NCBI RefSeq assembly: GCF_902652985.1
Contig: NC_047025.1
Coordinates: 16,988,001-17,052,000 of the forward strand
DNA length: 64,000 nt
Source of the DNA: Pecten maximus
Taxonomy: Eukaryota
Direction of reading: 5' to 3'
A model generated the notes under the pieces. The model was not told the DNA's origin and ran no database searches. It saw only the letters and a list, made by a program, of their open reading frames with translations. Position 1 is the stretch's first letter. Each line of letters begins with the position of its first letter. The translations under genes were made by a program, and so were the position numbers. Shown here piece after piece: positions 1-64,000 of the stretch.

Positions 1-484
1 AACCAGTAAGTAAAGTTTTCGTGACGTTAACCAGTAAGTGTAGTTTATGTTGCGTTTACTAGTAAGTGAAGTTTGCGTGACGTTTACCAGTAAGTGAAGT
101 TTTTGTGACGTTTACCAATAAGTGAAGTTACGTGACGTTAACCAGAAAGTGTAGTTTACGTGACGTTAACCAGTAAGTATAGTTTACGTTGCGTTAAACC
201 ACTAAGTGTAGGTTTACATAACGTGAACCAGTAAGTGAAGTTTACGTTGCGTTAACCAGTAAGTGAAGTTTACGTGACGTTAACCAGTAAGTGTAGTTTA
301 CGTGACGTTAACCAGTAAGTGTAGTTTACGTTGCGTTAAACCAGTAAGTGTAGGTTTACATAACGTGAACCAGTAAGTGAAGTTTACGTGACGTTTACCA
401 GTAAGTGTAGTTTACGTGACGTTAACCAGTAAGTGAAGTTTGCGTGACGTTAACCAGTAAGTGAAGTTTGTGTGACGTTTACTA
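1..484. repeat. Tandem minisatellite, ~28-bp unit (AACCAGTAAGTGWAGTTTACGTGACGTT), ~17 copies, cut by window start
   Basis: Unit read directly; a few 27-30 bp indel variants. Confidence 0.95.
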
Positions 485-584
485 TTTAATTAGCTTTTAT
501 CTTTGAGCTGATACCATTGCTATAATTGTTTTGAAATAGGCCATGCCATGTTTTCGCTGACTGAGCTAATTTCCCTCTACACAG

Positions 585-823
585 TACAAGTGCATATAAG
601 AACATCATCTGTCATTTTCCGTCATCGGACACAACCCCCGAATATCTCTGTGAGGTGGCTGGAGATCAGTTTATGGACGGTCGAGACAAGGACAGTCTGA
701 GGATGGAAAGATGTGACGTCATGTTGCCAGATCATGTACTCGGTATGGACTTTGGTCGTCATGGTGAAGCAGAGATCCGTCCGTACATCATAAACACCAA
801 TCAGCATGACGTCATTGCTACAG
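585..823 (+). CDS. Probable internal coding exon of an unidentified gene continuing upstream of the window (TSAYKNIICHFPSSDTTPEYLCEVAGDQFMDG...IRPYIINTNQHDVIAT)
   Basis: Branch-like GCTAAT, pyrimidine tract and acceptor TTTCCCTCTACACAG (AG 583-584); 79 open codons, GC higher than flanks; donor ACAG|GTATAT (GT 824-825). A possible next acceptor TTTTCCCTCAG at 1061-1062 would add V-L-stop. No family recognised. Confidence 0.5.
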
Positions 824-1895
824 GTATATTTCCCCCATTTTTCTTTTCAAAGATATATTCCTATTTATCATTCGCTTTGTTTCTACTATGAAACCATGTT
901 GATCGAATACCTTATAAATAACGTTCTACAAAGATAGTGTCCCTTTAAATACGTTAAGTAACCACGTACAGATAAAGACATATGTTATGTTTGATATATT
1001 TATCCCCCCTCCCAAAATAACTCTTTTCTTCAGCTTAGTTGTCAATCCGTATTTTCCCTCAGTTTTGTGATTTTGGAACTATGTTTTACATTATGTGTTT
1101 GGACCACCAGTCAAGAGTGTGTTGGCTATAACAGAAGCACAATTCGAAACTTGGAACTTGGACAGCTGAGGAACACTATCATTATTAAGGGGCTTAACAA
1201 ATGTTACGTTAACACTGTTTCGGTACATGAGTGTAACACTGTTTACTCCCGGGGTGGACAGAGATTGTAGAGGACTACTGGTAAACTGTAGAGGCTGTAG
1301 ACTAATTAAACTATCTAAAGGTTGGTGTATTGGAATGGAGTACCAGTAATATACCGATTGACATGGAGCCATATACATAACGTCATAGCTGAACGTTATC
1401 AAAAACTGCATTTAAAAATATACATAATTACCGTAATGCTAGTTGCTATAAGAGTTGTTGCATACCTGATAGATCGTTTTCTGATGACGTATTTTATTCG
1501 ATAGCTAGCCTTCAGCAATTTAAATCAATTTCAAATAGTATATTGAAACTAACTCGAGTTACCTCCCGTCGAACAGGATTGTACAAATTGATAAAGTTTC
1601 GTCCTTCTACGACTGTGTGGAAATTCAGAATGTAAGGCGGAGGAACCGGGCAGAGGTGAACAGATTTGATACATTTTGCGACGTAAGATATATTATTTTT
1701 GAAGGACATGCAAATACGTATCACGCTATTCACAAGAATGTAAGCGTGGTATGCAGGATAACTACTTTTTCCATAAAAACACTTTAGCCTACATTAAATC
1801 CTCAGGTACTCGGGTTCCGGAAATATAATGATTTTTATAAAATAATTTTTGTCCACTCTTGTGTTGGGTAGATCCGTTAGCTGTCTGTCCTTTAA

Positions 1896-2358
1896 AGGAC
1901 TCACACAACTAAATAATTTACTATATGTTATAACTAGTGACCCCATCCCTTTATTCGCTCGTTTGAAGTTCAAATGATGTGAAATTTATATCAAATTAAA
2001 GTTTGAAGTTTTTTCTATCGGATGAATGTTGTTATTGTATAGGTTTAATGGCATATTAGAGCACAAGGGTACTCAAAAGACAGTAACCCTGACATTAACA
2101 GTACACTGGGGAACCCCCACCTGGGGAATTCCCGCCTTTTTACACCTCGAATCCTACGCCATTCTATTTTCAGTAGGACTGTATATTTTTGATTTTCCAA
2201 ACCTCAATACCATACACTTTATTCTCGTATATAGAAAGTACCCATTTCATATGTTATTTAGTCAGGAAAACAGCTACAAACCTAAGAAACACATTTTCCT
2301 CAGGGACTTGGTTCGGGTGAAACACCAGCTGATTGGCTGATTTAGTTGTGTGAGTCCT
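1896..2358. mobile_element. Non-autonomous TIR element (MITE), Kolobok-like (AG..CT termini, TTAA target)
   Basis: Perfect 19-bp TIR AGGACTCACACAACTAAAT (1896-1914) / ATTTAGTTGTGTGAGTCCT (2340-2358); flanks TTAA (1892-1895) and TAAA (2359-2362). Superfamily is inferred from termini. Confidence 0.7.
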
Positions 2359-2382
2359 TAAATTATCTGTGTTAATTGCTCT

Positions 2383-2787
2383 CATACGAGGACGAATGGC
2401 AAGGAGACACCAACAGCCAAGTTCATACGAGGACGAATGACAAGGAGACACCAACAACCAAGTTCATACGAGGACAAATGGCAAGGAGACACCAACAGCA
2501 AAGTTCATACGGGGACGAATGGCAAGGAGACACCAGCAGCCAAGTTCATACGAGGACGAACGGCATGGAAACACCAACAGCCAAGTTCATACGAGGACGA
2601 ATGGCATGGAAACACCAACAGTCAAGTTCATACGAGGACGAATGGCATGGAAACACCAACAGCCAAGTTCATACGAGGACGAATGGCAAGGAGACATCAA
2701 CAGCCAAGTTCATACGAGGACGAATGGCAAAGAGACACCAGCAGCCAAGGTCATACGAGGACGAATGGCAAAGAGACATCAACAGCA
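2383..2787. repeat. Tandem minisatellite, 41-bp unit (CATACGAGGACGAATGGCAAGGAGACACCAACAGCCAAGTT), ~10 copies
   Basis: Unit starts at 2383, 2424, 2465; explains the three overlapping repetitive ORFs. Confidence 0.95.
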
Positions 2788-5700
2788 GAAAAAAATCACA
2801 GAAAGGGATATCAGACAGGAAAGCTACAGATAGTATTTATTTATTACAGAATCTGATGCAGATCGAGTCCAATTGCCGCGAGTAAAATATGACGTAGGCC
2901 TGTACCATGACCTCGAGCCTCTGCTTCATCTAAACTTACATGATCTTAGAATGCCGCTGAGGGGCGAACATCACCAGGTCAAAGGTTATTCCGTAAGTAG
3001 AATAGACACACGTTAAAGCCTCACTATGAGTTCGTAATATACGAAATTCGAAAATGTGTTAAATGATAGAACAATGCAATTAAAACCGGGAAACTACCCA
3101 TGCACTAATTAAGGGTAATCTCTAATTTGGTGACCCGCTCTCTATATGTAAATGAGCCGCGAAAAATATGCACACATACGCAAACTGATTTTAGACGTTT
3201 ATTACTTATTTTACTTATGAATTGTTGACGTAACTGAGCATACTTGAAGGGAATTACATGAAGATAACTCCATAAAAGGAATTATGAGGTTTAGCTGAAT
3301 CAAGTTGTATATCTATAAACAAAAATATAGAGAGGCTTTAAATATATAACATACATGTACTTGTTAAATAAAAAAAATATGACCCTGATAGAAGTTTTAT
3401 TTATGGAGCATATTCATTGCAGTTTGTGTGGCCTATTGTGGAGATTTTAGTTTTAAAATATTAAAAAGGAAAAAAAAATAAAAATAAAATAAAATGTTGT
3501 TTTAGTCACATTACTTACCTTATCACTTAGTTGGTACATTTCTCTAGACTATCATATGATAGATGGTCTATTAATGTCACTAGTTAACTCTAATAAACAC
3601 AGAGGGTAAGCATATTACTGTACCATTTGTCACGAGTCGGAATGATCTCTCTCTTTGGATACTGAAGGTAGTGGATGCTAGTATAATTCTCACCACAACG
3701 TCACATGGCCCGTAATCAGTTCAAATAAAGCGAATAACACAGACAAGTAGATCAGCCCGACTTTCCTCTGTCCTGAAACCAGACTTTCAATTCAGTCCAA
3801 TTTTATACCGAGAGTTTTACAACTTCTGTTTTAACCCTCTGACAGATAAAATACCTATCTGTCATAATGTCTAAATCTGGTGTCGTGGCCATACCAGACA
3901 TCTATCTGTCAAACTGTCTATGTCAGGGCTAGTGGAAACTCGGACTAACAACATATATATATATACGTAAGTAAATCATTGTGCAATTTTAATGGATTGT
4001 TGTCGTTTTTTTCCAGATCGTTAACCTCCAGTAACCTCCAGTGTCCTGTTTCCTTTCCTGGAAAGTCATCAGCTTCGCCCAGAGATCCATTTTCATCTCT
4101 GAAGTCAATTTGAGAATCTGTTGACATTAAATGTTTCATCCTACTGTTGTCTCCATGTCTGTGGTGTTTATCCCGATGTCAATTCCCTGATATTGTATTG
4201 GTTCTGTTTCGGCATGGTGCGACTCACTGGCTAACAATACTCTCCATACAGTGGTTTAATTCCTATACACCCCGTTTAAGAAAGTATAAGAATCTTTTAT
4301 GTGTGTGTATGAATGTATAAGATAAAGGATATTTCTCCTGGACGGGAACAATTAAGCTGTGTGAAGTTTGTTCAACATTCATATTCACTGTCGCATGTCG
4401 AGCTGGCTCAATATTCAAATGTTGCTTGTTAAATGTCAAATTCCTTAATGTCGTATGGTGTATGTTGAATGTTGAACCAACTTCATCTGTTCAAAAATTA
4501 TGATAAAATCCGGCGATCCGTTGTTTTACCAAACCCCCCGGACACCGACACACGTTACGATGCAATAAATGATATATGAAAAGGTCCTGAGAATTTGTTG
4601 CAGTCTATTGTGTACTGGGACCTTCCTAGCACTATTCAGACGTTTTTCGGGGCTAGATCACAGGCGCTTGCATAGAAAATGTGATTTTCCAAAAAAATTG
4701 ATATGGCAGTGGTATGCGGCTAGATTGGAATTGTAGTGGTGTTATTTTGACCGAAGTTTAGTCTATCCTGAAGTGAACCCCCTCCCTCCTCTTGTCCGTT
4801 TTCCCAATAAGATATGGAGCGTGATATTCGCCCTCATGAACAGTGTCTTTTCGCAACAATACAAACATTCGCTATTTCACGCTATGGGATGCCGGAATGG
4901 AGATCGCCATTGTTTTGTGATCCGACGAGCAAAAGAAGACTAGGGAGGCGAAATTTGTCTGGCAGATAGTACTGTCGACTCAGATAAATACAATTTTTAG
5001 ATACAATTTACATGTTCAATACAAATGTATCATTTCGATAGCAAATGATGCGAGGTTTTGATGCTTTGGAGGATTCTTTTTCGTGAAATGTCCACAGAAT
5101 CACAATTATGTTGGTCATTAACGTTCCAAAACTATACTATGAAAAATTGGTGAACCTCCATAACTTCGGAACCTCGCTTACAGTTCCGTCAATAACCCTA
5201 AAGATCTGTCAGCAGAGGTGTCATCAGGTGTCCGTATATATCATATATAACTGAAACACGAGGTTTCTACAGACTAGTAATTCTTTAATGAATCATGAAT
5301 TTACACTTAATGCAATTTGATAAACAATACAAAATCTAAATGTTCAAGGGCACACCTGGGCCATTTAACATGTAACTGAGGTAATATCATACAAACGATA
5401 TACAATGTACATAGAAATCTAATGTCCGTTTTCGAAATCCCACTTCCGAGATATAAGTCAGTTTTCATTCCACTCGAATTAGTTTGTAAAATTTACCCCG
5501 CCAACACAATATTATCGGAACGTGAACTTTGACCTGACAAGCCTAAAACAATAGGAACACTATTGTATCACGTGTCATTTTATTGGATCCGAATGGGACG
5601 GGAACTGACCAATCGGAGTGAGCTTTCGAAAGGCACATAGAAAATAAATTGGCACCAGATAGCTAAAAGACAAAATACATCGGGATATAAAATACATATA

Positions 5701-7395
5701 CAAATATTTATAGATATACGTAATGAAGATAATGCTGGCATTTAAATAACGACTGTTATACAATAATGTCGCTCACTGCACGATGTACAATGTATTGTGA
5801 GATTAAGATATAGGAATTATATTAATCTTTCATTTAAAATGAGAATAATATGAATTTTCGTCGTTATAATAACATGCATAGATACCTTAATTATAATCTT
5901 ATTTGTAAACACATGGATTGAATTTCATTAGTGTAAAATTTATCAAAAAAAAATAAGCTTAGTAGAAGAAGGTCACTTAATGAAATGCATATGATAAAAT
6001 TGTATGCAATAAAAATAAAAGAAAATAAAATGAAAACAGAAAATAGTTTTTGCCATTTTGGAACATTTCAAAGTGTCTGTACATTACGAATATAATGACA
6101 GGTGGTAAATTTATTACACATAACTCCCGTTCCAACCGCTCGAAAGGCGAATTGGCTTTCGAATAATGTTCCCAATAATACAAGTACAATTCTTAGAACA
6201 CAATATATATTCTTACAAAAAATGTCCACCATTAAAAATTAAAAATACTTGATACATTAAAAACACCGGACAGATTTCATTGTCATTCATTATATTTGGA
6301 TATAAGGTACAGAACTTAATAACTTAATATCTTTAATACCGAATCAAATATTTTTGAAATTGAAATAAACAATTATTGATATTTAATATGAAACATATGC
6401 TGTTGTTATATATCAATGAGTCAGTCTTTATAGCAAATACTCGGCAAGAAAATGTTAACACATCAAATTATTGTTCTGCACAAATGTAACCATAATTCAC
6501 AAACACCTAATTTACATGTATATAAAAATATATACCTTTCTCTTCACCATCATCATCTTATGAGTATTCTTCGACTGGAACTAAGAGTATTCTTGAATCA
6601 GATCATTTGTTGAGCTGATCTATGGCTCTTGGGCGCTTGATCTGTGATCAGTTACTCGCTAGCTGGTTTACCGTCAATGAGGGGCTACCGAAGAAAGGAC
6701 GCTTCATTGTTGTGGCGGATTCGTAAACATTTGATGGACATATTCACATATTTAACATTTAAATTATCTAACTTTCTTCGAAAAACAGCCAGGTTGAAAT
6801 TTCGAGAAACTCATTAAAAGTATTGAAAACAAAAAATTGAAATCTTGATTTCACTTTTGATGTTATTTGATCTATTTTCTCATCATAGAAAATTATATAA
6901 ATTATACCTACTCAGAAAGGTTTCATTGATACAATGTCTGATTAAATATATGTTGGCTGTTTACAGTCTAAGCATTATAAACGGAAATGGTCATGTTTGT
7001 GTTGGTCTTGGGTAGTACACCATATGATAACTATTGCATTCTTGCAGCATTGCACCTCGACACACGTTTCTATATTTTATATAGATGACGCATCCATTTA
7101 CCATTATATTAACACTTGTATAGTATTGTTATATTAACACTCGCCGTTCTTTAAAACACCATTTCACTCCCGAACCTTGAACAATTTATTATGACTAGAT
7201 ACACTTCTGTAGGACAAGGTATGTGATCCTATGTCCAATTATATATGTTCAAATGACATTTCAATTCATTTATCATGCAATTTCTCTTCTTGAATTAAAC
7301 TAAAAACCAAAGAGCGAAATGGTTCTTTAAAGAATGACCAACTCTACTAATTGATTAATAAGTTCTGGATTTAACAAATCAGAATAAACAAATAT

Positions 7396-7662
7396 TTATT
7401 CTGCTCCGTTTGGCTGTTTCACCTCATCATCTTGAACTTCCGCTTGCGCCGCCTCAACATCTGCTTCCGGTTCTGGCTCTGCATCTTTCTTCATCTCGAT
7501 CTCGATAATCTCGACCTTCTCATCAGATGCTGGCTTCTCCTTGGATTTTCGGCTTCTGATCAAGAACTTTCGTGTTCGGGAGAAGGTAGCACCGGCAGAA
7601 AAGAGGTATTCATACAAGATGGCAGCTAAAAATCCTCCGACGAGGGGTCCAATCCAGAAAAC
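7396..7662 (-). CDS. AQP4-like: Aquaporin exon 3 (terminal): VFWIGPLVGGFLAAILYEYLF...KQPNGAE-stop
   Basis: Acceptor TATCACTTCAG (AG 7664-7663), phase 0; encodes the typical TM6 motif FWxGPLxGG..AA.LY; TAA at 7398-7396. Confidence 0.95.
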   Translation of the reverse strand, partial: VFWIGPLVGGFLAAILYEYLFSAGATFSRTRKFLIRSRKSKEKPASDEKVEIIEIEMKKDAEPEPEADVEAAQAEVQDDEVKQPNGAE

Positions 7663-10600
7663 CTGAAGTGATACAATATAAATGACATTAAAAAAATAAT
7701 AAGTGAATAAAATTATGTTTGTGTAAAAAACTAAAAGCTAATATATATAAATTTGTCATTCAAACATGAACCATACGTTATACTTTTACGTGTGTTTATA
7801 GATAAGAAATGAAAAAAAACTAGATCTACCAAAATGAATTCTGTGGTTAATACCACCAGAATGGCTCAAGGAACAAAGAGGCATATATTTCAGTTTGAAT
7901 ACTGTCTTATCGCCTTAATTAAATGTTATCTTAGCTTATCACCAAAACAGTTGAAGTACTGTAATTTTCACGTAAAACAACAATGACGTAGTCTAAAAAG
8001 TATATCGTTATGACTACGATTTCACGACACGATCTAGTAAACGCCCAAACCTTCACAACTGAATATTTTATATACGAAATCTTAACGAGGAACATCTGTA
8101 CCCACGCATATCATAGCGTTGACCCCATCACACATGCGTTCTCCCCCTCCCCTATACTACTCTTCCCCATAATTAGCTGTTTATTTTGTTCCACTTCGTT
8201 GCTTTCCTTACAGCTCTATTCCACAAACAGATAAAATTGCAGCTTATCTTTCTTACAAAACTCCACAAAAGAATTGACCCCACACAGCAACGAGGGCTCC
8301 ATCGCTTACAGAAGACCACACGGAATTATTCCTTTTGAAATAAAATCTCATTTTTTGCTGGGAAGGCGACATGTTGAACTCTTGGGGTGGTGCTTTATTG
8401 CTCGCTAATTCCTTTTCGTTCGTAAACATTCAAGTTATGTAGATGGATGTCGTCTCATTTTACACACTTAACATAGAATTAATTTCTTTGTCAATTTACA
8501 GTTTCAAAATGTAGTTAAATCGAACAACAAGCGGCAGAATATGAAATTACTCTTGATTCTGTACATAGTATTGGTATTGAAGATAAATCTAACCCAAAAC
8601 AATTTATATTGTAAATAGAATCAATAAATAACAGATGTCGGTTTCATCACAAAATGTGTAGAAAAATACGGGGACGAGTTCCATATGTAATGGTATAGCA
8701 TTATGTCAGTTTTGGTTTCCAAGTAGACCGGAAGTTTCCGATGGGATCATGCGGTGGACCGGAAGTTTCCGATGGTAACATTGGATGAATCCGACATTTC
8801 GGATAGAACATGCTATGGGTTTGAAGGGAACAAAAAGTACTGTAAGTGGTGTTATGATTGAAAGAATATATATGGATGTTTTGGAAACGTGTTTCATTCA
8901 ACGTTTTGTTTCTGTTTGATATCGTGGTACTACATAACCCGGAGACCTATAAAGTGGTTCTTTAAGTGTCTCGTACCGATATTCCCGTTACATGTCAAGT
9001 GCCCCGAAGCCTCGCATACATACAGTTAATGTATTATCGGCATCACTGCCAGCAGTTTAGACTACAAAAACAATTTAAATGTAACATTCTTTTTTAAATA
9101 AACGTTCTATTACATTCATATGAAAATCTTGTTTCTTTTGTTGACATCTGAATTGACATGTGCAATATGCATCTTCACAAAGATCTTTGTCTCGATCTTT
9201 ACAGGGGTCATGACTTTTTGTAATGGCGATTGTACATGTGGCCCGGTACTGGGGAAAGGCCTGTATAAATGTCGGACACTGTTCTCGTGTTAATTATCGT
9301 TAATTTAATCACCGATTATTAAGCAGACACCACGTTGACATTTTCTGTACCTTTCATTAGTGAGAAATTCTGTCGAACGACGGAAAGGCCTATGTAAACT
9401 TGTTGATACAGAAATCGGTTGTTCGACACGTTTCTAGCACGAAGACACTGGTTTCATTTAAATAAGCCGTATACATGATTAATGGCAATGGTACTAAGAG
9501 TACGGGTACGGTTTAACACTCCCCTCCCTAAATACTACAAATAAATTAGGGAAATACAATCTACCCCAAAACCGGGATAGATGTGACCTACACTCGCATG
9601 AGATATATATACAGCACCTTAATTCGTGAAAAAGAAGGAACTCTGTAGATAGGACATGTCACTACATGGTCAGTAATACGGATGTACCAGAGGCTTTTGT
9701 TGTTATATAAGTAATAGTTGTATACGTCTTTATTCTATAAAGACCTATACTAGGTTCTTAATAACTACACAAGCCTGTGTATGTACAGGTCCTAGCTCGG
9801 CGTGGTGTGGTATAGGGTGATGTTAAATCTTATCTCAGCTCGTCATATCGCTGATAACACTTACACGTGTAAATATTTTCAATAACTGGAATTTTCACAA
9901 AATGAGGAATACAATTTATTGAGAGAAAAGGAGAGATAATTAACACGGACTTCAGCTATCAATACTAAATTCCATATAGTACAACTTGGGGCATATTGGG
10001 AATCGGAAACAAAATACGCAATTGCTATTACAAGCGGATGTTCTGCCACTCTTTAAGTTTTGACCCGATTCTGGTATTAAAGCTAATTTAATGGCCTTGC
10101 ACCGCAATCCCCGAGACTGCGGGGAATAGAAGTTATCAGGACAGCCACTTAACTGAGAAAAACTGATTAGATTTTTAGAGTGAGGGGAGGGGGCGAGACC
10201 TCTGTCTCGGTGCTCCTGGTGGTAATAATCCCCGACGGTATGGGGAGTCGGTAGATTTACGGTAACATTGTCATGGTCATCTTAGTATCCGCTTCATTTC
10301 CCTTTAAACTACAAAAACGACCACATTAGGGATTATCAAAGTACCGGGTTTAATAGGTTAAAACATTCAAACAGTACTTGTCTTCTCCACTATTACAGAA
10401 AAAAATGTTATGTTTGTTCACTTTGTTGATATACATTGGTTTTTATATAAAGCTGGTATAACTTGTGATGTTTTCAATGGCATGTCTGACGAAACTGACC
10501 TTTGGGTCCGATATAAATCAACTTCGGCTCATTTAAGATTATTTAAGCCCTGTTGCCAGAGAGTACGCCAAGGATATTTGTTCTAAAACTAATGTTTTAA

Positions 10601-11861
10601 AAGTGTAAAAAAAAGCAATATGCACATCAGCTTGTCAGAGTATAATAAAAACCCATAGCAAAAAAAAAATATATCCGCTTCAGATCTAAGATATCAAAAC
10701 CTCCGATACATACTACTGATGAATGGTTAGGCTCTAGGGAAGTGCATATCTAGATATTTCATCGTTTTTGATCACTTTTATCACTTTAAAAAAGTTTCGG
10801 CATTTATTTGTTTTCTATTGACTATGAATGCCTTCTCCCTAACACCTCGACCTTTTAACTAATGCCAGGATAAATCATACTACCAACTCGTGGTGTCTGA
10901 TAGTCACGGTGATAACGGTTTGTACCGTACGTGCTACTATCAGCGAGCGCAACACGAGCAGAAATTTCAAAAACTGTTACGTCTCTTCTGATTGGCCCGT
11001 TTAAAAGATGGCATTCATTTCGAAAACCATTCAAGCATCGTGCTAACTTTCAAGCTAACTTTACAGATGTTCTTGATCGTTAGAAAACAAAGATGTCAAA
11101 ACTAGTTTATCTGTGCTGCCCGGAAAACGTGTAAGATATCTCCACTCTGACACCTGTTCAAGCTATGCAGATGAGTTAAGGTTTCGGCGTTTTCCCATGC
11201 CGTTTTTCCTTTGACGATCCATTTAGCAACCATGAAAAAATGTAGAAATACATATTCAATTACAATTTGTCCCCACAGGCCAAGTTTAAGTGAAAACAAC
11301 AATTCGAACGTTTGGCGTAGTACTTAATAAGTTTGACCTAGATTTAAACTGCATGGTTGGGCAACGTCGGTGCTTAAGAACAAGCGAGATAATTCGAGGT
11401 TCTGTTTCAATAAAAACAACCGGGCCTCGTAGTGATTTGTACACAGTGGAATTCGTACACAGGTGATTTAGTACAGTCATTTAATCCAATAGATCGCCTA
11501 AATCATTGCTGACGCAGAATAAGAAAATGGATAGCGCTTCAACAGTTACATTGAAGCACGGTTCAAGGTTTCTAAACCCCAATACCATATTTGTCTCTCT
11601 AGACGAACTATGTCCATATAAAGATGTTATCCCTAGTTTGGAAGTTTTGAAGGAGTATATCTCTGAGATATTTTTCGGTCCCACCCCCCATTTTTTCATA
11701 GAAAAAAATAAAAAGATGGCCTAGGTGGTTGGGAAGGGGAACGGTCTCATCATCACAATTTCTAGGGAACACATTCAATGGCGCACGCACGCGATTGCCA
11801 ATCCTACCTCCGGTCATATAATATATATGGTTAAAAGGAACATAGTACCATGATATGGTGC

Positions 11862-12024
11862 TTTTTCGGCATAGCCGTATAATATTCTTTTGGTCCCGGA
11901 TATGACGCACCAGGTGGCGTTACTGGTCAAGATGAAGTATGTGATTGGTCAATGTAGAGGTAAATGCAAAATGCAGATATGCAGTTAAAAACGAAACAAA
12001 GTTAAGAATGCAAGCTGAATAAGT
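11862..12024 (+). repeat. Dispersed repeat, copy A (aquaporin intron 2)
   Basis: Aligns by eye with the reverse complement of 18672-18834 (e.g. CAGGTGGCGTTACTGGTCAAGATGAAGTATGTGATTGGTCAATGTAG). Confidence 0.85.
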
Positions 12025-12439
12025 TATTGTATCTTTTCAAAGGACACATTAATAAAATTATATTCCTGATTCAAATACAGTCTTATTATCACCAAAAATG
12101 ATTCAAACTGATCTAAATTTGTTATTCGTGCTGAGCATTAGTTCGATGATTTATTTCACCAGCAGTTTTCTTTTTAAAAGATATTTCTTTTTTAGTTAAA
12201 TGTTTTAAAAAAATCAAGCGTGTATCATAACGTAATGTTAGATTACCGATATACTCCTATATATGGTTTTATGTCTCGCTATATAATAGTACATTTATCG
12301 CTCTATCTGTTTGATAATTTATCTAAATGCTAAAATTTGTGGTTCGTATCGTTAAGTACTATGATTTCAACCAAAATATTAATAGAACATTGAACATCTG
12401 GCAATATGACAACGAGTGTGATGGCGAATCAGGGGTGAG

Positions 12440-12451
12440 GCAGCGGAGGGG

Positions 12452-12483
<32 letters not shown>

Positions 12484-12680
12484 TGGGGGCGTTAGAGGGG
12501 CGCGCGGAGAGGAGAGAGTTGAGGGAAGGAGAGTGTTGAGACCAAGGAGAAAAGGAAACGGTTGAGCCCAATGAGGGAAGGAAAGAGGAATGAGAGGTAA
12601 GGAAAGAGGAATGAGGGGGAAGGAAAGAGGAAGGAAAGGGCTGGTACTAAGGATGAAAGGAGGGGGAGGTTGGATCAACG
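12440..12680 (+). repeat. Poly-G run (~30 G, 12453-12482) followed by a purine-rich GA tract
   Basis: Read directly; explains the poly-Gly and poly-Pro ORFs. Confidence 0.9.
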
Positions 12681-12881
12681 AAGGAATTCGAGGGTTGCGA
12701 ATAATTTTTTTTTTTAGATATTGAGGGGAAGAGTGGATGTAGACGTGGGTATTTTGAAGGTAATGAATGATGAAGCAACGAAGCAAAAATAGTGATCGGC
12801 ATAAGTGACAGAAATGGGAGGACACAGGAAGAAAAGGTGTGTCATTATAAAATTCTAGATTCACTTCCGGTCAATGCTTAC

Positions 12882-12962
12882 CCAGTGGTTATCCCATTTA
12901 CCGGTTACCACTGCTGGGCCGAAACTCCTGGCGGGGTTCAAACTGCATCCGGTGTATTGGAT
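12882..12962 (-). CDS. AQP4-like: Aquaporin exon 2 (81 bp): [27 protein letters not shown], second NPA motif
   Basis: Found by manual reverse-complement reading: GTTGTTTTCAG|ATC CAA TAC ACC GGA TGC AGT TTG AAC CCC GCC AGG...AAC CAC TGG|GTAAGC. Phase 0 at both ends, joins exons 1 and 3 in frame. Confidence 0.97.
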
Positions 12963-13271
12963 CTGAAAACAACGACAATTGGTGAAAATAACGAAAAATG
13001 AATGTTTATTATTGCACTTTTGATAATACCATTCCGTACATGATTATAATTTCATAGTGTTATAATCTCTGCCTTCAATGTAATAAAATTATTTCGGAAA
13101 CAAAACAAAAATGGATCAGTTCTTACAGAGACTTAAATCGAATTATTCTGTTTCCGACATAAATAAAATCCTAACGAACGCATACTTCGGAAATCCGATC
13201 AAAACACTGAGATACACATTATGATGGGTTAGTATCCATAGTCTCTACAGCACAAAAGTCAGGTTGATATT

Positions 13272-13340
13272 ACACTGTATGCCCCATGTCAATAACACTG
13301 TATGCCCCATGTCAATAACACTGTATGCCCCATGTCAATA
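13272..13340. repeat. 23-bp tandem repeat x3 (ACACTGTATGCCCCATGTCAATA)
   Basis: Read directly. Confidence 0.9.
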
Positions 13341-13369
13341 TTAAGACTGCGACACCGCAAGTTTGGCTT

Positions 13370-14450
13370 ACAATGCCACGACTGTGTAACGATACCCTGT
13401 TGTGATTTCAGCTTACAGTGCCAAGATTGTGATAGGGTATTATAGTGTGTTCCTGTACCCTGTCGTGATTTCTCCGTACAATGTTACGACTGTGTTGTAA
13501 TTTCTACGTACAATGTTACGACTGTGTTGTGATTTCTCCGTACAATGTTACGACTGTGTTGTAATTTCTACGTACAATGTTACGACTGTGTTGTGATTTC
13601 TACGTACAATGTTACGACTGTGTTGTAATTTCTCCGTACAATGTTACGACTGTGTCCCTGTACCTTGCTGTGATTTCTCCGTACAATGTTACGACTGTGT
13701 CCCTGTACCTTGTTGTAATTTCTCCGTACAATGTTACGACTGTGTTGTGATTTCTCCGTACAATGTTACGACTGTGTCCCTGTACCTTGCTGTGATTTCT
13801 CCGTACAATGTTACGACTGTGTTCCTGTACCCTGTTGTGATTTCTCCGTACAATGTTACGACTGTGTTCCTGTACCCTGTTGTGATTTCTCCGTACAATG
13901 TTACGACTGTGTTGTGATTTCTCCGTACAATGTTACGACTGTGTTGTAATTTCTCCGTACAATGTAACGACTGTGTTGTGATTTCTCCGTACAATGTAAC
14001 GACTGTGTTGTAATTTCTCCGTACAATGTTACGACTGTGTTCCTGTACCCTGTTGTGATTTCTACGTACAATGTAACGACTGTGTTGTGATTTCTCCGTA
14101 CAATGTTACGACTGTGTTGTAATTTCTCCGTACAATGTTACGACTGTGTTCCTGTACCCTGTTGTGATTTCTCCGTACAATGTTACGACTGTGTTGTGAT
14201 TTCTCCGTACAATGTTACGACTGTGTTGTAATTTCTCCGTACAATGTAACGACTGTGTTGTGATTTCTCCGTACAATGTAACGACTGTGTTGTGATTTCT
14301 CCGTACAATGTTACGACTGTGTTCCTGTACCCGGTTGTGATTTCTCCGTACAATGTTACGACTGTGTTGTGATTTCTCAGTACAATGTTACGACTGTGTT
14401 GTGATTTCTCCGTACAATATTACGACTGTGTTCCTGTACCCTAACGTGAT
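13370..14450. repeat. Composite minisatellite in aquaporin intron 1: 32-bp unit TGTGATTTCTCCGTACAATGTTACGACTGTGT and a 45-bp variant with added TCCTGTACCCTGT
   Basis: Both unit types read directly and interspersed; left edge is degenerate. Confidence 0.95.
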
Positions 14451-16209
14451 TCCGTTATCCCAAGTACAGTGTTCGCATGAGAGGCGATAATGTTCAATGA
14501 TTGTCATTAGTGTATTATGTAAGTTGCTATTATAAGAGAGTGATGTTAGTGATTTATTCATATATTTTTTTGTATTTGTCCTTAAATGAATAACTTGACA
14601 ATCATTTCAACAGTAAACACACATACTCCTTTCGTACGAAACTTTAAACTAGATGACATTACATTGAGACACGGTGTTACTATAAGTGAAACAATGTTAA
14701 TGGTTTTATTATCAACTAGAATTCCATTTGTTTTAATTATGTTCTTTTTATACAATTAAAATTCTTACCGTGTACGATTCAGACGTCATTCTGTCATTAA
14801 GTGTGTAGAATACATAAATCAATTTAATGTACGGAGGATTACCCATTTGTCTGAAGTTTATATCAATTTTTACTGTCTTATTTTCTTCTTAATGTTTGAA
14901 TTAAAGCTTTCAATATCAATTACAATCGAAAAATGTTTCAAATCAGCCCTAAATACTTTATGGCTGCAACAGCTTGTGTTAAGCGACAGCTTGTGTTAAG
15001 CAACAGCTTTATGTGCGATGAGGGCGTCACAAAGCACAATAATGAATATCATACAAAAGCTGAGTGCTATTGTGAAACAGAAAAGGGGACGAAATCGTAA
15101 ACATGATTTGAATGGGACGCCAGAATCCGAGCGGAAGAAACTTTAGCGTCCTGGGGTGGGGCGCTTTCACAATCCGAAACCAACCAATCAAATCGCGCGT
15201 TACAAATATCTAGTGGCAACTACGGATGTTGGCAGTTGCACAGGAGCCATTGTCCAGTGTGGACGCTATCGGTAATTATGCTAATTAACCCCGCGGGGAC
15301 CATGCCTCGCCCTCTGTCTAACCGCCAGAGTTTAAAATGTGCGGCATTTTAATTTACACGCTCGCGGCTTCTGGCACCTCCTAATACTCCACTATTCAAA
15401 CTTCAATGAACAAGCAATTGACAATAGGTCCGGTTGGCGGGAGGATAACGAACAAAACGATTAAATTACCATAATAAATAGAAGAAAGAAATCAAACAAG
15501 ATCGTCACCAACAAAGAAAATGTAATGTTCATGGCTAGATTTTAAGTTAGCACGGGAATAATTTTCTGTATGGAGGAAAAAACAGCGCTAATTTAGCAAT
15601 GATTGCAATTATCAGCGTACAGTCGCGAGAATTCGTTATAACATATATTATTATACTTACAGACATACCCATATGTCAAAAAAGTGTCAGCAGAGCACAA
15701 TTTGTAAGAGAGGAAATAAAAACATTTTTCTCGTGTTTTAAGAAACTTTAAATGTCCAATTGTGTTTTATATTATTCATTGACAATTAAATCATACTTAG
15801 GATAAGTTATACTACTTTCATTGACAGGTTAAACGGTCTTTCTGTATTATGACACTTTGTATATCATTCTGATTGTCGTTTCAGTGTTGTGTATCTTTGG
15901 TCATATTTTCATAAGAACATAACATAATTTTATTTACATTGTTAACCAATTAATCAATTCAAATAAAACGGCCAACATTATTTCAGTAATCGGTGACAGA
16001 GATAATTAATTTAAGGAAGTGGTAATTTGTCCGACCTGATTTGAATCTGTAAACAGAAGAGTTATGTTACGTAATGACTCTTAGAAAACAGCATTATATT
16101 TATCATTAGGTGACATAAGTTAAGAATTACACCACGCAATATGAAAATGAAAATTTCAGTGATGAAAACAATAGTGCTTGTCAAATAAATAAATAAATAA
16201 ATCACTTAC

Positions 16210-16791
16210 GGCCACCAAATGTCCAGCTACAACCGCAAGACCAATGGTCAAGGGGGCAGATCCGTTCAAATCTTTCCTATCACTGTCAATGGAAGCTAAT
16301 ACCGTGAAAACCAACACGAATGTAATCATAAGCTCCACACCGAAACCCTGGGCGTCTGTGACTTCGCCTTTAAGGGCGTTTACTCCTAGGGTTCCCTGAG
16401 CGGCCATGGGGGTGAGGCCGTACAGAATGCCGGCCCCTACCATTCCCCCCAGGATTTGGGCCACGATGTACATAAGTCCACGGACAATGCTGACCCTCCT
16501 TGTGACAAGGGCTCCGATGGTGACAGCGGGGTTGATGTGACCCCCGCTAATGTGACCGATGGCCCAAACCATTGTGCCAACAATTAAACCGAAGGTAAGG
16601 GAGATCTGGACGGTAGAAGGGGGCATGGCTATTAAGTCTGTGCCCGACATACCCCCGGTGGATTGCTGGGGTAGGGCTGAGGCACACCCGAAAAACACTA
16701 AGAACATAGTTCCCACCAACTCGGCAGCTACGGAGCGCCATAGATTGGGACTAGTAAGATCCTCCAAATTCTCCTGCATGATTTTCCACAT
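16210..16791 (-). CDS. AQP4-like: Aquaporin coding exon 1 (194 codons; TM1-TM5 and first NPA)
   Basis: MIP motifs AELVGTMFLVFFGC, GHISGGHINPAVT, GVELMITFVLV, APLTIGLAVVAGHL; ATG in ACCATG context with an in-frame upstream TAG; donor GCC|GTAAGT (GT 16209-16208). The ORF-track tail VSDLFIY... is intron read-through. Confidence 0.97.
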
Positions 16792-16829
16792 GGTCCGGTA
16801 CCAAAATCCTAATGATACAAGCTTTGTGT

Positions 16830-16870
16830 TGCTACTGCGACCACGCTGCTCCCGCTACAACTTCTTATAG
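16830..16870 (-). promoter_or_regulatory. Candidate aquaporin core promoter (TATA-like TATAAGAAG plus Inr-like GCAGT)
   Basis: TATA at 16869-16866, GCAGT with A at 16836 (33 nt downstream), 45 nt before the ATG; an SP/KLF-type CCACGCCCA lies near 16982-16990. Motif match only. Confidence 0.3.
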
Positions 16871-18671
16871 TTTGGAAATTTAATTTTCTCCGCACGTTCA
16901 CTACGCATGCGTTTTGACAAGCGGTTTGGCACTGGTATTGGTCTGAGGGACCTCCTGTTCATTAAAAACAACCGAAGCAAACCACGCCCATTTACTAGAG
17001 AAGGAATTCGGTCTAAGGGGGGACGCTGACAGAAACAAAATCCTAGTTAAACAGCACTCCAAACTGGTCTCCCGTAAATTTGAATGTTACAGGCGCAATA
17101 GCTACTACACACAATAGATGAGCGATTAGCGATACCGCTCTCTTGGCTAACAAACACAGATACTAAGTCGTCATCACATGTGCCGTATTTATATGGTGGG
17201 CTGGGCTGTTAGGAGCGGAAATATCAAAACTACTGACCCTAGAATCCTTCAGATACAGTCCTATAAAACAGCACTCACCGCCAAACCACGCACATCAATC
17301 TGTCCTGCACAAATAAATTAACATATTACACATAACATTTCACTTCAGCGTAATGACGCTGAATTTTAATTATGTTTACTTGGTAAAGGTTGAACTGTTT
17401 TAGTTTGGTATTTTATTTTTTTGGCCACTTAATCTTGTGACCCTAGTTTGCAGTTAAACATTCGCTGCATTGATTGGCACGCGTAATGCAAGTGCAGCAG
17501 ATATGCATAGCCACTGTACCAGAGCGAGAGTTGTCGTGTTCTAATACAACACCATGCGCCCTGTGTAGATTAACACAGCGTAAACGGAGACTTCAAACTA
17601 CACGAGAACTACACAAATTGACACGATTATCAACAGAGTCAGATTTTTCACGTCAGATGCATGATCTGATAAAATAAGTGTCGTGGTTCTCCCGACGAAA
17701 AATCTTCCTCAGCTACGATCACATGACTCAAATTTGTGTCGTTATTTCTAGTCCGTATCTTCATATTAATTTCATTTCTGGGAGTTACAGAAATATACAA
17801 TTCGAAATAGTCGATATCTTTAAATACTGTCGGCAAACCCATAAAATAGTACTAATATTTTACTGGTGAACAGAAGCATTCAGTCAAGTGGATTTGTTTT
17901 TGGGAAGTTCGTTAAAAAAGTTTTAGGCTGTCATTTATGTCGATAAGACAGGTCCATATTAAAGTAAACACAGAAGTATCACTTAATAGCAAGGATGTCA
18001 TGACTCCATTGTTATAGTAATACACGCGGTTCTTCACCCTATAGAGAATTATACACGAAAACGATAATATTTACAAATGTTAATTATGATATGTTAATGC
18101 TGTTTATGTGTGCATAACTTAAATACGTCACTGAAGGAATTAACATCAGTATGACTAACTTGACGAGGTAATGTGAATTTGTCTTCCCCACATACTTTAT
18201 ATGTCATTAGGGTTATATACTGGTAGTACTGGGGTTACTATAATCTACATACAAATAATGCCGGAATTGACTCATTTATTCGGTAAATGGGGCACATATG
18301 TGAAGCTAGGAATTTCGAGAATGCTAATATCTTGAGCGTGGAATGACGGAACATGAATCGTAGTCCTCATTGTAATGATTAAACAGAGGTATCATCGTAA
18401 AGAGGTCGTCAACATATCATTGTTTATCTGTCGGCGTAATGACACTGTCCAATTATATAGGTCGGGCTCGGCATCTGTCTCTTTATATCTGGGTCAGGCT
18501 ATTCTTTTGTTTTAAACTATTTTATATAAAAACCTGAGAATCTGACAAAACCTATGTAATACTCTTACATAAAGTGTTGCTTGTCTATCCCTGACAAAGT
18601 TCCAACACGATTGAATAGGTCTATTTTGTGCTTTTCGTGTTTTCGCTTTGTCGCAACGAAAAAAAACATAC

Positions 18672-18834
18672 ACTTATTCAGCTTGCATTCAATCTTTTGT
18701 TTCGTTTTTAGCTGCAAATCTGCATTTTGTATTGACCGCTACATTGACCAATCACATACTTCATCTTGACCAGTAACGCCACCTGTCGCGTCATATCCGA
18801 GGCCAAAAGAATGTTATACGGCTATGCCGAAAAA
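18672..18834 (-). repeat. Dispersed repeat, copy B, inverted relative to 11862-12024
   Basis: Reverse-complement match to copy A with scattered substitutions. Confidence 0.85.
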
Positions 18835-20109
18835 CAATGTTTAGAATCGGCTACCATAGACTTCCTCCCATTTCAATTTCAAAGGCAAACCCCGGTTATC
18901 TTCCTGAATCACTTGTCGAGTGAATACATCTCCATGCATTCCATAATTGCTGCAAAATATATAATATTTACATTGACAACATACATATGAACTAATAACT
19001 AACATTATCACTGTGAAGTAGACAATGCATTTACAATTGCTGATAAAACAATAGACAATACCAATACTACAAAAGGTTTAAATACACCTGGCCATTTGGC
19101 ACACAGATGAAATTACTGACAAATGATGATCTTTACCATAATGAAAAGTTTTATAATCATGTTCGGTTAAAGCAGCAGGACACTCCGTGACCAGTTACAT
19201 GTAGTTAACAAACCGTCCTCTCAATTTGTTTTACATTTTACGGATGGGGAAAAACTCACACATGCGCACACCAAGTTGCACGCATTATATTTGCAATTGT
19301 ATCTCACTGCAGTAGTGGATTAAGATATGGCGAGAACCCCGTCCTCCTGACCCCAGGTCGACAGAGCTATCGCGCCCTTTCTTTCCGCTCTTCTGATTTA
19401 GGAACTCTTCAAAGAAAAACACGTGCACGTGCTTTTCAAAGATAACGGACAGAAACGATAAGGGTGGATCCGGAATTTTATCGTACATTGTTGACCACCG
19501 CTACTGACATACGCCATCTTTAAAGTATCCGATCAGTAAAACAAACACTTTTATATATATCGTACAATTCCAAATGTTCATATCTCTGTGAAGGATCGAC
19601 TACATACATCTATATTCGATTCTCGTTTAGTTAGGCCACACCAGTCAGATTCAAGGCACATGACTTTTACCTTTTACCGCGTAACACATACATTTTCAAC
19701 AATATATAAAACAGGGCCATGTTGTTGAATAACATTTTCAAATGTCATTGAAATATAATGCTTTTATGTTATCAATAATAATGAAAAAGAAAAAAATACT
19801 GAGTCATGGTCGTGGATATTTATCAACAGAGTTTAGTTCACATCAAAGTATAGCAGAACTCCATATGGTAACACACTTGTAAAGGAATGTACACTCTGTG
19901 GTAAAGACGTGTTTGTGGTAGTGGTTTTACACGTGTGGCACAGAGGGCAATTCACCTCGTTTTAGAGTAAGAATGTTTTCAATTAAAACAGTAACTCTAG
20001 GTTCAGCATGAGCTTTGATAACGTTACCAGATTGAAACGCTGTGTATACCACATAGGCCACCGAGATGGAGGGAAACCGTATCTGTTGATCCACGAAACA
20101 CGTGTTGAA

Positions 20110-23100
20110 TAGTCGTTACCATGACCTGTCCTGATCTCTCAATGTTAGGAGTCGTTACCATGACCTGTCCTGATCTCCCAATGTTAGGAGTCGTTACCAT
20201 GACCTGTCCTGATCTACCAATGTTAGGAGTCGTTACCATGACCTGTCCTGATCTCCCAATGTTAGGAGTCGTTACCATGACCTGTCCTGATCTCCCAATG
20301 TTGGGGAGTCGTTACCATGACCTGTCCTGATCTCCCAATGTTAGGAGTCGTTACCATGACCTGTCCTGATCTCCCAATGTTAGGAGTCGTTACCATGACC
20401 TGTCCTGATCTCCCAATGTTAGGAGTCGTTACCATGACCTGTCCTGATCTCCCAATGTTAGGAGTCGTTACCATGACCTGTCCTGATCTCCCAATGTTAG
20501 GAGTCGTTACCATGACCTGTCCTGATCTCCCAATGTTAGGAGTCGTTACCATGACCTGTCCTGATCTCCCAATGTTAGGGAGTCGTTACCATGACTTGTC
20601 CTGATCTCTCAATGTTAGGAGTCGTTACCATGACATGTCCTGATCTCCCAATGTTGGGGAGTCGTTACCATGACCTGTCCTGATCTCCCAATGTTAGGAG
20701 TCGTTACCATGACCTGTCCTGATCTCCCAATGTTAGGAGTCGTTACCATGACCTGTCCTGATCTCCCAATGTTAGGAGTCGTTACCATGACCTGTCCTGA
20801 TCTCCCAATGTTAGGAATCGTTACCATGACCTGTCCTGATCTCCTAATGTTAGGAGTCGTTACCATGACCTGTCCTGATCTCCCAATGTTAGGAGTCGTT
20901 ACCATGACCTGTCCTGATCTTCCAATGTTAGGAGTCGTTACCATGACCTGTCCTGATCTCCCAATGTTAGGAGTCGTTACCATGACCTGTCCTGATCTCC
21001 CAATGTTAGGAGTCGTTACCATGACCTGTCCTGATCTCCCAATGTTAGGAGTCGTTACCATGACCTGTCCTGATCTCCCAATGTTAGGAGTCGTTACCAT
21101 GACCTGTCCTGATCTCCCAATGTTAGGAGTCGTTACCATGACCTGTCCTGATCTCCCAATGTTAGGGAGTCGTTACCATGACTTGTCCTGATCTCTCAAT
21201 GTTAGGAGTCGTTACCATGACATGTCCTGATCTCCCAATGTTGGGGAGTCGTTACCATGACCTGTCCTGATCTCCCAATGTTAGGAGTCGTTACCATGAC
21301 CTGTCCTGATCTCCCAATGTTAGGAGTCGTTACCATGACCTGTCCTGATCTCCCAATGTTAGGAGTCGTTACCATGACCTGTCCTGATCTCCCAATGTTA
21401 GGAGTCGTTACCATGACCTGTCCTGATCTCCTAATGTTAGGAGTCGTTACCATGACCTGTCCTGATCTCCCAATGTTAGGAGTCGTTACCATGACCTGTC
21501 CTGATCTTCCAATGTTAGGAGTCGTTACCATGACCTGTCCTGATCTCCCAATGTTAGGAGTCGTTACCATGACCTGTCCTGATCTCCCAATGTTAGGAGT
21601 CGTTACCATGACCTGTCCTGATCTCCCAATGTTAGGTGTCGTTACCATGACCTGTCCTGATCTCCCAATGTTAGGAGTCGTTACCATGACCTGTCCTGAT
21701 CTCCCAATGTTAGGAGTCGTTCCCATGACCTGTCCTGATCTCCCAATGTTAGGAGTCGTTACCATGACTTGTCCTGATCTCCCAATGTTAGGAGTCGTTA
21801 CCATGACCTGTCCTGATCTTCAATGTTAGGGAGTCGTTACCATGACCTGTCCTGATCTCCCAATGTTAGGGAGTCGTTACCATGACCTGTCCTGATCTCA
21901 TAATGTTAGGAGTCGTTACCATGACCTGTCCTGATCTCCCAATGTTGGGGAGTCGTTACCATGACCTGTCCTGATCTCCCAATGTTAGGAGTCGTTACCA
22001 TGACATGTCCTGATCTCCCAATGTTGGGGAGTCGTTACCATGACATGTCCTGATCTCCCAATGTTAGGAGTCGTTACCATGACCTGTCCTGATCTCCCAA
22101 TGTTAGGAGTCGTTGCCATGACCTGTCCTGATCTCCAAATGTTAGGGAGTCGTTACCATGACCTGTCCTGATCTCCCAATGTTAGGGAGTCGTTACCATG
22201 ACCTGTCCTGATCTCCCAATGTTAGGAGTCGTTACCATGACCTGTCCTGATCTACCATTGTTAGGGAGTCGTTACCATGACATGTCCTGATCTCCCAATG
22301 TTGGGGAGTCATTACCATGACCTGTCCTGATCTCCCAATGTTAGGGAGTCGTTACCATGACCTGTCCTGATCTTCAATGTTAGGAGTCGTTACCATGACC
22401 TGTCCTGATCTCCCAATGTTAGGAGTCGTTACCATGACCTGTCCTGATCTCCCAATGTTAGGAGTCGTTACCATGACCTGTCCTGATCTCCCAATGTTAG
22501 GGAGTCGTTAGCATGACCTGTCCTGATCTTCCAATGTTGAATAGTCGTTACCATGACCTGTCCTGATGTCCCAATGTTAGGAGTCGTTACCATGACCTGT
22601 CCTGATCTCCCAATGTTGGGGAGTCGTTACCATGACCTGTCCTGATTTCCCAATGTGGGAAGTCGTTACCATGACCTGTCCTGATCTCCCAATGTTAGGA
22701 GTCGTTACCATGACCTGTCCTGATCTCCCAATGTTGGGAAGTCGTTACCATGACCTGTCCTTATCTCCCAATATTAGGGAGTCGTTACCATGACCTGTCC
22801 TGATCTCCCAATGTTAGGAATCGTTACCATGACCTGTCCTGATCTCCCAATGTTGGAGAGTCGTTACCATGACCTGTCCTGATCTCCCAATGTTAGGGAG
22901 TCGTTACCATGACCTGTCCTGATCTCCCAATGTTAGGGAGTCGTTACCATGACCTGCCCTGATCTCCCAATATTAGGGAGTCGTTACCATGACCTGTCCT
23001 GATCTTCCAATGTTAGGGAGTCGTTACCATGACCTGTCCTGATCTCCCAATGTTAGGAGTCGTTACCATGACATGTCCTGATCTCCCAATGTTAGGAGTC

Positions 23101-25386
23101 GTTACCATGACATGTCCTGATCTCCCAATGTTAGGAGTCGTTACCATGACCTGTCCTGATCTCCCAATGTTAGGGGTCGTTACCATGACCTGTCCGGATC
23201 TCCCAATGTTAGGGAGTCGCTACCATGACCTGTCCTGATCTCCCAATGTTAGGAGTCGTTACCATGACCTGTCCTGATCTCCTAATGTTAGGAGTCGTTA
23301 CCATGACCTGTCCTGATCTCCCAATGTTAGGAGTCGTTACCATGACCTGTCCTGATCTCCCAATGTTGAATAGTCGTTACCATGACCTGTCCTGATCTCC
23401 CAATGTTAGGAGTCGTTACCATGACCTGTCCTGATCTCCCAATGTTGAATAGTCGTTACCATGACCTGTCCTGATCTCTCAATGTTAGGAGTCGTTACCA
23501 TGACCTGTCCTGATCTCCCAATGTTATGAGTCGTTACCATGACCTGTCCTGATCTCCCAATGTTAGGAGTCGTTACCATGACCTGTCCTGATCTCCCAAT
23601 GTTAGGAGTCGTTACCATGACCTGTCCTGATCTCCCAATATTAGGGAGTCGTTACCATGACCTGTCCTGATCTCTTAATGTTAGGAGTCGTTACCATGAC
23701 CTGTCCTGATCTCCTTATGTTAGGGAGTCGTTACCATGACCTGTCCTGATCTCCCAATGTTAGGGAGTCGTTACCATGACCTGTCCTGATCTCTTAATGT
23801 TAGGAGTCGTTACCATGACCTGTCCTGATCTCCCAATGTTAGGGAGTCGTTACCATGACCTGTCCTGATCTCCCAATGTTAGAGAGTCGTTACCATGACC
23901 TGTCCTGATCTCCCAATGTTAGGAGTCGTTACCATGACCTGTCCTGATCTCCCAATGTTGGGGAGTCGTTACCATGACCTGTCCTGATCTCCCAATGTTA
24001 GGAGTCGTTACCATGACCTGTCCTGATCTCCCAATGTTTGTGAGTCGTTACCATGACCTGTCCTGATCTCCCAATGTTAGGGAGTCGTTACCATGACCTG
24101 TCCTGATCTCCCAATGTTATGAGTCGTTACCATGACCTGTCCTGATCTCCCAATGTAAGGAGTCGTTACCATGACCTGTCCTGATCTCCCAATGTTAGGG
24201 AGTCGTTACCATGACCTGTCCTGATCTCCTAATGTTAGGGAGTCGTTACCATGACCTGTCCTGATCTCCCAATGTTAGGGAGTCGTTACCATGACCTGTC
24301 CTGATCTCTTAATGTTAGGAGTCGTTACCATGACCTGTCCTGATCTCCCAATGTTAGGGAGTCGTTACCATGACCTGTCCTGATCTCCCAATGTTAGGGA
24401 GTCGTTACCATGACCTGTCCTGATCTCCCAATGTTATGAGTCGTTACCATGACCTGTCCTGATCTCCCAATGTTTGTGAGTCGTTACCATGACCTGTCCT
24501 GATCTCCCAATGTTAGGGAGTCGTTACCATGACCTGTCCTGATCTCCCAATGTTATGAGTCGTTACCATGACCTGTCCTGATCTCCCAATGTTTGTGAGT
24601 CGTTACCATGACCTGTCCTGATCTCTCAATGTTAGGGAGTCGTTACCATGACCTGTCTTGATCTCCCAATGTTGGGGAGTCGTTACCATGACCTGCCCTG
24701 ATCTCCCAATATTAGGGAGTCGTTACCATGACCTGTCCTGATCTTCCAATGTTAGGGAGTCGTTACCATGACCTGTCCTGATCTCCCAATGTTAGGAGTC
24801 GTTACCATGACATGTCCTGATCTCCTTATGTTAGGGAGTCGTTACCATGACCTGTCCTGATCTCCCAATGTTAGGGAGTCGTTACCATGACCTGTCCTGA
24901 TCTCTTAATGTTAGGAGTCGTTACCATGACATGTCCTGATCTCCCAATGCTAGTAGTCGTTACCATGACCTGTCCTGATCTTCCAATGTTAGGGAGTCGT
25001 TACCATGACCTGTCCTAATCTCCTAATGTTAGGAGTCGTTACCATGACCTGTCCTAATCTCCTAATGTTAGGAGTCGTTACCATGACCTGTCCTGATCTC
25101 CCAATGTTAGGAGTCGTTACCATGACCTGTCCTGATCTCCTAATGTTAGGAGTCGTTACCATGACCTGTCCTGATCTCCCAATGTTAGGAGTCGTTACCA
25201 TGACCTGTCCTGATCTCCCAAAGTTAGGGAGTCGTTACCATGACCTGTCCTGATCTCCCAATGTTGGGGAGTCGTTACCATGACCTGTCCTGATCTCCCA
25301 ATGTTAGGAGTCGTTACCATGACCTGTCCTGATCTCCCAATGTTAGGGAGTTGTTACCATGACATGTCCTGATCTCCCAATGTTGG
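20110..25386. repeat. Large satellite array, 39/40-bp unit (GGAGTCGTTACCATGACCTGTCCTGATCTCCCAATGTTA), roughly 130+ copies
   Basis: Read directly; source of the MTCPDLPMLGVVT and MVTTPNIGRSGQV pseudo-ORFs. Confidence 0.99.
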
Positions 25387-25508
25387 ATATTTACACCTAT
25401 GTTGCATCGTCTCTTGATGAAGTTAACCGAACCCGATGTATGTAATCATCGATGTTAACACGTTGTGATTAAGCTTGCGCAAGAGAAATGTTATCAGAGC
25501 TACAGAAA

Positions 25509-25992
25509 CGAGGTCGAGTGTCTAGAGGGACACCACCAGGCAGTGCCACGTGAGGTCGAGTGTCTCGAGGGACACCACAAGACAGTGTCATGTGAGCTCG
25601 AGTGTCTAGAGGGACACCACCAGACAGTGTCACGTGAGGTCGAGTGTCTAGAGGGACACCACCAGGCAGTTTCACGTAATGTTGAGTGTCTAGAGGGACA
25701 CCACCAGACAGTGTCACGTGAGGTCGAGTGTCTAGAGGGACACCACCAGGCAGTGTCACGTGAGGTCGAGTGTCAAGAGAGACACCACCAGGCAGTGTCA
25801 TGGAGGTCGAGTGTCAAGAGAGACACCACCAGGCAGTGTCATGGAGGTCGAGTGTCTAGAGGGACACCACCAGGCAGTGTCATGGAGGTCGAGTGTCTAG
25901 AGGGACACCACCAGGCAGTGTCATGGAGGTCGAGTGTCTCGAGGGACACCACCAGGCAGTGTCGTGGAGATCGAGTGTCTAGAGGGACACCA
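25509..25992. repeat. Tandem minisatellite, 42-bp unit (GAGGTCGAGTGTCTAGAGGGACACCACCAGGCAGTGTCACGT) switching to a 40-bp variant, ~12 copies
   Basis: Read directly. Confidence 0.95.
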
Positions 25993-27987
25993 ACAAAAGA
26001 AAACCAATATCACAAAAGTTGCAATGATGTTTGTCATATCCATTATATAACTTTTGGTCTATTCAATGTTCCCCTCCCCATTTAGAGACACAGAAGAATT
26101 TCTTTAATTCTTCACTTAACGTCGTCGCCTACGAGCAATATATAGTGATACATGCCTTGTTCTTGGGTTGGAGAAACACTTAATGTCGTGGTGAGAAGAG
26201 GACACACTTAGTCTCCTCATATGACGGAACATTGATACATAGGATTTATAAGCATGAAAGACAATCATACAAAGTGAAATTCGGACTTTTGTTTGGAGAC
26301 GCGGTAAGAAATGATTGTGTAATGACTGTATCATTGTTACCGCTGGTTTTCCATGTAACAAAGATCTTCCTGTTAACATCCTTGAATATGCATCATCTTA
26401 CATTTAAGAAATACATGTTTAAATACTGGGACGATTGTCATTCAGTTAACACGTATAATATACCTTTAGTACCACTTTGTAGAACACTTAAAAGCAAACC
26501 GTGATGTTGATAGACTCATTAGTGGTCGTCACCACCCTGGAATTATTGTGAAAATACCTTCACACAATGATCTCCGCACACTGAACGCAAAGTTAAACTA
26601 TCTCACAATGTATGATTCATACAGCATAATACACAGAAAGGTCTCGAATTTCAGAAAATAAACTTATAAATTGTTATCGAGCAGGTTTCATTTTTTACAA
26701 CTAGTGATACTATGCCTGTATTTACATAATGACGATAATTTTGATATCAGTATAAATGATCCACTTAATTGGTCTAACTGGAAATTATACTTCCTGTCAT
26801 CACTTCCGGGTATGCTATATCTCCTTATTCTGGTTAAGTACCGGCACTATATAATGTTTTGAAATACCAATAAATAATAAATAAAATTCTAATATTTCTC
26901 GTGCCATGTCAAATTTCTACACTTTTATCAAGTTGCCTATTTTTTCTATAAGTTTTAGTTTATTCTGCCCATTTTTGTACCTAGACATCTGGTTCGTTTT
27001 ATATAGTCGCGTTTTCCAATCAACCGCTGCCACAAAATATTAGCGGAGGAAGCGACAGCACAAACTCATAGACATTCCCCGATATCTATTATATCTACAT
27101 CAGCGCTGATAAATACTATGTATATCTTATAGGGTACATGTGCGAACTTCGGTCGGAGTAATGTTAGTAAAGACAGACGTGTTTGTACTATAAATAACGT
27201 TGAAGGCTGACATGAAGGTTTGCTGTTCTAAACAATCAAATTCCACGTAGTCCGAGGGGAATTTCGCCACTTATGATCGGCCCTTTTGACTGACCAGAAG
27301 CCCTTCACACTGAACATCTGGATGAGTGTTCTTCAAAATCTCCAATTACAAATCTTAAAAATAGTTTCATGTGTGTCCTGATAAAGAGATTTTTATTCAA
27401 TGTAACGGTTTCTTTATAAGTGTCATAATAATTCAACATTTTTTTTTTAATTTTCAGAATTAACACCAAGTCCATCATTATTTGATAAGGTCAACAACAC
27501 ATTAACTATTTTACAAACGCTGATTCAATAAACAGAGAAATTATGAAGCAGAATTCCTTTACTAAAATTAGATTTAACAGGACATGCAAATCCGACAATT
27601 TGAATCGATTACAGCAGGATAAAGTATCCTGTCGATTATGCCCTAATGTGCCGCCCTGATTCGTACTTTTCTCTCCTTTTTCCCTTGACGCTGCATTGCA
27701 TGTGCTGGTTGAGCCGTTCTGTTCCCAGGCCATTGCAAGTGATTACAAATGTTAAACGTCGCTCTGTGATTACGCTAAACACTAACAGGCATGCGCAAGG
27801 AAACTAGCCGGCTCATCCGGTGTTACGAGAGAGATGTCATGCCAATGTGCCCGCGAAAATACTGGTGAATTCAAGTGGTCGTTTGATTGGTCCCGTATAT
27901 GATGAATCGTTGATAGAACGGTCTATACCAAACCAAAACGCGGTCTATCGATAAAATGAAACGATTTTAAAACTCTATCGGATGTCG

Positions 27988-30246
27988 TTTTTTTTTTTTT
28001 TTTTTTGTAATTATCTTTTTATTCAGTTTTTCAATGCAATATACATTATATTTTCATATTATGCTTGCTCACACGTGCACATATACATGAAATATAGAAA
28101 CAAAATACTTACAAATCATCTAATTCACACACACACAAAACACCCAGCTCACAAAAGCTATGTTGAAGTACACACATGAAACAGCATCATACACACATAC
28201 ACCAGACACACCAGACCCACCCTCCCATGCATGTACCCCTATATATATATTTCAAAAAGCATGTATAGCACACACACACCCCCCCCCCCTCCCCCCCACC
28301 CCCCACAAAACACCCTCACACACCACACACCCTCACACACATTGATATAAGCATGTATATTTTCACAATCAAGATTGTTTACATACGAATACCTAACCTA
28401 CACAAACACTCTTACCAGCAAATTTTACAAGTTAAAACATACAGACATTAATGAATCGAAATTTCAGTATTTTGTTATCTTTCAATAGGGAAAAACGAAG
28501 TGACATCATGATTAAGTACATTGCATTGATTTTGTAAAAAAAAAGAAAGAAGAGGAAGTGACTAGAGATTATACTAAGAAAGAGGACTGTAATCACAAAA
28601 GATAAAGGAGAGAAAGTATAAGAGAGAAAGAGAAACTAAAAGAAGGAAAAGGTTTGGGCGAGATGGAGGAACTCTATGTAGGCAACAAACAATACTGGAA
28701 TATATAATAATTTAAAAGCATTTTTTTTTTTTTTTTTTTCGGCCAATGAGAAAAAAAACTGTCAAATTAAGAAAATGACAAAAGGATATAAAATGAAATA
28801 TATAACAATGGATAAAATAAAGTATGACACATTATAGTTTAACTAATTTATCCCATTTCCTCCACTCATTTTCAAATTTATATTTAGCTGTTTCACCTTT
28901 GCCAATTGCAATGTATTTTTGAATCATGTAATTATCTTTTATAATATTGACAAGAGCAATAATGTTTAATGAATTGTGTAAGCATCTAGTTCTATAAATA
29001 TATTGTTTAATAGTAATTATAATTTCATTATCTACTCTATTACTGGGAAGGTAATTTTCATGCAGAATGCCAAAAAGAAAAGATTTCTTATTCACTGAAA
29101 ATGGGATCAAAAGAGCTTCTAATAATGTGTCAAAACTTTCCAATAATCTTTGTACTTCTTCACATTCCCACAGTAAATGAGTAATTGTCTCTGTTTCAGT
29201 GTTGCACAAAGCACAAAGAGGGGAGATAACCATTCTAATTTTAAACAGGAAAGAGTTAGTTGTGAGAATATGATGGATTACTCTGAACTGAAACCACTGT
29301 AATTTTGTATTTCTTGTAACAGCGAAAGGCATTTTGTAGATTTTACTCCATGTCAGATTGTCTATGTTGTCAAAAATTATGTTCCATTTCCTAGTGCCAG
29401 ATGGTATAATATTTGATTTAATCATAAAAGAATAGAAAGTTTTTGACCCTTTACTTTCCCTTAGAATAAGTTGTAGATTTATTGGTATATATGGGTAGGA
29501 AATTTCTTGACCATGTGTATTGTATGTAGAAAAAAAATCCTTAATAGCAGATATTAGACCTCGATATTGTAAAAAATTTGTATTCACTTGGTATAGCTGG
29601 ATAAATTCATTGTATGAGAAGAATAAACCTGCTTCAACATCTTTTATCAAATCATTTATAATCAAAATGCCTTTCTTGTAGTAGTTTTTATAAAATATCA
29701 CTTTTCTGTCTACCTTGATTTTACTGTTGTACCAAATAGGAGCTAACAACACATTTCCCGGAAAGGTTTTTTCACAGTATTTTACACACAATAAATACCA
29801 AGACTTAAAAACATCACTCCAAAACTTGTTATTACATTTCTCTTCACATACTTTAATATATTCTGGACCACAACTTGAAAGAAGATTTGTATCAATAAAT
29901 GTCTTAAGTATTACCTGCCATTTCTCACTCTTCTGATAAAGTCTTCTAATCCAGGTTAGTTTGAGAGAGTTAATAAAATCATTAATGTTTATCATCTTCA
30001 ATCCACCGTCAACAAAGTTTTGAATTATAACACCTCTTTTTACTTTGTCTGTTTTCCCATTCCATAAATATTCAAATAATACTGAATTGAGTTTGTTTAC
30101 AAATTTAGTATCTGGGTTAGGTAATGATATAAAAAGATGGTTGAATTGAGATATAAGTAAAGATTTTATTACATTAATTTTTCCAATAGGTGTTAATGAT
30201 CTTCTCTTCCAAACTTTTATCAGGGATTTTAATCGAGTTAGTTTTT
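27988..30246 (-). mobile_element. 5'-truncated L1/Tx1-clade LINE insertion with poly(A) tail and 15-bp TSD
   Basis: TCGGATGTCGTTTTT at 27978-27992 and 30247-30261; 19-nt poly(A) (plus-strand T 27988-28006) preceded by AATAAA (28023-28018); ORF2 C-terminal region inside. Confidence 0.93.
28832..30246 (-). pseudogene. C-terminal ~470 codons of LINE ORF2 (post-RT region with CCHC zinc knuckle, zf-RVT type); endonuclease and RT core absent
   Basis: Motifs WKRRSLTPIGKINVIKSL, GGLKM, KLQWFQFRVIHHIL and CALCNTETETITHLLWEC (C-x2-C-x8-H-x4-C). The first ~33 aa of the 504-aa ORF come from the TSD and flank. Confidence 0.9.
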
Positions 30247-32784
30247 TCGGATGTCGTTTTTGCTTATGATGTAATATATTGATTTCTGCTAAATCTGGAC
30301 GAAACATTGCTCGTGCGTTTGAATTTATGTCCAAATTCACAGCCACTCAGTCTAGAGAAATTATTACGTTATATTTTTTTTTACATTACTGGGAAACTTC
30401 AGGTTGTTAACTAAGACACGCGAAAATGTGAAATATAAGGATACGACATTGTCTGTCGTTATCTAAATGTAATGATGAAATATATTCTGTTAAATTCAAA
30501 AGGATGTCTTTCGCAATTTATTCAATTCGTCTTAAAACTAACGTATTTCACCAGCTTGTGCAGTTTTACATGCATATGAATATTGATATCATACCGAACT
30601 TCGTTTTAAACAGGATTCTCACAGTATCTACACAGAAGCTTTATTTCATCATTCCATTAATTACAGATGTAAGACAAGATTGTGTTTACTGGTTTGGTCT
30701 CGTTATCAGATTACAATGTCGTATCAGGACCCGTGTGAACAGGATCCGCGACCAACACGGCGTATCTCACATGACCATCTGCTACTTAATTGTAGTAACC
30801 AGATGACCACTGACCAGCAGTGATTCGATGATTGCACGGTTCCATTTCTGATGATAGTCATTTAATTTATAATTAACTTTAGAACGAGCCGTATGTTATA
30901 CGGATTCGCCCCTGTTTGTGGTGATGATGTGATTCCTCAGTGACAATGGCATTATCGCGCTATGACAGGTCAAAATGTTTGATTGATTGACGGGTGCCAG
31001 TTTGATGCTTCCCCAACAGGTATGTTAATTTGACGATGGTTTCAATAGTTAACGGAGAAAACACCACAAGGGAAGATTAAAACAAAACATAGTGACGAAT
31101 ATGTACCGGGGAGTCGGGGTAGGGGTTGGGGGTTTGGATACAACGTTACGAATGAGGACGTCATTCTATGGAACATGTTGTATTCAATCGATAAAAACTA
31201 CATACATTAATTGGTATATGTTTACTCAATCTTTAAACTGTAGACCTCTAGGTAAAACCTTCATTATCACAGAACAGTTCATCAACACCTTCCGTCTTAT
31301 GGGTTTGTTTGAATATCGGCGCCCGATGACTTCGTACTTCATTAAGGATATTTGTCTGTGATATAGTATACAAAATATTCGTCCTTCTGGGACTCGTCCG
31401 TGAGAGTAGTCAATGAATCACCTCATACAGGTTTCTACGCTACTTGAATTTTAAAACTTTAAAACAAATACGTCCATCACTGTTCAATCCAATAAAAACC
31501 CAAATTGCCCCTCGATAATAGAAAAGACAAAACCAGCTAAATCCGGTTATCTAAAATGATGTCTTAGTGTTATAGATATAAACATGTGATTTATAACCCG
31601 CTATGATCCGGTCTGATTTATACCCGGTACTGACGTGTCTAGACGGACGTTTAACATTTCAAACAAACAAAATAAGTATTGATAAGTATCTTCGGTGACA
31701 TTTGATGCAAGTCTATTTATATATACCAATATCAGTTAACTGCAGCGAAACAGTGTTACAATAGGTATGTTTTGATAGTGTTTGACGAAATGTGTTCAGA
31801 CTTTATCAAACCGATCTCTAGACCCCTTAAAAAACACACCAGTCCGTCTATGAATGGAGCAAGTGTCATATCCGTATTTCGTATAGATACTGTCCATGTG
31901 TGGGTTAAATCTATAGATTAGTCCAACAATTGCCGAGTTGTGTGTTTATTAACGATTTCCTCACTTTCATACTGGGAACATCTTTTAGATTCTCCGGTCA
32001 CTCTCCTGAACCCAGCCAAGTAAACAGTAGGAGATGAATGGGAAAAAATGTAGACAGTGTTTACTAATGTAACGATAAGGTATACGATTATGTTAAATTA
32101 ATCTTATATATGTTTGAGACATTTGTTCGACAATCTATTGTCTTATTTGAATAAAATGAGTTAAAGGCATAGGATCTACGATAATTACTCACAAAGTCAT
32201 CGTATGTTTTAATTATTACCCGAGTGATCCGACTTTTCTTTGCTAAATATCGGTAGATAATTAATAATGTGTTGGCTGGAAACAGTCGTCAATATCTCCT
32301 TAATTACGATAACGACAATAAAAACAAAACAATGTCAGGTATTTTTTAAATTCATTTATTCACCTTGAGAGTTGTTTCCCTGAATACTGGACATATTTTC
32401 ACGTGGATATAGTAGATTTCATTATTTTAATACCGTTTCCGCGACCTCATTAAATGAAGGGCTTGGGTGGAAAGAGTCGTTATTTTAACAGTGTAGTTTC
32501 TACGGAGACACAATGATTAGGAACTGTTAAAACCAAGTCTCAGACTGAGACAATTCTGGTATATCCATCATTGTGTTTTATAACCCTGGTAGTAACATAC
32601 TGTATATTGTATAGTGTAGGACGTCTATCTTCTATCCTGGTGAGAGTCTGTGAAGGTTATAGCTTAGTTATGTATGTAAAGTTGGCTGGATCGTCATACT
32701 AACGTACTTTTGTATGAAGTTAACAGCACTACATTATATCTGTAAAATGTTCATAGCCTTGCATGTTTTGCAGACTCGGGTTTG

Positions 32785-33000
32785 ATTTAGTAGTTTTATG
32801 CACTATTAACACAATAAGGTCATTTTCGGCGTCTACGAATGATAGAACCTCTGTCAGACACTTTTATAGCGCCATCACACTGAACTGACACATATAACTG
32901 GATATGGTAGCGCGACAGCCCACCCGGTCATTTTATACTGACAACGGCCGAGCAAGTCCTCACAGCCAACTTTCAGTCCGAACGTCATGTAGCCACGGAT
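32785..33000 (-). mobile_element. Decayed SINE fragment (body and 3' part)
   Basis: CCCACCCGGTCATTTTATACTGACAACGGCCGAGCAAGTCC resembles a conserved central motif I recall from mollusc SINEs; recall only, not searched. Confidence 0.5.
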
Positions 33001-33339
33001 AGACCCGTGAACCTCGCCACAAGGACAAACGCCCAAATAAAGACCAAATGTGTGGCAGTGTTGTAGCAACAGCTATAGCTTAAGTCGGTCTTCGTATAAG
33101 CATATTTTCTCCTTGACCACCTATTTAAATATCTACAAACGCCATATTTTCCTTCGAGCATTCCTAATTGGCTAATTCCTCACTAATAAGACATTGGTGT
33201 TATCTATTTGTCGATTTTCTTTCTACCTCTAACTGATTTTCAAAGTGCCAGTTAATATATACACATGTACACGTGTGTGTCCCGCTGACAGGACTATCCA
33301 CTATATTGATTTCAAAGATTCATTTCGATCTTAAAGCTA

Positions 33340-33835
33340 GTAGCAGGACGGGCTGAATTTGATATCAATGTTGTTGCTTAATTGTTGAGATTGTTCCTGA
33401 ATGTATTAATTGAAGGTGAGTTGACCACTGCTGATGGTAGACTGTTCCAATCGTCAATAACCCTCGCTGGGAAAGAGTGTTTCCTGGTGTTTAGTCTTGT
33501 GTGTAGCTTTACTATATTTTTTTGATGTTGTGCCCCCTCGTCCTGTTTGCTCTATAGCTGTCTGAAACAATTCTTCAGTGTTAATGTCAAGCCCATTACG
33601 AATTCTGGATACTTGGGTCATCGTATCTTTTTCTCCTATACAGAAGTATGGCGTGCCTTGTTGTCGGAGTCTTTTCAGGATATGGTAGGTCCGATATGTT
33701 CTTAACAAGTATAGTAGCTCTTGTTTGGACCTTCTCAAGAATGACAATATCTTTTTTGAGCTGAGGGCTCCAGGCTTTGACGGCTGCTCAAGTCGTGGTC
33801 GTACAACGGATTTAAAAAGGGTTGTTAGCATGTGT
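33340..33835 (-). mobile_element. Decayed CR1-clade LINE 3' fragment (frameshifted ORF2 C-terminus)
   Basis: Pieces in different frames: LFKSVVRPRLE and RVIDDWNSLPSAVVNSPSINTFRNNL, matching the CR1 patterns L.KS.VRP.LEY and RV...WN.LP..VV.S.S...FK. Confidence 0.8.
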
Positions 33836-34941
33836 CGAGATGCTCAAACGAACGCATATAGTCAGAGAAAAATACTTAGAAATAAAAGATATGATCCAAA
33901 ATTCAGTGGCCTTTCATAAACCATACGATGGAGATAGCCGGTACAATAGTATCCCCTATTTGCAGGGCCTTACAGCCGGAGGTATCTGATATAGGTATTA
34001 AAGACTCTCAATTATTATTTAACTGATTTGAGTTCTCAATTAAGTATAGAAATTGTCATGTGATACATGTATATTGTCTGCATTATTTAAATAGAGATAC
34101 GACCAGTACAGTATACAATTAGTCGAAGGCTAATAAAAACAATAGCATGTCACCAGTTTCCGTCCCATTGCTCCGACAACGTCTAGATGTAGGAGACAGT
34201 TGGGTGTTGAATCAGAAGATTATTTTGTGGTATCGCCATGAACATATCGTACACCCGACTATAGGGTGGACAAGAGAACACATAGAGGAATAAGAAAACA
34301 TGGACCTTTATTCTGCAGTACGCATGTTAGTCGCCCTTTTATCTATAATACTTCAGATCGATTCCCACTTACACAAGGGTTTCTATCAACACGATTGCGT
34401 GCATTGGCAAAAAGAAAGAGGAAGAAATACTTCTGTATTGAATTGTACAAATGCTTTAAATCATCTCTATCTCAACACAGGAACAAACAATCCGGCTCCT
34501 GTACGTCAAGCAATGTATCACTTTCTGACATCAAGGCTCCAAACATGCCCATATGGCCGTTGAACTGAAGCTAGGGGTCGCGGAGGGACAGACGGCCGGG
34601 TAGTAAGGAAGGGTCGACGCCATATAAGATATACTCCCAACAAACGACATATGATGTACGTCATGCAGAATTCTTCAAGCTCAACCACGACAAGCGGAAG
34701 CGATGGTATGATATATGTTGATACAACTTACACGTGCTGAAAACAGTTTCTGTCAGGAGGGAGAGTGGGAAGACTACTGGGCCTGACAGTCTAGTACTAC
34801 CCAGCGGCCGGCATGCTGTAACAGACGACACTGGCACCATCAACGGTGATTTCATAGTTCTGTTTTGTGTGTAGTATTTTGCATAATCGCATGTGTAAGA
34901 GATGCAATAAAATAACACCAAGACCGGAAAATAATGATAAT

Positions 34942-35093
34942 TAAGCATTGATGTCTTTTTTTTTTTTTTAGTTTCATCGGGGTATGAAACAAATTTTGTT
35001 TGCAAACTGTATGAATCCGCGTAACGGATTCTTACAGAAGTTTGCAAACAAAATTTGTTTCATACCCCGATGAAACTAAAACATCAATGCTTA
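34942..35093. repeat. Fold-back palindrome with 40-bp perfect arms (probable non-autonomous element)
   Basis: TAGTTTCATCGGGGTATGAAACAAATTTTGTTTGCAAACT (34969-35008) versus its reverse complement at 35039-35078; outer TAAGCATTGATGT/ACATCAATGCTTA; inner GAATCCG/CGGATTC. Confidence 0.9.
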
Positions 35094-38000
35094 TAATTAA
35101 TTTTTGAAAATGATTTTCTAATTTAAAACATGTTTTATGTACAATTTTACTGGTTTTAAATGGGATTCTTTTTCTCAGATCAATACGCAACGTCAATTGT
35201 CGTATTGTGACGTCACATTTTTCGCGCCATTCTCGGAATTTCTTTCATAGAAGAATGAAAAGAATTTTTCGACCAATCACATTTGAGTATTTACCATGAA
35301 AACAAAGAAAAATTTATTATTGTGATGACAATTAAAAAACCATCTGAATCACATGATTAGCACGTGTATTGATACTATTCGATGACGATGACTTTCAGTT
35401 TGGTTTAAAACAGAAAGTAAGCGTTTCGATCACACATTTAGATTATCAATCATCAATTTGACCAGCTTGTAACCTAGACTAGGGTATTTAAGGATATGCA
35501 AAAATAGACAAGTAGGGTCGGTATACATGAGTACAGCGTTAAACAGTTATCTAACTCCAATTTGATTATTATTCAAGTTTTAGTAAAGTCTCACAAAAAT
35601 TGTGCTACGTTGTGTTAAAAACAAGTCGGATTAAAAATACAGAAAACAAATTTACCTAAAGATCGTAACCACTCGAAGTGGTGATGTAAAGGATGATATG
35701 CCAGCTGTAGGTTTTATTATTACTATTATAGGCTATTTGGACTGACAAGGTGAACACCTGTTATACGAATCCTTACGACGGAAAGGTAGAGACATTTCAT
35801 ATAAATACATATATCATAAAGATAACGTTTTTATATTCCATGTATTTGCTACTAATCATTTTTGGCCATTTTGATTCGGAAATCCGAGATAGACCGTATT
35901 TTACACCAGTTTTGTCCAGCTGTAGTAAAGATGTGAAAGGGCGACATCTGTCCCAACTGTGAGTGCTTCAGATCAAACTACGAGGCACGCATGCCCGATC
36001 ATATCGGCGCTTAGTTCATCTTGGTATCTCAGACGCTCATCTGTTGTAAAATGCTCCTGCGCATGCGCATCTTGATTCAAACCACGGCTTCATTTTGTCA
36101 TAGAATAAAAAAGAACGTGATCACTATCGTGTGTTTGTAATCACGTTAAGAGGCGGATGACTCTTTTATATCCGATCTACCCCAGATAATTATGTTTTTG
36201 TTTGAATTCTATTAGTGAACAATGAAAACAACTCTCGAAAAGCGATAAGATTTAGCATAAAAGTAGTAACTTAGAAACACACTTTATAAATAAATAAATG
36301 AGTATCAATTTATTGTTTTCGTTGTTTAGGTATGAATACCGACCCATAAATTGGTCTTAAACAATTCAATTGTGACTAGTTTACTTCCTATTTACTTAAT
36401 AAAATTCTAATAATCATAACGATAATGGTCAAATTTAAAATGAAATATCATCATCTGTGTGACGAGTCATAATTCGTAGTGCCATCCTTCCGCTGTGTTT
36501 TTGATACGACCCATGATTAAGTGTAGTTGATACATTAATACAGACAAATGCTACTGTTTCTACATTCCAAGCCCTGGATATATTTGAAACAACTATAATC
36601 TGATTAACAGCTGATCCTCGTCTACTCTGAAGAAGACTGTTCCTTGTATGTACGTTCACACTAGATCAATGTATATTATATACCTGTAACCCGTTGTACT
36701 TACAATGACAAATAACTTAACTCATAAATGCTCTATTACAACTTTAGTAAACCATCTTTTTAAAAATGTTTTATCTTTCAGCCAGCAGGAGGGATTTAGT
36801 TGGAAAGAGCTTTCGTTTGTTCTCTCTATATCTTGTGGATTTTATTACGATTTTTGTCTTCAGAAATGAGAAGATATTACAACTTGTGGTTTCCATAGCG
36901 TTACTGAGTATCTAGCTGTTTTTGATTTGTAGCCTTAAATATTGTTGCACACACTCTCATTGGCATCAGTATACTGACAAATGGCTACTTGCTCTTGGCT
37001 CTTTATTCTTATGCGAGTTAGGAAATTGAAAAAAAACCTGTTATACACTGTCAGAGGTCAATGATGTTGAACCCCCTTGTATAATTGGCGATATTTGATA
37101 ATATGTTGTATACACTGTAATATCAGGTATCTATATTTTCACCTCTAACTACATCTGGCTTTCCCAACACCTTATTTTGAAATACATCACATTTTGTCTT
37201 ATCGTTACTCGTCCACCAGAATGAAGAAAATATCTAACTGTCAACCTGAAACTTACTACTTATTGGGTAATGCTAGATGATTGGCCTATTTCAGTATATT
37301 GACCATCTGCAGATATGGGTCACATTGTTAAGTTTAACAGTAGTCCTTTTAAAATGACCTACGAAATCTTACTGATGGAATGTATACATCGGGTTTCCCA
37401 CACAAAAACCTATGACTTACGTTAGATAGGATCAAGGATGACACTGGAGGTTGTTAGTGTCACAAACATATTCAGCATTCTAGGTTGGTGATGGTCGGTA
37501 CTCTAGATATAAATTCTTACTACAAATTTGACATAATTAACATTGTTCCCATAAGTTTTACGATATATCATCATTGCCCTTCTCATTGTAGCCCAACTCA
37601 ATGGAGCACCTGCACGACTGTAGAGCCTCGCTACAAGTGAAAACAATTATGTAACCCTCATCGGGTGCTATTCACCTCTTTTGATTTTATTTGAGAACTC
37701 GTAGCTTAGAGCAGAAAAGGAAATATTTTGTTAAGATCATATTGGATTTGGTGTTATTGTCGAGAGGCACACTTACATATGAAGAATTGTGATCGCATGT
37801 GTCAGGGAAGCACTTGGCCCATAAGTGGTGACGACGCCCTCTGGTGACGTTTCAGTTTTAAAGTTGGTCAAGTGATTCCCAAGATTTCATTGATATATGT
37901 TTTTATTTGGAATTGAAGTGTGGAGTAGATTTAAGCTTCCATTTTGTTTTGATTTATCACAGATTACCTATCGTCGCAATTATTACGTTTATAGTGGAGG

Positions 38001-38272
38001 CCACTCTTCTTTCCTGCGACAGTTATGAAGATCAGTGCCATCATATATTAGGACCAATCTTAAAAACATATAATTGAAAGGTCCTAGTCTCAAAATGGAA
38101 ACGTGACACTCAACCAGGCAACGTCACTCTGTTATTGTTAAACTAACTGATTAGCGATGCCTACCTAGTATTTGCGTTTTAATAACGTGCTATTGCCACA
38201 ATAAGATCAATTTAAGGGCACCTTTCTCTGAAATGTTCCGGTTAATCATACATGTATATATAGGATGTTGAA

Positions 38273-38412
38273 TGGTTCAACGTTGAATATAACATATGTT
38301 TTACGAATATGACATAATAACGACATTTTTCACGAGTGCGCGGTACGAGTGGTTAAGAATATAGGTATATGCTATCTTACGAGTGAAATATGTTATACTC
38401 AACGGGAAACCA
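38273..38412. repeat. Degenerate fold-back palindrome
   Basis: CGTTGAATATAACATAT ... ATATGTTATACTCAACG with internal ACGAGTG motifs. Confidence 0.6.
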
Positions 38413-40921
38413 ACGATTTCATTTTAAAGACGGAAAAATCAAAGGAAAGAAATATATTCGTCGAAAAAAGCGGGGTTGTCAGTAGCATTATGTTTAACGT
38501 CGTATTCTTATGACGTTCCGCTTGTCAACAAGACAGCGCCATTTTGAATGGACTGCGAAACGCAATTTCAGTGTTTTCTGCACTTTCCAGCACAGATAGT
38601 ATACAGTTGTATCGTTTCATCAGTAAAATATTCATAAGTAAAAGTGTTTAATCAGTAAACTAAAAGAATGTTGTTTGATATGTTAACTGTTTTTACGTGT
38701 GATATAAGTGTAAAGATGACCAGTAAACCATTCATGTATTGTCGTTAACAGTATATCTACGTATCAAAGCTATTATATATCATTAAAGATATGTAGATGT
38801 GTTCTCCATGTCGAACCTTTGGAATACAAAGGACATGACATGTTGTTATACAATCAAATTGTATTTTTTGCTTAGAGGGCAATGCTTTTACCATGTTATA
38901 TATCTGGGGAAACAATTCTGAACATAAAAATCGGCGATTTCTGCTTTTCTCGTAAAATTTGTTCTTACTCTGCCGCCGTCAGAGTAACCAGCTACTACAC
39001 GTGTAAATTCCATTGTTACGTTATACTACGGGGCGGCTCGGTACATACATGACAGGTATGTTTGTTATGTGAAACGTGTGAACATCGGCCCGCAAGCCCC
39101 GAGACAAGCTGGCAGGCCATGTCGCTAGTCCTTGTGCACGTCACAGCTGATTTACGTAATATGGCACACCAATGCAGATTTATGCAAATGATAAAGAAGG
39201 ATTAGTATCTACATCACAATGGAGTACCTGGCAACTCAATGAAGTACCTACAGACTTGTGGCGGCACTTCCGAATAGTCGGGGGACTCTGCGTGTGTTAC
39301 ACCAACACTGAACAGCAGCATATTTTTACTCAAAATCCCGAAACCGAGCCCTGTACATAAAAGCGAATATTTCTTAATTTAAGCTATTGTTTTATATATT
39401 AAAAAGTAATACAAGTTGTAGCAACTTAGATACGTCCTTTACTTCTATGAATTTGTACAATTTATTGACTGCATATATGATGAATATTGATATATTAATA
39501 ACTTTGACGTGTACAAGTGACAAAATACATTTCCCAAACCAGTACCAACAATTTGCATTATACCCCTTACTTTATTTTTTAAGCATATCAGATTTCTTAT
39601 TTTCTACAAAAAAAAAAAACAATCGTATGTGTGATATCATTGTATAGATATGATAGATATTGTAAAATGTCAAAGCTCCTCTAACCAACTTCAGACAATG
39701 GATTTCTTCGCATCATTCAGAGTCTCGCTAATACATATAATTTCCAAATTCTTTTCTAAATAATCCAACTGAGAATCACAACATGAGGAGCTTGGTCGCA
39801 TCAAAAAAGGTTTTAACATTTGAAATAATTTACTGAAAACGATTAGATTTTTTTATATATATTCTAGCACAACCAAACATACTGGATCATTACCTGTGTA
39901 CATTCAGATCCATGCCAATGTCATCTCTTTTCTGATTTTCTAACCAGAAATAGTACGTCAGTCAGTGAATTTGTTACATTTAAGAGGCTGGCGAAAATTG
40001 TCTTTCTAGTAACGGCTAGCAACTTTCAAAATAGTTACATTCAGGGTAAATATAAAACATGATATCCTTACAAAGTTCAATCAACTTTATTACAACCATT
40101 TGGTGAGTAGATCATATGAATAGTAATGATATTGCTATAAGTATACCAGAGTTTATTCGACTCCTTGTAAATGACAACACTGTGTATATCGTCAAGATTT
40201 CCAATGGTCGAATGAGTTTTATCGCTGAATCATAAATGAAAAGTTCCAAGTAAAATAACAGATGGCATTTACATAATTATTCATTTCCACCCATAAAACC
40301 GATTGTCTGTAACACATTTTACAGAAAACCGTTACATGATAGCCGATGTATATGGCGTTATTGCTGACAGGACGCCGCCGAGACCTGCTACAATTTGTGA
40401 TATTAGCTGATGACATTTCAACTCTTTCTGTATTATCTCCCAAACGCGCACGGGTCCTCAACACCTAGTTTGGTTTTAAAATGATACTTTTGTCAATACG
40501 TTTAACCCTGGGGATTCAACTGTGGATGGTGAACAGACACGACGTATTCATTACATTGGGGAAGTTCATGCGAAGCAGTCGTAATATAAAGGTTGTGTGT
40601 GATTGTGCGATGTCTACTGACCAAAACCAAACGAGTTCTTGATTCCATAAAATGTAGATATGAACGTCTTTGTAGTCTCAAATATAAAGGTTTGGCCCCC
40701 TAAAACAAATTATAAAGAGCCATTCCCTGTACCAATATGTTATGGCACAACTGTGTACAACACAAAATGCCAATGGCCTAATAAACTTATTTAAAAGTGA
40801 CTACATAAATATGCTTTAGAGTGACATGTCCATATACAATTTGTCTCTCTTTGGGGACAAGATATTTACACCTTTTCAATACGAATTGAGAGTTACAGTA
40901 GAGCCAGAATGGTTTCAACTG

Positions 40922-41211
40922 CATAATACGGCTGTTTGGTCCTTCTAGGACTCGTCAGTGATGTAAGGGACATCATACAGCTGTTTCGTCCTTCTAGGAC
41001 ACGTCAGTGATGTTAGGGACATCATGCAGTTGTTTCGTCCTTCTAGAACTCGTCAGTAATGTTAGGGACATCATACAGCTGTTTCGTCCTTCTAGGACTC
41101 GTCAGTGATATTAGGGACATCATACAGCTGTTTCGTCCTTGAAGGACTCGCCAGTGATACTAGAGACATCATACAGTTTTTTCGTCCTTCTAGGACTCGT
41201 CAGTGATGCTA
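40922..41211 (-). ncRNA. Tandem array of six 49-bp units, each a minimal hammerhead ribozyme motif; copy 41069-41117 has an intact core
   Basis: Minus-strand consensus ACATCA-CTGACGA-GTCC-TAGAA-GGAC-GAAAC-AGCT-GTA/TGATGT: CUGANGA and GAAA core, stem II GUCC/GGAC, GUA cleavage triplet, stem I ACAUCA/UGAUGU. Unit starts on the plus strand: 40922, 40971, 41020, 41069, 41118, 41167. Confidence 0.9.
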
Positions 41212-44200
41212 AAGTTTTAAAGTGTTGATATATAGAAGGCGGCGGAGAAACCAAAAAATGTCGAAAGAAAACTCAAAATATAGAGGGAGATGTAATAGCA
41301 CCATCATACAATGACAACAATGACAACAACAATTTATCAGCCACCACAGAAAGTCTTTACAGGGGAAGTACAAGTGACTGTGTTTTCGATCTCCTATGCA
41401 CTCTTCACAACTAAACATACCGTACAATGCGGTTGCGCTGGTCACATTCTAAGCCATTGTATACGCGGCCAATAGAGGGCCGGGTAACAGTTACGGGCGT
41501 TATGGGAACGGTTGGTGAGGCAGCCAGAAGTGTCAACATGACAAATGGCGTGATACGGAGACAGGGATGATCGGCCAAGTGCACGCTCGTGATATTTTAC
41601 AGATGGAATCTGACATTCAAGTTCTCGTTTCATTAAATAAATTAATTCATAAATTTCACAAGCAGGTTTTTCATTACACATTTTGACATTTTCATTTGAA
41701 AATTGAGGAAAATTTTCTATTGTGATGTGGACTACTTGTACCAGTATACAGATTTTAAGGCAAATTACACCGCCAAAATGTCCGGTTTTTCCCGAGGTCA
41801 ACTTTTTATATTTTCTTAAATTATGCTTAAAGATTGATATCCATATGAAATGATGGAACTAAATGCAATGTTAAGCTTGCTCCAGTCCACATACACTAAT
41901 ATAACCACGTGTTAAATATTATGACTTATTATTTATTGATGGTAATTAGGTAACCACCAAAACGTTGATAGTTCCTCAAATCTTTCGACAGGAATTGGGG
42001 TTCCAGGGACTTAAGGTTAAATCTTTGAAAAAACTCAACATTCAGAAAATATATTTTGTCATTGGTAATACCATTATTTCACTACCTTTACTAGATATAT
42101 CCAGTAACGATCAATTTGATTTTAGAACCAAATAAAGCAACAGCAATATCAAAAACATGATTTATTTAATTTGAGGTGTAGAGCACTTTTACCCGCGATT
42201 CTTGATCGATACCACTTACTGCCGAACAGGTTAACTTTCAATTACATGCATCCTAAAAAGAGGGATATACCGTCTTAAAAGCATTGCTGCGATTGGTGCT
42301 AACTGGTAGACCGGTGGCCATATCACACTGGATCGTCCTAACGGGATGGATATTTGATGTATATGATATGGCTTGAGGGTAAACTTCTCTCCTAAATGAG
42401 AATCGAGCTTGGTTTGTATTTCACAAAAGGTCGGGACATCATAATTGAGTATCATGAAAAAATGAAGTTCATGAAACAAGAGTCGGGAACAAAAGACGGC
42501 GTCCCTCCCTCATATAGAAGATATAATGACTCACATTCATTAGCGTTTGGAGATTCTCTTGATATGTGACGAAGCGACACAATATCCGCCAGCACAGTTT
42601 CAGCTCCTAAGGGAGTTGTTTGTTTTGGCAACACTCTAAATCCGGCATCAGTCACCACATTATAACTCTCCCGGTCGGTACACTCTGTTATTGTTTTTCC
42701 GTCTACTCATTGGGCCCTTTGTTCGTTTGGTTGTTTATTTTAAAACGCCCCATTCCTAAAGATGAATAATGATTTAAAGCTGATATCTTTTAAACAGACA
42801 GAAAATAAATAATGAAAGAGTAATCAGTGGGTTCCGTGTACTAGGAATAATCTTACTTTGAAGTTATGATTATTTAAGAAGCAAAACGACGGGAAAATGA
42901 CAGTGGTATGCTTTATTTTAAAACCAAAATTTAAAATTAAAACAAAATTAAAATAACATGATTCTAGAGCATCGGGCAATATTTGTATATATATATATAT
43001 TTTTTAGATCACGTTCTCTCAGAGTTTTTTTTCTAAACAAACGCATCTAGACATGTCTAGCACGCTTTAATCAAAGACCATTAATTACACATACACCATT
43101 CTAAGGTTCTAAAGCTTGAAAACATACACACATGGTACGGAGTGTAATGTCTTAATTAAAGATAATAGGTGTTTTTGAATTCAAAAACTTAAGTATCTTT
43201 AACTTGTTAATTAATGCTGAAGCGTAATATGTTTTACGAGAAAAACTTGTTTATCAGCTCCGCGAGATGGCCGTCCTTGAATATCATATTTACGATCTAC
43301 GATGATGGTCTTGCCAATAGCATTGTTAGTTTGAATAAAAAATATTCTTAATGTTAATGAAAGCAATGCTTTTACTTTGTAACAGAATTGGTATCAATGA
43401 TTTGACTAGTATGATCAACTTTCAATAACGGGTTTTATAGTCATACCTTATTATCGTACAATATGGCCACAAGTAAGCTTGATATTTTAATTTAACCAAC
43501 AAGATAACCATACGTTTTCCGGAATCATTTCACCAATATTAGCACCCACATTGGCACATAGGGAAAAGTTAAATGTTTAGATGCATAAAGCCGTGCATGA
43601 AGATCCTTATCCGCGAACACGCCTGTCATTCTTCTCCTCCCGATAAATCGCTACACTTGCTTCCTCTTCTGTCAGTTTAAAAAGCTCATAAAGTAGGGAT
43701 AATGCTGATGATAATCTGACATTGCGGTACAAAGTATCCATACGGTTTTGAGGAGTCTGAGCTGTCTTATAATGGCCGTTTCACATGTGCAGCTCATGAA
43801 ATATTACAAAAAGTCATAATTGCTACGATAAAATCGCGTATATACATGCTTTGGAAATAATTGGTCTTCATCAATTTCTCGTCAACACATCAATGCTTGT
43901 TTAAAGGATAAAAACATGGTGGTGTCTGAGAGAGATAATCACGTGTTTGGTAGTTTTATCGGTGCCTGCATGGAATCACCCGTCATATTGTGACCCCAGC
44001 TGAACACCAAAACAAAAAAGCCTTTAAATCATTGATACAGATTTAGTGCATCGCCATTTTATCATTTTCCATGCAGAATGTCCGAGTACCAAGACCTCGG
44101 GTCAAGAACTGCTTTGAGAAAAAACTGCCATGTGACAACCTTAAGATCTACGATTCGACGACGAACTAGTGAAGCGACAAAGTGAAATGTGTTATGCGAC

Positions 44201-44234
44201 GACAAATACACGATGCGACATCATAAAAGCGTGA

Positions 44235-45370
44235 CTTGACAACCTGATGAAGTCTGTGATGTGACAACCTTACGAAGTCTGTGATGTGACAACCTTATGA
44301 AGTCTGTGATGTGAAAACCTTATGAAGTCTGTGATGTGACAACCTTATGAAGTCATGTGACAACCTTATGAAGTCTGTGACGTGGCAACCTTATGAAGTC
44401 TGTGACGTGACAACCTTATGAAGTCTGTGACGTTAAAACGTTATGAAGTCTGTGATGTGACAACCTTATGAAGTCTGTGACGTGACAACCTTATGAAGTC
44501 TGTGACGTGGCAACCTTATGAAGTCTGTGATGTGACAACCTTATGAAGTCTGTGACGTTACAACCTTATGAAGTCTGTGACGTTACAACCTTATGAAGTC
44601 TGTGATGTGACAACCTTATGAAGTCTGTAACGTTACAACCTTATGAAGTCTGTGACGTTACAACCTTATGAAGTCTGTGATGTGACAACCTTATGAAGTC
44701 TGTGCCGTGACAACCTTATGAAGTCTGTGACGTGACAACCTTATGAAGTCTGTGACGTGACAACCTTATGAAGTCTGTGACGTGACAACCTTATGAAGTC
44801 TGTGATGTGACAACCTTATGAAGTCTGTGGTGCGACAACCTGATGAAGTCTGTGACGTGACAACCTTATGAAATCTGTGACAGAGGCAAATTCAACATAA
44901 GCGCTAGCGCGCTTCATGGAATTTGCCTCTGTCCAGTTGGCATTCATATTGACTATGAATGCCAACTGAAAGCCATTCAATGCTTAAAATATTTACCATT
45001 GTATGGCACTGCCACTATATAACCCTACCCAATTCAGTTGCGAGTTCACCAGCCTATGACACTGCCAACAGGAAGTGATCTCTGCTACTGGTAAGCGCGG
45101 GAAATTTGAATTTGAAAATTTCAAAACAAAAATCGCATGACAATAAAAAATCGCAGATGGTAAATATAAGAATTGAACGGCTTTCAGTTGGCATTCATAG
45201 TCAATATGAATGCCAACTGAAAGCCGTTCAATGCTTAAATGAAGTCTGTGATGTGGCAACCTTATGAAGTCTGTGATGTGGCAACCTTATGAAGTCTGTG
45301 ACGTGACAACCTTATGAAGTCTGTGATGTGACAACCTGATGAAGTCTGTGACGTGACAACGTTATGAAGA
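44235..45370. repeat. Tandem minisatellite, 25-bp unit (GTGACAACCTTATGAAGTCTGTGAY), interrupted at ~44880-45240
   Basis: Read directly; the array resumes after the insert. Confidence 0.95.
44879..45240. mobile_element. Palindrome-rich insert within the 25-bp array
   Basis: 15-bp hairpin 44879-44933; 15-bp hairpin 44934-44968; perfect 28-bp hairpin 45172-45232; direct repeat ending AAAGCCRTTCAATGCTTAAA near both ends. Confidence 0.75.
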
Positions 45371-45414
45371 TTTTGGTGTTGCATTGTTTAACGCCCTATC
45401 AAAAACTATTTAAG

Positions 45415-45542
45415 GATTGTACCTCATTTTGACTGCGTATACGGATGTATGCCCGCAGTTGGCAACGAACATTTCCCATGATATATGTTCGTTGCCAACT
45501 GCTGGCATACTACCGTATACGCAGTCAAAATGAGGTACAATC
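45415..45542. repeat. Long imperfect fold-back palindrome (~128 bp)
   Basis: GATTGTACCTCATTTTGACTGCGTATACGG ... CCGTATACGCAGTCAAAATGAGGTACAATC, with inner GCAGTTGGCAACGAACAT/ATGTTCGTTGCCAACTGC. Confidence 0.9.
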
Positions 45543-48500
45543 GTTATATTTACAAGTCATTTAAATACAGTACGACGACAATTAAGTTCAGGGTGTGTTG
45601 CGACGTTGGTAATTTAGGCAGCCAGTGGTTGCAAAGATAATATAGTTCCAGTGAATCTACGCAAAGCCACCAGTATTATAAACAAAATTAAAAGAAAGCA
45701 ACTCAACGTTTTTGTTTGATACATATTACGCTTTTAATTAATTGATATATTCACAATCCACAATTTCCCTCTCAGATTAACTATGGTTGTCAAGCACAGT
45801 GTGTATTGACACAGATTTAGTAGTGACGTGGTCAAGTGTTCTCTAGGAACTGTACACTTCAGCCATTTGCCGTTAGTTTATCTCGTGTAGAGAAGTTAAA
45901 TATGCACCCGTTTCCGCAATATTCAGTTTAGTTTTTGACAAAATACTCATTTGACGTTAGGGTTTTTTTGTGCACAGATCATCGGGTCACAGGAGAAAAC
46001 GCTAAAATTGCGTTGATCAGTCGTTTCAAAATAACGTCACAACTAGACGACGTCATAATTATGTTACTGATTCCCGTGCTTATTAATCCGCTGAGCATTT
46101 TTTCTATTGCGTATACGCCGATTTTATTCGCAGTCAGAGTTTAATAAGCTGAAGAAGGGAGATATTTAATATATAATTTATGAGCTTTCTTTTGGTGTAC
46201 AATATAATTACATATTGTAACAGCATTTTTAATCATTGTTTAGAATTGAAATTTAAAAAAAATACATCATAGGTTGGTTCATGTTTATTTTCATACACAA
46301 ATTAAAATTTTTCTTATCAAATTAACTACTACTGTTAGTAATTTACATATTAAAAATGGCAATGTTTGTCTTGTTGCATAAATGTTGATTATCAGGTTCA
46401 ATGAACGCAAATACAACTCATCTTCAGACCTTATGTAGGTAGAGTGTAGGTAGTTATCTACAGAAAACAAAGCACCCTCATCTTTATTGTAGCGGCTGTG
46501 TCGATGTTAACGAGGATACTGACCCACAAACACTGACCCGGCACGACCTCGTTCGTCAGGATGAAGGACCCGCTGACCAGGAATCATTTGTATTTACAGC
46601 CGTTATCAGCCACGTTTCACCAACAATTACCCCAGTCTGATTTTAAGACACACGCTCAAAATTACCAAGTCACCTTTAATTTGGTACGATACCGATTATA
46701 CCTCTCTAATGAAACTATACCTAGACCACGTCTTGTAATCGGGCAGTTAACAATCTATAGGCCTGATAGCGAATATATGATAAATTCCTATCAAAGTTTA
46801 ATTATTATGATAATAAAGTGACCAGCTGATGTTCGACGAAAGTGTCTTCATTAAGATTTCAATTTCTTTTTTTAAAGCATTAAAACTATTTCGGAATTGT
46901 ACGTCTTTATCAAAATGGTTGATGGAGTGTATTTTTTGTATTTTGCTAAGGTTAATGATGATACGCTGTTTATGTTTTTAGATTTTCTTTTCATTGTTTA
47001 TATTAATACATTATCAGCCACACATCACCATGATAGAAACGAGAGATGTTTTAACACTATGATAATTAATCTACTATTACAGGGACACAAACAACATAAA
47101 TTTGGGATCAATCCAACAACAGCAGTCTCTCGTATAACAACATTTAATGTTAGACAATGCCCATACTACAGTAATGATTATCAGTTATTGGAATCTAATA
47201 ATATATCAACGCAACACCCATTACTCTGGTGTTAATTAGTTTATAAATTAATTAATCAAAATCAGCATCGCCTAATTGAATAAGGGAACCAAGCAAGCAA
47301 AATGTGCACAAATAAAATGTCACGCCATCTTTATCATTGTGTTGGAAAGCCCGGATGAATCCGTACGGCTTGCTTGAGTAGTTTTTCTAATGACCCGTTT
47401 CGTCATAGCCTTAACAATGTCGTCGTTATCCCTAAATCGCAATAGCGAAAAGGAACTTTTTAAGGTATTTTGGAAGTCAAGGGCGATTAACTTTTCAGGT
47501 TGTATGTGTTTGGGTCATTTTGAGCTGCACAGCGTCGGGATTTCCGAATCAGAGGTTACATTCACATTTAAAGATGGTACGGAAAGTACAACAAAAGAAC
47601 AGCTGCCTTCGTATCAATTTAAATCTTGGCAGTTCGTTTTTCTAGGTCATAGCACCAGTAATGTAACGCGAACACAATGCAAAAGTCGGGCATATGTACT
47701 CAAAACATCAGCGCATGTCGCTTATTATAACAATGTCAGATGGACTCCATATATATTTCAGATACATCAAAATTATTATTTAAACTGTATTACGATTTAT
47801 AGTCCAACATGTATACTATACTGATAAACATAACTAAGGACTCATTATGGATTCTGCATTAGATGTGATTTAATCTTAAGCGCGACGGTAAGGATTCGCT
47901 CTACAATGTTGTCGATACGACTTAAATCAGACTTGTTAAACTCCGTGTTACATGTTTGCTTTCAAGTCCAATTAAAGTTTACATGTTTTATAAGAAAACA
48001 TTTAGAGAAAGTATGAAAGATTCCTGTTATATTTAGCCAGGCGCGAGCGATTAAATCTTTGTACCGAAGGAAAGTTGCGCGAAACCTATTAATATATTTG
48101 GAATCTAGTGCGTTTTAAATATGTACGTGTACCCGTCATTGTAAGGAAACGTGGGGTTATGACACTGCGCCCTGGCGGCTCCCAGCTTTAATGTGTTTTC
48201 TTATCTTACTCGAGTGATAAGACCAAACAAAAAGTAATGTGTATCCAAACTCAACATTACAGAACCAGACAGCATAACGTAATAAATTCATCATACTTTA
48301 AATCCGGGAGATGACACCTCTAAATCAAATCATTATACGCCTTGGAAAACGTTGTAAAAGCAGCCTTTGTTGTCCAAATGTAGGTGTGTCGGTGTCTACT
48401 CGATCTCGTGCCTCATGTAACTATGAATTAGTGTATTTCAACATCTTAAACCAGAATAGGTATGAAACTGACGATAATTGGAATAGAAAAGGATGTGGAA

Positions 48501-48744
48501 TTCAATGTTTGATTCGCTGTATGCCATGTCTATTTAATTTGTCAAAGATTTTGAAATATAAAATTAAACACATCCCACTCTGACGCAAGAATAACTCATT
48601 GTAATAAATGTGCTGGCATCGAACTCTGACAGACGTTTGAATTCATTGTAATGCTGACACTTTCCTGACGAAAGCCACCCCAGCCTGACCCACGGTTTGT
48701 ACTCTATATTATTATGATTTTTATTATTCATTATTCTAGTACTC

Positions 48745-49570
48745 GGGCCCTTGTCTGCCACACGCTTGTATAAAATACTGGGACCCTGGTCTGACACACG
48801 CTTGTATAAAATACTGGGACCCTGGTCTGACACACGCTTGTATAAAATACTGGGACCCTGGTCTGACACACGCTTGTATAAAATACTGGGACCCTGGTCT
48901 GACACACGTTTGTATATAATACTGGGACCCTGGTCTGCCACACGCTTGTATAAAATACTGGGACCCTGGTCTGCCACACACTTGTATAAAATACTGGGAC
49001 CCAGGTGGGATACACGCTAGTATAAAAAAAGTAATACTGGCACCCAGGTCTGACACACGCTTGTATAAAATACTGGGACCCTGGTCTGCCACACACTTGT
49101 ATAAAATACTGGGACCCAGGTGGGATACACGCTAGTATAAAAAAAGTAATACAGGCACCCAGGTCTGACACACGCTTGTATAAAATACTGGGACCCTGGT
49201 CTGACACACGCTTGCATATAATACTGGGACCCAGGTCTGACACACGCTAGTATATAATACTGGGACCCAGATCTGACACGCTAGTATATAATACTGGGAC
49301 CCTGGTCTGACACACGCTTGTATATAATACTGGGACCCAGGTCTGACACACGCTAGTATATAATACTGGGACCCAGATCTGACACGTTTGTATATAATAC
49401 TGGGACCCAGGTCTGACACACGCTTGTATATAATACTGGGACCATGGTCTGACACACGCTAGTATATAATACTGGGACTCTGGTCTGACACACGCTTGTA
49501 TAAAATACTGGGGCCGGGTCTGACACACGCTAGTATATAATACTGGGACTCTGGTCTGACACACGCTTGA
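48745..49570. repeat. Tandem minisatellite, 36-bp unit (ACTGGGACCCTGGTCTGACACACGCTTGTATAAAAT), ~23 copies with length variants
   Basis: Read directly. Confidence 0.95.
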
Positions 49571-49574
49571 ATAG

Positions 49575-49937
49575 TAATATCCTTGTGTTTTACACCTATT
49601 GTACCAATTTGTGATCATATATAACATAGTAACACAATTGTCGAAGGAAGACAACTTGATGACTCGTGCCCTGACCGGGCCTCGAACTCACGATCTACGG
49701 CACCCAATCCCCTAGCCAGAAATACCATCAGCTTATATCGCTGCGTAGACTGGCCCCCTGTCTGTAGAATATTAAAATTATAAATAACATTGAGCTTTAT
49801 GATTTTGATTCCTAGGATATGTCTGATCCTATGTTTCAAACTAGGGGCAGATAATCTAGTATTATAATTTAGCTTGGCAATTCTAAACAAAACAACTGAG
49901 GGTCTGGTGGCCACTCTAATCTCTGCGCCACATCGTC
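49575..49937 (-). mobile_element. tRNA-derived SINE, interrupted in its A-box region by a MITE
   Basis: With the MITE and one TSD copy removed, the minus strand reads GATGTGGCGCAGCGATATAAGC (A-box-like) ... GTGAGTTCGAGGCCC (B-box-like, 49691-49677). Confidence 0.6.
49746..49918 (+). mobile_element. MITE copy 1 with TAGACTGGCC termini and 9-bp TSD
   Basis: TAGACTGGCC...GGCCACTCTA; flanks ATCGCTGCG (49737-49745) and ATCTCTGCG (49919-49927), 8/9 identical; reverse-complement match to 55695-55863. Confidence 0.85.
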
Positions 49938-50002
49938 GTTCTTAGAATTATATAGATATAATTAAAAGTAAATAGCGACCTTGTGATGGATATACATAAA
50001 AT

Positions 50003-50185
50003 TAAATATAAACACAAACCAGAAAATCACAAGCGCTTTCGCTTACTTTCAGAGCAAGCTCTTCATGTGAAATGAAGAGCTTGCTCTGAAAGTAAGGGAA
50101 AGCGCTTGTGATTTTCTGGTAATGAAGAGCTTGCTCTGAAAGTAAGCGAAAGCGCTTGTGATTTTCTGGTTTGTGTTTATATTTA
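50003..50185. repeat. Fold-back palindrome whose right arm carries a 50-bp tandem duplication
   Basis: Left arm 50003-50066; right-arm segments 50071-50120 and 50121-50170 differ at one base. Confidence 0.9.
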
Positions 50186-52539
50186 GATAATATATATATA
50201 TATATATATATTGATAGTGAGAACATGAACAAACACAAAGATTTTATAATTAAAAAAAAATAATGCAGGGTGATCCTTGGCTCGTTTTCTTTTCTCTTTA
50301 TACATTATACTGGTATCTTTATAGCCTTGCTTGTCACACAAAGACTATACTCCTTAGTTGTAAGCTTACTATGGTTACTATGACGACTTGTACTAAACTA
50401 ACGTTACAATGTGATTGGATCGTGCTAGGTGTTCCCGGACTTTCTGTATTTTATCGGATATTTGATAAGGAAACCAGTCGTTTGATCACTTTACTGTTTA
50501 TATTATAACGCATGTGAACTGGCCGAACCAAGCCTAATCTCGACCTGGTCAGCATCAGCGATATCACGGAATCCCGTGGGGTTTGTGGTCAGTGGAACAG
50601 CCGCTCTTCAGTCGCGCGTGTGAATCAAATCTGTTGCGTGCGCAGCCCCATTAAAGGTCATTACCACATCCCAGCAAAACAGAAGCCAAAGTTCAAAAGG
50701 AAATGCGGGATTCAAATAAATCTGGTTTTCATCATGAATGATAAGAAACAGGGGGCTTGGTTAATGTGTATCATCGAATTGTTGAGAATAATGGCCGCTA
50801 TATGTCGAAATCTTTGATATAATCAGGACATTTCAAGTTTGGGTAATGTCCCACCATATGGCCCCGTATTGTGTCATTAATAGTGAGTGTGTTTACACGG
50901 TAGGTCGGGGATTTTGTATGTACTTCATTTGCTGCATGAAGGTTAAGGTTCATCGTCCGGCATGTACAGTTGACATTCCATGTTCAATTTAGGATCTGCC
51001 GACAATTCCATACGTGGCAATGGACACGATACATCGGCATCAATTCAATAGTTGACAGACTGACTAGAAGTGATGAATACCATTATTATATTAGAATTCT
51101 GGAAAAATGATACAATAACAGGATGGTTCACAGCATGGTCTAAACCGACAATGATCACACAACGACAAAGGCACAAAGGGCCGACTTGTCACACCCCACT
51201 CAATTATCTGATAGTGTTTGACACCTTTGGGAGAAGAGTAGGAGTAGCGTTTGTGAGCGCGAGAGCGAGTGACGCAATCGGTGAATAACGAAATTGACGC
51301 ATGATGTATTAAACTAAAGATATTTGTAAAATAGGTTCTCTATAATATACATGACAGATATATTGTTTACGCACCTTATCCACATTGCCACCGCCCCTCC
51401 CCTAACTATCTTTTAAACCGCAACAAATATAATTTTTTGGAGAGAGAAAAAGAGGTCTTTATAGATAGTTGCAGTGGTTTTATTTAATCCTATAACCACG
51501 AATGTTTGAGGTTAGTTCACCAAACTCGTTTGCTGCGAAGCGCATCCTTTCAAATTCCGGTAATTGTCGAGATGGTATGCCATACAGGTTGTCTGCTTTT
51601 GAATGTAGGTCAGAGGTCCTTTGTTACTGAAACTGGGCACCTGTGTTTTCTCCCGATATCGCATTCTAACTGATATCGTTTGAAATTACCTACCCACCGA
51701 TAAAATTACAAGGAAAAGGGAACATTCTTTCCGTTTTATGCATGAAACAAAATATCCGAAATGTCAGTTGAGGTTAACGTCTAACGCTCCTGAATTCTGA
51801 CCGATATTTCCGGGGAAACACCGGTTCGGGGTGGGAAATACCTCCAAAATAGAGTTATGGAGCGTATAATACTTCATTATATTTATACTGTAATTAAATA
51901 AAAATGACACGACGTTTTTAACTTACATTCTTAACACATTGGGACTTCCGATATATTCTCATTAATGTTGTACAATAGGATAGTTTATACATTACAATGA
52001 TTCTATATCCATATCGTTATTGGTGTTTTATGCTATAAGACTTGTTTAGCTTAAAATTCACAAAAAGAAAAAGAAAAAAAACTAATAAAAATTAAAAACA
52101 AAAAAAAAAGGAAAAAAAAGAGCATCATCTATCCTGTTTGGAACTGACATAAAATATCAATGACCTGTTACAGTCCAGTGGTACTCCTTACAGATCGGTC
52201 TAACTACATACACTAGCGACACTTCGAGGAGCTTCCAGAGTATGGCCATTGTTAAATTTGTGACACGACAGATGGAATCATCTTTATCACGAGATACAGC
52301 CACACGATAGGAGCTTGTACAGACGCCACCCGGAGTTACGAGATTCATCCACACAATGGGAGCTTATACGGTCACCAAACGAGGAACTACGAGATACACG
52401 TACAGCTTACACGATGGAAGCTTATACAGACTACACACGGAGTCGACCCGACTTGGAGTGCAATGTAACTAAGAAATTCATCAAGACGATGGAAGCTTGT
52501 ACATATTTCAAAAGGCGGACATCACAATGGCTACCATAT

Positions 52540-52600
52540 ATACAATTCAATGCAATACAATACAACAATAAAATACAATGGAATACAATATAATACAATA
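52540..52600. repeat. Degenerate (AATAC)n microsatellite
   Basis: Read directly. Confidence 0.7.
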
Positions 52601-53477
52601 TATTTAATCGAGGTGCAACGTGTCAATTTTATAGCAATAGCAGTATCAGTTAACGGCCTTTTATAAGCGTATATTCGCTTCTTGGCCCCCTGTTTAAGGT
52701 AAATGAAATTAATTAGAAAACATCATTAGTATTACAACTGTACAGAATTATCCAAATTTGACATTGACATCCAGCCTATGAAACAAAGACTTATGAGACA
52801 TTCAGAGAAATATAAATACATATTCAGTTAGTACGTTTTTCAAGTAAATTGACAGACGGACAGACATAAATACGGCTTTGATGTAACGTCTCTCTTACAT
52901 TGCGATGAACTGCTTATGTAACTTATTTTCCTTTTTTTCGAAACACCAAGTGCATAACAAGAAAATATTTTAAACTACATATACTCTGTTTCTACCGATC
53001 TTAAGACCGGACGTTGTGTACACGTGTTTACTCATCGCGCCATGATTCATTTCTTGTAGCCTTTCATGTTAGATAATGTTGGGATTTCAGTCAATGGGTT
53101 ACTTGCTGTAAGTCATAAATAGATTCAAAATATGGATTTATATCGGAAAGGTCGATGGCTGCTTTATGATAAACGGGCATTTGCAACGGTAAAAAGATAT
53201 GTTTGACTGCATTAATTGACATGGATCTGAAAATCTAAAATCTGCCTTCCGACCCAGTTATACATTAGACACTGGCTTAGCATATGAAATGCAGAATAAC
53301 ATTTCGGGCATAGACAGCGGACAAGACATCTGAATATTACGGGAAGTCGTAATAGTTTAGGACCTCTAGATAAAGTCTGATTTGAAGGTCCACGCGCGCG
53401 CGCGCGCGCGCAAAAAAAAAAAAAAAGGCGAAAGAGCTCGCACAAAAAGAAAACATCCGCGGATTGTTACCAATGAA

Positions 53478-54648
53478 TGTGGGAACCTCCTGTGGAAAAC
53501 TCCGATGGGAACCGCATGAAGGAGCCTCCTGTGGGAACCTACTGTGGGAACCACCTATGAGAACCTTCTGTGGGAACCTGCTGTGGGAACCTACTGTGGG
53601 AACCTACTGTGGGAGCCTACTGTGGGAACCTACTGTGGGAGCCTACTGTGGGAACCTACTGTGGGAACCTACTGTGGGAACCTACTGTGGGAACCTACTG
53701 TGGGAACCTACTGTGGGAGCCTACTGTGGGAACCTACTGTGGGAGCCTACTGTGGGAACCTACTGTGGGAACCTACTGTGGGAGCCTACTGTGGGAGCCT
53801 ACTGTGGGAACCTACTGTGGGAACCTACTGTGGGAACCTGCTGTGGGAACCTACTGTGGGAGCCTACTGTGGAAGCCTACTGTGGAAGCCTACTGTGGGA
53901 ACCTACTGTGGGAACCTACTGTGGGAGCCTACTGTGGGAACCTACTGTGGGAACCTACTGTGGGAGCCTTCTGTGGGGACCTACTGTGGGAACCTACTGT
54001 GGGAGCCTACTGTGGGAACCTACTGTGGGCAGGCTACTGTGGGAACCTACTGTGGGAGCCTACTGTGGGAGCCTACTGTGGGAACCTACTGTGGGAACCT
54101 ACTGTGGGAGCCTACTGTGGGAACCTACTGTGGGAACCTACTGTGGGAGCCTACTGTGGGAACCTACTGTGGGAACCTACTGTGGGAACCTACTGTGGGA
54201 ACCTACTGTGGGAGCCTACTGTGGGAACCTACTGTGGGAACCTACTGTGGGAACCTACTGTGGGAACCTACGGTGGGAGCCTACTGTGGGAGCCTACTGT
54301 GGGAGCCTACTGTGGGAACCTACTGTGAGAACCTACTGTGGGAGCCTACTGTGGGAGCCTACTGTGGGAGCCTACTGTGTAAACCTTCGGTGGGAGCCTA
54401 CTGTGGGAGCCTACTTTGGGAACCTACGGTGGGAGCCTACTGTGGGAACCTACTGTGGGAGCCTACTGTGAGAACCTACGGTGGGAGCCTACTGTGTAAA
54501 CCTTCGGTGGGAGCCTACTGTGGGAGCCTACTGTGGGAATCTCATGTGGGAACCTACTGTGGGAACCTACTGTGGGAACCTACTGTGACAGGCTACTGAG
54601 GGGACCTACTGTGGGAACCTACTGTGAGAACCTGCTGTGGGAACCTAT
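53478..54648. repeat. Tandem minisatellite, 13-bp unit TGTGGGARCCTAC, ~90 copies
   Basis: Read directly; source of the LLWEPTVGTYCGN pseudo-ORFs. Confidence 0.98.
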
Positions 54649-54827
54649 AGCAGAACAGGGAATTGATTTTGGTGTTTGGAGTTGCACCTATTGAAATTCT
54701 TTAGAAATACATCACTTTGGCCTCAGCGTCTCAGCGAAAGGAAGGTGATGGTTTCTGTCCCTTGAACCAGACAAACTGAATTTTATAATTTGGTAGCAAG
54801 TTGGTATTAAGGGATAGTTATCCCTTT

Positions 54828-55100
54828 GGCAGTACGACTATATCATGCTGCTATGTCCAGGTGTGTGACAGTATGACTATAACATGCTGATATATAAAGG
54901 TGTGTGGCAGTACGACTATATCATGCTGCTATGTCCAGGTGTGTGGCAGTACGACTATATCATGCTGCTATGTCCAGGTGTGTGACAGTACGACTATATC
55001 ATGCTGCTATGTCCAGGTGTGTGGCAGTACGACTATATCATGCTGCTATGTCCAGGTGTGTGGCAGTAAGGCTATATCATGCTGCTATGTCCAGGTGTGG
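54828..55100. repeat. Tandem repeat, 39-bp unit (GGCAGTACGACTATATCATGCTGCTATGTCCAGGTGTGT), ~7 copies
   Basis: Read directly. Confidence 0.92.
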
Positions 55101-55374
55101 CATTGCTATACGATAACGTTATAAATTAGTCAGTCATTGGCCCCATCATCTATTGATACTGACTTACCTTAGATATGGCGAGGATGTAAAACCCTCAATA
55201 ATAATAGCGATACTTATAATGACTGGTACAGTATATCTAAGATACAGACATCGTGTCATAGTTTTATCTAACTGAAATGTTCTCACTTGGACAAGGAAGA
55301 ATTACACACAATCCCATGGCAAGCCAAAATGTCATTTATTCACGGAGCAACGTTGATCAAGGAATTGTCCAAAT

Positions 55375-55570
55375 TATATAATATATTATATAAGATATCT
55401 TACATAATATATATGATAAACATATTAGATATCTCATAAACATATCAGATATCTTATGTATTATATAGCATATCTCATAAAGAAAAGTTTGAGATATCTT
55501 ATATATATTATGAGATATCTTATGTATTATATGAGATATCTCATGAACATATAAGATATCTTATATAATT
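55375..55570. repeat. Degenerate AT-rich repeat built on the self-complementary ATAAGATATCTTAT motif
   Basis: AGATATCT recurs about every 18-21 bp. Confidence 0.7.
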
Positions 55571-55694
55571 TGGTAAAATACTGGATTAACATTGCTCCGC
55601 GAATAAATGACATGGCTGGTCACACAACCGGTCAAATTGTTCGGCAAACAGCTGACGACTACGGTGTATAATACAATCTTCGCATGGTACGAGA

Positions 55695-55863
55695 TAGACT
55701 GGCCACCAGTTTTTTTTTTTTTTAAGAATTGCCAAGCTAAATTCTAATACCAGATTATCTGCCCCTAGTTTGAAACTTAGAATCAGACATATCCTAGGGA
55801 TCAAAATCATAAAGCTCAATTTTATTTATAATTTTAATATTCTAGAGACAGGGGGCCAGTCTA
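55695..55863 (-). mobile_element. MITE copy 2 with perfect TAGACTGGCC TIR and perfect 9-bp TSD
   Basis: TAGACTGGCC...GGCCAGTCTA flanked by GGTACGAGA at 55686-55694 and 55864-55872. Confidence 0.9.
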
Positions 55864-58064
55864 GGTACGAGAGAACGAAAGATGTTTAGTTTTGGCTGCT
55901 AATATATAAACACCAGAACTAGGTAGTGCTCCTCAATCGGCTGTCGATCAAAATACTCCATTGTTACTTTGTTTGATGAAGGTTACATGATACATATCGT
56001 GATAATCACCGTCATATCTAATTTTACGGCACGTCTTATATATAAAAATGTATATATGATTCATCTATTGTTTTTACTGAGCCCGATTCCCTTCGGACAT
56101 TGTGCGTCCATTCCTATTGGAGTAAAACTTCATCTGTTGTGATAATCCATTGTGTCATAGATGGATTTCAGTTTTATCAAAACCGGATTCCCAATGCTGA
56201 AAACAGGCATGATTTACAGTGTTGTAGAACAACTGGAAAATGCAAATTTAATGTTAAAGCCCTCCAGTTTCCCCGTGTAAGCTACATGTATATATAGGTA
56301 GCAGTGTACAGTAAAAATGCCAAATTCTGAAAAATATGGCACATGTTTTAGATATGTAAACATTGCCAGTTAACCTTACATATAACCTCTAATAAAGTAT
56401 ATATATTTGAAATCTGTACAACATTTGCAATTTTAATAGAGCTCTGAAGGATAAGTAAACTGATATTTTCTGTGATTTTTAGAGCTGTGAATACCATGGT
56501 AACAGCTTAACAAATTCTCAAAAATTGCTAAATATTATGATATTTGACCCAAAATGGCACAATTCTCTACACAATTTTTTTTCTGAAACCTATTTAAAAT
56601 TAGATATCTCTATCCCAAAGACAGAATTAATCTTGTTTGGACATATGTTGTAAATTAAGTTTTTCCGCTATCTTACCTTTTCTGTGGGCTTCCATTTTGC
56701 GCTGTAGGCAAAACTAAATTTCCTGTGTAAACACACGTTCGGAAAATCCGGATATTTAAAATCCGGAACCAATTTATTGATTTTTGTTTTAATAGATGTG
56801 AAGCCTGTATGTACTACTTCATACTGAATATACCAATTATAGTGTACATTTATTTTTTCATTTTTTATGCATATCATAATACAGGAGTTATTTGCTTAAC
56901 AAAAAAATTGCCCATGGCCAGGCTGACTTACTGTGGTGTGCTACCATAACGAAATTAAACTGAATATTTCATTTTACTAGGCTCTATTGGATTACATTTT
57001 CGCTACTTTATGATCGAGACGTTTAACGACTAGCTGAATAAATAGGAGATCCAACATCTTCTGATCAAAATAATGTTCCATTAAAGGATGTATATTACCT
57101 TTACTTCCTACGAATGTTAAACTAATGTCACGTGTATACAATAATAATATAAAATTTAGGATGAAAATAATTATGGAGAGAACTCGCCTACAAACAACTG
57201 ACCTAAATTGTTTTGTTTTCGTCACGAACCCTGCATGGTTCTATCGGTACGATTAACATAGGAATGCTATGTTGTGTCACAACGATAGGTCTGATGTGTC
57301 CAGGTAGACAGTTATGAAATATGACTACATATGAACACATTTGTCTTCTTTGCCTACTATGATTTACACACTGTTTACTATCCCCGGGATATCACGTGTT
57401 TCTATTTACATTAAATTTCCAAGACCTTAAGATTTCTTATTCATTCATGTCACACCATACGTGTGTAACAAGGAGCCACATAAACACAAGATGTGAATAC
57501 ATATACAAAAATGTACATGTACATGTGAGGACATGCATCATTCGACATTAATCAATATGGGAACTATTGCTGAAAAAATGTTTTTTTTTTTTTTACCTGA
57601 GTTACCTGATGATCATCGGTCTATTAGTAAGCAATATTTTTTTATACCTCCCCGAATCAAACTTGATTATAGGTTAACATTTAAGAAACATGCCTTTCAA
57701 TTTAAAATGGAAATATTATACAGCGTTTCTCTTCAAATCGAGACTCTACGGTTGTCCCCTTGATGTCAAACTCGGGTGGAATCTACCATCAAAAGATAAA
57801 GGTTCACCTGTGATCAGCTCATTACCTATATCAACTATAAGGTAAAAACAAATACATATTTCTTAAAATACTACGTATTTCTAGCAAAGGAACTCTATTA
57901 CAATTATGTTCAGACCCCAATGCCAAAGGGAAAAAGCAACAACAAATAAACAACTTCGGGAAACAATGGATTTGTTGTATGTGGAGGGGGCCGTCTCCCA
58001 ATACCTTCCCTCCTAGATAGTGTAGCTGGAATAAGGTTTGTAATGAAAACTGTGATATTGATTA

Positions 58065-58099
58065 TAAATAAATAAATGAATAAATAAATAAATAAATAA
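58065..58099. repeat. (AAAT)n microsatellite
   Basis: Read directly. Confidence 0.85.
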
Positions 58100-59314
58100 G
58101 CAGAAGTGTCAATTCGTGATGCATGATTTCGATTCTGACGTCAGTATCACTCAGTAATACAGCCTACCGTACACTACGTTAAAGGTCATTCGTCCCCTTT
58201 ATAGTACAAAGAGACAGGCGCTTCTCCCCCTCCCTGATACACGTGTTGATTGATGGGGAATGACAGGGAGGTTTGTGTGACCCGCCCGAAGTTAAACATT
58301 TTATTGTGAGACCCTAAATGCTTCCACCGTCAGCTTTAAATTGGCATTCGATATATTTATATTATGTAATAAATAAATATTTCTGCCTCTTTTTAATTTA
58401 TTTTCGCAGTTTCTGTGTTTTTAAACACTATTCAATTCCTTTCAATATTCATAAAAACAAATACGAGTTTAATTTTCCAGTCAACTTGGTAGATGACAGA
58501 AGTGGATATGGAATATGAAGCTGCCGAGACTTTAACTATCGTAGCCATTGACACCCCGGCTTCATTTAAACCCACGCCGTTTCGAGGAATTATTTTAATG
58601 TGAATAAAAAACAGCAGATAGCTAGCGTTTTCCTGCTGCAAGTGATGTCAATGTTTTTTTGTGACTGATAGGCCGTAAGGTCGAGAGTAATACAAGAATT
58701 GAAATATTGTGATTGGAAAGGACAAGATTATCGACGACGCTGTGGAGAAAACATCGTAAAAATGCGATTGCATCCGGCAATGTATCTTATTTTTTAAATA
58801 CTTTTTTTTTGTGCCACTACGTAGATAATTGATATCCTTGTTTATAGTAGACAACGAAGTGTAGGAACGATAGGAGAGATGGTAACAAATGTTACGATGG
58901 TAACAGTAGATAATTGTTTCGATTTCTTTAAAGTCCCGTAAACAAAAGACGCAGATTAAAAGCTCAGTGTTGCTGTGTAACAGATACGTCGCCTGTCTCT
59001 ATGATAACATGTAGGCCTTGTCGAGCCTGCATTTGGTAAACTGCATAAAGCCAAAAGGCACGAATATTAATTGCGTGTGACGTTAGATCAGTGATGAAGT
59101 GCAGGTGGTTTACACGAGCTGTTCATATCCTGTGTCATTGATAAATTTGTTATAAACAACTCACCACAAACCTCGCCAAATTGTCTGATATGGTTCGGAT
59201 TTGCCGATAATATACTCGGACGAACATAAAATCTAGGACACAGCAGAGTCTTCAACACTAGTCGCTTAACTCGATCTTTACGTACAGCGTAACAACTAAC
59301 TGGGGCAGCTTGTA

Positions 59315-59712
59315 GATTTCAATTTCCCTACTGCAAATTTTCCATTTCTAAATAGTAACATTCCTGCTTCCCTTACCTTATATATCCCAGTTCTTATCAT
59401 CACGATTTCTGTAACAGATGTCGACTTCTGAGGAAAACAATTAAAAACACAAGGATTCGAGAGCTGCAATTTGACGAAGACCATGAAAACGTTTTATGGT
59501 CAACACCGGGATCTCATTTGAAAATATTTCATTTCCTTGTACGATATGATGTCAGGCGTGCTTGATGCTTGTAGATATTTCTAGTGCTTCCGTTGTCACC
59601 ACCCTAACTCTCATATTGAGAATGTGACTTAGTCCGGATTTCAGTTTGATTTGTATGTCGAGTGTCGCCGATGAACCAGAAGACGCTTTATCTTCCGGAA
59701 CACGCGGTCTTC
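59315..59712 (+). mobile_element. Decayed 3' fragment of an RT-encoding, probably Penelope-like, retroelement
   Basis: Frameshifted pieces DFNFPTANFPFLNSNIPAS and KQLKTQGFESCNLTKTMKTFYGQHRDLI*KY resemble a post-RT region (DF.F.I.NFPFL.SNIP...KL..QG...KFYGRH.DL..KY) I recall from abundant mollusc repeats; not searched. Confidence 0.7.
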
Positions 59713-60386
59713 TTTTCAAAGTACTTTTTCAAGGGTCATCAAGTAAATCCATATATTTGAAGAGTGCACCTACAGATTATGGGACTATTTAAAGGCTGAA
59801 ATCTTATACTTGGACAAGGTGGTGTGACACTGAAGCCAATCAGGTTTTATATTAATCACCGTCCAGCAGGCTAACAACTACTTATTTAAAACGGAGGCGT
59901 CGAACGATAGAGCATCAAAAAACATTTTGCAAGGACAAATGATTGCTTCATTCAGGTAAGCGAAGGCTTGAACGTCAAAAGTTGCTATTTTGATAAACAA
60001 TGTATATGAAAGGGTAAACAAGATTTGTACTTGATGCAGTACACATATTTCGGTCCCTAACTAATATAAAGGGCACAAAAGGAACTCCTGGTGGAGTCCT
60101 CACATTTTTCGTATTTTCAAATAATGCATAGGGTATAAGTATGTAAGATGTACATTACCCCACGTTGATCAAAAAAGATCTTCTTGGCTTTCATAGTTCC
60201 AAAGGCCTGAAAGCGAGAAAAGTTTGTTTGACCAACGATGACAATGTTATGAAGTCAATATATCTAACCAAGTACCACGCACCTCGTCGTGAATTAATTG
60301 AAAAGTTTACAAGGGTTTTTTTTTATCAAAAGTATTGATTTGTGGACGACAATGGTTTTAACATTCTTTTATGTTTTAACACAATC

Positions 60387-60617
60387 TGGGCTCAGTTGTT
60401 CAAAAGGTGATTAGGTTAATAACTTGATCAGTGAAAATTCCATTTCTCATTTGTTGCAAAACCTGGGAGTATATCATCTTGAAATTATGCCAGTTGGAAG
60501 TGAATTAAGAATTACAGAGTTTTTGTCAAGTTAGTTCTACCAGAAGTTATTATATCAGGATTTGAAAAATGTTGTTCAAATGTGATTAGCCTAATCACCT
60601 TTTGATCAACTGGCCCA
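60387..60617. mobile_element. MITE with ~29-bp imperfect TIRs
   Basis: TGGGCTCAGTTGTTCAAAAGGTGATTAGG ... CCTAATCACCTTTTGATCAACTGGCCCA; TSD not clear (CTG occurs near both ends). Confidence 0.75.
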
Positions 60618-61346
60618 CTGAAGGTTAACTAAGTCAAATGTGTTTGTGACTAACAAACTATAAAACGCTAGTGTACAAACCGAGTAGGTAGAGGTTTTAA
60701 CGGACCTTGCTGACGTAATAAGATGCCATACTACCAGATGACGTCTGTCAGCGCGTCACGTTGATGTGATGACAACTATGGTGGGAGTCAACGCCAATGT
60801 TTTCTTTCATGCAATTCACGTGCACCATGATACGCATTATCTTTGCTTAACACATTTCGTTAATGAAGAAACAATATGCCACACTGATTTTTTCACTTTT
60901 TTTCTAAAGCTCTGAGAACGGGGAAATCTGGTTGAAATTCTGCAAAGAACGTTCCTGTGTGAGATAAGATTGCGTCTATTTATGGCGTGGGCATTCGCCT
61001 CACATATTGTTACATTATTCAATTACGTTACTCAAAATGAACCTATTTCATTGGCTAAATTTATTATTGATATAGATAAGATATATAGATTGTAATTCAC
61101 AATACTGATGTCCATCCTGTTTTACCATGTATCATTGTTATCCATTTGTTCATGTTCATATTCTCTGCACTATACTGTTTATGAGAATAAACAATTGCCA
61201 TTGTCATTGTCGTGTTGTTTTAATGAAGTGAATGATGGGATAAGTCTTACTTCATACAGACACAATTATACATTACTGTTGTAAAAGACATATCAAACAA
61301 TTCTTAGTTCACATCGGCCTATATATTGTTATTTCAAAGCCTAGAT

Positions 61347-61672
61347 ATTGTTGTATTAAATGAAGTGAATGATCTTCTGATATCATACTGGACTATGTAT
61401 TGTTGTGTTAAAGGAAGTGAATGATCTTCTGTTATCATACTGGACTATATATTGTTGTATTAAATGAAGTGAATGATCTTCTGATATCATACTGGCCTAC
61501 AAATTGCTGTATTAAAGGAAGTGAATGATCTTCTGATATCATACTGGCCTATATATTGTTGTATTAAAGGAAGTGAATGATCTTCTAATATCATACTGGC
61601 CTATATATTGTTGTGTTAAAGGAAGTGAATGATCTTCTGTTATCATACTGGCCTATATATTGTTGTTATAAA
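61347..61672. repeat. Tandem repeat, 52-bp unit, ~6 copies
   Basis: GAAGTGAATGATCTTCTGATATCATACTGG recurs every 52 bp. Confidence 0.93.
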
Positions 61673-61794
61673 GGCATGATTTAGAAATAGGGTAACCCAG
61701 TTTTTTCTTTGGAATCCATGTTTGTATATTAGCTATGAAGTCTCAGTGTACCATTCTCTATTCAACAGCAATACGTAATAAATTGGCTTATCTC

Positions 61795-62080
61795 TGTATT
61801 GTATGTAATTATATTGTATGTTGTTCTATTGTATGTAGTTATATTGTATGTACTTATATTGTTTGTGACTCTGTTGTCTAATTGTATTGTCTTTAATTCT
61901 ATTGTTTGTAACTCTATTGTATGTAATTATATTGTATGATTTTCTATTATATGTAATAATATTGTATGTACTTATATTGTTTGTGACTCTGTTGTCTAAT
62001 TGTATTGTCTTTAATTCTATTGTTTGTAACTCTATTGTATGTGATTATATGTATGATTTTCTATTATATGTAATTCTATT
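61795..62080. repeat. Degenerate 15/16-bp repeat (ATTGTATGTAATTMT) with a larger internal duplication
   Basis: Read directly; the GTGACTCTGTTGTCTAATTG block occurs twice. Confidence 0.8.
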
Positions 62081-62932
62081 ATCAGCCAGGCTTTTTGTTC
62101 ATTATGTTAAGTTTCATATTCATATTTAGAAATTATATCAAGATGTCACATAGGGAAAACGATTTGTATGCATGTGTAAATATAGTAATTACATTTTTTA
62201 AAGGATATAAATGAAATTCGTCGAGTAAATAGTTGAGATTTGTTTAAATTGTATCGAAAATATATTAAAACTTACTAAAGAAAGACTAGTTTATAACTAA
62301 ATCGGGAGAATGAGTTTTATGTACAGTAGGCTACCCGTATGAATCGCTTTTTATCGACAGATGTTTATTCTTTATATGTAGACTTGATAATGAACCACTT
62401 TACACTTAACTGAATAGAATTACAAAAATGTGCAGATATGCTGGTACATAATTATTAGTATTAATGTATACTGGTTTTCTTGTCCTTGGTTTAAATCAAA
62501 CAGAGCGTGAATATAAATTTAAGTGATAACTATTACATTGAGATTGATCATTATGGGCAGTTTGCCAAGTTTATCAAAAATACATGAAAGCCTTTTTTGT
62601 GTCTCGCCCCTGTATCCGGTAGATATACCATTATTCTGAGTAATTACACGCTTATTAAAAACGAAATTTCATAACATCATGTTTTCATAGTGATATTGAA
62701 ATAATTTCTTTATCTGCAATGCACAGCAGATAGATATATACCTGGTAGGTGACTTTGATTAAGACTGTAATGACATGATTTTTCTAACAGACGAGGGCGG
62801 TCTTTGCTTGGAGACTCTAGCTGTGTTCACGACTATGACATGAAAGTAAAACAGCCTGTGATCTGAGTTACACAGTAGTTGCTTGTGTATTTGTTTTTAA
62901 TTAGTCGAGATGTAATCAATGCAAATAACATT

Positions 62933-63198
62933 TCTTTAGACAAGACTACACGGCCGATCTGCAGTCTAGGGTGACATACATATTACATATCTACAAATAC
63001 CACCGTAAGGTTAAGGTTAAGTGTCTTTAGACAAGACTAAACGGCCAATCTGTAGTCTGGAGTTACACATATATTACATATCTACAAATACCACCGTTAG
63101 GTTACGGTTAAGTGTCTTTAGACAAGACTAAACGGCCAATCTGTAGTCTGAAGTTACACATATATTACATATCTACAAATACCAACGTAAGGTTACGT
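62933..63198. repeat. Tandem repeat, 91-bp unit x3
   Basis: CAAGACTA at 62941, 63032 and 63123. Confidence 0.92.
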
Positions 63199-63513
63199 TT
63201 TCGTGTCAGGACTAATGGAACGGAGCGGAAACCACTGTTTGAGAAAATTTCAGATTTTTTTTCAACGTTCTAAGTAGTTCCGCTTGAAGAAAAGTCGGCC
63301 ATGTTTGGAATGCTGAACTATCTGGATCATCTCAAACGGACTTACTACAAAGGATAAACTGGTAGTTTGTTCGTGGATCAAAGCCAGACGAACATTTAAT
63401 GAGAACTGCCGAGGGATGTAGTGTAGCAGCACTGAAACAATATATCACCGGACTAAATCTACAGCTGATCAAACCGAAATAAAAACTATTACTGGAGATA
63501 AATTGTAATAAAG

Positions 63514-63996
63514 NNNNNNNNNNNNNNNNNNNNNNNNNNNNNNNNNNNNNNNNNNNNNNNNNNNNNNNNNNNNNNNNNNNNNNNNNNNNNNNNNNNNNNN
63601 NNNNNNNNNNNNNNNNNNNNNNNNNNNNNNNNNNNNNNNNNNNNNNNNNNNNNNNNNNNNNNNNNNNNNNNNNNNNNNNNNNNNNNNNNNNNNNNNNNNN
63701 NNNNNNNNNNNNNNNNNNNNNNNNNNNNNNNNNNNNNNNNNNNNNNNNNNNNNNNNNNNNNNNNNNNNNNNNNNNNNNNNNNNNNNNNNNNNNNNNNNNN
63801 NNNNNNNNNNNNNNNNNNNNNNNNNNNNNNNNNNNNNNNNNNNNNNNNNNNNNNNNNNNNNNNNNNNNNNNNNNNNNNNNNNNNNNNNNNNNNNNNNNNN
63901 NNNNNNNNNNNNNNNNNNNNNNNNNNNNNNNNNNNNNNNNNNNNNNNNNNNNNNNNNNNNNNNNNNNNNNNNNNNNNNNNNNNNNNNNNNNNNNNN
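63514..63996. other. Assembly gap (483 N)
   Basis: Run of N. Confidence 1.
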
Positions 63997-64000
63997 TGAG

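Follow-up and report, generated by a model that had tools for sequence, protein, structure and literature searches.

Canonical type I hammerhead ribozymes that lie in tandem repeats of animal genomes act and cleave as dimers (PMC4209133). Hammerhead satellites are known with units of 330-500 bp and retrozymes with lengths of 170-400 nt. The non-LTR retrozymes of the mussel Mytilus galloprovincialis have units of 350-390 bp (Cervera and de la Pena 2020, PMC7229834), and a survey of vertebrate retrozymes reported consensus lengths from 51 to 972 bp (Li, Clavereau and Pollet, bioRxiv 10.64898/2026.07.22.740005). Our literature searches found no paper that treats hammerheads in Pecten or scallops, bivalve minisatellites made of hammerheads, or arrays of the ribozyme alone within a longer retrozyme unit. 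Here we describe a hammerhead array of Pecten maximus in which the spacer between ribozymes is only 7 nt and the origin of the array can be traced. With a probability of about 0.65, it is a decayed instance of a structure found across the family: in many copies of a ~390-bp retrozyme-like repeat, the single hammerhead was multiplied in place to form a 49-bp minisatellite. The locus was first noticed in a preliminary description made from the sequence, whose background statement, that tandem repeats of animals can carry type I hammerheads in which helix III is short and palindromic, agrees with PMC4209133 and PMC7229834.

The minus strand of positions 40922-41209 of the window (the whole 64,000-nt stretch of DNA analysed) carries a hexamer of 49-bp units arranged head to tail, each composed of a 42-nt type I hammerhead and a 7-nt linker. 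Tandem Repeats Finder delimited the array at 40922-41208, with a period of 49, 5.9 copies, 89% matches, no indels and a score of 448; together with the minus-strand reading, this bears out the six-unit, 49-bp hammerhead array proposed in the preliminary description. The G+C content of the region is 38%. Each unit opens with helix I and CUGANGA, continues with a 4-bp helix II capped by a 5-nt loop, GAAA and C-AGCU-G, and closes with UA and the return strand of helix I. As read from the sequence, this architecture agrees with the definition of the canonical animal type I hammerhead in PMC4209133. With a 4-bp helix II and a 1-bp helix III bearing a 4-nt loop, the unit falls outside the definition of the minimal hammerheads of Penelope-like elements. 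The core CUGANGA...GAAA and an NUH cleavage triplet are present both in the family consensus and in unit 3 of the window. The units, numbered 5' to 3' on the minus strand, are as follows.

41161..41209, minus strand: unit 1; core intact; helix III segment with two changes (closing C to A, and G to A) and loss of the closing pair (from the sequence).
41112..41160, minus strand: unit 2; core CUGGCGA (A6 to G, predicted inactive); loop 2 altered; own GUA and helix III intact (from the sequence).
41063..41111, minus strand: unit 3; the sole fully intact type I hammerhead of the array (Hammerhead_1, 33.8 bits, cut-off 34, E 9e-8, scanned alone).
41014..41062, minus strand: unit 4; core intact; GCA in place of GUA; helix III CAACUG; one C-to-U change each in helices I and II, with a wobble pair kept (from the sequence; Hammerhead_1, 13.9 bits).
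40965..41013, minus strand: unit 5; core CUGACGU (A9 to U, predicted inactive); remainder intact (Hammerhead_1, 31.8 bits).
40922..40964, minus strand: unit 6, the last; CAAA for GAAA (G12 to C); helix III AGCC; helix I weakened (from the sequence; Hammerhead_1, 15.3 bits).

Five of the six units carry at least one change in the core, in helix III or in the cleavage triplet. The one copy previously called intact is unit 3 (41063-41111), and the defects listed at that time were all recovered; the unit descriptions above extend that list.

An Rfam scan had been proposed as a check. Applied to the whole 64,000-nt window at gathering scores it returned zero matches, and the motif became visible only in local scans. 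Matches were obtained in these local scans and in the wider family, and nothing in the window reached a gathering score. With Hammerhead_1 (RF00163, cut-off 34), consensus units elsewhere, from loci L002, L016, L035 and L039, exceed the cut-off at 35.8 bits, and window units score 33.8 bits at best, followed by 31.8, 15.3 and 13.9. The local scan also produced a Hammerhead_3 match that spans units 2 and 3.

At 31378-31409 on the minus strand, the window holds in addition a solitary degenerate hammerhead relic (nhmmer E 6e-5) with CGGACGA, a helix II that is kept, and GAAU. Searches with the nhmmer arm profiles described below found no recognisable arms around this relic.

The consensus 42-nt hammerhead occurs 214 times exactly in the Pecten maximus genome and 6,137 times with up to 3 mismatches, so that the family comprises at least 6,137 units at this threshold. 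The reversed pattern, used as a control in the same genome search, gave 0 occurrences, which excludes a chance origin of the motif. At first look a three-unit query returned 1,662 candidates and placed arrays on nearly every chromosome, and among the 50 loci retrieved array sizes ranged from 2 to more than 60 units with a spacing of nearly always 49. The array in the window is one worn member among hundreds of arrays of the 49-bp hammerhead unit.

Very long arrays lie on C6 near 21.852-21.866 Mb and on C9 near 42.256-42.258 Mb, where units identical to the consensus are spaced at 147 or 392 bp, hinting at higher-order repeats. Within the sampled arrays no higher-order repeats were detected: the likeness of units was independent of lag for lags 1-12. 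At L060 (reverse strand, ~930-1180) a G+C-rich insertion of ~250 bp splits a hammerhead unit inside an array; the insertion resembles a small-RNA-derived element, and a short stretch of the unit is repeated on both its sides.

Independent arrays have common flanking sequence on both sides. In profile searches the 5' arm ends exactly at helix I and the 3' arm begins right after helix I. The arms are dispersed repeats of 70-83% identity, with at least 105 candidate places for the 5' arm and at least 84 for the 3' arm. In the parent repeat, the ribozyme is preceded by the 5' arm of ~207 nt and followed by the 3' arm of ~88 nt and a linker of ~60 nt, which amounts to ~390 bp in total. Searching the genome by BLAST with the window's own flanks yielded short, weak matches only, and the arms were recovered through better-kept copies and profiles, the nhmmer profile of the 5' arm being built from the 5' arms of other element copies.

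41210..41314, minus strand: partial 5' arm, profile positions 100-207 of ~207, ending directly at the first unit (nhmmer, 41314-41165, E 7e-34).
40857..40921, minus strand: 3' arm, first 70 of ~88 positions, with the end of the arm missing or diverged (nhmmer with the 3' arm consensus, 40923-40857, E 7e-9).

Unit 6 joins the 3' arm directly, without a linker, as the hammerhead does in single-hammerhead copies. Judged by these alignments, the window array fills the exact position of the single hammerhead in a 5'-truncated or decayed copy of the element. The preliminary description had held that the ribozyme alone was amplified. That stands in so far as only the ribozyme module has been multiplied, and has to be amended in that the array lies inside a longer element, with an arm of that element on either side.

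Retrieval by the 3' arm alone gave 29 loci, of which 17 lacked a unit (up to 17 mismatches), 8 had one or two diverged units and 4 had arrays. In the alignment, many of the loci scored as lacking a unit still bear a degenerate single hammerhead at the expected place. Because loci found through the 3' arm mostly have single or relic hammerheads, one ribozyme per element is taken as the ancestral state. Conversely, at least 22 of 32 arrays ascertained via the hammerhead retain a recognisable arm, and about a third have none by the criterion used. As to the genome-wide comparison of arrays with single copies suggested at the outset, there are hundreds of arrays, and the single-hammerhead state predominates among loci reached via the 3' arm. 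Relative conservation of hammerhead and arms in dispersed copies was uninformative, as these copies were ascertained by the 3' arm and the 5' arm aligned poorly.

The parent itself can stand in tandem. L065:1136-1824 (minus strand) is a head-to-tail dimer of the parent unit with a period of 389 bp, in which the ~60-nt linker joins the two units and most of the hammerhead of the second unit is gone. L071 is a 1.5-mer of the parent in which the L065 linker recurs upstream of the element, and on C4 two 5' arms lie 1.37 kb apart. The tandem ~390-bp state was seen at two or three loci only, and most sampled copies are solitary. One old, decayed monomer (L065:1436-1824) folds at -79.8 kcal/mol with a z-score of -0.87, no better than its shuffles. 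Since the tandem state is rare and this old monomer does not rise above shuffles, we term the parent retrozyme-like and not a proven retrozyme.

The same observations bear on the proposal that the parent is some other short non-autonomous element, a SINE-, MITE- or Helitron-borne satellite with a chance hammerhead, whose arrays are ordinary internal tandem repeats. Short non-autonomous satellites of these kinds are common in bivalves. The mostly solitary copies with ends fairly constant near the last bases of the 3' arm, the few loci with tandem 389-bp units and the lack of unusual self-pairing in the old monomer would all suit such a parent. However, we noticed no terminal inverted repeats, poly(A) tail, tRNA-like head or target-site duplication, and the unit size, low G+C content, type I hammerhead with a weak helix III and tandem dimer fit published animal non-LTR retrozymes. 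Published retrozyme families also span all-monomer to all-tandem (bioRxiv 10.64898/2026.07.22.740005). On balance we regard a non-retrozyme parent as unlikely.

No notable ORF was found around the copies examined, no reverse transcriptase ORF near them, and no terminal repeats in the element alignments. Two further ideas about the parent were set aside. That the 5' arm is an ancient duplicate of the 3' arm was unconvincing, with an alignment score of 38 against 28.5 +/- 4.3 for shuffles, a value reached by 33 of 1000 of them. Two copies 6.3 kb apart on C5, considered as the ends of a Penelope-like element, were rejected as such and represent a segmental duplication with a common downstream ORF and no reverse transcriptase.

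We then considered how transcripts of the array would fold. In the energy model the 49-nt monomer adopts an alternative, non-hammerhead shape that pairs part of the core. The minimum-energy fold of a consensus dimer (L016:1695-1787) is a double hammerhead with -29 kcal/mol and a z-score of -3.5. An 8-bp helix III built from two palindromic segments is common to both hammerheads of this dimer, and in the inner hammerhead, which is of type III topology, the linker serves as loop 1. The Hammerhead_3 match in the window corresponds to the same arrangement: helix III is formed between the palindromic segments of units 2 and 3, the 7-nt linker closes helix I, and unit 3 supplies the core. Units 2 and 3 pair in the same way in the minimum-energy fold of 41020-41166. 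In minus-strand transcripts, neighbouring units would thus pair via the palindromic helix III into double hammerheads, each core of which would cut the GUA of its neighbour and release 49-nt RNAs. A lone unit would misfold and stay uncut. The predicted features in the window are as follows.

41076..41130, minus strand: cross-unit type III hammerhead reading (Hammerhead_3, 41.6 bits, cut-off 48.5, E 1e-7).
41122..41123, minus strand: strongest candidate for cleavage, 3' of the A in the GUA of unit 2, where the intact unit 3 core would cut (from the fold and the dimer rule of PMC4209133).
41073..41074, minus strand: conditional cleavage site at the GUA of unit 3, which would need either the unit 4 core with a mismatched helix III or unit 3 alone with a 1-bp helix III (from the sequence).
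40976/40975, minus strand: conditional cleavage site, which would be cut by the intact unit 4 core across an imperfect helix III.

According to the model, 41123/41122 would be the only site that faces a fully intact partner core. The remaining GUA positions of the array either face dead partner cores or have lost the U. The cuts after GUA previously assigned to 41074/41073 and 41123/41122 were correctly placed.

Predicted behaviour of this kind is also what would be expected if the 49-nt unit were a self-sufficient miniature retrozyme. Array transcripts would then process themselves to 49-nt RNAs carrying a 5'-OH and a cyclic phosphate, a tRNA ligase would circularise these RNAs, and a rolling reverse transcriptase would convert them into multimeric cDNA that is inserted at homologous element copies or elsewhere. 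The resulting circles, the smallest natural ribozyme-bearing ones, would seed and lengthen the arrays in place of DNA slippage. The unit does amount to one complete ribozyme, circularly permuted in the type III reading. The dimer is a predicted active double hammerhead and the monomer predicted inactive, the logic that protects monomeric circles in viroid-like RNAs (PMC4209133), and RtcB circularises retrozyme RNAs in vitro (PMC7229834). Against this, a 49-nt circle would be far smaller than any known retrozyme RNA (170-400 nt; PMC7229834).

Contigs of the satellite in RNA-Seq libraries also speak for an RNA-level route. In two libraries of the same species label, 64 and 99 assembled contigs fell on the array; as assembled contigs these conceal RNA ends, strand and circularity, and DNA carry-over may contribute to them. 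Some contigs join the hammerhead to sequence that reverse-complements to the 5' arm. Run X17, of a second species label, contained the satellite in very large amounts. The unique flanks of the window locus had no cover in the RNA library contigs. The hammerhead family is present in RNA libraries; self-cleavage at the window locus is a prediction from its sequence that presupposes transcription of the minus strand.

The patterns of divergence among units point to DNA. Units differ on average at 4.8 of 49 positions within arrays versus 7.3 of 49 between arrays, and in a few young arrays the within-array difference is 1.2 to 2.8. Core positions are as variable as the others (0.078 versus 0.081), and variability within the unit peaks, at 0.23, at the catalytic G12, which is part of a CpG. 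The helices pair in 82-96% of 628 units, which does not exceed the expectation for independent positions, with almost no compensatory pairs. Only one helix pair showed compensated doubles, 22 versus 6.5 expected. As the units are recent copies of each other, this covariation test has little power. Loops 1 and 2 are complementary in the consensus (CUA with UAG) and could kiss; no covariation was seen between them.

In a sister copy of the element, L064:1534-2013, part of the 3' arm forms a minisatellite of 11 copies of a 43-bp unit that contains no hammerhead and has a short direct repeat at its borders. About ten further minisatellites, whose units measure 13 to 52 bp and of which one extends over 5.3 kb, were found within the 64-kb window; expansion of short units is therefore common in the Pecten maximus genome. 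A search for target-site duplications flanking the hammerhead arrays found none, all long shared words being hammerhead remnants.

Short-unit tandem repeats are unusually abundant in this window. The longest, at 20111-25384, is a 5.3-kb minisatellite with a 39-bp unit, 134 copies and 94% matches, which brings the G+C content to 0.48 with a strong AT skew, and it is followed at 25510-25992 by an array of 11.6 copies of a 42-bp unit. Further minisatellites occupy 1-479, 2382-2786, 13461-14432, 44231-44881, 45239-45369, 48740-49579, 53478-54647, 54827-55099 and 61339-61674; the units of these arrays measure 28, 41, 32/77/109, 25, 36, 13, 39 and 52 bp.

Several of these results weigh on the miniature-retrozyme reading. 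Homogenisation within arrays, decay of the core CpG and the ribozyme-free 43-bp expansion at L064 are ordinary behaviour of satellite DNA, the arrays have no flanking target-site duplications, and those with arms occupy the single-copy site in exact register. In its favour, some arrays have no arms and start at varied unit phases, and expansions of the hammerhead are several times commoner than those of other parts of the element. Among loci found via an arm, hammerhead expansions outnumber the one arm expansion by ~4 to 1, an excess that could mean that an RNA-level route favours the ribozyme segment. Taken together, we consider it improbable, and somewhat more so than a non-retrozyme parent, that small circles of this kind seed and lengthen the arrays. 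The preliminary description had left open whether the repeat arose by local slippage or from a very small self-cleaving or circular RNA. Of these two origins, local DNA-level expansion fits the sequence data better, given the likeness of units within arrays, the variability of the core, the expansion at L064 and the other minisatellites.

Under local expansion of a retrozyme-like element, the multiplied segment would comprise the 42-nt ribozyme and 7 nt of its upstream flank. Unequal exchange or slippage would have multiplied this segment at the DNA level once the element had inserted, and the units would then have decayed neutrally. If more than one ribozyme of a parent RNA were active, the surplus 49-nt units would be cut out, and RNA-mediated copying should thus return the element to a single hammerhead. 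The prevalence of copies with one hammerhead is consistent with such a reset.

Neutral decay can be set against selection that would maintain the arrays for a use to the host or the element, perhaps in supplying small RNAs or in acting in cis as a processing cassette. In favour of selection, 214 units match exactly a consensus that is itself a perfect ribozyme, the satellite is abundant under the second species label of run X17 too, and competent units make up 31% versus 24% under a uniform-mutation null, a modest excess in which the relatedness of units is uncontrolled. However, core and non-core positions are equally variable and the key G12 is the most mutated base, no covariation was seen between the loops or, in a test of little power, in the helices, and five of the six units in the window are damaged. 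Selection for function is accordingly the least credible of the readings considered here, and we regard it as highly improbable.

In-place multiplication of the ribozyme alone leaves a path that is legible in the genome, leading from a 390-bp element with one ribozyme to the array. With adjacent ribozymes numbering from 1 to more than 60, the family offers a natural series in which to test how double hammerheads act in cis. It could reveal whether animals have very small self-cleaved RNAs or circles, and could show how fragments of transposable elements become satellites. For annotation, the thousands of ribozyme matches in the scallop are to be read as decaying satellite units and not as independent functional genes.

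How far the scallop family resembles described systems varies from case to case. Multimeric viroid-like RNAs (Forster et al. 1988, cited in PMC4209133) resemble it in having cleavable multimers, protected monomers and a helix III shared between two ribozymes, all of which are predicted for the scallop array. In contrast to these replicating RNAs, the scallop array is a repeat of genomic DNA, and its activity is a prediction of the folding model. The minimal hammerheads in the pseudo-LTRs of Penelope-like elements (PMC4209133) likewise need a second copy for helix III and are associated with a retroelement. They differ in being without helix III, with a helix II of 7-8 bp and a helix I of 4-5 bp, whereas the scallop hammerhead is canonical.

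Newt satellite 2, Schistosoma Sm-alpha and cave cricket pDo500 are, like the scallop array, satellite DNAs whose transcripts contain type I hammerheads that function best as dimers. Their units of ~330 to 500 bp hold one ribozyme and a long spacer, in contrast to the 7-nt spacer found here. Animal non-LTR retrozymes (PMC7229834) share with the scallop element a type I hammerhead with a 6-bp helix I, a 4-bp helix II and a 1-bp helix III with a palindromic loop, as well as low G+C content, lack of coding capacity, thousands of copies and a parent of ~389 bp able to stand in tandem. Unlike in these retrozymes, the ribozyme module alone has been multiplied inside the scallop unit, with a 49-bp period and non-repeated arms flanking it; most parent copies are solitary, and the scallop element is known from DNA and assembled contigs. 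In the shortest vertebrate retrozyme families (Li, Clavereau and Pollet), reported bioinformatically, the tandem unit similarly barely exceeds the hammerhead. Those families were described by length only and without nesting, whereas the scallop array is found in a mollusc, has a unit of 49 bp and can be traced to the longer element from which it arose.
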